From a virus (Duplodnaviria; Caudoviricetes): a DNA stretch of 64,000 nucleotides. Under the pieces are notes generated by a model. It saw only the letters and a list, made by a program, of their open reading frames with translations, was not told where the DNA came from and did no database searches. A program made the translations under genes and the position numbers. The stretch lies in IMG/VR virus record IMGVR_UViG_3300037424_001651, positions 1-64,000 of that record; one strand, given 5' to 3'. Shown here piece after piece: positions 1 to 64,000 of this stretch (positions are counted from its first letter, which is position 1; each line of letters opens with the position of its first letter).

Positions 1-14
1 TTGTCAACTCGTTT

Positions 15-1016
15 GTGCCGCCCGTAGCGCCGCCTGAGATCCGTGAAGTGGTTTCGTCTGTGTCGAGCCTCCTTTCCGCTGAAGAATTTACACTCGTTGC
101 TGCCGAGCTTGGCGACGACGGCATGCTGCACGATTCCGCGATCCACACCGATGAACACGGGTTCTCCGGAACGTCCGGTTGGTGTGATCACACGTACAGG
201 CAGCGCGATGTACCAGTCGTTGCCGCGCTTGAACAACTTCGCATCGCCTCGCACGCTGGCGAGCCGATCTTGGTATTTGGCTGGGACACAAAGCGGCAGC
301 CGTGTATAGTGCCCACGCGTTTTCGTGGAAGTGCGCAAGACGTACCGGCCTTCTCGCTGTATGAGCTGGTAGCTTGCGACCCCAAGGCCCAGAATTGGTT
401 TGTGCAGAGCAGGTGGCCGCGCGGCGGAGTCTACGCTGAGCCATTCGTCGTAAGCGGCCAGTTGCGCCGCGACTTCGATGACGGCTGTGCGGGCTTGCTC
501 GGCCGTCAAGTCGAAGCGGTCCCGGAAGGTGCGGTAGCAAGCGTAGTGGATTGCGTTGCGCGAGGCTGGACACTCCCGCTCCAGCGCATGGTCGATGCCC
601 CACGCAGCGGCACGTCGGAAGGCTTCGGCACATTTTGTAAGCCACATGGCCTTGGCTGTATTGGGGCGGCGCAGCTTGAGCACGAGCGCTTCGCGCACGT
701 GCTGCTGGCGCTTCGCGTGTTTCGCGTGCTTCGCCTTAGATTTTCGGGAGTCACGTTTCAATTCGGCCCTGAGACGGAGGCACGCATGAAATATTCACGG
801 AAAACAACACAAAACCTCCCCGGCCTGAAGGCCGAGGCTTCCCGTTTGGGTGAGCTTAGCCGCGCTATTCGTCGCGCGTGCACGCACGAAGACATCGGAC
901 CCTCTGATCTCGAAGGCGCAGGCATCTGTCGAAGCTGCGGTGCCGACATCATGCCCGAGGACATGCCTGCACCCTCCGAAAGGCGCGGTGATGCCCGCGA
1001 GGAAAAAAGCACGTAG
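15..1016 (+). CDS. hypothetical protein
   Basis: Long ORF, GTG start, no recognisable motif; true start may lie outside the window. Confidence 0.35.
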   Translation: MPPVAPPEIREVVSSVSSLLSAEEFTLVAAELGDDGMLHDSAIHTDEHGFSGTSGWCDHTYRQRDVPVVAALEQLRIASHAGEPILVFGWDTKRQPCIVPTRFRGSAQDVPAFSLYELVACDPKAQNWFVQSRWPRGGVYAEPFVVSGQLRRDFDDGCAGLLGRQVEAVPEGAVASVVDCVARGWTLPLQRMVDAPRSGTSEGFGTFCKPHGLGCIGAAQLEHERFAHVLLALRVFRVLRLRFSGVTFQFGPETEARMKYSRKTTQNLPGLKAEASRLGELSRAIRRACTHEDIGPSDLEGAGICRSCGADIMPEDMPAPSERRGDAREEKST

Positions 1017-1383
1017 GCGTCGGTGGAGCCGGGTGACGTGGCTTGCGCTTTGGATAGTTCGTGGTCGTCCACAGCAACTTCCAATGTTCGAGCTTCTGAC
1101 CATCCCCGAGGAAGCCTTCGACTATCACAACGTGTTCTACGTTGGTGACGAGGCGCATCCGCAGGCGTCGATTTGGAGGAGCCGCGGTGGTTACTTCAGC
1201 GGGGAGGACGCTTTCCTCTACCAACCATCACACGGCGCAAGCTCTGCCGCACTACCACAAGCGTGCAAGAACCTCTGGGAGTGCTTGCGCAGCCATGGCG
1301 TCCCGGCGTGGTACGGTAAGGTCGTCAACCAGCGGCTGCGCAAGCCGGGCCGCTTCGACGGATCCGTGAGGCGACGCCCATGA
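850..1383 (+). CDS. hypothetical protein (start probably 991 or 1084)
   Basis: ORF track; protein-like C-terminal half. Confidence 0.4.
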   Translation: MSLAALFVARARTKTSDPLISKAQASVEAAVPTSCPRTCLHPPKGAVMPARKKARRRRWSRVTWLALWIVRGRPQQLPMFELLTIPEEAFDYHNVFYVGDEAHPQASIWRSRGGYFSGEDAFLYQPSHGASSAALPQACKNLWECLRSHGVPAWYGKVVNQRLRKPGRFDGSVRRRP

Positions 1384-1817
1384 CCTTTGCCTCTACCCGT
1401 TCTGGTTGTCGTGGGTGGTGCACGACACTGTGTGGCAGATCCAGGAGATAGTATTCAAGCTGCCTGGTGTGAGCGGATCCAGCAGCGGTTGGACAAGAGA
1501 CGGCGGCGGCAAGAGATCAAGGAGAGAATGCTCGATGCAGTGCGTCGGTCGAATAATAATCCACTCGACCCAGAAACGGCAGGTATGCGGCAGTGGCTGG
1601 ACGGCATTCGACGTCGGCCGATACTTTGAACTTGACGCGATGAGGGTGTAGCTGGTATACCAGCAACGGCGAGGTGAGTTGACATCTTGAATCAAGAAGT
1701 GGACGCTGCTGGACTTCCAGCAGTGATGTCTGATGGCACCGGATGGGACGAGAACAAGCGTATATGTGAACCCTGCGGCGGAACGGGCCGCGACATCGAA
1801 CAGTGGAGAGCAAGCAG

Positions 1818-2123
1818 ATGAGATTATTCGTAGGAAATCTTCCCTTCAGCACCGACGATGAAGAGCTGCGTGAGTTGTTCGGCAATCACGGAGCTGTCCA
1901 CGACGCTCAGGTCATCAAGGACCGTGACAACCCGGAACGCTCTCGTGGTTTCGGTTTCGTGGAGATGGGTACGGACGCTGAGGCGCGTGCCGCCATCAGC
2001 GCGCTGGATGGCTACGACCTTCACGGTCGCACGCTCAACGTGAATGAGGCTCGTGCACGCGAAAGCCGTAATAGTGGAGGTGGCAACGGTGGCGGCGGCG
2101 ACCGGCGCAGGAGTAGGAAATAG
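1818..2123 (+). CDS. RRM (RNP-1) RNA-binding protein with Gly/Arg-rich tail
   Basis: RNP2 LFVGNL and RNP1 RGFGFVEM, LNVNEAR, GGGNGGGGDRRR tail. Confidence 0.95.
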   Translation: MRLFVGNLPFSTDDEELRELFGNHGAVHDAQVIKDRDNPERSRGFGFVEMGTDAEARAAISALDGYDLHGRTLNVNEARARESRNSGGGNGGGGDRRRSRK

Positions 2124-2125
2124 AC

Positions 2126-2199
2126 GGACCCATAGCCTAATTGGTTAAGGCGTCTGGTTCATAACCGGAAGACTCTCGGTTCGATTCCGAGTGGGTCCA
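2126..2199 (+). tRNA. tRNA with CAT anticodon (elongator Met or Ile2), no encoded CCA
   Basis: GGACCCA/TGGGTCC acceptor, TCTGG-TTCATAA-CCGGA anticodon arm, TTCGATT T-loop; G1-C72 pair argues against initiator. Confidence 0.93.
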
Positions 2200-2206
2200 C
2201 GGAGGG

Positions 2207-2452
2207 GTGGTGGCAGACTGTATCGAAAGCTTGCGGCCGTACGTGAAGGCCCTCATCCGAATACAGGAAGAGGTCCACAAGGACCGGCATGCGTGTGCTG
2301 GCAGCATCACACAGCTTGCGCTAGCCATCGCCATCGGCCACGCGTTGGGTGACGACCCGCACTTCAAGCTGGCGGCGCGCGAGGATGTGGCGCGCGCGCT
2401 TCAGCACGTGCGCGACAAAGCGGCAGGCATTCTCCCGCTAGACGAGGGCTAG
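2207..2452 (+). CDS. hypothetical protein
   Basis: SD GGAGG + GTG. Confidence 0.55.
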   Translation: MVADCIESLRPYVKALIRIQEEVHKDRHACAGSITQLALAIAIGHALGDDPHFKLAAREDVARALQHVRDKAAGILPLDEG

Positions 2453-2456
2453 GCTG

Positions 2457-2915
2457 TTGGCGGACGAACGGCGCGGCGGCCTCGGTTGCTGGGGCACCTT
2501 CTTTATCGCGTGCCTTGCTGTACTGTTCATGCGTACGTGCTGCGCGAATACGTGTGCGGATGAGCCTTGTAAAGTGATCCAAGACCTCAACCGGAGGCTG
2601 ACCAAGGTCGAGCTGGAGAACCAGAAGTTCCGCTCGCTGTTCTTGCAAATCGCTGGGACGACCAAGGTTGACGGGTTGCGTGAACTCATCCGGTCGCTGA
2701 TTCCCGGCCCATACCACGACAACTGCGCGAGCATGGTCCCCGAAGCTTGTCAGGAGTGTATGGTAGGCGATAGCGAGCGGGAGCTTCGGGTTGGTCTGCG
2801 TGAGTTCAAAAGATGGATTGGCTCCAGTCCCGATGCAGGATTAATCGGTAACCAGCGTTGCAATATCACCGACAAGCTCCGTGCGTTGGGGTTGCTCGCC
2901 GAGGAGACACCGTGA
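2457..2915 (+). CDS. membrane-anchored Cys-rich hypothetical protein
   Basis: N-terminal hydrophobic segment, coiled coil. Confidence 0.55.
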   Translation: MADERRGGLGCWGTFFIACLAVLFMRTCCANTCADEPCKVIQDLNRRLTKVELENQKFRSLFLQIAGTTKVDGLRELIRSLIPGPYHDNCASMVPEACQECMVGDSERELRVGLREFKRWIGSSPDAGLIGNQRCNITDKLRALGLLAEETP

Positions 2916-3418
2916 AGCACGTCTATCACAAAACGGTTAATTCGGGCATCCGGTCCATGGTCATCGAAGACTCCATGGTTCAGGGCTGGTTGGATTTAAT
3001 AGAATTGCAACATGACTCTGGCATGGCTGAAACCATGGAAATTGTTGACACCGACACGTTCATGTTCGACCAGGGCGGGATCGTGGCGCAGGATGAACCC
3101 GCGGTGTCGGTGCGTCTTGGCCGTTGTACGTTTAGTGTTTTCCTCAGACACACTGATGGCGTGGTCGAAGCCCTGCGCCACGTCAGGTCTGGTGCGAAAA
3201 ACGACGCCATCGGTGACCACGTCTTCATACCGGGCTGGATTCACTCGCTTCTCTTGTCCCCGAAAACAGCGCAAGAGTTGGCCCACCTGCTCGAAATAGA
3301 GATCAAGTCAAGAGCTGACGACATCGACAAGGCGTGGGACATGTACAACAAGAGCATGTCCGACGTAAACAGCAATGGGTTCAAAGTTTTACCACGAAAG
3401 CGCGAGGACACGCGATGA
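2912..3418 (+). CDS. hypothetical protein
   Basis: GTGA overlap with upstream stop, SD GAGGAG. Confidence 0.6.
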   Translation: MKHVYHKTVNSGIRSMVIEDSMVQGWLDLIELQHDSGMAETMEIVDTDTFMFDQGGIVAQDEPAVSVRLGRCTFSVFLRHTDGVVEALRHVRSGAKNDAIGDHVFIPGWIHSLLLSPKTAQELAHLLEIEIKSRADDIDKAWDMYNKSMSDVNSNGFKVLPRKREDTR

Positions 3419-3855
3419 ACACAAACGAAATGAATGTTTGGATCGCTGCAATGGGGGGTCTTCTCGCAGTTACCCTCCTCATTTACTGTATCATTGTAGC
3501 CGGACGAATCCATCGAACTATAGTTATTCGAGAGTATCTCGAAGACCGGAAGAAGGCCGAGGAAATGCAGAGACATCGGCAAGTCTTCCGGCACGACTCG
3601 GCAGGCTTCTCGTTCACCCGACAACTTACCGCAGGCTCGGCGGCCATAGAAACGGTAGGTGTTCCATATGCTGTCATCAAACAAGTCACCACGAATCACC
3701 ACCTGCACCAGATCAACGAAGAAAGCAAAAAGATCTGTTTACCTGGCGGGCGCGAAATTAGCTGCGTAGATCACCAGATCGTCGTTGAAATAGAATATCT
3801 CGACGGAACAACACGAACCTTCGAGAACGTGTTTGCTGGCGAAACGCATGGGTGA
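3415..3855 (+). CDS. membrane-anchored hypothetical protein
   Basis: ATGA overlap; TM segment WIAAMGGLLAVTLLIYCIIVAG. Confidence 0.6.
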   Translation: MNTNEMNVWIAAMGGLLAVTLLIYCIIVAGRIHRTIVIREYLEDRKKAEEMQRHRQVFRHDSAGFSFTRQLTAGSAAIETVGVPYAVIKQVTTNHHLHQINEESKKICLPGGREISCVDHQIVVEIEYLDGTTRTFENVFAGETHG

Positions 3856-4231
3856 AGCTTACGCACGCTGCCCCGAGTGTGAGAAGACCAAGGACATTCG
3901 CTGGTGTGACAACTGCGGGTGCAGGCTCAAGTACGTGGCCATCGACGAGGGCCACGGCTTCGGCCACTACCTCGACGGCCACCGCTTCCACTTCTGCTCG
4001 GACGAGTGTCACGACGAATGGCACGCGATCAAGCGCCCGAAGAAACCCGAGAACTGGGACGGATCGGCGAACGCGCGCGCTACGGGCGGCGTGACGCTGG
4101 AGTGTCGGGGCTGCCAGTTCAAGATCAACTCGATAGACTTCGTCAAGTTGCGTCCGGAAGACTACACGTCCGAGGCGCTTGACATGGGCGGTTGTCCGCG
4201 ATGCGGTCACTACATGATCGTGGTGCTGTAG
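3848..4231 (+). CDS. Zn-binding (CxxC-rich) hypothetical protein
   Basis: Five CxxC-type motifs. Confidence 0.65.
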   Translation: MGEAYARCPECEKTKDIRWCDNCGCRLKYVAIDEGHGFGHYLDGHRFHFCSDECHDEWHAIKRPKKPENWDGSANARATGGVTLECRGCQFKINSIDFVKLRPEDYTSEALDMGGCPRCGHYMIVVL

Positions 4232-4286
4232 CGCCACCGGAAATAAACACGGCTCGTCAAAGCGGCTGGCCAAGGAAGGATCGGAA

Positions 4287-4775
4287 ATGAAGCACGTAGC
4301 ATGGACGTTTGTCTCTATCAGCTTGGTCATGGGCCTCCTCGCATGCGAGGCCAAAAAGTCCAAGGTTATCAGCGCGACTGGTGAGGATGCCGAGGCCGCG
4401 GATGCAGTGTCGGCCGATGGGCAGCTTCCGAAACCGGCGAAGACGTACACGCAAGTGACGGTCGTCAAGGAATTCGAGGAAGTGCGGTGCACGCGTTTCT
4501 TCGACTGCTTTCCCACCGAGCTTGTGGTGAAGATACAGAACGCGAAAGACGTCCCGGAGTGTGTGAACAACCGAATCGCAGACATCTACAACACACGCCG
4601 TGACGGCGAGGGCAAGCCGATGTTCTGCGAAACCGGTGAGACATTCCACAATGAGCAGGCGAACCTCTGTCTGGATTGGCTGCGAACTTCGCATTGCGGC
4701 GACTTCGTTCAGGCGTTCATGGCGACGGAACCCTTCGCAATCTGTCAGTTCGTGTGCACCACGCCTATGGACTGA
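4287..4775 (+). CDS. putative lipoprotein
   Basis: Signal peptide ending in lipobox-like LLAC. Confidence 0.65.
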   Translation: MKHVAWTFVSISLVMGLLACEAKKSKVISATGEDAEAADAVSADGQLPKPAKTYTQVTVVKEFEEVRCTRFFDCFPTELVVKIQNAKDVPECVNNRIADIYNTRRDGEGKPMFCETGETFHNEQANLCLDWLRTSHCGDFVQAFMATEPFAICQFVCTTPMD

Positions 4776-4784
4776 GCAAACGCC

Positions 4785-4802
4785 TTGTCCCTGACCCTGC
4801 CT
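4785..4802 (+). repeat. dispersed intergenic motif, copy 1
   Basis: TTGTCCCTGACCCTGCCT. Confidence 0.85.
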
Positions 4803-4827
4803 GTAGGCGGTGGTAAGAGGAGTGAAC

Positions 4828-5373
4828 ATGTCTGGTGATAACGACAGGGCCAAGGACAGCGCGGCCCCGGTGAAGAATGCCGTCACGCAAACCGTGGAGG
4901 CGACAGCCCGTGTCCTTGGTGATGGCATGGTACAAGTGATCCAAGAGAACCGTGATGCACCCTACATCTACATCCCCATCGTCCGCCGCATGCTCGACGC
5001 GCTGGAGCGTGTTAGTTCGATGCCCGTGTTGGGTGCGAGCGACCTCGGCGTTGGTGAGGACGGTTACGGTATGATCCGTGCAGGTAATCTCATGTCTGCA
5101 CGTGGCCTGCGTGACGATCCGGTCATGGCCGGTGTGCAAGGCGTGCTTGAAGTCCTTCAGCCTCTACTTGATCAGGTGATGGGGCAACAGCGCATTCCGG
5201 CGTTGCGGGCTGTGCTGGAGTCGCCGTTGTGCTCGGGTGAAGTCAAGCAGCGCGCGGCTGATGAACTCTCGCGTCTCGTCATGGACTTCATCGCCCCCGA
5301 GGCTGTGGATGCCGCAGCAGAATTTCTGGGAGCAGGACTCGATGGTGTTGTTCCGACCGTGGCCCCAAGGTGA
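4828..5373 (+). CDS. hypothetical protein
   Basis: SD GAGGAG + ATG. Confidence 0.6.
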   Translation: MSGDNDRAKDSAAPVKNAVTQTVEATARVLGDGMVQVIQENRDAPYIYIPIVRRMLDALERVSSMPVLGASDLGVGEDGYGMIRAGNLMSARGLRDDPVMAGVQGVLEVLQPLLDQVMGQQRIPALRAVLESPLCSGEVKQRAADELSRLVMDFIAPEAVDAAAEFLGAGLDGVVPTVAPR

Positions 5374-5472
5374 AACCATGAAAGTAGAAGTCAAGAACCA
5401 CTGCAATGGTGTCTTCTGCGAAAAGAAAGCCTTGAGGTAGTTCTTCTGACAACCGAAAGAAAGTAGGCAACC

Positions 5473-5757
5473 ATGAAAATTCGCACTGTGAATGCAGACT
5501 ACACTCTCGCAGTTGAGTCTGTAGACTATGATATCAGCAACAATGAAGTCAACGTACTTCTGACCAACACAGAAAATGGCGAGACAGTTTTCTTGATTTT
5601 TCACGAGGTAGACTGTCGCGAAATAGCTCATGCGCTGGCTCCGCACATTCGCCATGCGTGTTACGAGAAGGGCGCACATCCTGCGGCGCGCGAACTTCGG
5701 GATCTTACAAGTCTTGTCGAGAACACGATCCACGAGAGCGAGAAGGAGAAGCCATGA
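5473..5757 (+). CDS. hypothetical protein
   Basis: ORF track, coupled to next gene. Confidence 0.55.
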   Translation: MKIRTVNADYTLAVESVDYDISNNEVNVLLTNTENGETVFLIFHEVDCREIAHALAPHIRHACYEKGAHPAARELRDLTSLVENTIHESEKEKP

Positions 5758-5887
5758 AAATAACTACAGACATCATGTCACAAGACGGACGAAGAACCGA
5801 AGCTGATATCATGAACAAACACGCACTAGCGAGCGGGGACCGTGATCGTGCCTTGGAGAAGCTCCGCAAGGCGCTGGAGGGAACGGC

Positions 5888-6670
5888 ATGAACATTTACA
5901 TCCCGACAGTCTTTGGCGACGTGAACATTCACCCGGGGCGCGACGATGCCAAGGGTGTCACCGAAGTACAAACCACGAAGCTCACGCCGACTGAGAAAAA
6001 AGCTGTCATCGGCTTGCTCAACAAGTACACGGTGAATGCCGACCCGAAGGATCTGGAGGACAAGACCTTCCACATCGGCGAGAACTTTGCTGTGGTGCAC
6101 AGCTACCTTGTGAAACAGTTAAAAGCTGGGAAGAAGACGGTGACTGCGGCGAAGCTTGTAGATGGCAGCCTCATCGAGGTTCACGATGAAGAGCAGCTTC
6201 GCAAGCTCGGTGAGAGCGGCAAGGCGAAGGCTGTGACCACGACCTCGACGCCTGCACGTGGCTGTCCGATGCCGCGCTTCGAGCCTCGTGAGATCCGTGC
6301 GAGCCGGGTGCTGCAAGAGTTCCTCAACCCGGTACAGCTTCAAGACTTCGCGAACTACGGCGCGTTCGTGGTCTTCGGCGGCGACAGCGGTCACCGCTTT
6401 CGCATCACACATCGCTTTTCCCGTCTCTTCGAGAACCCCGATGAGCGCTGGTTCGTCAAGGACTTGGACGAGAATCGTGGTTACTGTTCGCACATCACCG
6501 AGCTTCCGCCGAGCGAGGAGATGCTGGCGCTCATGATCGCCATTGCCTTCAAGGAGAACTGGTGGCTGCATGAGCGGGGCTGCGACGACCCGGCGACCGG
6601 TGGCCCGGCGATTCGGCCCCTTTTGCGGGGTGACATCACTCCGATCCTCACGGCCATCGAGTTCGCGTGA
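5888..6670 (+). CDS. conserved-looking hypothetical protein
   Basis: ATGA overlap; strongly coding-like codon use. Confidence 0.7.
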   Translation: MNIYIPTVFGDVNIHPGRDDAKGVTEVQTTKLTPTEKKAVIGLLNKYTVNADPKDLEDKTFHIGENFAVVHSYLVKQLKAGKKTVTAAKLVDGSLIEVHDEEQLRKLGESGKAKAVTTTSTPARGCPMPRFEPREIRASRVLQEFLNPVQLQDFANYGAFVVFGGDSGHRFRITHRFSRLFENPDERWFVKDLDENRGYCSHITELPPSEEMLALMIAIAFKENWWLHERGCDDPATGGPAIRPLLRGDITPILTAIEFA

Positions 6671-6888
6671 TGCGCAGATCTTCTTTCAATGTTACCTACC
6701 GTCGCCGCGAGGACTGGGACGGCCCACCGGATCGGCCGAGCTACCGTATCGGCTTTGAGAAGGACGGCGAGGACATCGACTTGCTCCGTGCGATCCTCAA
6801 CACGTTGCAGGGTATGTGCGCACTGCACGAACTCGACGGCAAGCGTATCCGGGTCACCCTCTCCATCCTCGACGAAAAAACTTCTTGA
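6667..6888 (+). CDS. hypothetical protein
   Basis: Overlapping start, coding-like. Confidence 0.55.
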   Translation: MMRRSSFNVTYRRREDWDGPPDRPSYRIGFEKDGEDIDLLRAILNTLQGMCALHELDGKRIRVTLSILDEKTS

Positions 6889-6909
6889 CACCAACACCAA
6901 CATGGTGTT
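6885..6909 (+). promoter_or_regulatory. -35 TTGACA followed by inverted repeat AACACCA-ACA-TGGTGTT (candidate operator)
   Basis: Seen directly upstream of an RHH gene; -10 box is weak. Confidence 0.45.
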
Positions 6910-6922
6910 AGCTAGGGGAATC

Positions 6923-7093
6923 GTGACACCGAAAACCAAAACAGCTAAGAAAAAGGTCGTAACGATGAACCTTCGTATCCCCACAGTGCTGTATCGTAGG
7001 CTGGCGCGGGTCGCGGAGGCAGACCGTCGGTCTATGCATACATGTATCCTCATGGCCCTAGAAGCGTGGCTGGAGAGGCGGAAGAAGGCATGA
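6923..7093 (+). CDS. Arc/ribbon-helix-helix DNA-binding protein
   Basis: TMNLRIPTVLYRRLARVAEADRRSMHTCILMALE pattern. Confidence 0.75.
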   Translation: MTPKTKTAKKKVVTMNLRIPTVLYRRLARVAEADRRSMHTCILMALEAWLERRKKA

Positions 7094-7398
7094 TTCGGCG
7101 CTCCCAGCGTGGTTTTGGTGGCTATGCTGAAAAAGCACATACCCGGGTGAATACCCGGGTGACCTCGGTCGTCTCGCCCATCAGTACGGCACAGACGCTG
7201 ACGGAGGATAGTGTGGACACACAGACATGGCTAAAGCAGTGGGAAGATGCAGGTCGCCCGAAGGCGTTGCCGACCCGGCTTTTCTTTTCCTTGACAGCGG
7301 AGATCGTGCAGTTCTTGTACGAGACTGAGGACTGGGAGGTCTTCACGTGGGCTGAGGTGAATTCTGTCGTCGGCCTCGATCACGGCTTCGACGTTTAG
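7090..7398 (+). CDS. hypothetical protein
   Basis: Overlapping ATG; shares TWLxxxExAGRPxxLPxxLF motif with 17914. Confidence 0.6.
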   Translation: MIRRSQRGFGGYAEKAHTRVNTRVTSVVSPISTAQTLTEDSVDTQTWLKQWEDAGRPKALPTRLFFSLTAEIVQFLYETEDWEVFTWAEVNSVVGLDHGFDV

Positions 7399-7455
7399 TT
7401 CGATGAGGAGGGCTGCGCCGAGGACGCGGATGAGGGCGTCGAGAAGGGGTTTGTT

Positions 7456-7746
7456 ATGCAGGGCTTCAGCAACCAAGAGCAAGATGTGATCATGCTCTTG
7501 ACCGACGCGAATCTTCAGCGTCGCTATGCCATCGCTTGCTGGTGTGTGGCTGAGTTCGCGCCCGAGGCGCGTGAGAAGCTCATCCATGAGATCATTGGAC
7601 TTACGGCGTTGCGCCTCGATTGCATCCCGGAGCCGTGGAAGCTCTTCGCGTCTACAGCGGAAGATACGGACACGGTTCTTCTCCCGATACAACTTTCACG
7701 CTTGCGTGCGTTGGTGGACAACTATGAGGCGAGGATCAAGGAGTGA
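7456..7746 (+). CDS. hypothetical protein
   Basis: ORF track. Confidence 0.55.
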   Translation: MQGFSNQEQDVIMLLTDANLQRRYAIACWCVAEFAPEAREKLIHEIIGLTALRLDCIPEPWKLFASTAEDTDTVLLPIQLSRLRALVDNYEARIKE

Positions 7747-7751
7747 GGAAC

Positions 7752-9764
7752 ATGGGAAAAATTAGCACAGTCCCGATGGGGATCTATCAGCCTCAAGATC
7801 TGACGGAACTCATCCAAAATATGGCTGGGCATGTGGGTCGCCCATCGAACGTGGACTTCGAGCTTGTGCGTAACGCATGGCAGGCGATTATACGCAAGCG
7901 TGAAGAGATCGGCCCGTATCAAGGCGTGATCAGGGTTTGGTTCGATCCGTTCTACGCGCAGAAATATGGCATCTACAAGCTCATGTTTGTGGATAATGGC
8001 ATCGGGATGACCGGTGAGGAATTGTTTCACTACATCAATCACGTCGGATCTTCGGGTAACATACAGAGTGTTGTCAACTCCTTCGGGATTGGGGCGAAAA
8101 TCACGGCCATACGCTACAATCCAGAAGGCGTTGTCTACGTGTCTAAACGGGCTGGTTGTGCACCAGTCATGGGGGTGGTGCACTATAACGCTAAGGAGAA
8201 GTATTATGGGTTCCGGCGTATAAAAGATGTATACGGTCAAACACATGACTGGCATACGCTTGACGTTACAGACGAACGCTTCACCACTGCTGCGCTGGAT
8301 GTGATTAAGGATCACGGTACTGCTGTCATACTTTTGGGTACAAAGCTGGATTCCGATACATTCCGTCCACCAGCGAATGAGGATGTGCGCGGCGCTTCGC
8401 GGTTTCATGTCCGCAAGCTTAATACCCGTTTCTGGTGTGTCTCCGATGACATTCAGATCAGTTGTGCAAATGAGTATACACAACACGTTGTTGACGGTCA
8501 AAAGGTGTGGGGTTTCCCCCCAGACAAGCCCACACCGCGCCGGGATGTGCACGGACAGCAGCACTACCTTGCACAGAATTTACTACAGTGGGAAGGCGAA
8601 CCACTTTGTGGTGAAGTCTACCTGCCGGAAAATGAAGCGCTGGTACGTTATTACGTGCGCGATATTGATGCTACGCATGTACACCGTACTTCAGCGCATT
8701 ACGAAGGATCCGCGCAAGTGGGCGCACTGTACCAAAACGAGGTGTACGATCATCGGGTAGGTCCAGCGGCGTATATACGGCTCCGGCAATTTGGGCTGTA
8801 CGGCGCACCTAACGGTACGGCTATGATTATCGAGCCGTTTCCGCAGGCTCCTCGTATTATACGTGCAGATATCGGACGTGAAGCGCTCAAGATCATCACA
8901 CCCTTAAATCCCGGAGTGGATGTTGCGGGCGATTCCGTAGATCTTCCGTGGGCAGCTTATGGCGACGAGTTCCAGAAGCTGGCCGCGAGCAAAGCGCCTC
9001 GCTTGCTCGATTTTCTGACAGCACGTGCCGGTGGGCGTTCGGACGAAGAGGTAACCCGTGATGTGCACAACCGACTCAAAAAACAATGGTGGTTCAAGCG
9101 CGCACTGGACTGGTTCGAGCGTATACCTGTCGAGGAAAAAGTAGAAAAGCGTTACCGCAAGAAGGAGTCCGAGGAGGGCGGCGGTGGCGGTGGCGGTGGC
9201 GGTGGCGGTGGCGAACCGGATCTCGATAAGCTCATACCGGATGAGGACGGCAATATCGTACTGATCGGGACACAGACGAAGGATCGGGAGCGTCCTAAAG
9301 CGCGTCCGTTGCCACACGTAGAATGGGTCACCTTCGAGGAGGATGACACACAGATGCGTGCGTCTGTAGCTGATTACAGCGAATTGCGTAATTGTATCAA
9401 AGCCAATAAGGATTTTCCGGGGGTGCGTGGTGCGATACACTACTGGATCGCGCAGTTCGTCAAGCAATACGGCCCCTCGGAGCGGTTGCGTATCGAACGC
9501 GAGGTCGAGGCTGTCGTTTATGGTGTCTACGAGTACCGACTCATAGAGCACGTAGCTGTCGTACGGACGGCTGCGAAGCGACCTGAATGGTCGGACAAAG
9601 AGATCGCGAATCGTCTCAGTCCATTGAATTTCACAGACGCTGTGACGTGTTACACGAGCTTGAATCGCGACATCCAAACGCAATGTCGTATACGTGTCGG
9701 TAAGGTGGGGGGTGCCAGCACGTCGGGGAGTGCCAGCACGTCGGGGAGTGTCGATGGCAAATGA
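7752..9764 (+). CDS. GHKL (MORC/Hsp90/MutL-like) ATPase with poly-Gly linker
   Basis: ELVRNA, DNGIGMT, SFGIGAK and HGT Bergerat-fold motifs. Confidence 0.85.
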   Translation: MGKISTVPMGIYQPQDLTELIQNMAGHVGRPSNVDFELVRNAWQAIIRKREEIGPYQGVIRVWFDPFYAQKYGIYKLMFVDNGIGMTGEELFHYINHVGSSGNIQSVVNSFGIGAKITAIRYNPEGVVYVSKRAGCAPVMGVVHYNAKEKYYGFRRIKDVYGQTHDWHTLDVTDERFTTAALDVIKDHGTAVILLGTKLDSDTFRPPANEDVRGASRFHVRKLNTRFWCVSDDIQISCANEYTQHVVDGQKVWGFPPDKPTPRRDVHGQQHYLAQNLLQWEGEPLCGEVYLPENEALVRYYVRDIDATHVHRTSAHYEGSAQVGALYQNEVYDHRVGPAAYIRLRQFGLYGAPNGTAMIIEPFPQAPRIIRADIGREALKIITPLNPGVDVAGDSVDLPWAAYGDEFQKLAASKAPRLLDFLTARAGGRSDEEVTRDVHNRLKKQWWFKRALDWFERIPVEEKVEKRYRKKESEEGGGGGGGGGGGGEPDLDKLIPDEDGNIVLIGTQTKDRERPKARPLPHVEWVTFEEDDTQMRASVADYSELRNCIKANKDFPGVRGAIHYWIAQFVKQYGPSERLRIEREVEAVVYGVYEYRLIEHVAVVRTAAKRPEWSDKEIANRLSPLNFTDAVTCYTSLNRDIQTQCRIRVGKVGGASTSGSASTSGSVDGK

Positions 9765-10383
9765 TCGTGCGTGGGAGCTGCTCGAACGATTCCTCAAAGA
9801 GCTTGCTGCGGCTTACGTCGCTGACGACGCGCCGACGGGGGATCGCCTCGCGCTTCTCGAACGGGTCCAACGAAAAATGTTGGTGCTTGATCGTGAGTAC
9901 CGCGGCGACGCAGTTACAGTAGTCGCCGCAGTTGAACAGATGCAGGCGAAGATCGAAACAGATGGGGAAGCGACGTGTCCGTGTTGTTCGCGACCTACGA
10001 AGATCCGTCCGCGGACACTTCACGCCGAGATGATCCAGTTCTTGGTCGAGTTGGTAGATCACTATCAGGTAACACAGGATTGGGTGCCTATCAAAAAATT
10101 GTTCACAGGCAAGAGTGGTGATTATGGGAAGTTAGTGCATTGGGAGTTGACAGAGGCGCGAGAAGGGACGCCGGGTTTTTGGCGGCCGACTGCACTTGGT
10201 GTGCAATTCGTTTTGGGGGAAGTCCGTCTTCCCATAACTGCGCACCTCCTTGCTGGTCGCTGTGTCAAACGGACCGGTTCACGCGTATCCATCCGCGACG
10301 TCTTATGCACAGCACCTAGCACAGCCCAAACCAAAATGAACCGAATCATAAAGCAACTTAAACAGGACTTGGTTTCTGTGTGA
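9754..10383 (+). CDS. hypothetical protein with CPCC motif and winged-helix-like region; paralog of 17182
   Basis: CPCC...GDYGKLVHWEL...GFWRPT. Confidence 0.7.
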   Translation: MANDRAWELLERFLKELAAAYVADDAPTGDRLALLERVQRKMLVLDREYRGDAVTVVAAVEQMQAKIETDGEATCPCCSRPTKIRPRTLHAEMIQFLVELVDHYQVTQDWVPIKKLFTGKSGDYGKLVHWELTEAREGTPGFWRPTALGVQFVLGEVRLPITAHLLAGRCVKRTGSRVSIRDVLCTAPSTAQTKMNRIIKQLKQDLVSV

Positions 10384-10490
10384 GTGATATAGCCATCAAT
10401 GGTAGCGCAGCCGTTGGGGCACCCCCCTACGCGTAGTGATGCGTGTTAACGAAGAATAGCTTCGAGGCAAAGATCAAAGGAGTAAAGAAC

Positions 10491-11216
10491 ATGGGAAAAA
10501 CGAAAACGACGTCAGGTAGACTGACTTTTAGTGCGGCTGCGAAGCTGATCGGCGTCGATGAGCAGAGCTTCCGTACACACTACAAACGAATCTGTCCGAA
10601 AGTGGCGGCGTACCCAAAGGAGAAGCGCCCCTACGTTTCTCGGACACGTCTCCTCGCGTGGACGAACGCGGACCCTGAGATCCTCAACGTGTGGCGACAG
10701 GGTCAGACACGGACGGCCTTGACGTTGGCAGCAAAGAAGAAGGACATGGCTAAGGTGACGGTCGCGTCGAAGGCCAAGCCTGCGAAGGCCAAGCCTGCGA
10801 AGGCCAACAAGAAGCCCAAGGTTACCAAAGCCGAGCCGCACCAGTCACCTAAAAAACTGGTAGCGTTCTGTTGGGCTGACCTAGATACGGCGTTGCGGGC
10901 TGTACTTCCGAACGACTCCGCGACAGCAGCAGGCATCCATACGGCTTTCAATAGACTCCTTGCAGCGGATATGCGCATGGTGTGTACGCCACAACTTGTT
11001 ACCGAGACGGTGAAGACAGTTATCACCTACCGAGGCAAGCGTGGTGCTGAACTTGAAGCACTGGTGGCTGACGTGCTAGATCGCGTTCTCGGTGTGCAAG
11101 AGGAACCGCCTTGCTGTTCTGCGATGCGAACAGCAGTGCTGTGTGGGGTCGATTCGGCTGGATGGGCCTTTTGCCCGTATTGTCAGCAACCCTTGGCGAA
11201 AGATGGTGGCGCATGA
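10491..11216 (+). CDS. putative DNA-binding protein (HTH-like N-terminus, AKPAK repeats, C-terminal Zn ribbon)
   Basis: LTFSAAAKLIGV, Lys/Ala-rich repeat, CPYC. Confidence 0.6.
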   Translation: MGKTKTTSGRLTFSAAAKLIGVDEQSFRTHYKRICPKVAAYPKEKRPYVSRTRLLAWTNADPEILNVWRQGQTRTALTLAAKKKDMAKVTVASKAKPAKAKPAKANKKPKVTKAEPHQSPKKLVAFCWADLDTALRAVLPNDSATAAGIHTAFNRLLAADMRMVCTPQLVTETVKTVITYRGKRGAELEALVADVLDRVLGVQEEPPCCSAMRTAVLCGVDSAGWAFCPYCQQPLAKDGGA

Positions 11217-11467
11217 CCACAACGCAGGACAACGAGCAAAACGACGGGAAGGGGTCGGCGCAAAAGATCAAGCGCATGACCGAAGAAACGACACCCGTTC
11301 GCACCGTGGACGACGGCGAGGGGCTGCGCGTTTGCATCATGGGCAACTACAACGAGGCGTGGGTGTCAAAATGGTTACGTGAGTACACCAACCGCCAGTT
11401 CGTGTCTGCGCGCTATGACGAAATTTCCTTCGGAGTCGGCGCAAAGATCAAGGACTTGAACCGCTAG
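11213..11467 (+). CDS. hypothetical protein
   Basis: ATGA overlap. Confidence 0.55.
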   Translation: MTTTQDNEQNDGKGSAQKIKRMTEETTPVRTVDDGEGLRVCIMGNYNEAWVSKWLREYTNRQFVSARYDEISFGVGAKIKDLNR

Positions 11468-11484
11468 TGAATACCTGTTACAGT
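11456..11484 (+). promoter_or_regulatory. sigma70-like promoter upstream of the tRNA cluster
   Basis: TTGAAC-17 nt-TACAGT. Confidence 0.5.
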
Positions 11485-11521
11485 CCTCCCGTCTCAAGCA
11501 GACAGCTAGCGGAGGGACACC

Positions 11522-11710
11522 ATGTCCGACTACAGCTACGAATACACGAGCGTGAAGGGTAACTCACGCGGCCTCGGCAAGTCCGAGGCAGCCAGACGTG
11601 TAGGTGGTCGGCTGGCCCTCCGAAGGCGCATCTCCGACGCCCGACGACAAAGGCGCGCCAGCGCGACATCAGTCTCCGGCGGCAAGGTCACCGTACAACA
11701 AAGACCCTGA
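11522..11710 (+). CDS. small basic hypothetical protein
   Basis: SD GGAGG + ATG. Confidence 0.5.
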   Translation: MSDYSYEYTSVKGNSRGLGKSEAARRVGGRLALRRRISDARRQRRASATSVSGGKVTVQQRP

Positions 11711-11726
11711 CCGACGCCGGTAGTTC

Positions 11727-11802
11727 TGGGGCGTCGTCCAGTTGGTAGGACGCGACACTTTGGATGTCGATGTCGCAGGTTCGAGTCCTGCCGCCCCAGC
11801 CA
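11727..11802 (+). tRNA. tRNA-Gln(TTG) with CCA
   Basis: TGGGGCG/CGCCCCA, G73, CGACA-CTTTGGA-TGTCG, encoded CCA. Confidence 0.95.
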
Positions 11803-11810
11803 CAAAATCT

Positions 11811-11885
11811 GGACCCGTAGCACAACGGATAGTGTGGCGGCCTCCGAAGCCGTGGATACAGGTTCAAGTCCTGTCGGGTTCACCA
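11811..11885 (+). tRNA. tRNA-Arg(CCG) with CCA
   Basis: GCGGC-CTCCGAA-GCCGT arm, A20, TTCAAGT T-loop. Confidence 0.93.
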
Positions 11886-11886
11886 T

Positions 11887-11960
11887 GGGCCACTAGCTCA
11901 TCTGGATAGAGCACAAAATTCCTAATTTTGGGGTGGCCGGTTCGACTCCGGCGTGGCCTA
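11887..11960 (+). tRNA. tRNA-Arg(CCT)
   Basis: CAAAA-TTCCTAA-TTTTG arm, A20, TTCGACT T-loop. Confidence 0.93.
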
Positions 11961-11966
11961 CTGAAT

Positions 11967-12040
11967 GGACCCGTAGCTTAACTGGATCAAGCGCCGCACT
12001 ACGGATGCGGAGACTGGAGGTTCGAGTCCTCTCGGGTCTA
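11967..12040 (+). tRNA. tRNA-Arg(ACG)
   Basis: CCGCA-CTACGGA-TGCGG arm, A20. Confidence 0.94.
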
Positions 12041-12044
12041 CTGA

Positions 12045-12127
12045 GGGAGCGTTGGCGAATGGATTACGCCCCTGGATTTCTAATCCAGCGCCGAGAGGCA
12101 TTCCCGGTTCGAGTCCGGGCGCTCCTA
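12045..12127 (+). tRNA. tRNA-Arg(TCT) with long variable arm
   Basis: CTGGA-TTTCTAA-TCCAG arm; 14-nt variable region CGCCGAGAGGCATT. Confidence 0.85.
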
Positions 12128-12134
12128 CTACGAC

Positions 12135-12163
12135 TTGCACTGGTATAACAGACGTGCTAGGGT
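12135..12163 (+). promoter_or_regulatory. sigma70-like promoter
   Basis: TTGCAC-17 nt-TAGGGT. Confidence 0.5.
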
Positions 12164-12170
12164 AGCCTGC

Positions 12171-12419
12171 ATGAACGACACTGAAAGACTCAACTGGTTG
12201 GAGAAGCAGGACGGCGCAGGCGTCATCAGCGACGACAACGGACGCTGGGCTGTACCGGACAGCGGCTTCCAGAACTTGCAAGACGATGAGGGGAACTTCA
12301 TCACGGATCAAGCCATCGACGTGGAAAGCATGTTCCTGATTCCGGCGGCGTTCTGGAAGCCCAGTCTCCGCGAAGCCATCGACGACGCGGTGCGGCGCGC
12401 GCAAGACGAGGCGGACTGA
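12171..12419 (+). CDS. hypothetical protein
   Basis: Coding-like, TGATG coupling. Confidence 0.65.
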   Translation: MNDTERLNWLEKQDGAGVISDDNGRWAVPDSGFQNLQDDEGNFITDQAIDVESMFLIPAAFWKPSLREAIDDAVRRAQDEAD

Positions 12420-12700
12420 TGAAAGTGCTAACATGGGGCGGCCTATTCGCCCACGTAGACAAACAGTGCAACTTCCATTACGAAGGCGAGAAGAACGCGG
12501 ACAACTTCCGGTGGACCTGCCACCACGATCTGCGCTTCGCCAAGACATTCTGCGAGGAGAAGGGTGTTGCTTGGACACAGGTGAAGACGCGGCTGCACGA
12601 CACTGGTGGCTTCTGTGACTGCGAGATCCTTTTTAACACAGTCGAGCACTTCTCGGAGGCCGAGGAGGCGGAGCCGCTGCCTTTGCTGGCTTCGGCATAA
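12419..12700 (+). CDS. DUF2695-like protein
   Basis: CHHDLRFAK...GGFCDCEILFN. Confidence 0.75.
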   Translation: MKVLTWGGLFAHVDKQCNFHYEGEKNADNFRWTCHHDLRFAKTFCEEKGVAWTQVKTRLHDTGGFCDCEILFNTVEHFSEAEEAEPLPLLASA

Positions 12701-12712
12701 CGGGGGAGCGGC

Positions 12713-13057
12713 ATGACACCAGAAGACCAAGAGAAGATGGATGGTTCGCCAGCACGCGTCTTCGCAGTGCCGGTCAGCAATGACGACACGTGCGACGATA
12801 CCTACGCCGGGCACCACAGTCACTACATCGACATCAAGTTCCAGCTTGGCCCTTGCGGTGAGGTCGGCGTGAACGGTTGCAGCATCCGCGATGTGATTCG
12901 CGTCCTCGGCGACAGGTTGGAAGGCTTCCAACGAGGGCCGTTCAAGTGCCGAGAGAACGCGCTGGCCATCACCAAGTTGCAAGAGGCGCAGCGCTGGCTC
13001 GCGCACCGTACCGAGGAACGGATGCAGCGAGGCGTCAAGGGCCGCAACGAGCCATGA
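12713..13057 (+). CDS. tad1: Tad1-family anti-Thoeris/CBASS signal sponge
   Basis: IKFQxG...DRLxxFQxGPFxCRENAxAITKLxEAxxWxxxRxEERxxRGVxG matches the Tad1 pattern as recalled. Confidence 0.82.
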   Translation: MTPEDQEKMDGSPARVFAVPVSNDDTCDDTYAGHHSHYIDIKFQLGPCGEVGVNGCSIRDVIRVLGDRLEGFQRGPFKCRENALAITKLQEAQRWLAHRTEERMQRGVKGRNEP

Positions 13058-13653
13058 GCGACACCTTCTTGTCCCGGCCCTGCCTTGATGAGGGTAAACA
13101 GCGCAGTCTTTATATCGCGTGTATGCCCGGTATGTCTGCGAGTGTCGATGTGAAGGGATCGTTCTTCCGTCCGATCTTGCGGGGGCTTCTCAAGGAGATG
13201 CAGGTCACGGCGCATTTTATCCGTTCTTGCGATCCTTCAATCAAGCAAACCAAGCGGTTCATTGAAAGAAATGGTAGTGTTGACCTTGGTCGCGCGCTGT
13301 TGCTTGTGGCGAAGAGCTTTGGGGGCGTGCGTATGCTCGTGGACGTCATCCCACATACGAAGGTTCAGTATGGGCGCGTGGCTCTTTTGAGTATTGATCC
13401 GTACGGGAAAGGTTATAGCTTGCATCGCAAGCCTATTATCTTACCGAAGTGGTGGTACAGCGACCCTTACGCCAAGGCAGTTAATTTCTATCAGGACAAC
13501 AAGGGCTTTCGTGGGGCGAAGGTCGTTGGTGCGGCCAACAAGAAACTGAGCTGCTTCCCGGACGGGGAGAAGGTCGCGCACATGAACATCGTTTTTCACC
13601 CCGCGGTCAAAGAGGCTGCGTCTGGCTTAGTGGCGTGGTTGTTGGAGCGGTAG
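13054..13653 (+). CDS. basic hypothetical protein
   Basis: ATGA overlap at 13054. Confidence 0.55.
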   Translation: MSDTFLSRPCLDEGKQRSLYIACMPGMSASVDVKGSFFRPILRGLLKEMQVTAHFIRSCDPSIKQTKRFIERNGSVDLGRALLLVAKSFGGVRMLVDVIPHTKVQYGRVALLSIDPYGKGYSLHRKPIILPKWWYSDPYAKAVNFYQDNKGFRGAKVVGAANKKLSCFPDGEKVAHMNIVFHPAVKEAASGLVAWLLER

Positions 13654-13742
13654 TGGATTATCGCTATACGAAGGGGACGCCTCCGAAGAAACGTGGCGAG
13701 GACTGGTTCAGTGTTGTAGATCTTGGCGTGAAGGAGTGAATG

Positions 13743-14066
13743 ATGCGTAGAAAGAAGAAGCCAACACCCCGTCCGGTTATACGAAACGTGACGCGGTGCG
13801 TACCTAATAAGCCGCGTGTCTTTGGGCAGTCTACTGTTGGATATGGGCCGCCTTACAGATTAGCCTAGAGGATCGACGTCGTCAAGGTCACGTGCGAGGA
13901 TACAAGCTTGAAGGAGTACAAGACAGTCAAGCGCGTCATTGCTAAAGATTCGTATGTACTTTTGCGCAAGACTGACGACAGCCATATCCTCATTCCTTGG
14001 TAGCAAATTGTTGTGCTTGAGATTATGTATAAAGGAGTAGTGAACGAAGAGGAGGAGGGCGCATGA
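13743..14066 (+). pseudogene. ORF interrupted by two in-frame TAG codons (13866, 14001)
   Basis: SD AAGGAG + ATG; one frame to a TGA overlapping the next ATG. Confidence 0.5.
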
Positions 14067-14422
14067 AACGCGGACCATTCGGCACCCAGATGGGTGGAGG
14101 CTTTGGCGGTAGCTTCGGCAACGATCAACAACGTCCCGAAGTTCCATGGGGCACGTCCACCGGAATCGCGTGCAACACGTGCGGCAAGCCTATCCGTTTC
14201 GGCCGTGAGACGCATCGTCAGGGCAACGCTTTCACTTCCGGCCGTTGGAAGATCACGTGCCCGGGTCGGTTCTGCACGACGGACCACGTGATCACGGACG
14301 CCGAAGCAAATGCGTTGCGCGTAGCGATGGCCAACGGAGATCCGCGCAACGTCTGTCTCATGCTGCGCCAGATTGCGCGCTGGACCTACCCGTACAAGGA
14401 CTTGGAGAAATTGATGGCATGA
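14063..14422 (+). CDS. Zn-binding hypothetical protein
   Basis: SD GGAGG; CxxC and CPGRFC. Confidence 0.65.
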   Translation: MKRGPFGTQMGGGFGGSFGNDQQRPEVPWGTSTGIACNTCGKPIRFGRETHRQGNAFTSGRWKITCPGRFCTTDHVITDAEANALRVAMANGDPRNVCLMLRQIARWTYPYKDLEKLMA

Positions 14423-14664
14423 CCGATATTTATTCGTGTCCTGTGTGCAAGGAACGCCGTGGGTGTAACGTGCAGCAATACGGACCACGCAAGATGCAGA
14501 TCTGGACGCTGTGCTGCTCGAAGTGCGGGTACAATTATGTGTGGGTGGATCAGAAAGCACAGAACGTGCTTGATGCGTACAATCAAGCAGTGCGCTGGAC
14601 TGAGGAACACAATGCAAAATTCACAGGGCAAGGTGACGCGCCAACAAGCCGTGAAGGTACGTGA
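14419..14664 (+). CDS. Lar-like Zn-ribbon hypothetical protein
   Basis: CPVC...CSKCG, A..AWN-like tail. Confidence 0.45.
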   Translation: MTDIYSCPVCKERRGCNVQQYGPRKMQIWTLCCSKCGYNYVWVDQKAQNVLDAYNQAVRWTEEHNAKFTGQGDAPTSREGT

Positions 14665-14900
14665 AGTTGTCAGGGTGCACGGCGTCAACCGGATCGGTTG
14701 CAGTGCGTTCCAAATGGTAGATGGCCCTGATGCTGGTCGGTGGTGTGGTATAGGTTGTGAGTTTGCAAGTCGTTCGCTCGGGGACTGCCTATTCACGACA
14801 CAACCCATAAGTTATCCTACCCGTGAACGTGCAGCACAAGGCGCGCTGAATTTGCTAGCGCGTATTGTGGCAGGTAGGGAAGACGTGATCGAGGAGAAGG

Positions 14901-15113
14901 GTGATGAAGGTTGAGTGGTGGGACCAGTTCGAGGTTGAGGTGGCAGGTGCGTCTTACCTGTTCGATTTTGGCCGGGCCGAGTCTGGCACCTTCATCGCAA
15001 CCAACGGCGAGTTGAAATTCACGGTCGAAGGAGACACGTTGGCTGAGTGTCGTGAGGTAGCGCGCGAGGCCGTGATCTTGCTGTTGGAGGATGTGCGTGA
15101 AGTTGAAGCTTGA
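14901..15113 (+). CDS. small acidic hypothetical protein
   Basis: SD GAGGAG. Confidence 0.55.
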   Translation: MMKVEWWDQFEVEVAGASYLFDFGRAESGTFIATNGELKFTVEGDTLAECREVAREAVILLLEDVREVEA

Positions 15114-15753
15114 CCTGTCGGATCCGGAAGTCCGTAGCATTTGGGAAACAGTGTTGGAGGCACGCAAGCGTGTCGCGAATTGGCCTGCGTGGAAAAGAGG
15201 AGAAGACATGGTTGATCAGAACATACCGCCAAAGGCGTTGGAGTACGCGAAGGAAGTTGTGGAGCGCATCAAGAACGCGCCGCCTCTTCCGGACTTATCA
15301 GAGGAGGAGCGCACTCAGAAGGGCCACGAACTCTTCGAGTACGAGGGTACGAAGTTCAAGCGCTTCCAATTGTTCCGTCCCTTTGTCTGGGCATCTGACC
15401 TGGCCGGTGTCGGCCCAGGTTCTGATGATTACATGCGCGTTGGCTACATTGATGAGAAGGGCCGCCGCTGTCATCGTCCCATGCACAAACAGGACTTTCG
15501 CGCCCTTTTCGTGGAGGCGTCGGTACACCAGATGGATTACAAGGCTGCGTGGCAGGAGCTGTACGCCGAGGTTTTCGAGGCGGCGTGGCAGCCTCGCGAT
15601 GTGAACTTTCTAGCGGATTATTTGTTGGATATGCTGATCGAGATCGGCGCGAAGCATGGCGGCCCGACCATGGATGCGCTGGCTAATGGTACTGCCACGG
15701 CCGAGGTGCACGCCAAGCACAAGGATTTGCATGTCGGAAGCCCTGTTGAGTAA
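15091..15753 (+). CDS. hypothetical protein
   Basis: ORF track; start uncertain. Confidence 0.55.
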   Translation: MCVKLKLDLSDPEVRSIWETVLEARKRVANWPAWKRGEDMVDQNIPPKALEYAKEVVERIKNAPPLPDLSEEERTQKGHELFEYEGTKFKRFQLFRPFVWASDLAGVGPGSDDYMRVGYIDEKGRRCHRPMHKQDFRALFVEASVHQMDYKAAWQELYAEVFEAAWQPRDVNFLADYLLDMLIEIGAKHGGPTMDALANGTATAEVHAKHKDLHVGSPVE

Positions 15754-16227
15754 AAATCCGCACATGTGGTTTGAGGCTCTCGACGCGCCAGGTACGCCGC
15801 TGGATCGCAGGCGGTGGCAATGTTGTTGGTGTTACATGGTGGGTACGCACGACGAGTTGCAGGCGCAAGCGTGTATGCATGTCTACCCGCCGTGCCCGTA
15901 CTGCGGCCAGACGCCCGAGTGCGCATCGGACTGCGAAGGAATCGCACTTGCTTTTTCTGGTGAGCATCCCGACCTCGGGCCTGGTACCAAGGTCCATGTG
16001 GCAGGCATGTTTCCAGGGCAGAAGATCCGCGCGCCCGCCCGTCGGTGCCGGTGAGCACGATGCCCGCGAATGGGTGATCACTCTTTATCTTGGATGGCGG
16101 GTATACTGTGCGTGGAAACGGTGTCCCGCTTCGGGGTTTTGGGGCGAGTTCTACAACGAGAAAGATCGTTTCAAGGAGTGGTGTGAGGCTGTGAGGTAGT
16201 GGCGATCACCGATCAGAGGGGGACAAG

Positions 16228-16500
16228 ATGAGCGACGGTGGAGAACGTCTCAAGGAATTGTTGCTCCAGGCAGCAGTTGTTGCCCATGAGAATGACATTT
16301 CGTTCGTGACCGCTTTTGTAGGGCCAGACGATCCTCTAGACGTAATTCTAGATCCGGTCAGCGCGTCCGAAGAATTTATTCTCTGCAAAGCGATAGAAGT
16401 CACGGTTGCTGGTCGTGCGCTTCGCGCAACTATCGGTGGTGAAGCGGGAGACATTACTACAGCGGCTTCTTTTCTCGATGAAGCCAACGGCAAAGCGTGA
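16228..16500 (+). CDS. hypothetical protein
   Basis: SD GAGGGGG + ATG. Confidence 0.55.
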   Translation: MSDGGERLKELLLQAAVVAHENDISFVTAFVGPDDPLDVILDPVSASEEFILCKAIEVTVAGRALRATIGGEAGDITTAASFLDEANGKA

Positions 16501-16509
16501 GGTAATGCC

Positions 16510-16695
16510 ATGAGCGAAGATCAATTAAGTTCGGCCGTCCGAAACTGGACCACTGTCATTGGCCTATTGATGGTGATCGTGCCGCTGCTCATCGGCGGGG
16601 TCGTAGCTGTACTGCTCGGTCTGGGTGCGTGCTCGGCTTGCACGTCTGCGTGCGTGGGCTGTGCACTGATAGCCTCTGAAGAACCGGAGGAATGA
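16510..16695 (+). CDS. small membrane protein
   Basis: Long hydrophobic stretch. Confidence 0.55.
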   Translation: MSEDQLSSAVRNWTTVIGLLMVIVPLLIGGVVAVLLGLGACSACTSACVGCALIASEEPEE

Positions 16696-16877
16696 TCTCA
16701 TGCGAGCCAAGACTACAGGGCAGTCGTGACGGTGGCCATTTTCTACATCGCCGCACGCGATACCATTCGAGAGTTCATCAACAAGAGTGGTGTGGCAGGC
16801 ATCTTCACGCTGGCACTTCTCGGTGTGACCGCCCAGATTTGGCCACTGCACTCAAACGTGTCGAGGTTCTACAACTG

Positions 16878-17192
16878 ATGGCGATTGAGTGCGCATGCAG
16901 CATCGACATGGATGGCGACTGTTACGGACCGAGCTTCTTCGACGAGCGCTTCCCGAAGGCGCGCAAGGAACATCGTTGTTGCGAGTGTGGCGAAGCTATC
17001 CAGCCCGGCGAGACGTACGAGTACGTCAAAGGGTGCTGGGACGGTGAGTTCAGCGTGTACAAGACGTGCATGACGTGCCGCGCCATCCGCCATGACTACT
17101 GCTGTACGTGGGTCTACGGTGAGCTACGCGAGGCGATGTGGGAAGCCTTTGATTTTGACTACGTAACCGGGGAGGCACGCGATGACGACTGA
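16878..17192 (+). CDS. Zn-finger phage protein
   Basis: ARKEHRCCECG...KTCMTC. Confidence 0.7.
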   Translation: MAIECACSIDMDGDCYGPSFFDERFPKARKEHRCCECGEAIQPGETYEYVKGCWDGEFSVYKTCMTCRAIRHDYCCTWVYGELREAMWEAFDFDYVTGEARDDD

Positions 17193-17850
17193 CCGCGAAG
17201 AATGGGGCTATCGCTGGGCATGGGATGAACTCACCAAGGAACTGGATGGCCGGATCGAGTGCTACAATGGTAAAGAAGCCGGGCTGCACCAAGAAGCTCG
17301 GGGCTGGTTGGCGTGCCTGCGTCACATGCGCCGCAAGGCCAAGGTGTTGGAGCGTCGGATGCGGCGCGAAGGCGCGACCGTGGCGCTCGGCGCTGTCGTG
17401 GAGGAGATGTGGGCAGCTCTCAAAGATGATGGCGAGACGTCCTGTCCGTGCTGTGGGCGGCACATGCAGGTGTACAACCGCAACATCTATCGCGGGATGG
17501 CCATTTTCCTCATCTGGCTTGTCCACCAGTATGAGTCCGGACACGAGTGGGTCCACATCAGCAAGTTCCCGCGGAGCCGGAGCGGCGATTACGCCAAGCT
17601 CATGTATTGGAACCTCATCGAGCCGCGGCCGAAGGAAGACGATCACGAGAAGCGCGACAGCGGGTACTGGCGGCCTACCGAGGATGGCATTCGGTTCGCC
17701 CACTGTCACCTCGCGGTGCCCAAATACGCCCTCGTCTTCGATGGGGAGGTACAGGGGTTTGCTGGCGGGGGCGTCTTCATCCGAGATACGCTTGGGACGC
17801 GTTTTGACTACGATGAGATAACGTGTAAGATCGCGGCAGGTAAGATTTGA
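17182..17850 (+). CDS. hypothetical protein; paralog of 9754
   Basis: CPCC...GDYAKLMYWNL...GYWRPT. Confidence 0.75.
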   Translation: MTTDREEWGYRWAWDELTKELDGRIECYNGKEAGLHQEARGWLACLRHMRRKAKVLERRMRREGATVALGAVVEEMWAALKDDGETSCPCCGRHMQVYNRNIYRGMAIFLIWLVHQYESGHEWVHISKFPRSRSGDYAKLMYWNLIEPRPKEDDHEKRDSGYWRPTEDGIRFAHCHLAVPKYALVFDGEVQGFAGGGVFIRDTLGTRFDYDEITCKIAAGKI

Positions 17851-17882
17851 GCGCACGGTAGCGCATTGTGATAGATTAGAGC

Positions 17883-17911
17883 TTGACAGCGCATTTAGCG
17901 GAAGATAGGGT
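17883..17911 (+). promoter_or_regulatory. sigma70-like promoter
   Basis: TTGACA-17 nt-TAGGGT. Confidence 0.6.
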
Positions 17912-17913
17912 GG

Positions 17914-18624
17914 GTGGACATGGGCAAGGCTCCAAAAACGGATAAGTATGACGAGCTTCTCTCATCACGGGAAGTCACACGGCGGCTTAGCATCGCTTAT
18001 TCCACGCTACGCAAAAAAGTGAATAACGGCGAAATTCCGTCTGTACGCTGTGGCCGGAACTTTCGATTCCGTCGAGGGGACATCGAACAGTACATCGGCG
18101 GCGTCCTCCCATCCCAGCAAGCCCCGGAACTCGTCGCTCGGCCCGAGCCGGACCCCGATCCGGTACCGGCTGCGTCAGAGGAGCCGCTGGACGATAGAAC
18201 ATGGCTCCAGCGCTACGAAGCGGCAGGGCGGCCCGAGTCGTTGCCGCTCGACCTCTTTCTCACGGTACCGGACGCTGCCTTCGACCTCTCGGGCGAGATG
18301 CTCCCTCAGTTCCGAACTGCGGGGCCTGTTGCAGCCGTTATCGTCCGCAACGCACCCCGGAGCTTCCTCGTCTCGGTCTGCTGTGCCGGAAAATGGGAAG
18401 ACGTCGACGACGCCGCCAATACCACCGACGCGCGCTGGCTGGCCTGCGACGCCTTGTGGGCCACGATCCACGACAAGCCACACGCCGTCACGGAAGCCTT
18501 CGTCGAGGATCTGTGTCGTGCCTCCGTCCGTATGCATCGACTCCACGTGGTAGAAGATGCCCAGCTCTGGCGTGATAAATGCAACGAGGCTGAAGAAGGG
18601 TTTGAAGACGACTCGGCTGGGTAG
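17914..18624 (+). CDS. excisionase/MerR-type HTH (HTH_17-like) protein with C-terminal extension
   Basis: LLSSREVTRRLSIAYSTLRKKVNNGEIPSVRCGRNFRFRRGDI. Confidence 0.8.
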   Translation: MDMGKAPKTDKYDELLSSREVTRRLSIAYSTLRKKVNNGEIPSVRCGRNFRFRRGDIEQYIGGVLPSQQAPELVARPEPDPDPVPAASEEPLDDRTWLQRYEAAGRPESLPLDLFLTVPDAAFDLSGEMLPQFRTAGPVAAVIVRNAPRSFLVSVCCAGKWEDVDDAANTTDARWLACDALWATIHDKPHAVTEAFVEDLCRASVRMHRLHVVEDAQLWRDKCNEAEEGFEDDSAG

Positions 18625-18639
18625 CGCCTTGGAGGCAAC

Positions 18640-18960
18640 ATGCCCAAAGTAACTACGAACATCGAGCCGATGGTCGAGAAGCCGAAGAAGGCTGCGGCTA
18701 CATCTCAGAAGACTACATCCCAGAAGAAGTCTACTACTAAAAAGAAAGCACCTAAGAAAGAAGCGGCGGTTTTGATTGTGCCCGTGTGCGATGAGGAGTG
18801 CAATCTTCGCGCGAAATGGAAGGTTGTATCCTGTGACGATCCGGATGAGGACTATCGCTACACCTGCAATCAGCATCTTGGGAAGGTGTGTGAGCAGATT
18901 GTGAAGACCAGCAAAGTCAAGTATAACATCCTCTACCTCAAGGGGACATTTGGTGGGTAA
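18640..18960 (+). CDS. Lys-rich hypothetical protein
   Basis: SD GGAGG; H1-like K/A/T stretch plus Cys/His cluster. Confidence 0.6.
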   Translation: MPKVTTNIEPMVEKPKKAAATSQKTTSQKKSTTKKKAPKKEAAVLIVPVCDEECNLRAKWKVVSCDDPDEDYRYTCNQHLGKVCEQIVKTSKVKYNILYLKGTFGG

Positions 18961-19384
18961 GCAAAAACCCGGGATTCAAAAAGGAGACGGTGATGTGCCA
19001 AAAAAGGTATTCGTGATCGGCGGCAAGGACCGTCTACGGGAATTCGACGTGCGGCGCGACTTGGTTGCAGCAGGCTTCGAGGTCTTCTATGTACCTAAGC
19101 ACGTACCTGATAAGGTCTATGCTGGCCTCGACGCTTTCGTACTGGTCTTTCCGACCGATAATCTTGGCCGCACTCTCGCTGGTTGGCTCATGGGCCGTTG
19201 GCAGCGTCGTGGGTATAAGGACCATCGTGGCGTCTTCTTCCTCAGCGAACGCGAGATCAAGAACGGTGAAGCGCTTCCCGAGAACATGCCAGGCGGTCCC
19301 GAGCGAAACTTTTTCTGCAAGACCATGGACGAAGTGCTTGACGCCTTACGGCGCGACTTACCGGAAGCTCCTGAGTCGGCATAG
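18950..19384 (+). CDS. hypothetical protein, possible flavodoxin-like (NDT/TIR-like) fold
   Basis: KVFVIGG...DAFVLVF alternating beta/alpha pattern; weak. Confidence 0.4.
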   Translation: MVGKQKPGIQKGDGDVPKKVFVIGGKDRLREFDVRRDLVAAGFEVFYVPKHVPDKVYAGLDAFVLVFPTDNLGRTLAGWLMGRWQRRGYKDHRGVFFLSEREIKNGEALPENMPGGPERNFFCKTMDEVLDALRRDLPEAPESA

Positions 19385-19393
19385 AGGTGTGGT

Positions 19394-19954
19394 GTGGCAG
19401 CGCTGTGGGCAACAGGTGATACGCACTTCTGGCACTGGAATATCGGTAGGCCAGACTACTGTAACCGGCCCGACAACTGGCAGGAACTGATCATCGCACG
19501 CTGGAACGAGGTCGTACAACCCGGAGACTGGGTGTTACACGTCGGCGACTTCGCCTTTGGCCGGGACGCCACGTTCAATCGGATCATCGCGACACGCCAG
19601 CGACTCAACGGCCACATCTTGCTTATCTGGGGCAACCACGACCGCATCCTCAAGCCACGTAGATGGCTAGAGAACGTCGGTATCGATGTCATCCTTCGGG
19701 ATCACGGCACTAGCTTTGACATTGGTAAGTACAAGGTTGTATGTCTGCATCAACAGCCTGAAAAATATCCGCCTGAATGGGGAAAGCGCATCATCTTTGC
19801 CAGCCACGCCCCCATCCGGAATCAGGCTCAAATGCCTTATTTTTACGGCCACATCCACAATAATGAAGACACAGCGCAGTTTCCCGGGTGCTGCCTTTGC
19901 GTCGAGGTGACGGATTACAGGCCTGTATGCATTGCTCGGGATATTGATGCTTGA
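19394..19954 (+). CDS. calcineurin-like metallophosphoesterase
   Basis: DTHF, GDF, GNHD, SHAP, GHIH motifs. Confidence 0.92.
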   Translation: MAALWATGDTHFWHWNIGRPDYCNRPDNWQELIIARWNEVVQPGDWVLHVGDFAFGRDATFNRIIATRQRLNGHILLIWGNHDRILKPRRWLENVGIDVILRDHGTSFDIGKYKVVCLHQQPEKYPPEWGKRIIFASHAPIRNQAQMPYFYGHIHNNEDTAQFPGCCLCVEVTDYRPVCIARDIDA

Positions 19955-19979
19955 CACCAGAATGACACCACGGTATGTT
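19951..19979 (+). promoter_or_regulatory. sigma70-like promoter with GACACCA direct repeat
   Basis: TTGACA-17 nt-TATGTT. Confidence 0.6.
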
Positions 19980-19997
19980 GCGATTAAGGAGATGCAC

Positions 19998-20156
19998 ATG
20001 GCGGCGCAAGAAGAGAAGCGATTCACGTTTCGTGTTCCGCTGAAGCTTTATAAGAAGATCAAGCGGGCCGCAGAAAAGGAGCACCGTCCCCTCAATCAGT
20101 GGCTCATCGTACACCTCAAAGATCTGCTCAAGCAGCCGGTGCGTTATGGGAGCTAG
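19998..20156 (+). CDS. Arc/ribbon-helix-helix protein
   Basis: RFTFRVPLKLYKKIKRAAEKEHRPLNQWL. Confidence 0.8.
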   Translation: MAAQEEKRFTFRVPLKLYKKIKRAAEKEHRPLNQWLIVHLKDLLKQPVRYGS

Positions 20157-20157
20157 T

Positions 20158-20517
20158 ATGGATTACGAACAATACTTGACACGTATCGTCGATGAGGGCA
20201 TCGCAGCCGCCAAGACGGACTACACGAAAGAAAGTGACAAGGACAGGCTCAAGGGATCAGTTGAAGGCTTCGAGGCATGCCGCGGGAAGTCACCTGCTGA
20301 ACTCAAAACTCTACTCGTCACAGCCAGCGAACGTGTAAAGCAAGCGTACCTCGACGAAGCCGAGAACTACTTCGAGATCCGTTGTTACGAGGCCGAGGTC
20401 GAATGGGTTTGTAACTGCGTCAGCGCGATTCTCATGCATGAGGGTCAACCAGTGATCGTGCCGCCGACCGCGCGTGGCGTGATGAAGGCGGCCGAGGTTG
20501 TGGGCGTGCGCGAGTGA
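20158..20517 (+). CDS. hypothetical protein
   Basis: Coding-like. Confidence 0.65.
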   Translation: MDYEQYLTRIVDEGIAAAKTDYTKESDKDRLKGSVEGFEACRGKSPAELKTLLVTASERVKQAYLDEAENYFEIRCYEAEVEWVCNCVSAILMHEGQPVIVPPTARGVMKAAEVVGVRE

Positions 20518-20732
20518 TTGATATGCCTGACGCGATAAACACGGCGACAGCCAAAGATCAACTTGTGGGTGAGGCTGTGGAGCATGTGAAAAGGTATCGC
20601 AACAATCAAAGATGCGAAGGTGATCCTGAAACATGCGCGCCAAAATGGATGACGTGCCCCGTCGCTAAACTATGTCCGGCAGTTTTTCGTTGGCTGAACG
20701 AGGTCGACGACCGGACTCGCGAGAGGTAAGCG

Positions 20733-21165
20733 ATGACCACCCGTCGCCCCAAGCGCCTCAGCGAGATCCTGCCCGACCCGGCCGACCGGGACGCGGTGGT
20801 GAAGTGGATACTCGACCAGGACGACTGTGAAAGAGAGCACCTGATGAGACGAAGACAAAAATTGGATGTGTGGAGCTTACCTGATCATGTTCTTGACGGA
20901 TTGCTTATTCGCAAACTGTACGAGCTTGATGAACCTGGGTTGCTCGCACTAGACAAAGAACTTCTCGAAGGCGATGTGAAGGCTACGCAACGCAGTTCAC
21001 GAAACCACCGCTTGCACTCTACGACCGTGATAAGTGCCTCCAGATCCTCATGGACCGAGACGGCATGAGCTACGACGAGGCTGAGGAGTTCTTCAGCTTT
21101 AATTGCGAAGGTGCGTGGGTTGGTGAGAATACACCACTCATCGCGAAGCTGGGGGGCGCGGATTG
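20733..21165 (+). pseudogene. frameshifted phage gene (C-terminal part in another frame)
   Basis: Startless frame encodes GYATQF...ALYDRDKCLQILMDRDGMSYDEAEEFFSFNCEGAWVGENTP. Confidence 0.45.
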
Positions 21166-21888
21166 ATGGATCGTAAAGATGAAGTACTGATCGGCATCCC
21201 GCCCGAGATGTTACTGGGTGTGCACGCCGTGTACCAGTTATACGGTGCTGTGGATCGTGAGATCGAGGAGATGCTCCAGGTCGTTTCGCCACGGATTGCG
21301 GCTTTCTGTGCACCTATGTGGACAGCCCTGCATGCCGTTGTGCGCAGTGTTGCGCTCGACCAGACGGAAGGCCGTGAGCAGTGGGAGTTTGCCTTCTATG
21401 TGCCCAAGCTGGAGATCACGCCCGATTTTCGGTGTTCGCTTCCGACCCGCTTGACAGTGGGTTGCCCTTCCGATCCGCTGGAGGAGCCGCGGCACGAGTC
21501 ATTCGACGTATCGCCGGACGCGACGCTGGACTGGATCCTTGGTTGGCTTGGGCCGCGGCGTGCTGTCGCGGCTGCCGACCCGACGCTGCGTGCCAAGGAT
21601 CAGATCGAGTGTGAGTTGTGGCTTGTCACATTTCCGATCCGTGACGAGCGCATCGATCTCACATGCCCGATCACGGTCAAGTTGCCCGATGATCGTGTCG
21701 AGGTTCTGGAATATCCAGCGGACACGGTACTGACGGTTGCATCCATCATCAGCCGCGTGTACACCAAGCTCGTGATGAAGAAGTACCCGTGGCTCATGAC
21801 GACTTTTGCTTCGGCGGGCATATTTCTGTCGACAACGGTGGGGCTGATGACCAAAGTTTTGTATAGGAAGGCGCAGGCGCAAGGATGA
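21166..21888 (+). CDS. hypothetical protein, C-terminal TM
   Basis: ORF track. Confidence 0.6.
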   Translation: MDRKDEVLIGIPPEMLLGVHAVYQLYGAVDREIEEMLQVVSPRIAAFCAPMWTALHAVVRSVALDQTEGREQWEFAFYVPKLEITPDFRCSLPTRLTVGCPSDPLEEPRHESFDVSPDATLDWILGWLGPRRAVAAADPTLRAKDQIECELWLVTFPIRDERIDLTCPITVKLPDDRVEVLEYPADTVLTVASIISRVYTKLVMKKYPWLMTTFASAGIFLSTTVGLMTKVLYRKAQAQG

Positions 21889-22112
21889 AGTTCAAGGAGC
21901 CAAGTGGCGGCGTGCAGGTTGCTGTGATGAACCTGATCAAGGATCACGCCAAGACACCAGAAGAACTGAAGCGGGCGCTGGACCATGATCACCCGAATGC
22001 TGAGTGGACGTTCGATGATGTGCTCAAGTGCTTGTGCTTCTTGGAGCAACACAACCGAGTTCGTAGTACCAGACGCGAGAGCGGTGGTTACGAGTTCAAG
22101 AAGGAGGAATAA
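21885..22112 (+). CDS. small winged-helix-like protein
   Basis: ATGA overlap; helix pattern ending in a wing-like hairpin. Confidence 0.45.
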   Translation: MKFKEPSGGVQVAVMNLIKDHAKTPEELKRALDHDHPNAEWTFDDVLKCLCFLEQHNRVRSTRRESGGYEFKKEE

Positions 22113-22113
22113 T

Positions 22114-22419
22114 ATGTCCGATCCTGCACAGACGATGGCGCACGCTGAGGCGATGGTGGGTCCGATCCGTGAATTGCTCAACGTCAACGGCTTGACGAAC
22201 AGTCAGGCGTTGTTGGCACTGGCAGTCACCTTCGATTCGGTCCTATCTTCGACGCAGGGCGTGCAGACGTCGGTCGAGGTCAAAGATGCGATGCATGATA
22301 CGCTGCGCAAGCTTTGTGAGGCGTCTTCGGTGAACGCCGTGCTGGAGGCGACGTCGAGCTTCATGGTCGACGCGACGCGTTCTGTCATCCTCGTGACCGA
22401 GCAGGCCCCTACGCAGTGA
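22114..22419 (+). CDS. hypothetical protein
   Basis: SD AAGGAGG + ATG. Confidence 0.6.
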   Translation: MSDPAQTMAHAEAMVGPIRELLNVNGLTNSQALLALAVTFDSVLSSTQGVQTSVEVKDAMHDTLRKLCEASSVNAVLEATSSFMVDATRSVILVTEQAPTQ

Positions 22420-23318
22420 TGGCCGCTGTTAAAGCGACATCGCCCAATCCTCCTCCTGTTCTGGAGGGTGTGGTCGTACGGTTCCGTTTCCGCAAACAGG
22501 AGACGGGCTGGGGCGTAGTCGAGCTGCGCGCCATCAATGGAAAACACTACACCGTGACCGGCGTGTTTCCTTCAGTTCAGGAGGGTGACCGTATCGAGGT
22601 GCGCGGCGAGTGGGTGGCTACACAACGCTGGGGTACGGAGTTCAAGGCCAGGGAGTTCACGCTCAAATTCGGTGAGGAGGGGCTGTATCAGTTCCTTCGA
22701 CGGCTTGAACAGATCGGTCCGAAGCGCGCACGTGCCATCATGGACCGTTTCGGCGACGCTGTGCTCGACGTGATCAAAGACACGCCCGAACGTTTGCTGG
22801 AGATTCCAGGGATCACCGCGGATCGTGTGTCGCTGGTACAAGCCACTTATGCCAAGCTGCAAGAAGAGCAGGAAGCGCTTTTGTTTTTGCAGAGCTTGAA
22901 GCTGTCTTCCAACCAGATCGATAGGCTTTTGCGTGTTCACACCGGATCGAAGCTGCGTGCGGCTATCGAGGCCAATCCGTATCAGCTTGTCGGGCATGGT
23001 GGTATCACCTTCCGGTTGGCAGATGGTATGGCGCAGCGGCTCGGTCATGCCCTGGATAGTCCTTATCGGATTCGCGCGGGTTGCTTGCACACCATTCGAG
23101 GCGTGCAGCGCCGCGGCCACTCGTATAGCGTGCGTGAGGACTTCGTCGCCGAGGTAAATTATTTATTGAACGTCGAGGCAGACAAGATCGAGAAACAACT
23201 GGATCCGCTCGCTGTCGACAGTTTGCTGATCTTGCAAGGTGATCGTGTATACGGGCCGCAGCTTTATCGAGCTGAGCAGGACGTCGCGTTCAACTTGCGT
23301 AGACTGCGCCGAGGGTAG
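22416..23318 (+). CDS. recD2: RecD2 N-terminal half (OB + HhH + HHH_RecD2)
   Basis: GEWVATQRWGTEF, IGPKRARAI..FG, LLEIPGI, NPYQL..GITFRLAD, LYRAE. Confidence 0.88.
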   Translation: MMAAVKATSPNPPPVLEGVVVRFRFRKQETGWGVVELRAINGKHYTVTGVFPSVQEGDRIEVRGEWVATQRWGTEFKAREFTLKFGEEGLYQFLRRLEQIGPKRARAIMDRFGDAVLDVIKDTPERLLEIPGITADRVSLVQATYAKLQEEQEALLFLQSLKLSSNQIDRLLRVHTGSKLRAAIEANPYQLVGHGGITFRLADGMAQRLGHALDSPYRIRAGCLHTIRGVQRRGHSYSVREDFVAEVNYLLNVEADKIEKQLDPLAVDSLLILQGDRVYGPQLYRAEQDVAFNLRRLRRG

Positions 23319-23321
23319 CAG

Positions 23322-23525
23322 ATGCAGATAAAACGAGGGCGGCGGGCCTGGCGTTGCCGTCATCATGATCGCGATGAGTACGGCCGTGGGCTGTGCCATG
23401 ATTGTTACACGCGGCAATGGCGGCACGACGATCCGGATGCGCCGCGCTGTACTGTGCACGCAGATCGCCCATCGCGTTCCCGAGGCTTATGCGGCGAGTG
23501 TCTGCAAGGGGAGTGGCACTGTTGA
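23322..23525 (+). CDS. 67-aa Cys/His tandem-repeat protein
   Basis: Two repeats CxxH..R....RGLCxxC. Confidence 0.6.
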   Translation: MQIKRGRRAWRCRHHDRDEYGRGLCHDCYTRQWRHDDPDAPRCTVHADRPSRSRGLCGECLQGEWHC

Positions 23526-24763
23526 TCGACGTTCAATTCACTGCGGAGCAGCTACGCGCTGTTGAACTTGCGCTGTGCGAGCCTGTGAGCATCCTCACGG
23601 GCGGCCCGGGGACAGGGAAGACCACGGTCTGTCGTAAGATTGTGGAGGAGTTCCGAGCGGCGCGAAAGCGCGTGCTGTGCGCCGCGCCGACCGGGAAGGC
23701 GAGCCGACGGTTACAAGAACAGACAGGCTTCGCCTCTACCATTCACCGCTTGCTGGAATGGAGTCATCAGGAATCCGGGTTCACGCGCGACAACATGAAT
23801 CCACTCCAGGCCGATGCAGTTATCGTGGATGAGGCGTCCATGATCGACGTGGTGCTCATGGCATCGCTTCTGGACGCTATTGCGACTGGTACGCATCTTA
23901 TCGTGGTGGGGGACGCAGATCAGTTACCCCCGGTGGGGCCAGGTAGTGTGCTGCGTGATATGATCGCCTCTGGGATCATCCCAGTCACCCGGCTGACGGT
24001 GGTGCAGCGTTTCAAGGAGTCCGAGCGGCTGAAGGTGAACGCGCACCGTATCGTAAAGGGCGACGCGCTTTACCTGGATCGCCACAACAACGACGACTTC
24101 TTTTTCATGGAGCGCGAGGACCTGCAGCAAGCTGCGGATACAATTGTGAACCTCGTGACGAAGATCATTCCACGTCGCCATCAGTTCGACCCGGTGAACG
24201 ACGTGCAGGTGCTCTGCCCCATGAAAAAAGGCATCCTCGGGGTACACAACCTCAACGAGTTGTTGCGCGAGCGCCTCAACCCCGAAGAGTATGGGATGCC
24301 GGTTGCGAAGGTGTCGACGTACAACGTCGACAAGGATGTTTCTACCATCCGGACTTTTCGCATGGGCGACAAGGTCATGCAGATGCGCAACAACTACAAA
24401 ATCGGTGTCTTTAACGGTGAGGTAGGTCGTATTACGGCCATCGACACAGGAAAGCTGACTACGGTTACCTTCGACGAGCAAGACAAGTTCTATGACTTCC
24501 ATGCACTCAAGGAGCTTCAGCTTTGTTACGCTTCGACGGTACACAAGAGCCAAGGCTCGGAGTATCCCTGTGTCATCCTCGTGATGCACAACACGCACTG
24601 GAACATGCTTTTCAGGGCGCTGCTCTATACCGGCGTCACACGCGCCAAGAAGGTGGTCTACATCGTGGGCAACAAGCGTGGCCTCTACCAAGCTCTGAGT
24701 AACGACAGGCCTGTGCTGCGCAGAACGAGCTTGACTGAACGACTTCTAGAGGGTGCGTCATGA
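23513..24763 (+). CDS. recD2: RecD2 C-terminal SF1B helicase half
   Basis: GGPGTGKTT, DEASM, GDADQL, YASTVHKSQGSEY, LLYTGVTR; GTG 23513 with SD AAGGGGA. Confidence 0.92.
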   Translation: MALLIDVQFTAEQLRAVELALCEPVSILTGGPGTGKTTVCRKIVEEFRAARKRVLCAAPTGKASRRLQEQTGFASTIHRLLEWSHQESGFTRDNMNPLQADAVIVDEASMIDVVLMASLLDAIATGTHLIVVGDADQLPPVGPGSVLRDMIASGIIPVTRLTVVQRFKESERLKVNAHRIVKGDALYLDRHNNDDFFFMEREDLQQAADTIVNLVTKIIPRRHQFDPVNDVQVLCPMKKGILGVHNLNELLRERLNPEEYGMPVAKVSTYNVDKDVSTIRTFRMGDKVMQMRNNYKIGVFNGEVGRITAIDTGKLTTVTFDEQDKFYDFHALKELQLCYASTVHKSQGSEYPCVILVMHNTHWNMLFRALLYTGVTRAKKVVYIVGNKRGLYQALSNDRPVLRRTSLTERLLEGAS

Positions 24764-25236
24764 GGCAGGGTAAGGGCCAAGTGGTGCGGCGCATCACGGT
24801 CGAGTGGGAAGACGGCGACACTGAATACATCGAGGGCAATGATGCTGTGCGGTGGTGGTCGATCATCGACACTATCGTGCGGATGCACATAGCGGCGAAC
24901 CCGAATACGCCGGAGCGCCGCAACTTCGGCGGTACATGGAAGAAGGTTGGCGATGGCGAAGACTAAGTCCACGAAGCGCCGCCACCGCCGCGTCCCGTTG
25001 CCACAATACCGGAACCGATCTCGTGCGCGCGGAGGTTTGCGTGATGGCGCATGTGAAAACAGGAGATCCTTTCATCGATGCCGTCTTCGACGGGATCGAA
25101 ACTGAGGACATGGCGGACGCGGACGGGGAATATCCGCTGGTCTTCCAGTGTCCACAGTGCGGATGCTTGCCGTACGTCTATCGGTCTGCGCACCCCGAGA
25201 ACGGCGTCGCGTGTCCACAGTGCGGAAGGAGCAGTG

Positions 25237-25800
25237 ATGCACTTCGACATCGCTAAGCACACGATCTTCAAGACGGTGACTGGGAGCCACGCCTACGGGT
25301 TGGCCACGCCGGAGTCCGACACGGACTACCGCGGCGTATGCGTGCCGCCGCAGGTGTTGGTGCTCTCGCCGTTCAAGAACTTCGAGCAGTACGAGGGTGA
25401 CCCCGCATCGGATGACGACACGGTCATCTACAGCATCCTGAAGTTCGTCAAGCTGGCGTCCGAGGCGAACCCATCGTTGCTGGAGCTTTTCTACATCGAC
25501 GAGCGCCACTGGGTCCAGACCACGCCGTGGTGGGATACGCTGTACGAGCACCGAGATTGGTTTCTCTCGACGCGGGTCGTGCACGCGTTCAGCGGCTATG
25601 CAGCCGCGCAGTTAAAGCGGATGCGTAACCACGCCCGCTGGATAGAGAACCCGCCCACAGAGCCGAAGCCCGAGGACTTCAATCTGACGCACGCAATGCT
25701 GCTTGGCAAAGACGAGATCGGGGCCTACGACTGGCTCAACGAACAAGAGGTCGGGCACTTCCGGTCCGTGACGGTCATCTTACCTGTGGTGAGAAGCTAG
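25237..25800 (+). CDS. RlaP-like Pol-beta nucleotidyltransferase, apparently truncated or frameshifted
   Basis: GSHAYGLATPESDTDYRG, KFVKLA..ANP, FSGYA..Q; helical C-terminal region missing. Confidence 0.8.
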   Translation: MHFDIAKHTIFKTVTGSHAYGLATPESDTDYRGVCVPPQVLVLSPFKNFEQYEGDPASDDDTVIYSILKFVKLASEANPSLLELFYIDERHWVQTTPWWDTLYEHRDWFLSTRVVHAFSGYAAAQLKRMRNHARWIENPPTEPKPEDFNLTHAMLLGKDEIGAYDWLNEQEVGHFRSVTVILPVVRS

Positions 25801-25856
25801 AAGGAATCGATTTCCTTACACAGGAGATCATGCAGGACTTCTGGCGCAACCGCTAG

Positions 25857-25872
25857 TTGTCCCTGACCCTGC
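25857..25872 (+). repeat. dispersed intergenic motif, copy 2
   Basis: TTGTCCCTGACCCTGC. Confidence 0.85.
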
Positions 25873-25910
25873 ATCGGTTGTAGGTGTAGTGTGGTGCGCA
25901 GGAGGCGCGT

Positions 25911-27557
25911 GTGGCGATGTGGAAGTGGTGGCAGTGGAGCCGTGATCTAGGGTGGGTGGTAGGCGCTGTGTTCGTTTTGATCATAATTCTATGTCAATTA
26001 GCGTCTTGTCCGCGGTCCGCTGTAGGTGCAACACGAGAAAAGCTATCCAACGAAAACCATGCAGTTTACCGGGACTTCGCTGCTCGTTTCCTATGCAGCA
26101 CTCGATATACACGCACCCAAAAACTTGACAACGTGGTTACAGTCGAGGAAATTAAGGGCACGGCATGTTCCGTCGTTAGCTACAAAGATTCACGAGCAAA
26201 CTGCTTTCGCAACCTTTTTTGCGTGTGGTTGTGCTGGGCGACGAGCGGCCGAGACAGAGGAGGCGAAGTCATGATGCGACGTATACCAATAGGTGGAGTG
26301 TGTGTAGTAGCCGTTTGTGTGTTGCTTGCCGGTTCCGCGGTGGCGCAAGAAGTTGATTCTGGAGTTGATCCTGAAACCGATCCAAAAGCGTGGGAGGAAT
26401 ACGAAGACGCAGCTAAACAAGCCGGTGCTGGTGAAACTGTTGCGATGCCTGGGGACGCCGGTTGGGGCAAACCGTGGAAGCAGATGTGTGCGTCCAATGA
26501 TGATTGGTGTCCCAACATCGCGGATGGTGTGAATTCGGGTTTGCAGTGGTGTACATCACCAAAGTGTATGAACAACCATCGTAATGGGAGCTACGCGATT
26601 TATGTTGAGTGGAGCGCCTGGATCGAGGTGGATTGCGGGGCCGTAGACGGATTTGGCCAACCGGGTTTTTGGCCCGCGCAGACGATGCGCACCGAATCTT
26701 TTGGTGACGTGTTCGGCATGACGAAGTCAGGAACGAAAGAATGCGGTTTGGCGAGTGTTGACCGTGAGCATGCGGCGCAGTTGAATATCAACGCCTGCGA
26801 CCCGCGCGCAAATATATATGCAACTTGTTGGTATCGGAATAATCGCCTCATCGCTTTACGCGAGAAGATGCCAGAGGTGATAGTAGCTCCGTTGGAGGAT
26901 CAATGGTTGATTGCTGGTGCAGGTGGGTCTGTAGGCTTGGGTAAGGTGATCTTGTTGCTTCAGCGTTCAAACGCTCTCGCGACGGATGTGAATGGGGACC
27001 TCAAGCATGATCATCCGTACGAGTACATGATTCGTTATCTGCAAACCTTACACGCGAAGTGGAACAACGCACAGAAGGTCAACAAGCTCACGAAGTCCAT
27101 GGGCATTAATGGCGCGCTGGGTCAGCTTGGTTATACGGAGAAGCAGTGGGGGTACCTCAAGAAGTTCTTGGATCTGTACAAGAAGCAAGGCGAGTGGTCC
27201 TCGATCTTCGGCTTTCGCCCGGGCCGTACCGCATTTCGGATCGCGCGGCCGGGCCGCGTTGCGGAAATCGTTGCGCCACTTTATTACGGGACTATTCCGT
27301 GGGGGGAGCCGAAATTACCGGAACGTCCGAAGGGCATCACGGAGTATCCTGGGGACAAGTTGCATTGTGCATGCGGCAACTGGCCTGAATTAAAGACCAA
27401 GAAGCCGAGTGCCGCACAGACGCAGGCAGTGGCGGCTGTATTGCCTGCTGCGGCTGTTCCATTTGATCCGGCGGCGCTTATATGCGAGACAAAGAAGAAT
27501 ACCCTCGTTTGCGCGCATCCGAAGCTGCCCACTGGGACGTATCCAGGCGGAGGTTGA
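25911..27557 (+). CDS. secreted lytic-transglycosylase-like protein (second start 26271 with signal peptide)
   Basis: MRTES..T.S...CGLAS...DPRANIYA SLT-like pattern; SD GAGGAGG before 26271. Confidence 0.6.
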   Translation: MAMWKWWQWSRDLGWVVGAVFVLIIILCQLASCPRSAVGATREKLSNENHAVYRDFAARFLCSTRYTRTQKLDNVVTVEEIKGTACSVVSYKDSRANCFRNLFCVWLCWATSGRDRGGEVMMRRIPIGGVCVVAVCVLLAGSAVAQEVDSGVDPETDPKAWEEYEDAAKQAGAGETVAMPGDAGWGKPWKQMCASNDDWCPNIADGVNSGLQWCTSPKCMNNHRNGSYAIYVEWSAWIEVDCGAVDGFGQPGFWPAQTMRTESFGDVFGMTKSGTKECGLASVDREHAAQLNINACDPRANIYATCWYRNNRLIALREKMPEVIVAPLEDQWLIAGAGGSVGLGKVILLLQRSNALATDVNGDLKHDHPYEYMIRYLQTLHAKWNNAQKVNKLTKSMGINGALGQLGYTEKQWGYLKKFLDLYKKQGEWSSIFGFRPGRTAFRIARPGRVAEIVAPLYYGTIPWGEPKLPERPKGITEYPGDKLHCACGNWPELKTKKPSAAQTQAVAAVLPAAAVPFDPAALICETKKNTLVCAHPKLPTGTYPGGG

Positions 27558-27559
27558 TC

Positions 27560-28048
27560 ATGTGGTCTTTTCTTCCAGGTACGCTCAAGGAACGTATTCT
27601 GTACATTGTGATTGTCTTGTTGCTGGTCACAGTGATCGTTCTGGCGATGTCCGGGCGTGCGCAATCTGCGGATAGTCCACATCAGGTGCTGAATCTGGAG
27701 GTGTGTTTGTCGAACCTCGAAACAGCCGACATGATGAAGGATCATTACCGAAACGAGTTGAAACAAGAGCGTAAGTTGTACAAGACGGCGCTCCAGTCAC
27801 GTGAAGCTCTTTGGCAAGGGAAGTACAAACGGGTCAATCAGGAGAAAGCAGGCATCACGTGTTGGGCGGAGAATGTAGCACTGAAGCAACAGATCGAAGA
27901 CGAGAAGAATTTTTATCATTGGAGTCTCAAGTTCGGTGGCTACATCAAGGAGAAGACGCCGCGTGAGATCAAGCAGCACGAAAAGAAGGTGCAAGCTTAC
28001 GTGGACAGTTTGGATTCAGAGGAGCTTGCGAAGCTTGAAGATGACTGA
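27560..28048 (+). CDS. TM + coiled-coil protein (spanin-like architecture)
   Basis: N-terminal TM, coiled coil, directly after the SLT-like gene. Confidence 0.45.
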   Translation: MWSFLPGTLKERILYIVIVLLLVTVIVLAMSGRAQSADSPHQVLNLEVCLSNLETADMMKDHYRNELKQERKLYKTALQSREALWQGKYKRVNQEKAGITCWAENVALKQQIEDEKNFYHWSLKFGGYIKEKTPREIKQHEKKVQAYVDSLDSEELAKLEDD

Positions 28049-28257
28049 GGTGTGCGGCGGCAGACGAGGATACATTGAAGACGCGCGAGGTGGTCGTTTC
28101 GGGCAACTTAAACGTACTGCGTGTCCTACTGGGTTGTGTGCCACGTACACCGTCGATGTCGAGATTTACGACTGGCCCGAAATTTGACTTTCGGTAGCCT
28201 GGTCTGCTACAACAGTGATCGACACGGGCGACCATCCGCCTGAAAACCAACCACGCA

Positions 28258-28284
28258 GCCCCGCTCGGCGAAAGCTGACGGGGC
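28258..28284. terminator. GC hairpin with GAAA loop between convergent genes
   Basis: GCCCCG-C-TCGGC-GAAA-GCTGA-CGGGGC; no clear U tract. Confidence 0.4.
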
Positions 28285-28300
28285 ACACGTATTTCTGGGG

Positions 28301-29590
28301 TTAGAGCTTTTTCGGATCTACTAGAAGTTGGACCTTGTTGGTTGACCGTGCTTCGTCCCCGACCTTACTGGCCTGAATCTTCGATATGATCTCTTCGCTA
28401 TCGAGCTGCTCCACGGCAGCGTGTGCGTACTTGACGTCGACGGAGCGTTTCACAATTTCGCGGAAGGGGACAAGGTCACCTCGTTTGTATTCTGATTCCT
28501 TCAACCATGCTTTGATCCGTTGCGCGGCTCGGACGAAGTCTGAGTCGCTCATCATCTGGATGAGGTACTCTTCGATGACGTCGATGCAGCGATAGGTCAT
28601 GGGTGCGACCCGGTCCGTCACGAGGCTGCTGTAGACTGTGCGATGCTGCATCGAGGCTGCGTATAGCGCTGCAATCTTGTGAGCGTGTGTGGCGTTGCGC
28701 TCGATAAGGGATCCGTAACTACGGTCGACTTCATTGCCGCGTTTCTCTACCCATAAGGAGAGTTCAGCCAGCGCGTCGTCTGCTTCCTTCGAGGCGTGTA
28801 GCACACGTTGGGCTGCTGACCACTTCGCGATCTGGAGCAGCCCATCCTGTAGCCTGTTGAGGTCGTCTGGGTAGTATCGCGGGCGGCGCATCCACTTCTT
28901 CCGGTCCCCGGCCACGAAGAACATCCTCGACAAAAAGCCCGACCGGAAGTCCAAGTCCCTCAGATGTCGGTCGAGCAGGTCAAGGGCGGCTCCCCCGATC
29001 ATGTTGATGCGAGGATCCTCGATCTTCTCGTCGCCCTTGCCGCGGGTCACGCGCCCGCTCGTCTCGCCGTCGAACAAATCCATCAACTGCGTCTTCATTG
29101 ACCGCGCGTACTTCTGGTCAAGCTGGGCAAGAAACGACGGAAATTCCGGGATCACCATGATGCACTGCGGCTGCTGCGCAATCTTGCTGTAGATTGCCTC
29201 CGGCGACCCCGACCATGGAACGAGGAAGTAGGAGAAGTTCCGAGCCAAGACCTTCCGTACAAGGTTCACGGCCGTTGATTTCCGCTGCTTGGCGCTCGTC
29301 CCAGCCGTCAGTATCCACATATTGAGCGGAATGGGTGCGTCGTCTGGCGTGGGCTGGAAGACGCAGTTCGCGCCGACCACCGTGGCTAGGCAAGCCAAGC
29401 CCGAGGCGATATGGTAGATGGGCGGCGCGTCCGTGACCTCCAGCGCGTAATTCATGAAATCGCGCAGCCAACCTACCCCGGGGACCAGCTTGCGCCAGTC
29501 GTAGCCGTACGCTTCCGCGAGACAGCTATCGCATCGACAATCGTTAGGGTGATAATTCTTTCGCCGCCGACCCGACGCACGGCTTGTCAT
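28301..29590 (-). CDS. DUF3987 (YfjI-like) replication ATPase/helicase
   Basis: DAP..Y.IA, LN.WIL..G.S...KST, GSPEA, DLFDG, SGFLSRMFF. Confidence 0.8.
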   Translation of the reverse strand: MTSRASGRRRKNYHPNDCRCDSCLAEAYGYDWRKLVPGVGWLRDFMNYALEVTDAPPIYHIASGLACLATVVGANCVFQPTPDDAPIPLNMWILTAGTSAKQRKSTAVNLVRKVLARNFSYFLVPWSGSPEAIYSKIAQQPQCIMVIPEFPSFLAQLDQKYARSMKTQLMDLFDGETSGRVTRGKGDEKIEDPRINMIGGAALDLLDRHLRDLDFRSGFLSRMFFVAGDRKKWMRRPRYYPDDLNRLQDGLLQIAKWSAAQRVLHASKEADDALAELSLWVEKRGNEVDRSYGSLIERNATHAHKIAALYAASMQHRTVYSSLVTDRVAPMTYRCIDVIEEYLIQMMSDSDFVRAAQRIKAWLKESEYKRGDLVPFREIVKRSVDVKYAHAAVEQLDSEEIISKIQASKVGDEARSTNKVQLLVDPKKL

Positions 29591-29930
29591 GAACTTAGAT
29601 CCTTGATGACATATAGTTTGGTCTGTTCTCCTTGCGTATTAGGCGGGTTACACCAGTTCTGATTTTCGCCACCGACCCCTCCGTTGAAACGATTTACCGT
29701 CATCAGAACTCCTTCTTTTGTGTAGGAAGTGAGAGACTTGATGCGCGACTCCATCTTTGTTGTACAGAAGACGAGAGCCGCCGTTGTTTTCGTGTGCTAA
29801 TTTGAAATCTTGTGTTGTTTTCGCAGGTTAGACAGGTTGCTGACCCGTTTTCGGGCGACGTGTAGCTTATTCTCGGGGGGCAGTTTCCCGAGCTGCGTTC
29901 AATAGCATTCATCTGTTCCAATCACCTGTC

Positions 29931-31646
29931 TTGGTGGATACCCACAGTGTGGGGGATCTACGAACATACAGAAACCGGTTGTCGGATGTCAAGAATCCGT
30001 CTGGGGTTTTTTTATGGTCATGTCGTTTTTTTGTTGACGGCTTTGCAAAGGTCGTGGTACTAAGTTTTCTTGCGATGCGGAGGCGTCCAAATCGCAGGCA
30101 AGGTTGGTTGGAGGATGGTTTGGATTGGGTAAAGACTCGTCTTAGCCCACGGGAGCGGTCGCGCCTCGAAGGCGTACCCGGCGTCGTGGTTGGGGAAGGT
30201 TGGGACAAGGTACACCTTTCTCATTTCCCGTTGATCGAACGGGAACTCGGCACGGCCGCCGCGCCTGAGGATGTGCGTCTCAGACCGTATCAAGCGGAAG
30301 GCGTAGCATTCTTACTAGCGCGTGAGGGAGCACTCCTTGCTGACTCGTGCGGCCTTGGCAAAACCAGACAGGTGTTAGGGGCGACCCGGAAGTTTCCGGT
30401 TGTCGTGGTGGGACCGAAAATCGCAGTACGCGAGCGAGGGGTCTGGTTTGCCGAGGCGCGCGAGTTTTTTCCCGATGCTGAGTACGCCGCGTTGACGGGT
30501 CGTCAACAAGATCGTGCACTCCCCAAGGCCGACTTCTATTTACTTAACTATGACATCCTTCATCATCGGTGGGGCCAGTTCCTTACGGATGGTATCGGTA
30601 CACTGATCGTCGATGAGGCGCACAAAATCGGTAACCTCAAGACTCAGCGTTCTAGGGCAGTGCAGGCGTTATCAGGTTGCGCAGAAGTTGTGTACGCCGT
30701 GACAGCTACACCGATGCCGAATCGTCCCGCGAATTTGTATTCCTTACTGCACTTGATCAATTCAGGTGCGTGGGGCGGGTTCTGGGACTTCGCTAAGCGC
30801 TATGCCGACGCTCGACCGAACTACTACGGAATGGAGGCCAAGGGCCTCTCGAACAAGGAAGAGCTGCGCGCACGCCTTCAGGCTGTGATGCTCCAGCGTT
30901 TCTGGTACGAGGTTTCTGATCAGGTTCCGTCAGTGGCGCGTGAGCGCATGATCGTAGACCTCGATCCGAAAGCGCGTAGGCGCTATAAGCAGATCGAGGC
31001 CGACCTGCGACAAGCGGTGAAGCAGCGGACCAAGGCGGCTAAGCTTCAGCAGATCACTGCACTGCGTAAGTTCTGTGGGCTTGAGAAGGCCAAGGCTGTG
31101 GCCGAGTTCGTGATAGACCGCGTACCGGAAGAGTCGGTCGTCATTTGGATATGGCATCATGAAGTAGCCGACGAGATTGCTACCTTGCTTACAAAGCGAG
31201 GCATCGAGTCCGTGCAGGTGACGGGGGCCGAATCGGGCAAGGCCCGCGATGTTGCCATCGAGCGTTTCCAGACGAAGACAGTGCCCGTTATGCTGGCACA
31301 GTACGAGGCAGCAGGCGTCTCAGCCGATTTCACAGCCGCACGCCTTGCCGTCTTCTGTGAGTTGGACTGGCTCAACATCAATATTCAGCAGGCCGAGGGG
31401 CGCACATGGCGTTGGAAGCAGACTCGCGGCTGTTTGATGTACTACTTCATCGTCGAGGACTCCATCGAAGAGATGATCCTTGATTACTTATGGAAGAAGG
31501 CGTCGTTCACGGCCGATGCGCTCGGCGACGGAAGCCAGATCGACGTACTCAGCCAGATTGACGAGCGGGCAAACGTGGACCCGCGTGGGGAGATCCTCGA
31601 CATGATCGAGGAAATGGTTGCGAAGGGGTTGGATGTCGAAGCATGA
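29931..31646 (+). CDS. SNF2-family (HARP-like) helicase; start uncertain (possibly 30076)
   Basis: LRPYQ, ADSCGLGKT, DEAH, TATPMPN, QAEGRTWR. Confidence 0.92.
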   Translation: MVDTHSVGDLRTYRNRLSDVKNPSGVFLWSCRFFVDGFAKVVVLSFLAMRRRPNRRQGWLEDGLDWVKTRLSPRERSRLEGVPGVVVGEGWDKVHLSHFPLIERELGTAAAPEDVRLRPYQAEGVAFLLAREGALLADSCGLGKTRQVLGATRKFPVVVVGPKIAVRERGVWFAEAREFFPDAEYAALTGRQQDRALPKADFYLLNYDILHHRWGQFLTDGIGTLIVDEAHKIGNLKTQRSRAVQALSGCAEVVYAVTATPMPNRPANLYSLLHLINSGAWGGFWDFAKRYADARPNYYGMEAKGLSNKEELRARLQAVMLQRFWYEVSDQVPSVARERMIVDLDPKARRRYKQIEADLRQAVKQRTKAAKLQQITALRKFCGLEKAKAVAEFVIDRVPEESVVIWIWHHEVADEIATLLTKRGIESVQVTGAESGKARDVAIERFQTKTVPVMLAQYEAAGVSADFTAARLAVFCELDWLNINIQQAEGRTWRWKQTRGCLMYYFIVEDSIEEMILDYLWKKASFTADALGDGSQIDVLSQIDERANVDPRGEILDMIEEMVAKGLDVEA

Positions 31647-31672
31647 ACATTGTCCTGTGGGTGTGGTAAAGC

Positions 31673-32677
31673 GTGGGCGCGATGGACAGCGTGGCTGGAA
31701 CTAGCGGCAAGCGTATCATCCTGGACAGCGAGTGGGACATAGCGCCCCTCGATGTGCTCATGGACGACTTGTTGGATTCCGACCGCCGTGGCGGCCCAAC
31801 GCCGCATGGGTGGCACAAGTGGAATGATCTCTTACAGTGTCCGCGTAAGTACGATCTTCTCTACAACCAGAACCGTGCACCGATGGCGCGTAGCAACGCA
31901 CTGGAGTTCGGAGGCCTTATTCACGAGTGCCTCGCACTCTACTATGAAGAAATCGATGCGTTCATGGCAGAGGTCGATAACACGCGAGCCGACCGGTTAT
32001 ACGCTGCGTTCTGCGACGAGCCGCGCTGGATCCGTTTGCTTACTGGTATCCTTGATTCAGGCGTCGAGTCGTACATGGAGATAGCGCAAGACGTCAAACG
32101 CCTCATGGACGCTTACATCGGCTTCTATCCCATGCTCCAGGATCCGTTCTTGCAGCATGAGGTTGTCGCCGTCGAGGAGTTCGTGGAGGTCCAGGGGACC
32201 TTCCCCTTCACGTCACGCATCGATCTTGTCTACCGTACCGTGGGTGGTTTGTGGATCGTGGATCACAAGAGTTCGCGCGCGATGGGACAAGACTTGACCT
32301 CGGGCTGGGCGATCAACGGCCAGATGCTCGGCTTGGCTTATGCAGCCACACATCACTGGCCCGACGAACCGATACTGGGCCTCATCATCAATGTCCTGGT
32401 GCGGACCAAGACGCCGCAGTTCAAGCGGGTAACGTTACCGTTGCGCCGGGATCTGATTGGTGAGTGGATTACGAAAATGGAGATTTGGTTGAACAGCATA
32501 TTGCCGCAGTACGAAACGACGGGCTGGCCGCCGAATTATGCCTCATGCATACACCGTTACGGTCGTTGCCCCTTCTATTCGTATTGCGAAGCCGGGGAAG
32601 CTGATGCGTTGCTGGACGAGCCGCCACGACCGATGCTGGAAATCGATACTGACAACATCGACGACATCGAGGTGTAA
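31673..32677 (+). CDS. PD-(D/E)XK RecB/Cas4-like exonuclease
   Basis: QCPRKY, GGLIHE, RIDLV..IVDHKS, C...GRCPF...C. Confidence 0.88.
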   Translation: MGAMDSVAGTSGKRIILDSEWDIAPLDVLMDDLLDSDRRGGPTPHGWHKWNDLLQCPRKYDLLYNQNRAPMARSNALEFGGLIHECLALYYEEIDAFMAEVDNTRADRLYAAFCDEPRWIRLLTGILDSGVESYMEIAQDVKRLMDAYIGFYPMLQDPFLQHEVVAVEEFVEVQGTFPFTSRIDLVYRTVGGLWIVDHKSSRAMGQDLTSGWAINGQMLGLAYAATHHWPDEPILGLIINVLVRTKTPQFKRVTLPLRRDLIGEWITKMEIWLNSILPQYETTGWPPNYASCIHRYGRCPFYSYCEAGEADALLDEPPRPMLEIDTDNIDDIEV

Positions 32678-32680
32678 CGG

Positions 32681-33319
32681 ATGGATTGGAAAAAAGAACC
32701 GATTCTGTACGTGGATACTGAAACGACTGGTGTGAACCCGGAGGCGGATCGCATCGTCGAGCTTGCAATGGCACTCATGATGGATGGTGACGTGCGCTGG
32801 TCGTACGTTACGCTCGTCAATCCCGAGATGCCTATCCCGGAGGGCGCAGCCGCGGTCCATAAGATCCACGACGAGGACGTGACCAACGCCCCAATCTTCG
32901 CCGAGATCATGGAGATGGTTGGCTTGTGCATGGACTATCGCATCTGCGGCGCGTACAACGCACCGTTCGACAAGAACATCATCAAGGGCGAGTTTCACCG
33001 GTGCGGTGTTGATTTCGAGAAGGACTTTTGGATCGACCCGCTTGTGGTGGCGAAGCACTTCGTTACCATGCGCGGACGCGGTGTCCATCGGTTGGATACC
33101 ATGGCTTCCCGACTCGGCATCGATCTTGGTGACGCAGCACATACGGCCGCCGCAGATACCATCGCAGCCGGGAAGGTCATGCACTACTACGCAAACAAGC
33201 TCCCGGACGATCTCGACGCTTACGTGGAGTTGCAGAGTTTGTGGGCTGAACAACAGTGGTCTGAGTGGGTGGCTTATTGCGCACGTGCCGGGCGTAACCC
33301 AGGCAAGCGTTACCACTGA
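32681..33319 (+). CDS. DEDDh 3'-5' exonuclease (DnaQ-like)
   Basis: DTETTG, AYNAPFD, HTAAAD. Confidence 0.93.
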   Translation: MDWKKEPILYVDTETTGVNPEADRIVELAMALMMDGDVRWSYVTLVNPEMPIPEGAAAVHKIHDEDVTNAPIFAEIMEMVGLCMDYRICGAYNAPFDKNIIKGEFHRCGVDFEKDFWIDPLVVAKHFVTMRGRGVHRLDTMASRLGIDLGDAAHTAAADTIAAGKVMHYYANKLPDDLDAYVELQSLWAEQQWSEWVAYCARAGRNPGKRYH

Positions 33320-33330
33320 AGGAGAAGAAT

Positions 33331-33813
33331 ATGCACGACGCAACACTAGAACGCGTACAAAAGGTTGATCCTTTTATGGATGACGCCCTCATGCGCGCCG
33401 ATCTGAAGACAATGTCGGTAAGCGCAGTGGGTGGCGGCTATGTGATCCTCAAGGCACTGGAAAAGGTGTTAAAGAGCCGCCTTGCTACGTTCAAAGAGGT
33501 ACTCAAAACACAAGTCAAACCCGGCACGAAGCTGGACGAGTCGCTGTTTTACATCAACCACATCAAGGTGCAGGGCCAACCGGTCTTGTCCTTTGCCAAG
33601 GTGCGCGCGCTTCAAGTGAATTGCAAACTGCCGGAGGACAAAGTCTTCCTCGTTCCGCCTATCGAGCGCCGAACGGTCGACCTCGATTTTTTACGCGCCA
33701 ACGTTCCTGCGGCGAAGCTGGATGCGTGCTACGAGACATCCGGCGAGACAACACAAATACGGCAAGGTGCGAAGGGTGATCTGAAGAAGCGCCTTGCCGA
33801 AGTTATCCGGTAG
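33331..33813 (+). CDS. hypothetical protein
   Basis: SD AAGGAG; position within the recombination module. Confidence 0.65.
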   Translation: MHDATLERVQKVDPFMDDALMRADLKTMSVSAVGGGYVILKALEKVLKSRLATFKEVLKTQVKPGTKLDESLFYINHIKVQGQPVLSFAKVRALQVNCKLPEDKVFLVPPIERRTVDLDFLRANVPAAKLDACYETSGETTQIRQGAKGDLKKRLAEVIR

Positions 33814-34566
33814 GTGAATGTGGGCGCACAAGCAACACGGGGGCCGATCCTTGACAACGTCTACAACACACGCGATATGACCATCAGTGTTATCCGCGGC
33901 TTGAGCTATGGCCGCACTGGTGTCGGCAAAACCTACTTCGGTGGGACCTTCCCGCGACCCCTGTTTCTGAGTGCGCAGACCGAAGGTGGCATCGTCACCC
34001 TGCGTAACAAGGGTGTGGATGCTATTGACATCTATGACTCCACCGATATGCTCAATGCGCTGCAAGAACTGCGCGCGCTGGCGAATGTGGGCAAGCTGAC
34101 GGATCGCTGGAGCACGCTGGTCATCGACTCCATCACTCTCTACTGCGAACAGTACATCAACGAGCTGGTGGAGCAAGTGCCGGGCAACCGCAAGATGATG
34201 CGGCGGGTAGACTGGGGTCAACTCGATAGCCACCTGCGCACCCTCACGGTCATGGCACACGAGTTGCCCATGAACGTGTGGTGGATGGCGCTGGAGGACC
34301 ACGAGAAGGACGGCGAGACTGGGAAGGTAGTTAGCGCGTACCCGATGCTGTACGGCAAACGGTCCGCGAAGATTCTGGCGAGCATGGATGTGGTCCTGTG
34401 GCACGAGATGGTCAAGACCGGGAAGAACCTGGACAATATCTACCGGTGTCACACCCAGCCGTATCTGTACTACGACGCAAAAGATCGTTTCGGTGCATTA
34501 CCAAGTTCAATGGATAACCCAAGCTATCAGAAGATGGCGGATGCCATTGGGCTGCAACAACCCTAA
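33814..34566 (+). CDS. AAA_24 / Sak4-like ATPase (annealase)
   Basis: YGRTGVGKT, LVIDSIT, WGQL, AKDR. Confidence 0.85.
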   Translation: MNVGAQATRGPILDNVYNTRDMTISVIRGLSYGRTGVGKTYFGGTFPRPLFLSAQTEGGIVTLRNKGVDAIDIYDSTDMLNALQELRALANVGKLTDRWSTLVIDSITLYCEQYINELVEQVPGNRKMMRRVDWGQLDSHLRTLTVMAHELPMNVWWMALEDHEKDGETGKVVSAYPMLYGKRSAKILASMDVVLWHEMVKTGKNLDNIYRCHTQPYLYYDAKDRFGALPSSMDNPSYQKMADAIGLQQP

Positions 34567-34589
34567 CTCTGTACGAGGAGGTACGAGAG

Positions 34590-35171
34590 ATGCCGAAGAT
34601 TGGACTAGACCTGACAACCGTGGACGCCGTCAGTGGCGGTGGCTTCGTCAACGAGATCCTGCCGCCTGAGCAGGGTCCGTACGTCTTGCGGGTCAAAGAA
34701 GCAGTCGAGCAAAAGAGCAAGGCCGGGAACCCCATGGCCGTGTTCGACTTCGAGGTCGTGGAGAACCACGGCCAGGAAGCTGACGAGTTCGTGGACCACA
34801 GCGGGAAGACCTTCCGCCAGTGGTATCCGCTCATCCCCCGCCAGCCCATGGTCGGCCGGATCAAGGCACTTGCAAATGCTTGCGATGTGCCGTACGATAG
34901 GCAGGGTCTGGACTTGGACGACTTTTTGGATGCGGTACTCGAATGCGATTTGACGGTCGACACCAGCGGCGATGGCCGGGAGTACAACAGGATCGAGAAT
35001 CCTCGGCTCCCCCCTGCGGCTGGCGGCGATGTGGGAGGGGACGACCCCGGTGAGGATGCGAATCCCCCAGCGGAGACTCCCGCAACCAGCTCACAAGCTC
35101 GGCGTGCACCGAGCCGTGGGCGGACGGCCACGACGCGTCAACCGAGTCCTCCGCGCCGGAACGTCCGGTAG
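34590..35171 (+). CDS. DUF669-like phage SSB
   Basis: LPP..GPY..RVKE...KSKAGNPM...FEV; low-complexity tail; follows the Sak4-like gene. Confidence 0.8.
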   Translation: MPKIGLDLTTVDAVSGGGFVNEILPPEQGPYVLRVKEAVEQKSKAGNPMAVFDFEVVENHGQEADEFVDHSGKTFRQWYPLIPRQPMVGRIKALANACDVPYDRQGLDLDDFLDAVLECDLTVDTSGDGREYNRIENPRLPPAAGGDVGGDDPGEDANPPAETPATSSQARRAPSRGRTATTRQPSPPRRNVR

Positions 35172-35176
35172 GAAGA

Positions 35177-35361
35177 GCCACGTCTCCCGGTGGCGGCGAG
35201 CTTCGGCTTGTCCGTCGCGCGGGTTTTCGTGGAGGCAGGGTCAGGGACAAGAACGGGGATTGCGCTTCGGCGCATAACCGGTCCCCCGGGTGACCGAGTC
35301 TTCAGCATGGCGGGCTGGAGGTGCTCGGTCACCTGCTCCACGTAATTCCGAACACGGGAGG
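35177..35361 (+). ncRNA. candidate multi-branched structured RNA
   Basis: Four hairpins, two cUUCGg loops, long-range closing stem. Confidence 0.55.
35233..35250 (-). repeat. dispersed intergenic motif, copy 3
   Basis: Reverse complement TTGTCCCTGACCCTGCCT, identical to copy 1. Confidence 0.85.
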
Positions 35362-35366
35362 ATTAG

Positions 35367-35909
35367 GTGCGCATCGCATTTGATGTGGATGGCGTCCTGC
35401 GTGATCTGATGGCGGTCTACGCGCCGCACGTCGACCACAGTGTGGACGAGATTACGACTTACGATTCCGCGCTGAACTTCGCAGGCGGATTGGACCAGTT
35501 CCTGGAGCTGCTGGACGGTCAGCGCTGCTGGACGCTGGCCAAACCGCATCCGCACTTGCTCGGATTGTACAAGCACATCGAGGCCCACGGCCATACGATC
35601 CTCATCGCTACGGCCATCAGCACTGAGGCGGGGCGGCAAGGCACATTGGAGTGGCTTTGCAAGCACGATGTCAACTACGACGAGCTTCACTTCTGCGTAG
35701 ATAAGCTCCAGGTCCGGTTTGACGCCATCATCGAGGATTACCCCAGCATGGCCCTTGCGGCGGCACGCGCAGGCTGTGCGGCGTTCCTGGTCCACCGACC
35801 GTGGACCGCGAATGTGGAAATCAAGCATCCGAACTTGTTCAGGCTGCCGCCGGACGAGGCTGCGCTTGGTATGGTGATGGAGGTACTGGACGGGCGCAGC
35901 GGTAAGTAG
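35367..35909 (+). CDS. HAD 5'(3')-deoxyribonucleotidase (NT5C-like)
   Basis: FDVDGVL, IATA, WL..H, IIED. Confidence 0.88.
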   Translation: MRIAFDVDGVLRDLMAVYAPHVDHSVDEITTYDSALNFAGGLDQFLELLDGQRCWTLAKPHPHLLGLYKHIEAHGHTILIATAISTEAGRQGTLEWLCKHDVNYDELHFCVDKLQVRFDAIIEDYPSMALAAARAGCAAFLVHRPWTANVEIKHPNLFRLPPDEAALGMVMEVLDGRSGK

Positions 35910-36002
35910 TCCTTGCACGGCAAGGCGAACGGAGAACGATCTGTCCTGCACGGGTGCGGGTCACGATACCTCGCCTCCGTTCGCCTTGCGGCACAGGGAC
36001 AC

Positions 36003-36020
36003 TTGTCTCTGACCCTGCCT
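36003..36020 (+). repeat. dispersed intergenic motif, copy 4
   Basis: TTGTCTCTGACCCTGCCT. Confidence 0.8.
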
Positions 36021-36035
36021 GTGGAGGTTACGGTA

Positions 36036-36488
36036 GTGGACGCACCAACGAAGAAGATCCATCTTTCCATGGAGCGTAAGGGGATCACACAACGCTTTCG
36101 GATTGGTAACCTTAAAGGTTACATGACAGTGAATGAGGCCATCATTGGCGGTAAGCCGATGCCCGGTGAGATCTTCATGTATGTGGCCAAGGAGGGTGGG
36201 ACGCTGAGCGGTTTTGTGAATGCTACGGCACTGCTCATTTCCATGTGTTTGCAATACGGCGTTCCACTTGAGGTGTTGTGTACCAAGTTCATTGGGTCGC
36301 GGTTCGAGCCGCAAGGTTACGTGGAGAACTCGGAGGACATCAAGTATGCCGAGTCGATGTTGGATTATACCTTTCGCTGGATGGCACTGCGCTATCTGGG
36401 TAAGGCGTGGCTCAAGAAGCTCGACCTTATTGAAGGACGGCGTCAGCCTGTAGGTGTGCCTATGGCGTGGGAGGATGACGAGGTGTGA
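36036..36488 (+). CDS. stand-alone TSCPD domain (class II RNR NrdJ C-terminus)
   Basis: PGEIF...KEG.TL.G, S..LQYGVPL, RFEP.G, S.LDY.FRW. Confidence 0.85.
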   Translation: MDAPTKKIHLSMERKGITQRFRIGNLKGYMTVNEAIIGGKPMPGEIFMYVAKEGGTLSGFVNATALLISMCLQYGVPLEVLCTKFIGSRFEPQGYVENSEDIKYAESMLDYTFRWMALRYLGKAWLKKLDLIEGRRQPVGVPMAWEDDEV

Positions 36489-36856
36489 AGGTACACGTGA
36501 AGTGGCAGTTCGAGTGTGCGGCAAAGTTACCTGTTGATCCTGTGGGTCGCGGCCACAAGCAGGAAATCGAGTTGGCGGTTGTGCGCGGTCAAGATCCAAG
36601 GCTGGATGAAGTTGTGCAGCGTGGTCTGGGTAGGCGTGGGAAGCAGTGCTTGGCGCTGAACATGGCAGATGCTGTTTTTGGTAGGGGTCACCATGAGATT
36701 GTGTGCGGCTATTGCGGGGTGCCAGCTTTTCGCTTGTGGGTGTTTCCCTCGTCGCAAGCAGGTACATACACGGTTTTGTATCGGCAAGTCGAGAAGAGTT
36801 CTGACGTTGGCGTTGTAACTGTGGAGGTGGTAGATGCCGAGCCGGACGAAGACTGA
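36485..36856 (+). CDS. hypothetical protein
   Basis: GTGA overlap. Confidence 0.45.
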   Translation: MKVHVKWQFECAAKLPVDPVGRGHKQEIELAVVRGQDPRLDEVVQRGLGRRGKQCLALNMADAVFGRGHHEIVCGYCGVPAFRLWVFPSSQAGTYTVLYRQVEKSSDVGVVTVEVVDAEPDED

Positions 36857-39800
36857 TTGGCGGGCGAAGAAGTCGGAGGCGTGTCAGGATTGTCCGCTTT
36901 GCGACGAACCGATGGTACGCGGTGAGGGCAAACTGGATGGGCTTGGCCTTGTCATTATGGGTGAGGCTCCGGCACGGGAAGAGGTACGACAGAGCCGTCC
37001 CTTTGTTGGTGAGACAGGTCAGAAGGTGCTCGATCCGTTGTTGGAGCAGCACTTGCCGCAGAACGGGTGTCCCATCTCGCGTGAGGGTGTGTACATCACT
37101 AATGCATTACTTTGCCCATTGAATAAGAGTACCGTTACCCCCAAGCAGATCGAGGCTGCTATTGCATGCTGCAATCAGCGCCGTGTGGAGGAGCGCGAAC
37201 TTGTAGGGGCGAAGTTCATTATCGGCATGGGTGCGACTGCTGCACAGGCGCTCATTGGCGAAAAGACCGTCAAGACCTATCGCGGCGCAATCATGGATAG
37301 TCCATTCGGCCTGTGTTCAATCACGTATCACCCCACGTTCATCTTGCGTGGGAAGAAGACCGGTTCGCGCGTGCAGTCGGATGTGTACTATCAGGTGATT
37401 TTTCAAGATCTCGTCAACGCATATCGTATGGTTGATCCGACGGTGCCAGCCGACGAGCGCATGTTCCGTCCGGCGTACGACATCGCGCCGCCGATGGAAG
37501 ATGTGTTGGGCTTTCTCGATTGGATCCGCGCGAACAAGAAGTTGTGCTGTGTCGACATCGAGTGCGATAGCATTGACCCACTGGCCGCGAACTTGACGAT
37601 CATCGGGTTCGGGGCTGAGGTAGACGGTGTAGTCGTGTCGCATGCTGTTCCGGTCTGGGAAGGGTCCGGGTACACTACCGCTGAGCTTGAGGAGTTTTAT
37701 GCCACCTTTGCGGCGCTGGAAGCCGATCCGGCAGTTCCGAAGCTGTTTCACAATTTCACTTACGACGTCACGGTCCTGGAGCGCCACGGTATGCCAACAC
37801 GTGGCAAGGTCGAGGACACGCTCATTTTGCACTACTGTTTGTTCCCTGAACTCATGCACGATTTGCAGTCCGTGGCCACGTCTTATCTCAACATTGGTCC
37901 GTGGAAGGTGAACTTCCGTCGTCGGGAGAGTGCGCGCAGGAAGAAGTACGAGGCGCTGGCGCAGTGGCAGGAGAAAGCGGAGGAAGCGTCCGTCACGTTC
38001 ATGGAGTTTCGCAAGCATATCAAGGTCGTCGAGCCGCCCGGAAAGAAGCCGCTGGTGGGGAAAAAGTTGGCGGCGGCCTTTACGGGGCTGGGGCTGGATG
38101 AGATTGCGTTGGCCCGTTTCAAGAAGGCGCGTACAGCTCGTAAGCGTGCCGACAAGAAGCTGGTGCAACTTGAAGAGGAGATCAACAAGGAGTTCTACGA
38201 CGAGGAAGGCCGGGACATCAACAGCATCGAGGAGCTGCATTACAATGCCCTGGACGTTGCATGTACGCTCGGTTCGTGGCTGGCGATGCAAGAGGTTGAG
38301 CGAGAAGACCTCGACAAGATCACTGGTGAGACGACGCTGAAGGAACCGAAGCTCTACGAGACGGATGTGGCTGTTGCCGACATCGCGCGGCAGATGCAAC
38401 TACGGGGGTTGCCAGTCATCGGCGACGCACGTACGACCATGCAGACGAGCTTGCGCAAGCAGGTGGCGGAGCATGAGGTAGCTATTCAAGGCTTTTTGTG
38501 TGATGTCTTGGCCGCTGCTCAGCAGGCGAACCCTGAATGGTTCGATGGGCGCTTTGCTGATCCGAAGGCGTTGGAGGCCGAGATCAAGGCTGTGCGCGCG
38601 GCTGAAGAGGCTGCTTCGCAGCAACGCCGTGCAGATAAGGGTGGGAGCACTGTAGTGAAGGCTGTGGATTCGCGTGTGGAGGGCAATGCTACTGGGCCGC
38701 TTCCGATACTTAGCTTCGAGGCCGCGCAGTGGGATGAGCTGTCGATGCGGGATCGTAGTTGTGTACAGCTAGCTGCCATTTGTGCTGCCGGGGTCGTAGA
38801 CCCGAAGAAGGCCTTCAAGATCATGAGTCCGGAGCATAAGTCGTTCTTGCTTGATGCGTATGAGGTGCCTGTAGACGAGCTGACAGCCAAGACCGGCCAA
38901 CGTAAGATGGACAAGGACAATCTCGTCAAGTATAGGGGCGCGTACGACGTAGTACGATCCATGCTAGATTACAGTACGGCGCACAAGCTCTTGCGCACGT
39001 TCGTGGAAGGCAAGAAGATCATTATCGGTGAAGACGGGCGCATTCACCCGTCATGGAACTCCAAAGGCAGCACGAATCCCGAGGAGTACGGCACGGTTAC
39101 TGGCCGTTGGGCCAGTACCCCGAACGTCCAGAACTGGCCCTACGAGATGCGCGCCATGATTGGCTTTCGTGACGATGAAGACTGGACGCTGGTCGGTGCA
39201 GACTTCAGCCAATTGGAGTTTCGCATCCTTGCGTGGTTCGCTGGACAGACGGATCTGGTCATCGCCTTTAACGAAGGTCCGATCCTAACGCTGGACGGGG
39301 CTAACCCCGAGCATAACAAGCTACTGAAGGCTCGGAACGAAGAGAAGAAGAATCTCAAGGAGTGTCCCGAGGGCCTTGACGTGGACGGCTTGAAGCTGGG
39401 CGAGTTCAAGAACCTCATCCCAGATTCGCATCGTGATCTCTGGATGCAGCGCATCTTGCGCGTCGAGAAGAACGCTAAGGGCGAGATCTTTGTCGAGCGT
39501 GACATTCATTCTGCTACTGCCGTGAGCATCTTCGGAAACGAGTATATCGACGCGCCCCTCAAAAAGTACAAGCTGTTGCGCAACCTCACCAAGCGTGCGA
39601 CCTATGGTGGCATGTACGGTGGCAATGCAGATACGTTGTACAGCGCATTGCATCGGGACTTCCCAGGCACAAGCAAAACGCAGTGTGAGTTGTTCTTGGA
39701 AAAGTTCGACCGGATCTGGCCGGATATTGTCTCGTGGCGCAAGGATTCACATGACCGGGCAACGAAGGATGGAGAGCTGCGCACGCCGCTACTCGGGCGC

Positions 39801-40115
39801 TGCCGTCTCTTCCCGCTGCACCGACCGGAAGCTACGGTCGCCTTCAATTGGCCCATTCAAGCCACGGCCGGGGACATTATGAACACGAGCTTGCGCAGGC
39901 TCTATAACTACGTTCAGTCCCGGGACGACTTACGCGGCCGGGCCTACCCGATCATTCAAGTACACGACGCTATCTACTGGGAAGTCCGTCAGGAGATCGC
40001 CGAGGAGTTCCGGGCCGTCGTCGAGGAGCAGATGTCTTGTTACCTGGAGCACGAGACGGTGTGGATGAACTTCCCGGTCGAGGCCAAGATCGGCAAGATC
40101 TGGAGCGAGACATGA
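36834..40115 (+). CDS. polA: family A DNA polymerase with N-terminal family-4 UDG and 3'-5' exonuclease
   Basis: CxxC..GEAP..FVG..N..C..YHP; DIECD, FHNFTYD, YNALD; DFSQLE, KRATYGGMYG, QATAGDI, VHD. Confidence 0.95.
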   Translation: MPSRTKTDWRAKKSEACQDCPLCDEPMVRGEGKLDGLGLVIMGEAPAREEVRQSRPFVGETGQKVLDPLLEQHLPQNGCPISREGVYITNALLCPLNKSTVTPKQIEAAIACCNQRRVEERELVGAKFIIGMGATAAQALIGEKTVKTYRGAIMDSPFGLCSITYHPTFILRGKKTGSRVQSDVYYQVIFQDLVNAYRMVDPTVPADERMFRPAYDIAPPMEDVLGFLDWIRANKKLCCVDIECDSIDPLAANLTIIGFGAEVDGVVVSHAVPVWEGSGYTTAELEEFYATFAALEADPAVPKLFHNFTYDVTVLERHGMPTRGKVEDTLILHYCLFPELMHDLQSVATSYLNIGPWKVNFRRRESARRKKYEALAQWQEKAEEASVTFMEFRKHIKVVEPPGKKPLVGKKLAAAFTGLGLDEIALARFKKARTARKRADKKLVQLEEEINKEFYDEEGRDINSIEELHYNALDVACTLGSWLAMQEVEREDLDKITGETTLKEPKLYETDVAVADIARQMQLRGLPVIGDARTTMQTSLRKQVAEHEVAIQGFLCDVLAAAQQANPEWFDGRFADPKALEAEIKAVRAAEEAASQQRRADKGGSTVVKAVDSRVEGNATGPLPILSFEAAQWDELSMRDRSCVQLAAICAAGVVDPKKAFKIMSPEHKSFLLDAYEVPVDELTAKTGQRKMDKDNLVKYRGAYDVVRSMLDYSTAHKLLRTFVEGKKIIIGEDGRIHPSWNSKGSTNPEEYGTVTGRWASTPNVQNWPYEMRAMIGFRDDEDWTLVGADFSQLEFRILAWFAGQTDLVIAFNEGPILTLDGANPEHNKLLKARNEEKKNLKECPEGLDVDGLKLGEFKNLIPDSHRDLWMQRILRVEKNAKGEIFVERDIHSATAVSIFGNEYIDAPLKKYKLLRNLTKRATYGGMYGGNADTLYSALHRDFPGTSKTQCELFLEKFDRIWPDIVSWRKDSHDRATKDGELRTPLLGRCRLFPLHRPEATVAFNWPIQATAGDIMNTSLRRLYNYVQSRDDLRGRAYPIIQVHDAIYWEVRQEIAEEFRAVVEEQMSCYLEHETVWMNFPVEAKIGKIWSET

Positions 40116-40306
40116 GCGTTGGGCGCGTCGACAAGCCGTACTTTTGCACCACGTGTGGGTTGGAGGTCCAGATTGCCGTGCAGTCGTTTCGCATCAGCGA
40201 GTTTGGCGGCACGATGCTTGCCGTCGTTCCGCCTAGTTCACAATCAGAGCTTCGTTGTCCGCGGGTGGATTGCCCGGGGCGCTTGAAACGTGACCATCGA
40301 GGGTGA
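40112..40306 (+). CDS. small Zn-ribbon protein
   Basis: CxxC...CPRVDC. Confidence 0.55.
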   Translation: MSVGRVDKPYFCTTCGLEVQIAVQSFRISEFGGTMLAVVPPSSQSELRCPRVDCPGRLKRDHRG

Positions 40307-41028
40307 AGGAGGAAGGTGTGCCGGAGAACAACGAGAAGATCGAGATCATCGAACCGCACAGCGTCGTGCTGTATCCCTCATTCGACGAGGTGCAGGACTT
40401 CCCACGCGTGCTGGAGGTCGCGGGTCGGACCTGTTACAAGAGTGAGGACAAGATCACAGGCGAGAGCAACTGCAAGTTCATCGAGAAGATCCGTGACAGC
40501 GGGCACCACAGCGTGCTGGAGCATTGCTCCATCACTGTCAAGATCGTGGGCGACCGGTCGATGAGTCATCAGCTTGTCCGTCACCGCATCGCCGCCTTCT
40601 CACAGGAGTCCATGCGCTACTGTGATTATTCCCGGGACAAGTTCGGCAAGCTGCAAGTTATCTGTCCACCCAAAATCCAACAGGAAGGTGAGAACCGCGT
40701 TGACAAGTTCGCAAGGTGGAGCTGTTGCATCGAAGAGTGTTATCGTGCCTACCTTGATCTCCGGGAGATGGGCGTGCCCGCTGAGGATGCACGTTCGGTG
40801 CTGCCGCAGGCTACAAAGACCGAGGTCGTGACGACTTTCAACGTGCGGCAGTGGCGGCATGTCTTCGAGCATCGCGCATTGAACTCTAAAGCACAGTGGC
40901 AAATCCGTCGGCTCCTGTGTGGCGTCCTGCTCAGCCTGGCTGAGGCGACACCAATCTTGTTCGGGGATCTACGCGAGAAGATGGGCGAGCTTGCAGATGC
41001 GGAAGCCTTTCCGTGCACGTGGGCGTAG
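40303..41028 (+). CDS. thyX: FAD-dependent thymidylate synthase
   Basis: GHHSVLEH, RHRIAAFSQESMRY, AQWQIR. Confidence 0.96.
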   Translation: MKEEGVPENNEKIEIIEPHSVVLYPSFDEVQDFPRVLEVAGRTCYKSEDKITGESNCKFIEKIRDSGHHSVLEHCSITVKIVGDRSMSHQLVRHRIAAFSQESMRYCDYSRDKFGKLQVICPPKIQQEGENRVDKFARWSCCIEECYRAYLDLREMGVPAEDARSVLPQATKTEVVTTFNVRQWRHVFEHRALNSKAQWQIRRLLCGVLLSLAEATPILFGDLREKMGELADAEAFPCTWA

Positions 41029-41055
41029 GAGGCGGGGCGGGACAAGGAGGGCGTT

Positions 41056-41556
41056 GTGGGGTTGGAAGAACTGAAGTCTATATATCCCAGTGGGATCGTA
41101 GTCGCAGGGACGGGGCACAGATGGTTTGGTGGTGCTGACATTGTGGAGATCGTACGAGACTGGATCAACAACATGCTGGCTACTATCGAGCCGCGACGCG
41201 TCGTCACAGGGATGGCTGTTGGGTTCGATACGTATCTTGCGCGTGAAGCGCTCCGACAACAGATCCCGTTGCTAGCGGCTATTCCGTACGAAGGGCAAGA
41301 AGATCAGTGGCCTGATGGGGCACGTACCGAGTATCGCAAAATCCTCAAGCAAGCAGAAACGGTGCATATTGTCGAGAAGGGTGGCTACGCGAGTTGGAAG
41401 TACCAGAAGCGCAACGAGTGGATGGTGAACAACTGCGATCTGCTCCTGGCGGCGTGGAGCGGGAAGCCGGGCGGTACAGCGAACTGCGTTCGGTACGCGC
41501 ATCAAGTCGAGCGGCGGGTCGAGTTATTGCCAGGCCTCAAGCCCGAGGCCATTTAG
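41056..41556 (+). CDS. YspA/DUF1273 SLOG-family protein
   Basis: TGHR, GMAVGFD, IPYEGQ..W, RNEWMV, GGTANCV. Confidence 0.88.
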   Translation: MGLEELKSIYPSGIVVAGTGHRWFGGADIVEIVRDWINNMLATIEPRRVVTGMAVGFDTYLAREALRQQIPLLAAIPYEGQEDQWPDGARTEYRKILKQAETVHIVEKGGYASWKYQKRNEWMVNNCDLLLAAWSGKPGGTANCVRYAHQVERRVELLPGLKPEAI

Positions 41557-42582
41557 ATGTGTGTCGACACGTTAATCGTATCACTTCCTTCTTGGCGCTG
41601 GGACAGTGTGTCAAGCAGCCTCGCTGAGGGCCTCGCTGATGTTGTTCGGTGTGTGGCAGAAGATGTGTTTGTCGCTGTTCGGTCTTTAGCTGCGGGTGGC
41701 TGTGTGTGGATTCACAGTGTAGATGTACCCCACGATGTCGTATCGTGGGCTGACCCGCGCCAAGCTCAACGATTTCACAAGAAAAGACAGGCAGGGATTT
41801 CCCCTCGACGACGCGACGGTAGTCTCACAAATCCTACGACAGACATACAAGCGGCGGCGGCGGAGAGATACGTTTGTGAATTATTGGGCAAGCGTTTTGA
41901 TGGTTCAACACGGTCTTTCGGAGATCGCTTGGATTTCAACTTAATAGATGGTCGCAGCGTTGACGTGAAATGGATGGATCGGGCACGAGGCCGGTTAATC
42001 GTGAACCCCACTGATCCTCCCAAGGATGTGTACGTGTTGGTAAGTGGGATAGCTGAGCGTGGGCTTACCGTCAAAGGTTGGTGTACGCGCAGTGAACTGA
42101 TTGTTGGTGGCCGTCGCAATCCGGGGATGGAGGATCTAGGATTCGGCCCGAAATACACATTGTGGGACGATGAGCTTCGGCCGTTTTTAAGTCTGGAGCG
42201 TTTGGAGGCTGCGGCCAACTTTCGTGGGCGCTGGATTCTCGCGGCGCATGTAGTTACCGCGGTGCATCCGGTGCTCGTCCTTCAAGAAGCGATTTGGCTG
42301 CAAAAGGCCCAAGGTGCCTTATTCCGTTTGAGCAAACCGAGCCGTCCTACACTGCCGGGGAAGCCATCGGTACAGTTGGCTTTGCGTCGCAGCCCGACGT
42401 GGGCTGACGAAGGTTGGCTTGATCACTGTTTGGTTGGTGCGAAGATAGTCGGTGCTGTTTACGTCGATAAGTGTGTTAGAGCTACTGTTGAAGCGGCTGG
42501 TTTAGTTCACAAAGATGTGTCGCCGTACCGAGACGAGGCACAACGTCCAGCCGGACTCCTGCAACGCATCCCGCAATGTTGA
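41557..42582 (+). CDS. putative PD-(D/E)XK nuclease-fold protein; start uncertain
   Basis: AE..V...G...D...VDVK...D.YVLV...V.GW core. Confidence 0.5.
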   Translation: MCVDTLIVSLPSWRWDSVSSSLAEGLADVVRCVAEDVFVAVRSLAAGGCVWIHSVDVPHDVVSWADPRQAQRFHKKRQAGISPRRRDGSLTNPTTDIQAAAAERYVCELLGKRFDGSTRSFGDRLDFNLIDGRSVDVKWMDRARGRLIVNPTDPPKDVYVLVSGIAERGLTVKGWCTRSELIVGGRRNPGMEDLGFGPKYTLWDDELRPFLSLERLEAAANFRGRWILAAHVVTAVHPVLVLQEAIWLQKAQGALFRLSKPSRPTLPGKPSVQLALRRSPTWADEGWLDHCLVGAKIVGAVYVDKCVRATVEAAGLVHKDVSPYRDEAQRPAGLLQRIPQC

Positions 42583-42587
42583 TCGTG

Positions 42588-42806
42588 TTACTTGTGGCGG
42601 TAGGTGATGAACCCGCGACTCGGGTCGTACGGTGAAACCGCAACCGTCACATGATCCCCGAGCACGACGCGGATCTTGTAGCGCCGCATGCGGCCTGCTA
42701 GACGGGCTTTCACTTCCAACCCTTCACCGGTTGTGACCACGAAGTTGCCTTGAGCATTGACCGTTGTGATTCGCCCTTCCATATCGATGAGGTCAGCGCG
42801 GCTCAT
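42588..42806 (-). CDS. infA: translation initiation factor IF-1
   Basis: EG.I......F.V......A.LAGRMR...IRV..GD.V.V..SPYD..RG.ITYR. Confidence 0.95.
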   Translation of the reverse strand: MSRADLIDMEGRITTVNAQGNFVVTTGEGLEVKARLAGRMRRYKIRVVLGDHVTVAVSPYDPSRGFITYRHK

Positions 42807-42807
42807 G

Positions 42808-44169
42808 CTACATCCACGGGACGAGGCCACGCGCGACAGCGGTGTTGATCGACGCTTCCGCTTCTTGTGGTGTGAGGGTGGGCCACGCGTGCAGCACCTT
42901 GCCTTGCCTCTCCGTAACCAGGCCCGCCATCTTTCCGCCGTTTTTAAGGTAAGCGTCTAACGAGGTGCGCAGACCTCTGGCGGCTTTTTCTGCGACTGAT
43001 GTCATGCACCAGCGACAGGTTTGGCAGTTCCCAGAGACGCGAGGGTTGGTGGCGGCGCATTCCATCGGATCGCCGACTTCGGTGTGCCGCCCCATGCAGT
43101 GGTAGCCGAACACGGTGGCGATCCCTAAGCCTTCCCGTTTCAGCGTATAGCGAACCTCGTCGATCCGTTCTCCCAGCGGGAACCCGGCGGGGATGGGTTG
43201 CGCGAAGGCCATAGAGGCTTCGGTGGCATAAGCAAAACCGACGAAGCTGTCGCCAAGCTTATGCGCAGCGTCTATGAGCTTGCCGAGGTGTTGGCCGTGA
43301 GGCCCGAACGGAGGGGTGCTGGGATCGAGGCTGATCTGGATGAAGAGGTTGCGGCGCGGGGTGAGCTTCTTGGCCCACTTCGCAATACGCGTGAAACCCC
43401 ACAGACGGAAAGGTCCGCTGTCAAGTTCGCCGAGCAAGGGATCAATGCTCATTTGTTTCGATGTGAAGGTGTCGCGTTCAGAGAGCTTCGTGATCGTGTT
43501 GGCGAGCTTGACTGCGCCGCTATCGAAATCGCCGCCTCCGTTCCAGCGCAGGTTGTTGATTCCGACAGGGTAGAAGTACGGCTTGCGGTTCCGACAAAAA
43601 TGTATGATACGTTTCGCTTCCTTTTCAAGCTCAGCCTGGGGTGCGTTACGGTACCACTTCGTCAAGAGGCGGTTCTGCATGTAGCGGCGTTGATGGGCGT
43701 TCATCGTATCCCAGTTGGTTTCGGCCCACGTCACGAACCGAGCGGTCTTGGCATAGCAGTGGCTCATGCACCAGTCGGTTGGCATGCACGTACCGCCTTC
43801 AACGCGGACGTCTTTCTTGTTGTAGGGGTTCAGCCCTTGGCCGCGCGCCAGTTTGGCTCGGCCTTGTTTGGTCGGAACCCTGTACCCGTCGATGCGGGTG
43901 TTGAAGGAGCGGATGGCCTTGCCGTTGTCGGAGATCTTTAGCTTGTACCGTGCAAGGTCTTTCACAATTATGGCCGGTGTGTCGGCTGGTGCGAGGTAGC
44001 CTGGAGGCAGTGGCGGCGTCGGCACGACCTGTCCGAAGGCTCCATAACCAGAACCATCATCCTCGCAGTAACCCTCCAGTACCGGTGCCGGTGCGCCCGT
44101 AAGTGGGCATTGGTCGGGCGGGAACCAAAGATCTTCTTCGAGGTACCGCTCTTCGTAGTCGTCTTGCAT
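42808..44169 (-). CDS. GP88-like Cys-rich phage protein
   Basis: N.K....FN, TCxxxxxCxxxCYAK, RW..GGDF, C-terminal CxxCxxC. Confidence 0.55.
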   Translation of the reverse strand: MQDDYEERYLEEDLWFPPDQCPLTGAPAPVLEGYCEDDGSGYGAFGQVVPTPPLPPGYLAPADTPAIIVKDLARYKLKISDNGKAIRSFNTRIDGYRVPTKQGRAKLARGQGLNPYNKKDVRVEGGTCMPTDWCMSHCYAKTARFVTWAETNWDTMNAHQRRYMQNRLLTKWYRNAPQAELEKEAKRIIHFCRNRKPYFYPVGINNLRWNGGGDFDSGAVKLANTITKLSERDTFTSKQMSIDPLLGELDSGPFRLWGFTRIAKWAKKLTPRRNLFIQISLDPSTPPFGPHGQHLGKLIDAAHKLGDSFVGFAYATEASMAFAQPIPAGFPLGERIDEVRYTLKREGLGIATVFGYHCMGRHTEVGDPMECAATNPRVSGNCQTCRWCMTSVAEKAARGLRTSLDAYLKNGGKMAGLVTERQGKVLHAWPTLTPQEAEASINTAVARGLVPWM

Positions 44170-44181
44170 CCTGCACTCCTT

Positions 44182-44583
44182 CTAGTACATATCTGCGATC
44201 TGCTGCACGAACTCATTGGGGACACCGCGTCCGAAGTGAATCGCGACCAGGGCTTGCGCAGGCAAGACGAACCGGTCAGTCCACGTCGGGCCGATTTGCC
44301 ACCGTTTGCCGATTTGATCGAGCAGGTAGTTGCGGATGAACAGCTTGCCTTCGCGGATGTTGAGGTGCACATAGGCGAGGCTGGCACCGCCTTGGGAAGT
44401 TGGTAGTTCGATGACGATGCCCGGAGGCTGCGTGGGTAGTCGTTTGTTCCGCACGGGCGGCCCCTTCTGAACGTGTACGCTGACGCGCTTGACGCGCGTC
44501 CCTGCGAAGGTGCCGCGATCCTCGAAGGCGTGAGCGAGCTGCTCGGCCAGTTTGGTAACCAGGACTATCTCGTGCGGCGTCAT
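44182..44583 (-). CDS. hypothetical protein
   Basis: ATG 44583; coupled to the GP88-like gene. Confidence 0.55.
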   Translation of the reverse strand: MTPHEIVLVTKLAEQLAHAFEDRGTFAGTRVKRVSVHVQKGPPVRNKRLPTQPPGIVIELPTSQGGASLAYVHLNIREGKLFIRNYLLDQIGKRWQIGPTWTDRFVLPAQALVAIHFGRGVPNEFVQQIADMY

Positions 44584-44635
44584 CGACTTGCATTGTGGCA
44601 CAAGAGGTGTGTAAATTCCAACTACGGAGGTTGCG

Positions 44636-44956
44636 ATGCTGCCGAAAGTGAAGGTCAATGAGTTTAACTCGAAGGTGTTGAAAGCCAAGAAGCCTGTAGT
44701 CGTAGACTTCAGCGCTGATTGGTGTGAGCCGTGCAAGATGCTGGAGCCGATCCTCGACAAGATCGCTGACAAGTACAAGGAAGACGTGGAGTTCTACTCC
44801 GCGGATGCCGACGAGATCGGCGAAGTCATGGCCCGGTACAAGCTGTTTAGCTTGCCCACTGTTGCCCTGTTCCGCGCAGGCCAGCTCGTGGGAACCGCAG
44901 TAGGTGTCGACAACAACTCCGCGGCCGAGATCGAGGCGCTGTTGCAGCCGAATTGA
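44636..44956 (+). CDS. trxA: thioredoxin
   Basis: VVVDFSADWCEPCKML.P, SLPT. Confidence 0.93.
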   Translation: MLPKVKVNEFNSKVLKAKKPVVVDFSADWCEPCKMLEPILDKIADKYKEDVEFYSADADEIGEVMARYKLFSLPTVALFRAGQLVGTAVGVDNNSAAEIEALLQPN

Positions 44957-44964
44957 CCGCGATC

Positions 44965-44981
44965 TTGTCCTGACCCTGCCT
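44965..44981 (+). repeat. dispersed intergenic motif, copy 5
   Basis: TTGTCC-TGACCCTGCCT. Confidence 0.8.
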
Positions 44982-45028
44982 TCGGGAACGTGTTTTCGCG
45001 GACTTACGCGCACAAATTCACTTAATTC

Positions 45029-45058
45029 TTGCAATCCTGGCACGACTGCGTTTATATT
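45029..45058 (+). promoter_or_regulatory. sigma70-like promoter
   Basis: TTGCAA-18 nt-TATATT. Confidence 0.5.
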
Positions 45059-45083
45059 AGAGTCGATTCAAGGAGGCTCTTCT

Positions 45084-45806
45084 ATGAACCGATTTGCATG
45101 GCTCGTCTTTTTGTCCGTGGTCTTTTACGGCTGCGGTGGTCCTACCCTCTACAAAACAGTTCGCTATTCTCGGTTGTCGGTGAACACCGTCATGCTTGGG
45201 ACGCAGGAGGCTGATAAGGTCAATGGCGAAGCGTTCACGGAGTCAAGCGATACCATCGCGAAGGCCGCATATGACGAGCATGTGCTTCCGGTCGCTACCG
45301 AAATGGGCCTCGAAGGCGAAGACGACGTGTGTTCGCTGGATGGGTTGACGATTACTGACGATGCCAAGGCTGAGCTTCAAGAAGCTTGCGACGCTGGGTT
45401 CGCACAATGGTGTACCGACATCAAGCCTATTTGGCACGACCACTGCTTACGTACGTGTATCATTCATACGGTGAAGGATGGTCTACGCGCAGTCGAGAAG
45501 ACGGTAAATGCGCTTCAGTACGTTCAAGAGAATTACTCGGCGGACTCCAAGTTCAAGCAACTCAAGGCAGACGACAAGCTCAAATGGACGGATTATGCTG
45601 GACAGGTCAAGAACTGGTTTGTGATGGCACTGGTCCAACTTGGGTCGCTTGTTCACCTTCTGCACGAGACTGGAATCCCCATTCCCGAAGCGCTCAACGT
45701 TATCACTGACATTTCGGGCGGTTTCGTGAACATGCCGAATAACTACGAGGAACCAGCGTGTGAATGTACGCCTTACCCCGAGAATTCGGGCTGCGAAGGA
45801 GACTGA
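45084..45806 (+). CDS. putative lipoprotein
   Basis: SD AAGGAGG; signal peptide with FYGC lipobox-like site. Confidence 0.7.
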   Translation: MNRFAWLVFLSVVFYGCGGPTLYKTVRYSRLSVNTVMLGTQEADKVNGEAFTESSDTIAKAAYDEHVLPVATEMGLEGEDDVCSLDGLTITDDAKAELQEACDAGFAQWCTDIKPIWHDHCLRTCIIHTVKDGLRAVEKTVNALQYVQENYSADSKFKQLKADDKLKWTDYAGQVKNWFVMALVQLGSLVHLLHETGIPIPEALNVITDISGGFVNMPNNYEEPACECTPYPENSGCEGD

Positions 45807-45935
45807 CATGGCACGACCGAAATTGTTCACTGATAGAGAACTCCTCCAGATGGGCGGCAAGCCCTTCCAAGCTCCGTCACCAGTCGGGCGATCCTACATC
45901 AAAACGCTGGAATCGGCTGTTTCGTAGGGGTTATC

Positions 45936-46169
45936 ATGGCTGATTCACCTGCTGCGGTTGAAGCGTATACTATCGAAGGCTACGACGATACGTCTCGTGC
46001 TGGTATTACAGTCGCGACTGTGGTGGGCATTGGCATGTTGACGCTGGCTTTAGGGACTGTGCTCTACTTCGGGTTGCGCCGCCCTCGTCAGGCTCGTGGA
46101 CGCTCTCCGTACCATCCTGCCACAACATGGGCTACTGAAGCCGTGCCGTATTACAGCGGGAGGGGATAG
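45936..46169 (+). CDS. small single-pass membrane protein
   Basis: TM followed by RRPR. Confidence 0.6.
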   Translation: MADSPAAVEAYTIEGYDDTSRAGITVATVVGIGMLTLALGTVLYFGLRRPRQARGRSPYHPATTWATEAVPYYSGRG

Positions 46170-47216
46170 ATGTACGAGCTTGCATGCCCTAGCTGTATGA
46201 TGTTTGGCGATTTGGGCGGAGGCGAGATCATGACGAAGACGCTCGTCCTTCGCGAGCTTCAAGTTGGCCTCGCTGATTGGGGTTTGGCTGATACTGGTAG
46301 TCCAGGTGTGTGGAGCGCTAAACTTGGTAGCGCACTCAAGAGCTATCAACAAGAACGGAAGTATCCGTATCTTACCACCAAGCCGGAATACTGGACGATC
46401 TATGACATTGTCGAGCCGCGTATTGGTGAGCCGACGTTCGACATTTGGTCCCGGATCTATCAGGAAGCGACAGGCAAGACACCGAATGCCGGTGTTTGGC
46501 AGGTTCAATTCGCGCTGCGCCAGTTGAAATTCAATCCTGGTCCTGTGGATGGCTTGTCAGGAACCCAGACGACGAACGCGATCAAGTTATGGCAGAAGAT
46601 GCACGCTTTCCCGCAAACCGGTGTGCTCTTACCGACGCAAGTATCTGTGTTGGGGGCCGAGGTCGCAGAGGAGAAGTTGCTTGGTACGCTGCTGGTCACA
46701 GCCGAAATCCCGTCTGATACCTTGATCGAGACGATTGATCCGGCTGTCTCGTTCGAGGATCCGCCTGAAGTTGTAGAAGCGATTATCGAAGCGCAGGCGG
46801 CGGGTGTTCCGATCACTGTGCGCGAAGATCGTGCAGTAACAGAACCAAAAGTTGTGGTTGAGCGTGAGCCGACTACGCAAAAGATCATTTCTGTGACGAA
46901 GCTCATTCCAGCTACACCTCCCAAGCCGGTGAATCCGTGGGTGTGGGTAGGCGTCAGCGCGGCTAGTGTTGTTGCTGTGGGTGGGATCATTGCATTGGTT
47001 GTGCGGGCTGTTGGAGCTTCGGCCGCAACCGCTGCGGTTGCGGGGCTGGGGGCGTACGAAGAAGACCCCCGTGACGCACATCTACGTCGGGTCGGGCGCA
47101 TGATGCGCGTAAAGGTTCGGCAACGTTCTGAACCGATGCTGTCCAAACGCGAGAAGCGCCAGCGTAAAGGTGGTCGAAAAGGCCGTCATGCGCAAGCATG
47201 GCGTGAGGAGCAGTAA
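46170..47216 (+). CDS. peptidoglycan-binding-domain protein with C-terminal TM
   Basis: VWQVQFAL..L.F.PGPVDG..G.QT..AIK.WQ PG_binding_1 pattern. Confidence 0.75.
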   Translation: MYELACPSCMMFGDLGGGEIMTKTLVLRELQVGLADWGLADTGSPGVWSAKLGSALKSYQQERKYPYLTTKPEYWTIYDIVEPRIGEPTFDIWSRIYQEATGKTPNAGVWQVQFALRQLKFNPGPVDGLSGTQTTNAIKLWQKMHAFPQTGVLLPTQVSVLGAEVAEEKLLGTLLVTAEIPSDTLIETIDPAVSFEDPPEVVEAIIEAQAAGVPITVREDRAVTEPKVVVEREPTTQKIISVTKLIPATPPKPVNPWVWVGVSAASVVAVGGIIALVVRAVGASAATAAVAGLGAYEEDPRDAHLRRVGRMMRVKVRQRSEPMLSKREKRQRKGGRKGRHAQAWREEQ

Positions 47217-47217
47217 G

Positions 47218-47454
47218 ATGCGCGGCAAATATAGAGCCATGGGTGTTGTAACGCCTGAGTGGGATAATCGCATGCTCAAGCGCCTAACTAATGCGATCAC
47301 GGAGACAGTCGCGGCCATGCAGGGCTTTCAGAAGCGAGCCATGCGTTCGTCTGTGTACGATGCGGAATATTTCGAGGCCGCTGAAAGCCTTCTTGATTTG
47401 CGGATGGTGCCAAGATGCTTGCAACGGCCGTCGAGGACAACGCAGAGGCTCTGA
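47218..47454 (+). CDS. hypothetical protein
   Basis: ATG after upstream TAA. Confidence 0.4.
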   Translation: MRGKYRAMGVVTPEWDNRMLKRLTNAITETVAAMQGFQKRAMRSSVYDAEYFEAAESLLDLRMVPRCLQRPSRTTQRL

Positions 47455-47471
47455 AGGCAGGGTAAGGACAA
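47455..47471 (-). repeat. dispersed intergenic motif, copy 6
   Basis: Reverse complement TTGTCCTTACCCTGCCT. Confidence 0.7.
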
Positions 47472-47508
47472 GAACTCAATGTGCAGGCAACAATAAGGAG
47501 GAATAGCA

Positions 47509-48285
47509 ATGTACAACGTGAACTTCTCAAATAGTCTTGGCGCAGTGGAGCCACTCGAACAAGGGCTGTGGGATAGCGTTCCTGGCGACGTTTATCAAGA
47601 CGGCAAGTTTATCGCCGAGACAAGCGACGAGAACTTCGAGTACATCGAGAAGATGTCTCCGCCCTTGAGCAAGGAAGCTGCCGAGGCCATGGTTGCGGAG
47701 CTGACGGCCACCTTGAATGCGCGTCGCGCGGGGCTGGCGGCGCGTGGCATCGACGTGACTGAGGCGAATGTGACGTACGCTTGTGACGATGCGGTGTGCG
47801 GCGTCAAGTGGTCGTACGTGGCCCCGGTTCGTGAGTGGATGGGTCGTCAGCAATTCACCACGCAAAGCGAGGCTGAAGCATATCTGAATACGACGCTTCA
47901 GATGCTGCAAGCCAATGGCTGGGAAGTCCTGAACTCGCGCGTGACCGATCTCGATACTCCCGGGTACTGGTGCGTCGTGCACACTGTGGACATGACGCCG
48001 CTCTACCTTCAGATGGCAGAGCCAGGCGAGGGTGAAACGCTTGCTCCGCCGATCATTACAGACCTGCCCGAGACAATCGTGATCCCAGCCGCTACGATGA
48101 GCCGTGGCAAGAAGATCGGCTTGGGCCTCGGTATCGCCGGTGCTGTGTTGCTTCTGGGTGGCATTGTGACGGCGGTTGTGGTGAAGAAGCGCAACGACGC
48201 TGACGACGCGCCGGTGCATGGCTACGGTCGATACGGGCGTGCGTCTATGCACGGCCACTACAGCAAGCCTCGCAGCCGTTACTAG
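47509..48285 (+). CDS. protein with C-terminal TM anchor
   Basis: SD AAGGAGG; GLGLGIAGAVLLLGGIVTAVVV. Confidence 0.7.
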   Translation: MYNVNFSNSLGAVEPLEQGLWDSVPGDVYQDGKFIAETSDENFEYIEKMSPPLSKEAAEAMVAELTATLNARRAGLAARGIDVTEANVTYACDDAVCGVKWSYVAPVREWMGRQQFTTQSEAEAYLNTTLQMLQANGWEVLNSRVTDLDTPGYWCVVHTVDMTPLYLQMAEPGEGETLAPPIITDLPETIVIPAATMSRGKKIGLGLGIAGAVLLLGGIVTAVVVKKRNDADDAPVHGYGRYGRASMHGHYSKPRSRY

Positions 48286-48304
48286 GCGCGAAGGAGATTT
48301 ACGG

Positions 48305-48577
48305 ATGAACCCACTGGTAATCGTGTTCCGGCTCGTGACGGGACTCACAGAACTTATCGTGCACGAACTCAGGGCGAATCAGGAAGAGGCTGCGGCAGCC
48401 AACGTCGAAGTTGCCATGGGCTTCGGCCTCAAGGTCTTCGAGCGCCTCACCAATGGTGAGCCGCTTGATGAGCTGCTGAACAAGCGCGCCCGGGATCTCA
48501 TGACCGAGGAGGACGAGTCCGAGGTCGCGGCCGACGAGGCTGTGAAACGCGCCAAGAACATGTTCGGGAGGAAGTAG
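48305..48577 (+). CDS. hypothetical protein
   Basis: SD AAGGAG. Confidence 0.65.
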   Translation: MNPLVIVFRLVTGLTELIVHELRANQEEAAAANVEVAMGFGLKVFERLTNGEPLDELLNKRARDLMTEEDESEVAADEAVKRAKNMFGRK

Positions 48578-48805
48578 ATGGCTAGCGTCAAAAAGATCCG
48601 TCAAGTTGCGGAAGCGTGGACACGTTACGAAGACTACCTTGCGCAGTTTATGGGTTGGTATGCGCTGGACCTGCTCGATGACGCCGAGCGTGATGGCCTG
48701 TCAGAGCGAGAAACAGCAGCCATCATTCGACAGATGCTGGAGGAATACATTCCATCAACCGTTGACGACGCTTCAAGCGAGTTCTGGCGACAAGCAGGGC
48801 TGTAG
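48578..48805 (+). CDS. acidic hypothetical protein
   Basis: TAG-ATG junction. Confidence 0.6.
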   Translation: MASVKKIRQVAEAWTRYEDYLAQFMGWYALDLLDDAERDGLSERETAAIIRQMLEEYIPSTVDDASSEFWRQAGL

Positions 48806-49078
48806 ATGACTGAGGAAGGCAAGACGCTTGGCATCGCGTTCGGGAGCATCGCGGTTTCCATTGCGCTTGTCGCGTTGGTCGTTGGTGCGCTGCACAAACC
48901 GTCGGGAGGGAATGGTGCTATGGGCGGGGCTGGGACGAAGCTGATCAATAGAGCACGAATGCTTCTCGCGTATATGTCGCCGCAGGACGCGGTACGTGAG
49001 CTTGTGTCGACCGGTGTCGACAAGACAGATGCGTATTTCGCAGTTAAGGCAGCAGGCGTTCTGCTTGAGGAGAAGTAG
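48806..49078 (+). CDS. N-terminal TM protein
   Basis: TM then GAMGGAG. Confidence 0.6.
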   Translation: MTEEGKTLGIAFGSIAVSIALVALVVGALHKPSGGNGAMGGAGTKLINRARMLLAYMSPQDAVRELVSTGVDKTDAYFAVKAAGVLLEEK

Positions 49079-49366
49079 ATGGCACGTAAGAAGACGCACA
49101 AGGACGTCGAGTTCGCCGTGGAGTTCGCAGGTCCGCGCGGCGGACAGGAAAAGATGCACCGCTCTTTCGAGGAAGCGGCTGGTACGGCGATTGCCATGGC
49201 AGCTTCGACCGGACAAGAAGTGTACCTCGACGTCTTGATCTACAGCAAGGCAGGTGCTCGTTGGTGGGGCGGCGATACTGCGGTGGAAATGTACGAAGAG
49301 GATCCCGAGGCGTCGATTTCGCAGCGCGTCATCGTGCGCGCTGAGGACGAAGGCCGCATCGCATAG
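49079..49366 (+). CDS. hypothetical protein
   Basis: SD GAGGAG. Confidence 0.65.
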   Translation: MARKKTHKDVEFAVEFAGPRGGQEKMHRSFEEAAGTAIAMAASTGQEVYLDVLIYSKAGARWWGGDTAVEMYEEDPEASISQRVIVRAEDEGRIA

Positions 49367-49375
49367 GGGGGTGTC

Positions 49376-49756
49376 GTGAGCTTCGGACGTAAATGGAAGA
49401 ACTGGGGCGGTTCCAGTGAGACTAAGCCGCGTGGGATGGGCGGCTTCGCCGACATTGGCAGCCGCATCGTGAGCGCAGGCAAGCTCTCCAAGGCACTCAA
49501 GGACGCGGGCCTCTGGCCGCGGACCTTCACAGCGAACGACCTCAAGAAGGGTACCCCTGCCGCAAAGGACGTAGGCCACGAGATCTTCGGTAGTAGGGCG
49601 ATGATCTTCATCCATGCACAAGACATGGAGCATCGTCAGGCTATCGAGCGGTTCCTTCGCCGGGAAGACTACAAGTACAACCGGCGTTACTGGCCCGGCG
49701 CACCGGTCGTTGAGGCGCAGGTGTCGTATTTCAAGGGATGGCACTGGGACGAGTAG
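49376..49756 (+). CDS. leader-tagged hypothetical protein
   Basis: Starts MSFGRKWKNWGG. Confidence 0.7.
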   Translation: MSFGRKWKNWGGSSETKPRGMGGFADIGSRIVSAGKLSKALKDAGLWPRTFTANDLKKGTPAAKDVGHEIFGSRAMIFIHAQDMEHRQAIERFLRREDYKYNRRYWPGAPVVEAQVSYFKGWHWDE

Positions 49757-49767
49757 GAGACAATCTG

Positions 49768-50235
49768 ATGTTCAACCTCACCAAAGCAGACAAGACGGTC
49801 ATCGCCGCTTTCCTCGACCAGCGCCCGGCCTCGTCGAAGAAGCTCATAACGGACGGACAACGTCTTGATGGGCTGTGGATGGGCGGCATGGGAATCGCCG
49901 AGTGGCGTGGTCGCCGAATCCTGTTCACGGATCTGGGAAGCAAGGCGGCGCAGATTGTGCAGCACGCAATCGAGAAGAAGGCTCCGCGCAACTGGCTCGG
50001 CGGCTTTGGGCAGGCGCGCGGGCCGGAGTTGGACCCAGAGCAGGAGCAGATGCTCCACGAGATCGTCCTCATGGCGCGCAACGACGGTCGCTACTATCCC
50101 AACCAGCCTGCGATCTCTGTCGAGCAGGCTATAAAGGAATATATCAAGATCAAAACTGGGGGGCTGCGTGAGGATGCGCAGATCATCCGCCGTGCTGCCG
50201 TACGCGAAGTGCAGCACGTATGGAGGCAGCGATGA
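49768..50235 (+). CDS. two-domain hypothetical protein (LGGFG linker)
   Basis: SD AGGAG. Confidence 0.7.
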   Translation: MFNLTKADKTVIAAFLDQRPASSKKLITDGQRLDGLWMGGMGIAEWRGRRILFTDLGSKAAQIVQHAIEKKAPRNWLGGFGQARGPELDPEQEQMLHEIVLMARNDGRYYPNQPAISVEQAIKEYIKIKTGGLREDAQIIRRAAVREVQHVWRQR

Positions 50236-51017
50236 AACGACGTAGTTATGGCAGCAGCGCTGCCGATCTCGAACTAGCACACGAGGCAGTGAAGAAGGCG
50301 CGCAACTTTGTGTGGGAAGGCCCGAGCGACGAGTCGGACCCGGACAAGTGGGCCTTCACAGTCTCGCGGCATCGCGATTCGGGCCTGCTCGACGAGTCCA
50401 ACTTCGCGACGATCAGTAAGGACATGGAAGCGCGCTTCCCCGATGACGTCGAGGTGGTGCATTCCAGCCACTGGGCTGTGGGCTGGATCGACGAGCTTGC
50501 CGTGCGCGTCTTCGACGAGCAGGGCGGCATCACCGACGCTTTCCATGCCATTGTGGACTGGAAAGACAAGCTCGAAGACTATCCTATCGCCGACGAGGAC
50601 GATTACAGCGAACGCGAACAGAATGCGCTCATCGAACATATCGCTTCACAGATCATGTTTTCAGGTTTTACCGTGGATGATCCCGAAGATTGGGCGTATC
50701 GCGTGGCGCAGTGGTTGTCAGAGAACGGCTACGACAACGAGCTTGAGAACATCGATGATCGCGGCGCATACCCAAGCGAGGAAGCCGTTCAGGAAGCACT
50801 GCGTGTGCTTACACAAGCGGTTGGGGCGCTGGGTGAGATGGTAATGTCTGAAACCGCGGACGATGGACTTCGATACTGGTCGGTATATGCCCAAAGGTGG
50901 GTTGAGGTATCACCGGGTGGTTGGATACCTGTTGAGGAGTTGGCAGCGATGTCACCGGCCGACCGGGCACAAGCTATCGATTGGATAGAAAGGACCAGAC
51001 AATGGCAAAAAAGATGA
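50232..51017 (+). CDS. acidic phage protein (HW..GW / YP..DE motifs) plus short C-terminal domain
   Basis: RDS.LL.ESNF...HWAVGWI...LEDYPIADEDDYSERE. Confidence 0.7.
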   Translation: MKRRSYGSSAADLELAHEAVKKARNFVWEGPSDESDPDKWAFTVSRHRDSGLLDESNFATISKDMEARFPDDVEVVHSSHWAVGWIDELAVRVFDEQGGITDAFHAIVDWKDKLEDYPIADEDDYSEREQNALIEHIASQIMFSGFTVDDPEDWAYRVAQWLSENGYDNELENIDDRGAYPSEEAVQEALRVLTQAVGALGEMVMSETADDGLRYWSVYAQRWVEVSPGGWIPVEELAAMSPADRAQAIDWIERTRQWQKR

Positions 51018-51343
51018 TCATCAGGGCGCGGAGCTTCGAGAAGTGGATGCAGGCGAACTTCACGCGGGGCGAGCTTCAGGATCTCGCGCGCTACGGCGCG
51101 AACACAGGCTGGCAGGGCTTGACCTATTACAACGACACGGTCGCGCTCTACGACAAGTTCAACGTTGAGATCTGGACCGCGCTCTACGAAGATGCCGAAT
51201 CCTTCGGCGCGAAGAACGCCATCGCATTCATCGCTGACTTTGGTGGTGCAGACAGCGTCTCCGACGACGACACGTTCAAAAACCTGCTCGTATGGTACAT
51301 GGCCGAGCGCACAGCACACGAACTGCTTGGAGATGATTACTAA
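51002..51343 (+). CDS. conserved acidic phage protein
   Basis: G..G..GL.YYNDT..LYD....EI...N.LVW...E. Confidence 0.7.
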   Translation: MAKKMIIRARSFEKWMQANFTRGELQDLARYGANTGWQGLTYYNDTVALYDKFNVEIWTALYEDAESFGAKNAIAFIADFGGADSVSDDDTFKNLLVWYMAERTAHELLGDDY

Positions 51344-52107
51344 TGGGTTTCTTCTCGTGGGACTGCAACGTCTGCGGCCATCCGATGCTTTCACCGGATG
51401 CGACGAACCGGACCAACCGGTGGATGGCGGACGTCGTAGTCATCGAGCCGAACGGTTCCATCTTGATGGGTGAATACGACGGCTACGGCCGCGTGAACGA
51501 CCGCGACGTCGATGGGGAACCCTGCTGTTACCACCACGCTTGCTGGGAAGTTGCAGGCAAGCCCACGAAGTACATCCCAAGTGAGTCCGCGCACGATCAG
51601 GGGTGGTTCTTCGACGACCCCAAGCACGACATGCCCGATCCCCGCAAGTCCCGCGGCATGCGCGGCTTCGGGGCCGTGGCACGAAAGATCAAGAAGCAGC
51701 TTCCTGATGAGGCCGAGTTCTACGCATACCTCTACAAGAAGAATAAGGGCATCTTCTATCGCGGGGAAGGTGCGGATGGTCATGGTGTTGGGATGGGTGC
51801 GCTGGGTGCAGGCTTGTACGTGACGTGGGAAAAGGCCATGGCGAAGGCTTTCGCTGACCGGCAGAATAGTCACGTGTTCAAGTACAAGCTCAAGCCCGGC
51901 TTGAAACTGCTCGACGCGCAGAGTCGTACGATGGCATGGCTCAAAGCGGAAATGGGTTTCCATCCGTGGGAGTACAGCGACGACCCCATGTACGCTTTGA
52001 TGCTCACAGACAAGGTCCGCAGTTTGGGCTACGACGGCGTGATCAGCGACAAGTTGGCAGATGGGCTTGTGATCTTCAACGCGAAAAACGCAAAGAAGGT
52101 GAAGTGA
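51343..52107 (+). CDS. Cys/His domain fused via MRGFG to an ADP-ribosyltransferase-like (ART-PolyVal-like) domain
   Basis: FYRG...LG.GLYVT...A..FA...YDGVI...LVIF. Confidence 0.6.
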   Translation: MGFFSWDCNVCGHPMLSPDATNRTNRWMADVVVIEPNGSILMGEYDGYGRVNDRDVDGEPCCYHHACWEVAGKPTKYIPSESAHDQGWFFDDPKHDMPDPRKSRGMRGFGAVARKIKKQLPDEAEFYAYLYKKNKGIFYRGEGADGHGVGMGALGAGLYVTWEKAMAKAFADRQNSHVFKYKLKPGLKLLDAQSRTMAWLKAEMGFHPWEYSDDPMYALMLTDKVRSLGYDGVISDKLADGLVIFNAKNAKKVK

Positions 52108-52970
52108 TGGGCTTCGGACGCAAATGGAAGAACTGGGGCGACGCGGCTTCCGACAGGCGCGCGGAAGTCGGACGCATCATCTTCGAGCAGTTCGGCGGCA
52201 GGCAGGCCATGGCCATGATCGGCGGTCAAGCCACGTTGCTGAACTTGCCGCACTACGGCGAAGGCGGCCTCGGCATCAAATGGCCGAACAAGCAGCGCTC
52301 CAAGGGAAACTACGTCGAGATCCTCTTGAGGCCCGACGATACGTACGACATGACCTTCTACAACCTGACGATCCGGGCCAAGAAGCCGGTCAAGAAGTTC
52401 GAGGGTGTGTACGCGGAAGACCTTCGACGGCTGTTCGAGGATCAGACGGGTTGGTACCTGTCGCTGGGTGGTGCAGGATTCGGTGCGCACAAGAAGAAGG
52501 GTGAGGCTAAAGCCCCCACGATATACCTGACCAAGAGCGGCTCGCACTGGCAAGTCATCGCGCACGGGCAGGCTATAGCCCAACACCGCAGTGAAGAGCA
52601 AGCGGCGCGTGCCTACTTGTGGTACGGCGGCGTCCCGCTTGAGCCTTGGGTCTACTTGGGTGGCATCACAGGGGAAGATCGTTTCATCCGCCGCTCTGAA
52701 CTCTACGCAGCAGGACTCCAAGGCTTGGGAGCACTTGCTCTAGGTCCGCATCTGACCGAGGCGCAGATTGCAGCAGTGCGAGAAGAAGTCATACGCGAAG
52801 GTGTGCCTGTGCGTTTCCTTCACGACGGACAGAACTTGAACATCGTGACTGGGGAGTTGCTCCCGCGTGGCACTAACGTCCTGCACCAAATGGTGTACTG
52901 GGGCTTCCCGCGGTCGACCTCGAAGAAGATCGCCAAGTGGCTCGGTGTCAAGGCCGTGTTCTCGGAGTGA
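52107..52970 (+). CDS. leader-tagged three-domain polyprotein
   Basis: MGFGRKWKNWG; I.EQFGG...M.G...DDTY.M.F...GVYAEDL...FE.QTG.YLSL; linkers GAGFG and LQGLG. Confidence 0.72.
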   Translation: MGFGRKWKNWGDAASDRRAEVGRIIFEQFGGRQAMAMIGGQATLLNLPHYGEGGLGIKWPNKQRSKGNYVEILLRPDDTYDMTFYNLTIRAKKPVKKFEGVYAEDLRRLFEDQTGWYLSLGGAGFGAHKKKGEAKAPTIYLTKSGSHWQVIAHGQAIAQHRSEEQAARAYLWYGGVPLEPWVYLGGITGEDRFIRRSELYAAGLQGLGALALGPHLTEAQIAAVREEVIREGVPVRFLHDGQNLNIVTGELLPRGTNVLHQMVYWGFPRSTSKKIAKWLGVKAVFSE

Positions 52971-52975
52971 AGCAC

Positions 52976-53365
52976 ATGAGCTTTGGACGCAAATGGAAGA
53001 ACTGGGGCGGCCTGCGTGGGACGTCATGTAGCGAAGCGGATGGGTGGCTCCCCGAAGCAGAGTGTAGGAAGTACCACCCCAAGTATTTCCGCTTCGAGTG
53101 GAACGCGGATCACACGTACTGTCGCCCGCACAGAGGCGATGCGTGGTGGGACGATGCCTCCTACATCGCGCATCAAACAGGTGTAGATGCGATGGCGATG
53201 GAGGATTGGTGGTTCCGCGAGGAGGCACGCCAGCACGAAGCCGCGCGACAAGAACAGCGCGAGACGCGTGAGGCGGGCTGGCGGCGTAGAGGCAGTGCGC
53301 TGCCGGGGCGCAAGCCACAAAAGTATCGCCGCAGGCGGATCGATGTGGATGACATCCCCTTTTAA
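52976..53365 (+). CDS. leader-tagged hypothetical protein
   Basis: Starts MSFGRKWKNWGG. Confidence 0.65.
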   Translation: MSFGRKWKNWGGLRGTSCSEADGWLPEAECRKYHPKYFRFEWNADHTYCRPHRGDAWWDDASYIAHQTGVDAMAMEDWWFREEARQHEAARQEQRETREAGWRRRGSALPGRKPQKYRRRRIDVDDIPF

Positions 53366-53374
53366 GGCGCGAAG

Positions 53375-53662
53375 ATGAGCTTTGGGCACAAATGGAAGAA
53401 CTGGGGCCACCTGCCCGAGAAAAAGATCCTTTGGGAGGAAGCTGCCTTCCGCATCACAACGGACGGTTCGGGTGCCTACAACATGGAGAAACTACGCGGC
53501 CGCCCCACTGACAATCTTCCTGTAGGGAGCATCGAGTATTTTCCTCCTGAGACGCCATTGGAAGTTGTCATCAAGGAAGCGCGGTTGCTTTGCCAAGCCC
53601 AGATTCAACGGCAACGATTGACACGCGTCTATCGCCGTGGTGGACGCGGACGCGGAAGGTGA
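53375..53662 (+). CDS. leader-tagged hypothetical protein
   Basis: Starts MSFGHKWKNWG. Confidence 0.65.
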   Translation: MSFGHKWKNWGHLPEKKILWEEAAFRITTDGSGAYNMEKLRGRPTDNLPVGSIEYFPPETPLEVVIKEARLLCQAQIQRQRLTRVYRRGGRGRGR

Positions 53663-53665
53663 ATC

Positions 53666-54547
53666 ATGAAATTTGGACGTAAGTGGGCGAACTGGGGCGG
53701 CTTTGGGGCGACGCCAACTGCACGCGAGCTGGAAGTGCTCAAGGCTATCATCCACAGCGCGTATCACGACGGCGCGGATCCGGTGGACAACCCGGTCTGG
53801 TCGTGGTCAGCCCTGAAGAGCCGCAGTGACAACGCCGTCTTCGGTTCCTTGGTGAAGAAGGGCTGGGCTGGTTCTTCGTACTATGAGGAGAACGAGACAA
53901 TCGTCTGGATTACGCAGGAAGGCATGAACGTGCTACGCGCCGCAGGCGGGATGGCCGGTTTCGGTGGTCATGGCGCAGACATCATCGTGGTGGACCGCGC
54001 CGGGAATGTGCTGGAGACAGCGAAGGAAGGGATCCCGCGAGCTGCCATCGCCCAAGGCCGCTTTGACTCGCGGCGCTTCATCGAGGCGAACCTGCCGTGG
54101 TCGAGCGTCGCACGGATGTCTGACACGGAAGTCCTCGGCGTGGACGTCAGCTTCACAGAGCGGGATAGGCACGTCATCCGGGTCGTCGTGGCAACGCCGG
54201 AGCAGCGCGGCCACTGGAAAGAAGGCAGCGCGGACGATTGGGAATTGTACAGCAAGCCCGGTAGGAATGCTGCTGCCAAGGGCCTGAATGCAGCGCTGAA
54301 GAAAGCTATGAAGATGATCGACACCACACTGGTGATCGGGGACCTGGACTTGCAGCCAGAGGACATCGCAAAGATCGCGAAGGTGATCTCCAACGCGTAC
54401 GCGAAGTACATGGCTCCGGCGCTGATCAAGTATCGAGCGCTGGGTGCCGGAGATAGCGAGGGCTACTACCACGCGAATCAAGCGCTGATCGACCACGTGA
54501 AGCGCGCAAACGGCTGGTGGGACATCGACTTCAGAGACTACCTGTGA
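53666..54547 (+). CDS. leader-tagged multi-domain protein
   Basis: MKFGRKWANWGGFG; internal MAGFG. Confidence 0.7.
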   Translation: MKFGRKWANWGGFGATPTARELEVLKAIIHSAYHDGADPVDNPVWSWSALKSRSDNAVFGSLVKKGWAGSSYYEENETIVWITQEGMNVLRAAGGMAGFGGHGADIIVVDRAGNVLETAKEGIPRAAIAQGRFDSRRFIEANLPWSSVARMSDTEVLGVDVSFTERDRHVIRVVVATPEQRGHWKEGSADDWELYSKPGRNAAAKGLNAALKKAMKMIDTTLVIGDLDLQPEDIAKIAKVISNAYAKYMAPALIKYRALGAGDSEGYYHANQALIDHVKRANGWWDIDFRDYL

Positions 54548-54565
54548 TGCACGCGCCGCTCACAG

Positions 54566-54582
54566 TTGTCCCGACCCTGCCT
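54566..54582 (+). repeat. dispersed intergenic motif, copy 7
   Basis: TTGTCCC-GACCCTGCCT. Confidence 0.75.
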
Positions 54583-54596
54583 CAAGGAGTAGTACG

Positions 54597-55079
54597 ATGA
54601 CGACACGTTGCACAGTTGAGATCTGGGCTGCTGATATGCGCGTACCAACGGTGAGTCTATATCATCACACCGATGGTGATCCAGGCTTCATGGGTCCGAA
54701 GCTCGAAAGGTTCATGAAGTACATCATGAAAGTGTTACCATACCGACACGACGAAGCGGCGACAGTTGCAGCGATGCTCGTGAAGCTCTCGTCCGATAAT
54801 TATGATGGGCCGGTTGAACCGAATACTGGACCTGTCGAAACCTGGATTCCGAAAAATAGCGAGGTGATGGGGGCACGGGCGCTGATTCCGTTCTTCCATC
54901 CGACGTGTGTGGTGCACTGGGACATCGCTTACTTGTGGCGTGTCAAACTCGGGAAGGTATACGCAAAGAATAGGGGCTACAAGATCGAGTGTTATGTACC
55001 CAGCTTTGATTATGAAACAGGTGAGGTTCTCGATCTGAGGAAGGTCAACTGGAAGGCTGAGGCAAAGAAGAGGCGTTGA
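54597..55079 (+). CDS. conserved phage protein
   Basis: MTTR.....LY.H.DG.P..MG..L pattern; SD AAGGAG. Confidence 0.7.
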   Translation: MTTRCTVEIWAADMRVPTVSLYHHTDGDPGFMGPKLERFMKYIMKVLPYRHDEAATVAAMLVKLSSDNYDGPVEPNTGPVETWIPKNSEVMGARALIPFFHPTCVVHWDIAYLWRVKLGKVYAKNRGYKIECYVPSFDYETGEVLDLRKVNWKAEAKKRR

Positions 55080-55678
55080 TGTACGCTGTTGGGCACATGG
55101 CTGGATTTGGTGCGACCGCTGAGAAGCGGCGTGTGGACGTCGTCGGTCTATACCCCGAGGAGAATAAGTACCTCGGGACGGTGTGGAAGGTGTTCTACAC
55201 GGGTGCAGTGTCTACTATGTACCCGAGCGAACGTACATTGCGGTTCGTGAACGAATACTTCGCGACGAAGTATCCACATGTTCCAGCGACGGCTGAAGCA
55301 CATTTCAAGCTTGATGGGACGATGGACTACATGGAGGTCTTCGCACCGTTCGCGGTTGGGCCTCGTCCGGCTCCGGTTTCGTTGCCTTATACAACGGTAT
55401 CGATCCCAGTTGAGATTCGTTATGGGAGCTATCTCATTCGTACAACTGGTTTTCGTACGAGCTATTTGTCGGAGCGTAGTATTGCGTTCCTTAACGCATG
55501 GGTTACTTCGCAACAGCATTGGTCGGAGAAGTACAAGTATGAATTCTGGAAGCCGAAGGATGTGGTAGTGCGGTTGGATGCTGTGACTGGACGTCCTGAC
55601 AAGATAACCGTAAACGTTGGCCTTGGATCACTCGCGGACGCGAGCAAGGCGAAGGAAACCTACCTCGCAATGTTGTGA
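55076..55678 (+). CDS. hypothetical protein with MAGFG leader and internal duplication
   Basis: Two similar halves (YPSERTLRFVN / YLSERSIAFLN). Confidence 0.6.
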   Translation: MMYAVGHMAGFGATAEKRRVDVVGLYPEENKYLGTVWKVFYTGAVSTMYPSERTLRFVNEYFATKYPHVPATAEAHFKLDGTMDYMEVFAPFAVGPRPAPVSLPYTTVSIPVEIRYGSYLIRTTGFRTSYLSERSIAFLNAWVTSQQHWSEKYKYEFWKPKDVVVRLDAVTGRPDKITVNVGLGSLADASKAKETYLAML

Positions 55679-55704
55679 GGAACCAGAAAGAAGAGGAAGC
55701 TAAA

Positions 55705-56106
55705 ATGGCCCAAAAAACAAGTAGCAAGAAGCGGACGAGTAGCAAGAAGCGGACGAAGTCTGGCGACAAGTGCAAAGGCAAGATCTACTGGAACGCGGTC
55801 GCAATGGCGCAAGGGACCAAGCATAAGACGGCTGCAAGTACGCAGGTCGATCATTGTGTCCGTACTTGTCGTGTCGGGCGCGATGTTTGCGAAAGCACTG
55901 TGAAGTCCGGCCTGAAGGGGCGCAGGAAGGCTCGCAAGAGCGGTGTGCCTTATGGACGCAAGCTGTCGCAGACCAAGGCCGCGAAGGCGGCTCGTACAGG
56001 CTTCAAGACGGCTTCCAAGTCGTGCAAGCGCGCGAGCAAGAGCCGAGTGGGCTTCCTGTCCTGCATGAAGAAGACGGCCCCGAGGGAGATCGCGAAGAAG
56101 ATGTAA
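55705..56106 (+). CDS. very basic Lys/Arg-rich, Cys-containing protein (candidate DNA-condensing core protein)
   Basis: SSKKRT x2, high K/R content. Confidence 0.55.
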   Translation: MAQKTSSKKRTSSKKRTKSGDKCKGKIYWNAVAMAQGTKHKTAASTQVDHCVRTCRVGRDVCESTVKSGLKGRRKARKSGVPYGRKLSQTKAAKAARTGFKTASKSCKRASKSRVGFLSCMKKTAPREIAKKM

Positions 56107-56122
56107 GCAGGGTCAGGAACAA
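56107..56122 (-). repeat. dispersed intergenic motif, copy 8
   Basis: Reverse complement TTGTTCCTGACCCTGC. Confidence 0.75.
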
Positions 56123-56141
56123 TTTGAGGAGGAGGGTCACC

Positions 56142-56687
56142 ATGGCCGAGAAGTGGCGACGTTTTACTGCGTCCGATAATCCGTGGTCCCACGAGCCAGC
56201 AGAAGGTTGGCGGTCCAAGAACTGGGAGATTATCTTCCGGCCGAACTTCCATATCGTGTCCGGCTTGGTCCGGGCACGGTATGTGCGGCCCGACGGGTAT
56301 TTGCCGTGGGCTTACTTCCTTGTTTACAGCAGCGGCAAGCTTGGGTGGGACTGGCCGGAGCGCGTGCCGAAGTATGTTGAGGACAAGGTCAACGCCTTGA
56401 CGCGCGCGCAAGCTGGATCGTTTGGGGACGGCGCGCCGAAACGTCAGGGATATCGAGTTTTATACGCTCCGTTGGGTTCTTCCCGAAAGGTAGAGTGGAG
56501 CACACACGCAAACGCGCGTGAGGCAGTGAAGGAAGCACGTCGGTTGGTCCGGCATCGCGGTGTTTCAGGGGCACACGCTCGGTATGCACCGTGGATCAGC
56601 GTCATCGTTTTGGGGCCGCGCGGTAAGCTTTACTACGAGGGTTGGAACGAATTATTCGGCCCATCTGAGAGTTGGCGGGACGTTTAG
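56142..56687 (+). CDS. two-domain hypothetical protein (AGSFG linker)
   Basis: SD GAGGAGG + ATG. Confidence 0.65.
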   Translation: MAEKWRRFTASDNPWSHEPAEGWRSKNWEIIFRPNFHIVSGLVRARYVRPDGYLPWAYFLVYSSGKLGWDWPERVPKYVEDKVNALTRAQAGSFGDGAPKRQGYRVLYAPLGSSRKVEWSTHANAREAVKEARRLVRHRGVSGAHARYAPWISVIVLGPRGKLYYEGWNELFGPSESWRDV

Positions 56688-56702
56688 GAACAGGAGGATG
56701 CG

Positions 56703-57092
56703 ATGAGAAGACGAACTTTTGGTTTGGCAGCATGGCCTGAGTTGCAGCGGATCGGTGGCGTTGATGATCTCGTGCTCAGCGACGATGACATCATCAAACT
56801 GAGTCGCCACGTGACGGATCGACCCGGTGGTGGCGACAGCCCACTTGCGTCCTTGCTGGGTGCGTGCCTTGTCTGGCGACGCGGCACGAATGCAGTTGGG
56901 AAGGTCATAGGCGGCGCGACCGCGAACTTCGTGGCTTACCACCTCAGCAAGGGAAAGTCCGAGTCTTGGATCGTCAAGAGTTACCGTGCACATGTTGGCC
57001 GGGTTCTTCGCGCCGAGTTGAATAAGCAGCAAGCGGAGTTCGACTCCTACTTCGAGGAGTTGTGGGAGTTGCGGCAGCATCGCCGCCGCTAA
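56703..57092 (+). CDS. hypothetical protein
   Basis: SD AGGAGG. Confidence 0.6.
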   Translation: MRRRTFGLAAWPELQRIGGVDDLVLSDDDIIKLSRHVTDRPGGGDSPLASLLGACLVWRRGTNAVGKVIGGATANFVAYHLSKGKSESWIVKSYRAHVGRVLRAELNKQQAEFDSYFEELWELRQHRRR

Positions 57093-57118
57093 AGGAGTAG
57101 ACGTGATGACTCTGTTAC

Positions 57119-58300
57119 CTAAAGGAGACAGCTTCTAGGAACATGCAGACCAACGTCCACATTACGTCCCTCCGGCTCCATCCAAGCCGGGAGTGCGCGC
57201 GCGAGGATATTTCTCGCCGCGTTCTCGTCTCTGTGCAGGACCAGCCCGCAATGCGGACACGAGTGTTTCCGCTCGCGCAGCGTCTTGGGCACCTTCTGGC
57301 CGCAGCCGCTGCAATCTTGGCTTGTTCCTGCGGGATTCACAGCCACAACCTGCGTACCGGCGCTCTCAGCCTTGTACTTCAAGATGTTCAAGAACTGGCC
57401 CCAGCCAGCGTCTCGAATCGCCCGGTTCAACCAGCGGGGACCGCCCATCGTGGTAATGGTCAAATCCTCCACGGCGATGAAGCCGTAGCGACGGATCAAT
57501 TCCAGAGCTTCTTTGTGATGAAAGTCGCGCCGCTTGTTCGCGACGTGCGCATGCAGCGCCTGCACGCGTCCCTTCGTCTTCGCCCGGCGTTTGCTTCCGG
57601 GTTTGGCCCGGGCGAGCGCTTTTTGCTTGCGGCGCAGCGTAGGCAAGGTGTCTTTGAGAAAGCGCGGGTTCGGGATCTTCGCGCCATCAGGATGCGTGGC
57701 GAAACGCTCCAGCCCCAGATCGATCCCGGTCTTCGGCTCGTGAGCGCGCTCTTCAGGCAAGATTTTCGGCGCGCCGACGTCACAGGAAAAGACGGCGTAC
57801 CACTTGCCTGCTTCGCGCTTGATACAGACGGTTTTGATCTCGCCTTGCAACGGCCGGTGCAACTTGATACGCACCTTACCGACGTACTGGACGCGCAGCC
57901 TCGGGTGTGCCGGGTCGAGCAGCACAATTCCATCCCCATAACTCGGAAGCGTGAACGAGTCGAAGCGATCTCGGGGCTTGAAGCGTGGGTAGCCCGGCTT
58001 CTCGCCCGGTTTGGCCTTTTTGACGCGCCGGAAGAACGCCTCGAAGGACTTGTTGAGCTGACGCAAGGTAGCTTGCGCGCTGGAGAAGTTGAGCCGGGCG
58101 AAGTAAGCGTTCGAGCCGCGTTCGGCTTTGTACCACGCAGATTGTTCAGGGTAATTGACGCTACGTCCTTCGGCTTCCCAGCCTGCTTTGCGCTTAGCGA
58201 GGGCGACGTTGTAGAGGCGGCGGTGGGTTTCGAGCATGCTCGAAAGCTCCCCGATCTGTACCTTGTTGGGGTACAGACGGTACTTGAAGCTACGCCTCAT
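57119..58300 (-). CDS. tnpB: TnpB RNA-guided nuclease
   Basis: YRLYPN HTH, GIDLGL, AVEDL, CxxC...CxxC, RDENAA; RuvC D-E-D intact. Confidence 0.96.
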   Translation of the reverse strand: MRRSFKYRLYPNKVQIGELSSMLETHRRLYNVALAKRKAGWEAEGRSVNYPEQSAWYKAERGSNAYFARLNFSSAQATLRQLNKSFEAFFRRVKKAKPGEKPGYPRFKPRDRFDSFTLPSYGDGIVLLDPAHPRLRVQYVGKVRIKLHRPLQGEIKTVCIKREAGKWYAVFSCDVGAPKILPEERAHEPKTGIDLGLERFATHPDGAKIPNPRFLKDTLPTLRRKQKALARAKPGSKRRAKTKGRVQALHAHVANKRRDFHHKEALELIRRYGFIAVEDLTITTMGGPRWLNRAIRDAGWGQFLNILKYKAESAGTQVVAVNPAGTSQDCSGCGQKVPKTLRERKHSCPHCGLVLHRDENAARNILARALPAWMEPEGRNVDVGLHVPRSCLL

Positions 58301-58303
58301 ACC

Positions 58304-58702
58304 TTATTTACCCTTCTGGGCCTCGATATATTCACGAACTGTCTTCTCGTTGACGTGTCCGACGGTCCCGGCGTAGTAGCTTCGACTCCAGAGGGTCGGC
58401 AAGCGCGAGCGCAACGCCGGGAATTTTTGACGCAAGATGCGCGAGGTCGATCCTTTGAGGCGGTTGATGATCTCGGCCACGCACCAGCGAGGATCGGCTT
58501 CGACAAAGAGATGTACATGATCGGGCATGATCTCCAGCGTGTGTACAGTCATGTCCAGCGTATCCGCCTTTTCACGCAGCAAGACTTCGAGTCGCGCAGC
58601 CACATCGTCGTCGAGGACGGGCCGACGATACTTGGGGCACCACACGATGTGATACTTCAAGTTGAAGACGGCTCCGGCGTTTTTGCTGCAGCGAGCTTCC
58701 AT
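58304..58702 (-). CDS. tnpA: Y1 HUH transposase
   Basis: YHIVWCPKYRR, DHVH, WSRSYY, YIEAQ. Confidence 0.96.
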   Translation of the reverse strand: MEARCSKNAGAVFNLKYHIVWCPKYRRPVLDDDVAARLEVLLREKADTLDMTVHTLEIMPDHVHLFVEADPRWCVAEIINRLKGSTSRILRQKFPALRSRLPTLWSRSYYAGTVGHVNEKTVREYIEAQKGK

Positions 58703-58709
58703 GCCGCAC

Positions 58710-58737
58710 AGTATACACAAGACAAATACTTAATCAA
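58710..58737 (-). promoter_or_regulatory. tnpA promoter
   Basis: TTGATT-16 nt-TATACT with upstream TG. Confidence 0.5.
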
Positions 58738-58797
58738 GAAAGCAGGGACTGCATTCCTCCGCCACCTGAAGGAGGCGGTCCCCTGCGGGAGAAGATT

Positions 58798-59235
58798 ATG
58801 GCTGGACCGAAGAAGACCGAGAAACGCGACCCGGGCGATCCGCTTGAGGTTGTCATACAGCCGATGCTGGAAGTGCCGAACCGAACCATCTTCTATGTGC
58901 GCAAGGTCAAGATCTACAAGCTTGGTCTGGTAGCATACGAACGCATGGCGAAACAAGGCATCCAGCCTAAATTAGCTTCGCAGGCGTTCATGGGCACGCC
59001 GCGCTATTGGCAGCTTCGCCGCCGGATCCGGCAAGAGGCTGGCTACCGCGATGATGGGTCGGGCAAGTTCATTTACCTGCCTGACGGTTACCGTGAGCGT
59101 GTGCAGGCCAACGAGAACGAACTGCTCGACGCTTTCTGGTCGGGTTGGTACGGCTGGGGAATGCTCGACCGTGGCGGGAGCATCGAGAACGCGAAGTACG
59201 ACGGCCGCTGGCGCATGACCGTAGGAGATTTCTGA
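58798..59235 (+). CDS. hypothetical protein whose ATG is the IS target site
   Basis: ATGG = reverse complement of CCAT. Confidence 0.7.
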   Translation: MAGPKKTEKRDPGDPLEVVIQPMLEVPNRTIFYVRKVKIYKLGLVAYERMAKQGIQPKLASQAFMGTPRYWQLRRRIRQEAGYRDDGSGKFIYLPDGYRERVQANENELLDAFWSGWYGWGMLDRGGSIENAKYDGRWRMTVGDF

Positions 59236-59237
59236 TA

Positions 59238-59534
59238 GTGCCGAAGATCTATGGAAAGCTGGCGGGTGTTTTACAGGCGCGTGATGCGGCGGGCAAGTTG
59301 ATCAAGCCCGTGCGGCGCATCGGTATGACGAGTATCGAGTCAACCCTCATGACGCACTATGGTGGTTTGACGTTGACGTTGGACGCGCGCGGCTACTTCT
59401 GTTTGGTAGCGCAATCGCGCAGCGGAGAAACGCTAGCTGTGCAGGAAGGTAATGTACACGCGTTGCTCGACGCCGCTGGATTGTTGGAACCAGAAGTATT
59501 GGAAGCGCTCTTGAGCGAGGAAGAGCTGCACTGA
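59238..59534 (+). CDS. hypothetical protein
   Basis: SD AGGAG + GTG. Confidence 0.5.
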   Translation: MPKIYGKLAGVLQARDAAGKLIKPVRRIGMTSIESTLMTHYGGLTLTLDARGYFCLVAQSRSGETLAVQEGNVHALLDAAGLLEPEVLEALLSEEELH

Positions 59535-60181
59535 TGAGTTGGGGCCGCTGGAAAGCGTGGGGTAGCTTGGGCGAACGCAGGTTCGATTCGCGCCAAGCGG
59601 CGCGGAAACCGGTACGCCCATTGCGTGTTCCAAAACCATACGAATTGCCTTCCTTCGTACCGCCTGTCCGTCCTGGTGCTGGGCGGCATGAGCATTGGAC
59701 TGAAAAGCAGGTTTACCCGGATTTGCTGCGGTTTGCCGCCGAGGTGCTGAAGTTTCGCGATCCGCGACTCAAGAGCCACTTTGCGGATACAGGTAATGTC
59801 GACGCTATCGTGTACGACGCTGGGCGGCGTAGCAAGCCCTGTGCACGGTTCGAGGTCAAGAGCGCGCAGCCTTACGTCAAGGATGTACACGCACGTACAG
59901 GACGTCGTGTGGGCCGTTATCAAGTCAGCCCGCGTCAGCATGCGCTACACAAGACAGGTGTTTGCGATTTGTTCTACGTGCTTGTGCCAGTTCGGGACGA
60001 GAAGATCGAGCATGTGGGCATTTGTAATGTACCGATGATCGAGAAGGTGTTGGAGAAACCGCTTACCACGGCTATCGGTATCCATCGTATTGGTGGGTTC
60101 GAGTGCCCTGGCGTGGATGACTGGGTCAAGGCCCAGCGGGCACAAAAACGGCGTAGAATAAGTGATACGCGTGAATTTTGA
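59534..60181 (+). CDS. putative PD-(D/E)XK endonuclease with degenerate leader (MSWGRWKAWGSLG)
   Basis: E...VDAI...FEVKS. Confidence 0.6.
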   Translation: MSWGRWKAWGSLGERRFDSRQAARKPVRPLRVPKPYELPSFVPPVRPGAGRHEHWTEKQVYPDLLRFAAEVLKFRDPRLKSHFADTGNVDAIVYDAGRRSKPCARFEVKSAQPYVKDVHARTGRRVGRYQVSPRQHALHKTGVCDLFYVLVPVRDEKIEHVGICNVPMIEKVLEKPLTTAIGIHRIGGFECPGVDDWVKAQRAQKRRRISDTREF

Positions 60182-60205
60182 GAAAACGAGGCGGTAGGGT
60201 ATAGT
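60178..60205 (+). promoter_or_regulatory. sigma70-like promoter
   Basis: TTGAGA-16 nt-TATAGT. Confidence 0.45.
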
Positions 60206-60458
60206 GCTAAAAGGTAGGAGACAGGGTCATGCGCCGACGTTGCTGTTGCGGTTGGTCGATGACGACACGGAGGATGTGATTCTCGACACGCAGCTACATG
60301 TGGATGCGCTGACCCCTTCCTTCATTGAAGAGGGCCTGTTGGCTTATTTCCACGGCCACACGGGCTGGAACTTGCAAGCTGTGCAAGATTGGGAAATGGA
60401 ACTCGATAGCTTACCGCCACGCCTGATCGTTTTCGTTCAGGCTGTACGGGGAGGTTGA
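60204..60458 (+). CDS. hypothetical protein (start uncertain)
   Basis: ORF track. Confidence 0.45.
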   Translation: MLKGRRQGHAPTLLLRLVDDDTEDVILDTQLHVDALTPSFIEEGLLAYFHGHTGWNLQAVQDWEMELDSLPPRLIVFVQAVRGG

Positions 60459-60459
60459 T

Positions 60460-60681
60460 ATGTATCAAATCGGCTTCGGAGAACCACCACGCTGGGGTCG
60501 GATGGCGGGCGGCGGTCTGGGGCCGCGAGCACAGGCTGGGACGTGCCTTTACGTCGGCGAGTTTGCTGGGGGTCTTGGGCCACTGCCTGCACGCGTTCGG
60601 CCGTGGGTGCTTAGCACCTCGCGGCGGGTCCGGCTGTTCCGGCGCATGTACGGTCCCGGGTCGTTCTTGGGCGCGAGGTAG
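60460..60681 (+). CDS. small basic protein (IGFG leader)
   Basis: SD GGAGG. Confidence 0.5.
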   Translation: MYQIGFGEPPRWGRMAGGGLGPRAQAGTCLYVGEFAGGLGPLPARVRPWVLSTSRRVRLFRRMYGPGSFLGAR

Positions 60682-60683
60682 CT

Positions 60684-61529
60684 GTGGCCAAAGGACCATT
60701 CAATAAGATGTCTAACCGCGAGTTGAACCGGTGGATCGGGGAGTGGGAGGCGCAGGCCCCGGAGAACTTCTGGATGGACGGTCTCCACGCAGGAGGCTTT
60801 ATGCGTCGGCAGGCCGCCTACAAGATGTACCGTCGCGGCTGGCGGATGCGATCCCCGGCCGAGCAACAACGCATGTTGGACGACTTGGGGCGTAGCGCCT
60901 ACTACGGCTATGGTGGATACTACGGCTATGGTGGATACGGCCAGGAAATCTACCCGGAGCACACAGCCATTGGTCGGCGTGGGAAGCCGTCACGTCCGGC
61001 GCGCTATCTCGTCGAGAAGTGGCTGGAGGCGGGGCCATTCCGGTCAATTTCACCGCAGCGTCTCTCGATCCTTGACTATGGCTGTGGTCGCGGCACCGAC
61101 ACGCAGTGGTTCATGTCGCTGGGCTACAAGGCGCACGGCTACGATCCGGTGCCGTCCGCTGACGTGCCCTACTGTACCGGCAAGAAGCCACGCAAGAATT
61201 ACCACATCGTGTTCGTCAATTACGTCATCAACGTCGTTCCGACCTTGGAAGGACGGATGGGGTTGCTCAAGTCTGCGTGGGACTGTGTCCGGCGTGGCGG
61301 TTTGCTTTATGTGACCTCGCGTCCGGTCAAGGACGTCGAGTCTGGTGCAAAGAAGGGCAAGTGGAAGCGGCACGGGGACGGTTGGTACGTCCCGTCGACG
61401 CAGACCTTCCAGAAGGGCCACAGCAACGAGGAACTCATCGAGATGGCCTCGATGCTGCCCGGCGCTGCGTGGGTCCACAAGTTCGCAGCCAGTGGCTGGG
61501 CTGGCGTGATGGTCGCGAAGAAGAAGTAG
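60684..61529 (+). CDS. class I SAM-dependent methyltransferase with N-terminal extra domain and (YYGYGG)2 linker
   Basis: LDYGCGRG.D, YDP, NYVINVV, TFQKG. Confidence 0.85.
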   Translation: MAKGPFNKMSNRELNRWIGEWEAQAPENFWMDGLHAGGFMRRQAAYKMYRRGWRMRSPAEQQRMLDDLGRSAYYGYGGYYGYGGYGQEIYPEHTAIGRRGKPSRPARYLVEKWLEAGPFRSISPQRLSILDYGCGRGTDTQWFMSLGYKAHGYDPVPSADVPYCTGKKPRKNYHIVFVNYVINVVPTLEGRMGLLKSAWDCVRRGGLLYVTSRPVKDVESGAKKGKWKRHGDGWYVPSTQTFQKGHSNEELIEMASMLPGAAWVHKFAASGWAGVMVAKKK

Positions 61530-61596
61530 CTTGGGGAAGCTACAGTAAGGAAGAACATGTCGAACTGGAGCGAAAGGGGCGTCAGGAGATGAGTTG

Positions 61597-61923
61597 ATGT
61601 CAACGGCGGCGAACGGCAAGCGTAAGGCGTATCAAGTCGCTGCGAAGGTCGATGCAGACCTCAAACGACGCATCGATGAATTCGCGGTTCAGTATGGCAT
61701 GGAGCCGAGTGAGGCTATCCGGACGTTGTTATCTTTCGCTGTAATGCAGAATGAGGATCCCAAGACACGGATCATGTACGCGCTGTACAATAACTTGAAT
61801 GTACGCTGTTACCGACTGCTTCAGGAGGGGCTGAAGGCCGGGATGGGTAATATCAATAAGTGGCTCATCGATAGCATTGGCAAGGCGATGAACGAAGAGA
61901 AGATGAACATTCCGAATGTGTAG
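61597..61923 (+). CDS. CopG/RHH-like DNA-binding protein
   Basis: VAAKVDADLKRRIDEFA...SEAIRTLL. Confidence 0.65.
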   Translation: MSTAANGKRKAYQVAAKVDADLKRRIDEFAVQYGMEPSEAIRTLLSFAVMQNEDPKTRIMYALYNNLNVRCYRLLQEGLKAGMGNINKWLIDSIGKAMNEEKMNIPNV

Positions 61924-61934
61924 GAGGGAGCGCG

Positions 61935-62138
61935 GTGGCACAGGTTGCGAGATTGCAAGCGGTTGATGCTGATACAGGTAAGTCGAAGTACACCATGGAG
62001 ATCACCGAGGCTCGCGCAAGTGAGGCAGTGGTGTGGGCTGGCAAGTTCGGGTACGAGGTCGTGGATTTTCACGTGACCTTCCACGAGCCTGACACTCACA
62101 ACATCATTGTGTACGTGCGCAAGAAAAAGAAGAAGTAG
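61935..62138 (+). CDS. hypothetical protein
   Basis: SD GGAGG. Confidence 0.55.
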   Translation: MAQVARLQAVDADTGKSKYTMEITEARASEAVVWAGKFGYEVVDFHVTFHEPDTHNIIVYVRKKKKK

Positions 62139-62147
62139 GCGGCTATC

Positions 62148-63242
62148 GTGACTGCGTTTATCTATGCCAAGAATATTGCCGAAGCCATCGAGTGGGCGAA
62201 GGCGGCACAGATCAACGCATCTTCGGAAGCCAAGATTCGCGCGTTCTACAGCCAGAACAAAGCCATCGTCGATCCTTACTTGGGTGCGCTGACACCGCTG
62301 GGTGCTTGTTCTGGTATGGCCCATGAATCAAATTTCAGCGCGACGCATACCAGTGATCCAGTCATCATGGAAAGTGGTCTTTGGTCGCTTACGCCTGGTG
62401 TAGCTATCAGGTACGACATTGACCCATTCGACATGGAATCTGCAATTTGGGCTGGGTGCCGCATGCGCAATGAGCGCATCCGCACAATCCTCAAGCTTTA
62501 TCCGTGGCTCGTAAATTCAGATAAATATGATTATGCGAAGCTGACACAGAAGTTGCCGGGTAGCTTTGGCATGGGTGGTTTCGAGCAGGTCATGAGCCTC
62601 ATGGGCTATACCGCGAAAGCTCCGGCGAACGCGTGGGTGCAGCGCTTCCCGTATCGCGCCATGCGCAACTGGTTTCTCAATTCCGCGAACTGGTCGCGCA
62701 TCCCGAAGATCGGGCGGATGTCTCCTCAGATCGTCGCAGGACGTGTGGTACGCAGCTCGGCTGTCGATTTCATGGAACGTGTTGGTGAGATCGACAAAAT
62801 CCAGCGGGGTTATTACAAGATCATCGGCCGTCCTGAATACTTGCCGCCTTTCAACTCCAGTCGTTTCATCACAATCTGGACACCGAAGATTCGCGCTTAC
62901 TTCAACGATGTGATGGCTGCACCTCCCCAAGATCGTGAGAATTACACACTGTACAAGCGCTACGGTGCAAGTGGGCTAGCTGCAATGGCCTCCGGGGATC
63001 CGCACGCGTGGGCGGAAGTCTTTAAGGGTCAGCGCGCTTCTAATTTGTATCGGACTATCGAAGACGTCATCAACTATTTTGGGCATCCTGGTACAGCACT
63101 TGGGTTCATTTCGCTTGTGGGGCTGCTCGCACTTGGTGGCAGCCTTGGCGTGCTCGGCTACTACAGCTATCGTGATCGGCGCAGGTTCGGCGCAGGCTGG
63201 CAACAGCTTCGTGCACGTTTCCAGGATCGGGCGGGGGTGTGA
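62148..63242 (+). CDS. lytic-transglycosylase-like protein with C-terminal TM; paralog of 26271
   Basis: MAHES.F...SD....ESGLWSL.P..A....DPFD...AIWAG. Confidence 0.62.
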   Translation: MTAFIYAKNIAEAIEWAKAAQINASSEAKIRAFYSQNKAIVDPYLGALTPLGACSGMAHESNFSATHTSDPVIMESGLWSLTPGVAIRYDIDPFDMESAIWAGCRMRNERIRTILKLYPWLVNSDKYDYAKLTQKLPGSFGMGGFEQVMSLMGYTAKAPANAWVQRFPYRAMRNWFLNSANWSRIPKIGRMSPQIVAGRVVRSSAVDFMERVGEIDKIQRGYYKIIGRPEYLPPFNSSRFITIWTPKIRAYFNDVMAAPPQDRENYTLYKRYGASGLAAMASGDPHAWAEVFKGQRASNLYRTIEDVINYFGHPGTALGFISLVGLLALGGSLGVLGYYSYRDRRRFGAGWQQLRARFQDRAGV

Positions 63243-63243
63243 A

Positions 63244-63582
63244 ATGGTACGCGTTTTCCTAGAAGTTGCGCGAACGCCGAAAGAGCAGCGGCAAGGGCTG
63301 ATGCACCGGCGACAGCTTGTTCCTGATAGAGGAATGCTATTCGTATATGATGAGCCGCGCGAGCGTTGCCTCTGGATGAAAAATACACACATCCCGCTCG
63401 ACATGATCTTCTTGGACCATAAGCACGTCGTTGTTGACGTGATCGAGAACGCTGCGCCGCGCACGACACGGAGACGCTGCTCTGCGGCCCCTGCACAGTA
63501 CGTGATCGAGGTCGTGGGCGGCTTCGCACGCAAGCACGGGATTCGGCCAGGATCACGGGTCGAGTTCGAGGGGTTGACATGA
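63244..63582 (+). CDS. DUF192 family protein
   Basis: LEVART...GLM.R..L....GMLF..WMKNT.IPLDMIF. Confidence 0.92.
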   Translation: MVRVFLEVARTPKEQRQGLMHRRQLVPDRGMLFVYDEPRERCLWMKNTHIPLDMIFLDHKHVVVDVIENAAPRTTRRRCSAAPAQYVIEVVGGFARKHGIRPGSRVEFEGLT

Positions 63583-64000
63583 CACGTAAACTTCCAAAGC
63601 TTCCTGTGGTGCAGAAAGTAAAGGTGTATCACGTTGGTAAAGAGCCTTCAGCTAAACCCAAACGTAGACGTTTCTCGCTTGAAGGTCCGGGTTTGTCTGT
63701 CTCCGAGCATCCACAAGAATGGAGCCGCATAGCGCGTCTTGGCGGTGTTGTTTGGGAGCTTCAGCGTGTGCGTGGAGATGGTGTATTCGTCGATGTGCAC
63801 GGCATCACAAAAAAGCAGAAAGCGACCATCCTCAACCGCGCTGTGGAAACAGGTTGGATCACGCCTGCAACCCTTTGGCGATTCACGTATTACGACGACG
63901 AGGCCGACGAGGAACGCTTCTTTACTTTCGCTACGCGTGAGGAGGCTGCGGACGAGTCGGAGGGCTGGGGTTATGCTGCTGAAGAGGGTGTAACAGAGAT
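63579..64000 (+). CDS. partial ORF running off the window; possible ART-fold protein
   Basis: Own translation: VYHVG...SLEGPGLSVSEHP.EW..IARLGG; absent from the ORF track. Confidence 0.5.
   Translation, partial: MTRKLPKLPVVQKVKVYHVGKEPSAKPKRRRFSLEGPGLSVSEHPQEWSRIARLGGVVWELQRVRGDGVFVDVHGITKKQKATILNRAVETGWITPATLWRFTYYDDEADEERFFTFATREEAADESEGWGYAAEEGVTE

Follow-up and report, generated by a model that had tools for sequence, protein, structure and literature searches.

In the window, by which we mean the whole 64,000-nucleotide stretch analysed here, a phage gene is parted from its Shine-Dalgarno (SD) sequence by a 1,695-bp insertion on the minus strand (57103-58797). The stretch belongs to a 75.5-kb viral record, among whose genes are two helicases, one of them Dda-like, a DNA polymerase and an endolysin. 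The arrangement raises the question which kind of element came to lie between the two signals, how this position arose, and whether the element can still move. We consider it probable that the whole is explained by an intact, probably mobile insertion sequence of the IS605 group, composed of tnpA and tnpB, which targets CCAT and acts in the manner of IS608 and ISDra2.

Genes, boundaries and empty alleles

Judged by its sequence, the element at 57103-58797 is a textbook member of the IS200/IS605 family, IS605 group. Its two genes follow each other on the minus strand in the order tnpA, tnpB. The tnpA gene (58304-58702) encodes a Y1 (HUH) transposase of 132 aa (Pfam Y1_Tnp, E 1.6e-41), which aligns with the TnpA of IS608 (2a6m, E 5e-30) and conserves the H-V-H motif and the tyrosine of the C-terminal helix. 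The tnpB gene (57119-58300) encodes an RNA-guided nuclease of 393 aa with matches to the Pfam families HTH_OrfB_IS605, OrfB_IS605 and Cas12f1-like_TNB. It aligns over nearly its full length with the TnpB of ISDra2 (8bf8 and 8exa, E 5e-56); in the alignment to 8bf8, the three acidic residues of the RuvC Asp-Glu-Asp triad and both CxxC pairs of the zinc finger are retained, and TnpB appears intact, as a first-pass annotation of this DNA had claimed. Just 5' of tnpA, a consensus scan marks a promoter-like site, TTGATT and TATACT spaced by 16 nt (58710-58737, minus strand). A sister copy of the element (L039, TnpB 81% identical) has a similar site at the equivalent place; chance alone expects one such site, such that its position is what speaks for it.

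On the plus strand, the element is preceded by a phage gene of up to 129 aa (56703-57092), whose stop codon TAA (57090-57092) lies 10 nt before the insertion point, by the native SD AGGAG (57093-57097) and by TAGAC (57098-57102). On the other side, ATG-GCT opens the severed downstream gene (58798-59235, 145 aa), whose start codon directly adjoins the left end. Excision of 57103-58797 had been predicted to rebuild TAA-AGGAG-TAGAC-ATG-GCT, and syntenic empty sites in related phages carry the corresponding junction uninterrupted. Three homologues of the downstream gene, each again of 145 aa, align along its full length with 79-83% identity. At the uninterrupted junction of L037 and L038, the upstream stop codon and an SD-like GGAGG are found, the latter 4 nt before the same ATGGCTGGACC; in L034-L036, GAGG stands 5 nt before the same ATGGCTGGACC. 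Furthermore, the upstream ORF of L038 can be aligned, at its 3' end, with the upstream gene of the window. Comparison of empty and occupied sites reveals no bases gained or lost, i.e., no target-site duplication. Because related phages carry the uninterrupted site, both ends of the element are fixed to the base. SD-like motifs occur at 19 of the 24 called starts in these phages, compared with a background of 15% (an SD-like 4-mer in random 20-nt stretches of the same phages). Both the insertion exactly between SD and ATG and the existence of an empty allele in related phages (L034-L038), for which the first-pass annotation had suggested looking, are borne out, with SD-like motifs at the corresponding position of these alleles. 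For the 145-aa gene itself, neither a Pfam nor a PHROG hit was obtained, and a peptide-pattern scan of viral contigs returned nothing.

As the record is a metagenome assembly, one might suspect a chimera in which a bacterial IS was joined to a phage contig. However, both junctions lie at canonical cleavage sites and rebuild the syntenic empty site to the base, and a separate Logan assembly, possibly of the same sample, shows the same arrangement on a 20-kb contig. We hold a chimera to be extremely improbable.

Read on the minus strand, the left end (58759-58797) consists of a 15-nt linker (58797-58783), GGGA (58782-58779) and an imperfect hairpin of 20 nt (58778-58759), the latter identified from the sequence and a DNA fold. 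The right end (57103-57135) is composed of GAAG (57135-57132), a 20-nt hairpin (57131-57112) and a 9-nt tail (57111-57103) ending in TCAC (57106-57103). The imperfect palindromes are subterminal at both ends, and terminal inverted repeats are absent. All end features that had been proposed, CCAT, 15 nt, GGGA and hairpin on the left, GAAG and hairpin on the right, were recovered at their positions. The left layout, with a linker of 14-15 nt, is also found in relatives, while the right layout is kept in more than 15 of them, whose sequences diverge directly after TCAC. The left and right hairpins are homologous position by position, with differences that represent compensatory changes; with this architecture found again in more than 15 relatives, the homology goes beyond chance. 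Between the window copy and L039, blastn similarity spans 57099-58802 only, and against a 93.6% identical copy in run X4 it ends exactly at 57103. GTCT, which follows TCAC in both the window copy and L039, was considered as a part of the element and rejected: the empty alleles show it to be phage flank, and X4 continues differently.

GGGA with CCAT and GAAG with TCAC are consistent with the pairing register of IS608, in that positions 1, 2 and 4 can pair on the left and position 4 on the right. These tetranucleotides hardly vary within the clade. Two relatives have GAAA in place of GAAG with TCAC unchanged, so the pairing rule of the right end is left unconfirmed by covariation within the clade. 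The right guide of IS608 is GAAT, where the phage element has GAAG. The left guide (GGGA versus AAAG in IS608), the target (CCAT versus TTAC) and the right cleavage motif (TCAC versus TCAA) differ as well, and the host, unlike that of IS608, is a phage. Apart from this, the element resembles IS608 (ISHp608, Helicobacter pylori) in its tnpA-tnpB order, Y1 HUH transposase, subterminal imperfect hairpins and lack of target duplication. The geometry of the IS608 ends (PMC3201880) is likewise shared: the left cleavage site lies 19 nt 5' of the hairpin, outside the element, the right one a few nt 3' of the hairpin, inside it, and a 4-nt guide, putative in the phage element, stands 5' of each hairpin. 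The left and right spacings are 19/9 nt in the phage element and 19/10 in IS608.

Target motif and predicted guide RNA

A tabulation of the target sites of homologous copies, also suggested in the first-pass annotation, gave a uniform picture: the left end adjoins CCAT in 16 of 16 readable related insertions, each of which also has TCAC as the last four bases of its right end. In the window, this motif lies at 58798-58801 on the minus strand, and its plus-strand reading, ATGG, opens the phage gene; by comparison, it is the left cleavage and target site of TnpA. The fifth base beside CCAT is G, T or C, so that G is not required in the target, and from the earlier proposal of a (G)CCAT motif only the four core bases stand. 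As the published rule equates the TAM with the target at the left end (PMC8612924; bioRxiv 10.1101/2023.03.14.532601), CCAT is also the presumed TAM of TnpB. The comparison lends good support to this double role, for the TAM by way of the published equivalence. In the searchable literature, no paper naming a CCAT TAM was found; the element predicts one for a TnpB clade with many members.

Strong covariation marks an RNA scaffold in the final ~80 nt of the element, in keeping with a predicted omegaRNA. The conserved helices (57112-57188, minus strand) overlap the 3' end of tnpB and the right-end hairpin. In an alignment of 15 relatives, 27 pairs were identified with 96% of the cells paired, and 20 of these pairs show compensatory changes. 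The covariation amounts to 0.61, compared with 0.20 in shuffled alignments (0 of 500 reach 0.61) and about 0.1 with the partners slid. In ISDra2, the flank of the right end supplies the last ~16 nt of the reRNA (PMC8612924). By the same rule, the 20 nt at 57083-57102 (minus strand) would encode the guide of the omegaRNA, and the earlier assignment of the guide to 57102-57083 accords with it. In the occupied allele, the sequence matching this guide is preceded by TCAC, not by CCAT, which leaves this allele without the presumed TAM, as expected for self-protection.

The resemblance to ISDra2 (Deinococcus radiodurans; PDB 8bf8, 8exa, 8h1j) comprises the TnpB alignment, the RuvC triad, the zinc finger, the position of the RNA scaffold relative to tnpB and the right end, and the same logic of TAM and guide (PMC8612924). 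The two differ in the TAM, which is predicted to be CCAT (4 nt) here and is TTGAT in ISDra2. The RNA of the phage element is without a match in Rfam, as a scan covering 56500-59300 yielded no family up to E 1.

Insertion in front of start codons

A CCAT target reads ATGG on the opposite strand, and the element had been suggested to hit start codons, harmlessly, as a tendency. The first part of this claim is favored by the counts: insertions coincide with first starts of long ORFs at 3 of 11 related sites, compared with 12 of 341 (3.5%) other ATGG sites (p ~0.008). Harmlessness is not general. Both ends are readable at 12 related sites, including L004, L057, L003, L005, L010 and L063, with L066 as the 13th; the relatives at L004 and L057 interrupt genes, and L003, L005, L010, L063 and L066 lie in short-ORF, non-coding or unclear DNA. 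The insertion of L039 may be located at the true start of a helicase gene or 11 codons inside it.

Within the left-end linker, GGGAG (58787-58791, plus strand) constitutes a candidate replacement SD. It precedes the ATG by 6 nt, a correction to the 8 nt given previously, and might sustain expression of the 145-aa gene. In the sister copy L039, the ATG at the flank has a GGGAGG 4 nt before it. Of the virus-borne copies, 3 of 4 have an SD-like linker, compared with 0 of 10 others, a count with few effective lineages behind it, because the window copy and L039 share ancestry. The proposed replacement SD holds as a candidate for these two copies and is absent from bacterial relatives.

Opposite tnpA and tnpB, a stop-free frame of 607 codons extends over 57110-58930 on the plus strand (first ATG at 57143). 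In tnpB, not one of the 393 codons is TTA, CTA or TCA, compared with 1.37% in the phage genes. The tnpA gene has none of these codons either, since the opposite frame is open across it, and the depletion holds across the clade.

Two interpretations of these features have to be weighed. In the first, start-codon position and GGGAG are non-adaptive: any CCAT is entered, in densely coding phage or bacterial genomes only those insertions persist that leave coding sequence intact, start-codon ATGGs make up much of such sites, and the linker contains GGGAG by chance. Indeed, a CCAT target combined with the loss of harmful insertions may produce the same start-codon pattern. We give this interpretation slightly better than even chances. 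The two gene-interrupting relatives and the five sites in short-ORF or unclear DNA point in this direction, as do the linkers of the bacterial relatives without an SD-like motif and the 15% of random 20-nt phage stretches that contain an SD-like 4-mer. Moreover, start-codon ATGGs may account for roughly a fifth of the tolerated CCAT sites, a figure that is estimated rather than computed. Against it stand the enrichment at first starts and, with the few lineages in mind, the excess of SD-like linkers in virus-borne copies.

In the second interpretation, the CCAT-targeting clade would be built for near-neutral docking before genes of the opposite strand, by a target complementary to ATGG, an outward SD in virus-borne lineages and a stop-free antisense strand, which ribosomes or transcription coming from the interrupted operon could pass without polarity. 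We regard such specialization as rather unlikely. If it were true, these elements could travel with densely packed phage genomes and, in co-infection, pass from one phage to another through guided cleavage of the empty allele by TnpB.

Probable mobility, spread and proposed homing between phages

For the course of events, a published model is available in ISGst of Geobacillus stearothermophilus, where TnpA excises the element without a scar, TnpB-omegaRNA cuts the donor joint, and recombination restores the element (bioRxiv 10.1101/2023.03.14.532601). The phage element would have entered as single-stranded DNA 3' of CCAT, without target duplication; as CCAT reads ATGG on the coding strand of the phage, this entry would have separated the 145-aa gene from its SD. 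By analogy with IS608, TnpA would bind both subterminal hairpins, with GGGA pairing to CCAT on the left and GAAG to TCAC on the right. By analogy with ISDra2 and ISGst, TnpB would bind an omegaRNA to which the 3' end of tnpB and the right end both contribute and which runs about 16-20 nt into the flank 57102-57083. The complex would cut CCAT followed by the flank sequence, an arrangement that exists only in the IS-free junction, and cutting of this junction would allow the element to be restored or copied by recombination.

ISGst resides on a bacterial chromosome and uses TTTAT or TTCAT TAMs, whereas the carrier here is a phage; the uncut partner would therefore be a co-replicating or co-infecting phage genome. 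Many copies of a phage genome replicate in one cell, and co-infection brings relatives together; in this setting, homing guided by RNA could serve as a drive from genome to genome and not only as a means of retention. Such a drive had been proposed in the first-pass annotation. It corresponds to the "transposon non-restorative homing" against co-infecting phages or plasmids that a review (PMC13565253) lists as a theoretical mode, and the element is a natural candidate for this mode, which is still theoretical for phages. The IS-free alleles found, from phages related at the 79-83% level, are probably not cut by the present guide, because they carry at least three mismatches in its first 12 positions.

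It might also be argued that the element is a fossil, having lost transposition or carrying an inactive TnpB or RNA. It is present once in the virus record, and relative to L039 its right-end hairpin contains one additional C/A mismatch. In the runs holding the phage, among which no RNA run was listed, no excision junction, no empty allele of the same phage and no contig joined across the element was found, a search that covered contigs, from which rare variants are dropped. Furthermore, in the assays of Meers et al. (bioRxiv 10.1101/2023.03.14.532601), the TnpB of IS608, HpyTnpB, showed no activity on its native donor joint, such that an intact sequence is no guarantee of activity. In contrast to what a fossil would suggest, both ORFs are intact with all catalytic residues, and both ends are complete. 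Pieces of the element recur at 100% identity in an unrelated soil run, and copies of 94-97% identity are present in two other studies, which fits recent spread. We consider a fossil improbable and a mobile element the better reading.

Finally, the phage may have co-opted TnpB, for instance to attack competing phages or for RNA-guided regulation, such that TnpB no longer serves the transposon. TnpB elements recur in phages, as the viral loci L057-L064 illustrate, among them the 5'-truncated L062 with an intact tnpB. For the window copy, we deem co-option very improbable: tnpA and both ends are intact, the retained nuclease triad distinguishes TnpB from TldR-like dead repressors, and, for the guide position, the element's own empty site is the only match. 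As a transposon, the element offers a clean natural example of TnpA and TnpB, with ends known to the base from empty alleles, in a phage with replication genes of its own. It provides a testable system both for the idea of homing between phages and for the question whether such elements limit the damage to the operons that they enter.

With blastn, the element had no match among 50,697 phage records, and the exact pattern of the left-end hairpin was absent from the viral contigs. Its single match among metagenome contigs (L041) lies inside an unrelated coding sequence and was rejected as a chance match. In 401 genomes of the phylum of G005, the left-end pattern was detected in G005 itself only, in two copies. 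The window's own helicase gene (near 23500) was considered as an empty site for the L039 insertion and rejected as too diverged. The gene flanking L039 on its contig resembles the Dda-like helicase of this phage.

Element boundaries and empty sites

The virus record comprises 75.5 kb in IMG/VR, the first 64 kb of which form the window and encode a Dda-like/RecD-like helicase, a second helicase, a DNA polymerase and an endolysin-like protein. It carries a single copy of the element. The Y1 transposase gene tnpA (58304-58702, minus strand; 132 aa) matches Pfam Y1_Tnp (E 1.6e-41), and its product, aligned with IS608 TnpA, retains H-V-H together with the C-terminal Tyr. The adjacent tnpB (57119-58300, minus strand; 393 aa) contains all three Pfam domains of the TnpB family and, aligned to ISDra2 TnpB (E 5e-56), retains the RuvC Asp, Glu and Asp as well as both CxxC pairs. 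The element is one more representative of a well-understood kind. A putative sigma-70-like promoter is located at 58710-58737 (minus strand); only 7 nt separate it from the ATG of tnpA, so that the mRNA starting from it would be nearly leaderless; a sister IS copy (L039) keeps this promoter with a -10 box TATAAT.

Both flanking phage genes are encoded on the plus strand. The stop codon TAA of the upstream gene (57090-57092) is followed by AGGAG, five bases and the element, whose other end directly adjoins the ATG at 58798 of a downstream gene of 145 aa. Metagenome contigs on which the upstream and downstream genes are adjacent encode proteins homologous to the 145-aa product, with 79-83% identity. 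In these empty sites, GGAGG lies 4 nt (L037, L038) or GAGG 5 nt (L034-L036) upstream of the same ATGGCTGGACC as in the window. Deletion of 57103-58797 restores this arrangement to the base, and the element ends proposed by the first-pass annotation are borne out both by these empty alleles and by two independent members of its IS lineage. The first copy, L039, encodes a TnpB of 81% identity on a contig that shares its source samples with L034 and L035; its flanking gene resembles the Dda-like helicase of the window phage, and its similarity to the window is confined to 57099-58802. In the second, a 93.6%-identical copy from a run of an aquatic metagenome, similarity stops precisely at 57103. 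A chimeric assembly would not yield matching ends in the empty sites and in two independent IS copies. Four short contigs from a soil metagenome run in another study match the element interior (57104-57397, 57994-58320) with 100% identity; no phage flank was detected in these four contigs, and they could stem from a copy of the host itself or from the same phage at low depth.

On the element strand, CCAT precedes the left cut, which is followed by a 15-nt linker, GGGA and an imperfect hairpin of 20 nt. At the right end, GAAG is followed by a hairpin of likewise 20 nt and then by a tail of 9 nt with TCAC as its last bases. The two hairpins correspond position by position, with a T/T mismatch at the same place in both and two pairs altered on both sides. 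The pairings GGGA-CCAT and GAAG-TCAC presumably fit the register of IS608 structures. Covariation within the clade gives no confirmation of them, as the tetranucleotides are nearly invariant; two relatives have GAAA with TCAC unchanged. IS608 is cleaved 19 nt 5' of the left hairpin, outside the element, and 10 nt 3' of the right hairpin, inside it, with a 4-nt guide 5' of each hairpin (PMC3201880); the spacing is thus 19 and 9 nt in our element versus 19 and 10 nt in IS608.

Target motif, predicted guide and hypothetical inter-phage drive

The ends of relatives were read from bacterial MAGs, viral contigs and loose ends of metagenome contigs; the closest TnpBs from bacterial MAGs (54-61% identical) occur in Gemmataceae. 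CCAT adjoins every readable left end (16/16), preceded by G, T or C, and TCAC terminates every right end read, with unrelated sequences beyond. In ISDra2 (PMC8612924) and ISGst (bioRxiv 10.1101/2023.03.14.532601), the TAM equals the TnpA left-end motif and the guide corresponds to approximately 16 nt of DNA flanking the right end. By that rule, the predicted TAM is CCAT and the predicted guide is the transcript of 57102-57083. The CCAT target read earlier from this sequence alone holds across the homologous copies that could be read, and the TAM and guide deduced with it are sound when judged by relatives and published rules. Our search of the searchable literature found no paper naming a CCAT TAM. 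In the occupied allele the guide flank is preceded by TCAC instead of CCAT, and hence the element should not cut itself.

Several relatives deviate from the common arrangement. The tnpB-only locus L011 (~2200-2290) looks degenerate, with AGGA for GGGA, CTAT for CCAT and three tandem copies of a ~25-nt unit in its flank. In viral contig IMGVR_UViG_3300050021_000174 (L062:2380-3671), tnpB and the right end are intact, tnpA is reduced to its last ~100 nt and the left end is absent, i.e., TnpB is immobilised. The left end in viral contig IMGVR_UViG_3300047160_026798 (L063) reads CCAT, 14 nt, GGGA, its linker containing an SD-like GAGGA; the right tail measures 14 nt instead of 9, and both flanks are repeated ~17-nt units containing GCGTCAC. 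The virus-borne copy L057/L064 (~1990-2030) lies 3' of CCAT inside a same-strand ORF beginning MKWQPIETAP, and its left-end hairpin seems to have lost the right arm by deletion.

The idea of drive between phages follows from the Meers model and is among the modes that a review from 2026 describes as theoretical (PMC13565253). The IS-free alleles found belong to phages only 79-83% related and, by visual count, differ from the guide at 3 or more of its first 12 positions, which makes them unlikely TnpB targets. Only a near-identical IS-free phage, or the window phage after excision, would be cut; neither molecule was seen in the runs examined, which consist of contigs only. Inter-phage drive is hypothetical here.

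Insertion at start codons

In this phage group, 19 of 24 called starts have an SD, compared to a background of 15%, so that placing the element between AGGAG and the 145-aa gene should have consequences. In the left-end linker, GGGAG occurs 6 nt before the ATG of this gene, not 8 nt as first reported, and L039 has GGGAGG 4 nt before the adjoining ATG. SD-like linkers occur in three of the four virus-borne copies but in none of ten others, a suggestive contrast, although two of the three are sister copies. The earlier reading of GGGAG as a replacement SD is weakly supported by these linkers, and we regard it as a candidate.

Twelve insertions could be surveyed at both ends, 11 of which were scorable. 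For the window element and L006, the site is unambiguously the first start codon of a long ORF; the same probably holds for L007 and L009 and is possible for L012 and L039. L004 and L057 interrupt genes, and four of the 12 lie in short-ORF DNA. First starts of ORFs of at least 100 codons account for 3/11 insertions versus 12/341 other ATGG sites of the same loci (Fisher p ~0.008). A start-codon tendency thus exists, but a CCAT target, if damaging insertions are lost, may suffice to account for it; the harmless docking at start codons first proposed is weakly supported. In a related phage, L039 (1-245, 1940-1972) adjoins an ATGG that is in frame with a Dda/RecD-like helicase gene. On the other side of the element, 11 codons farther upstream, is another ATG, which overlaps the stop of the previous gene as ATGA; the insertion is thus either at the helicase start or 11 codons inside.

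Predicted RNA scaffold and antisense reading frame

When 15 elements are aligned over their last 210 nt, four helices emerge within the final ~80 nt (57188-57112), among them the right-end hairpin. Of all cells, 96% are paired, and 20 of 27 pairs show compensatory change; in one six-pair helix both sides vary at every pair and pairing is never broken. The covariation score of 0.61 compares to 0.20 after shuffling (0/500 reach 0.61) and ~0.1 with partners slid. This is strong comparative evidence that the final ~80 nt encode a structured RNA, the presumed omegaRNA scaffold.

Opposite tnpA and tnpB, a stop-free frame of 607 codons extends over 57110-58930 (plus strand). The codons TTA, CTA and TCA are absent from the 393 codons of tnpB and likewise from tnpA, as the antisense frame is open across it; their frequency of 1.37% in the phage's own genes predicts ~7 (P ~7e-4). 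Over 15 tnpB genes from the clade, these codons occur 18 times versus ~107 expected from position-specific composition, or ~56 after correction for the general rarity of NTA/NCA, while mirror-image control codons are at expectation. This ~3- to 6-fold depletion spans the TnpB clade (tnpB of L002-L012, L039 and L057-L061, L008 excepted); the low-GC3 members L006 and L057 are depleted too, whereas the more distant TnpBs of L008, L015 and L016 are not. One idea is that avoidance of antisense stops would prevent polarity in operons that carry the element in antisense orientation. The displaced native AGGAG (57093-57097) lies 5 nt before a GTG-ATG made by the complement of the right-end tip (57103-57138, plus strand), which opens an 11-codon mini-ORF ending 5 nt before 57143, the first ATG of the long antisense frame.
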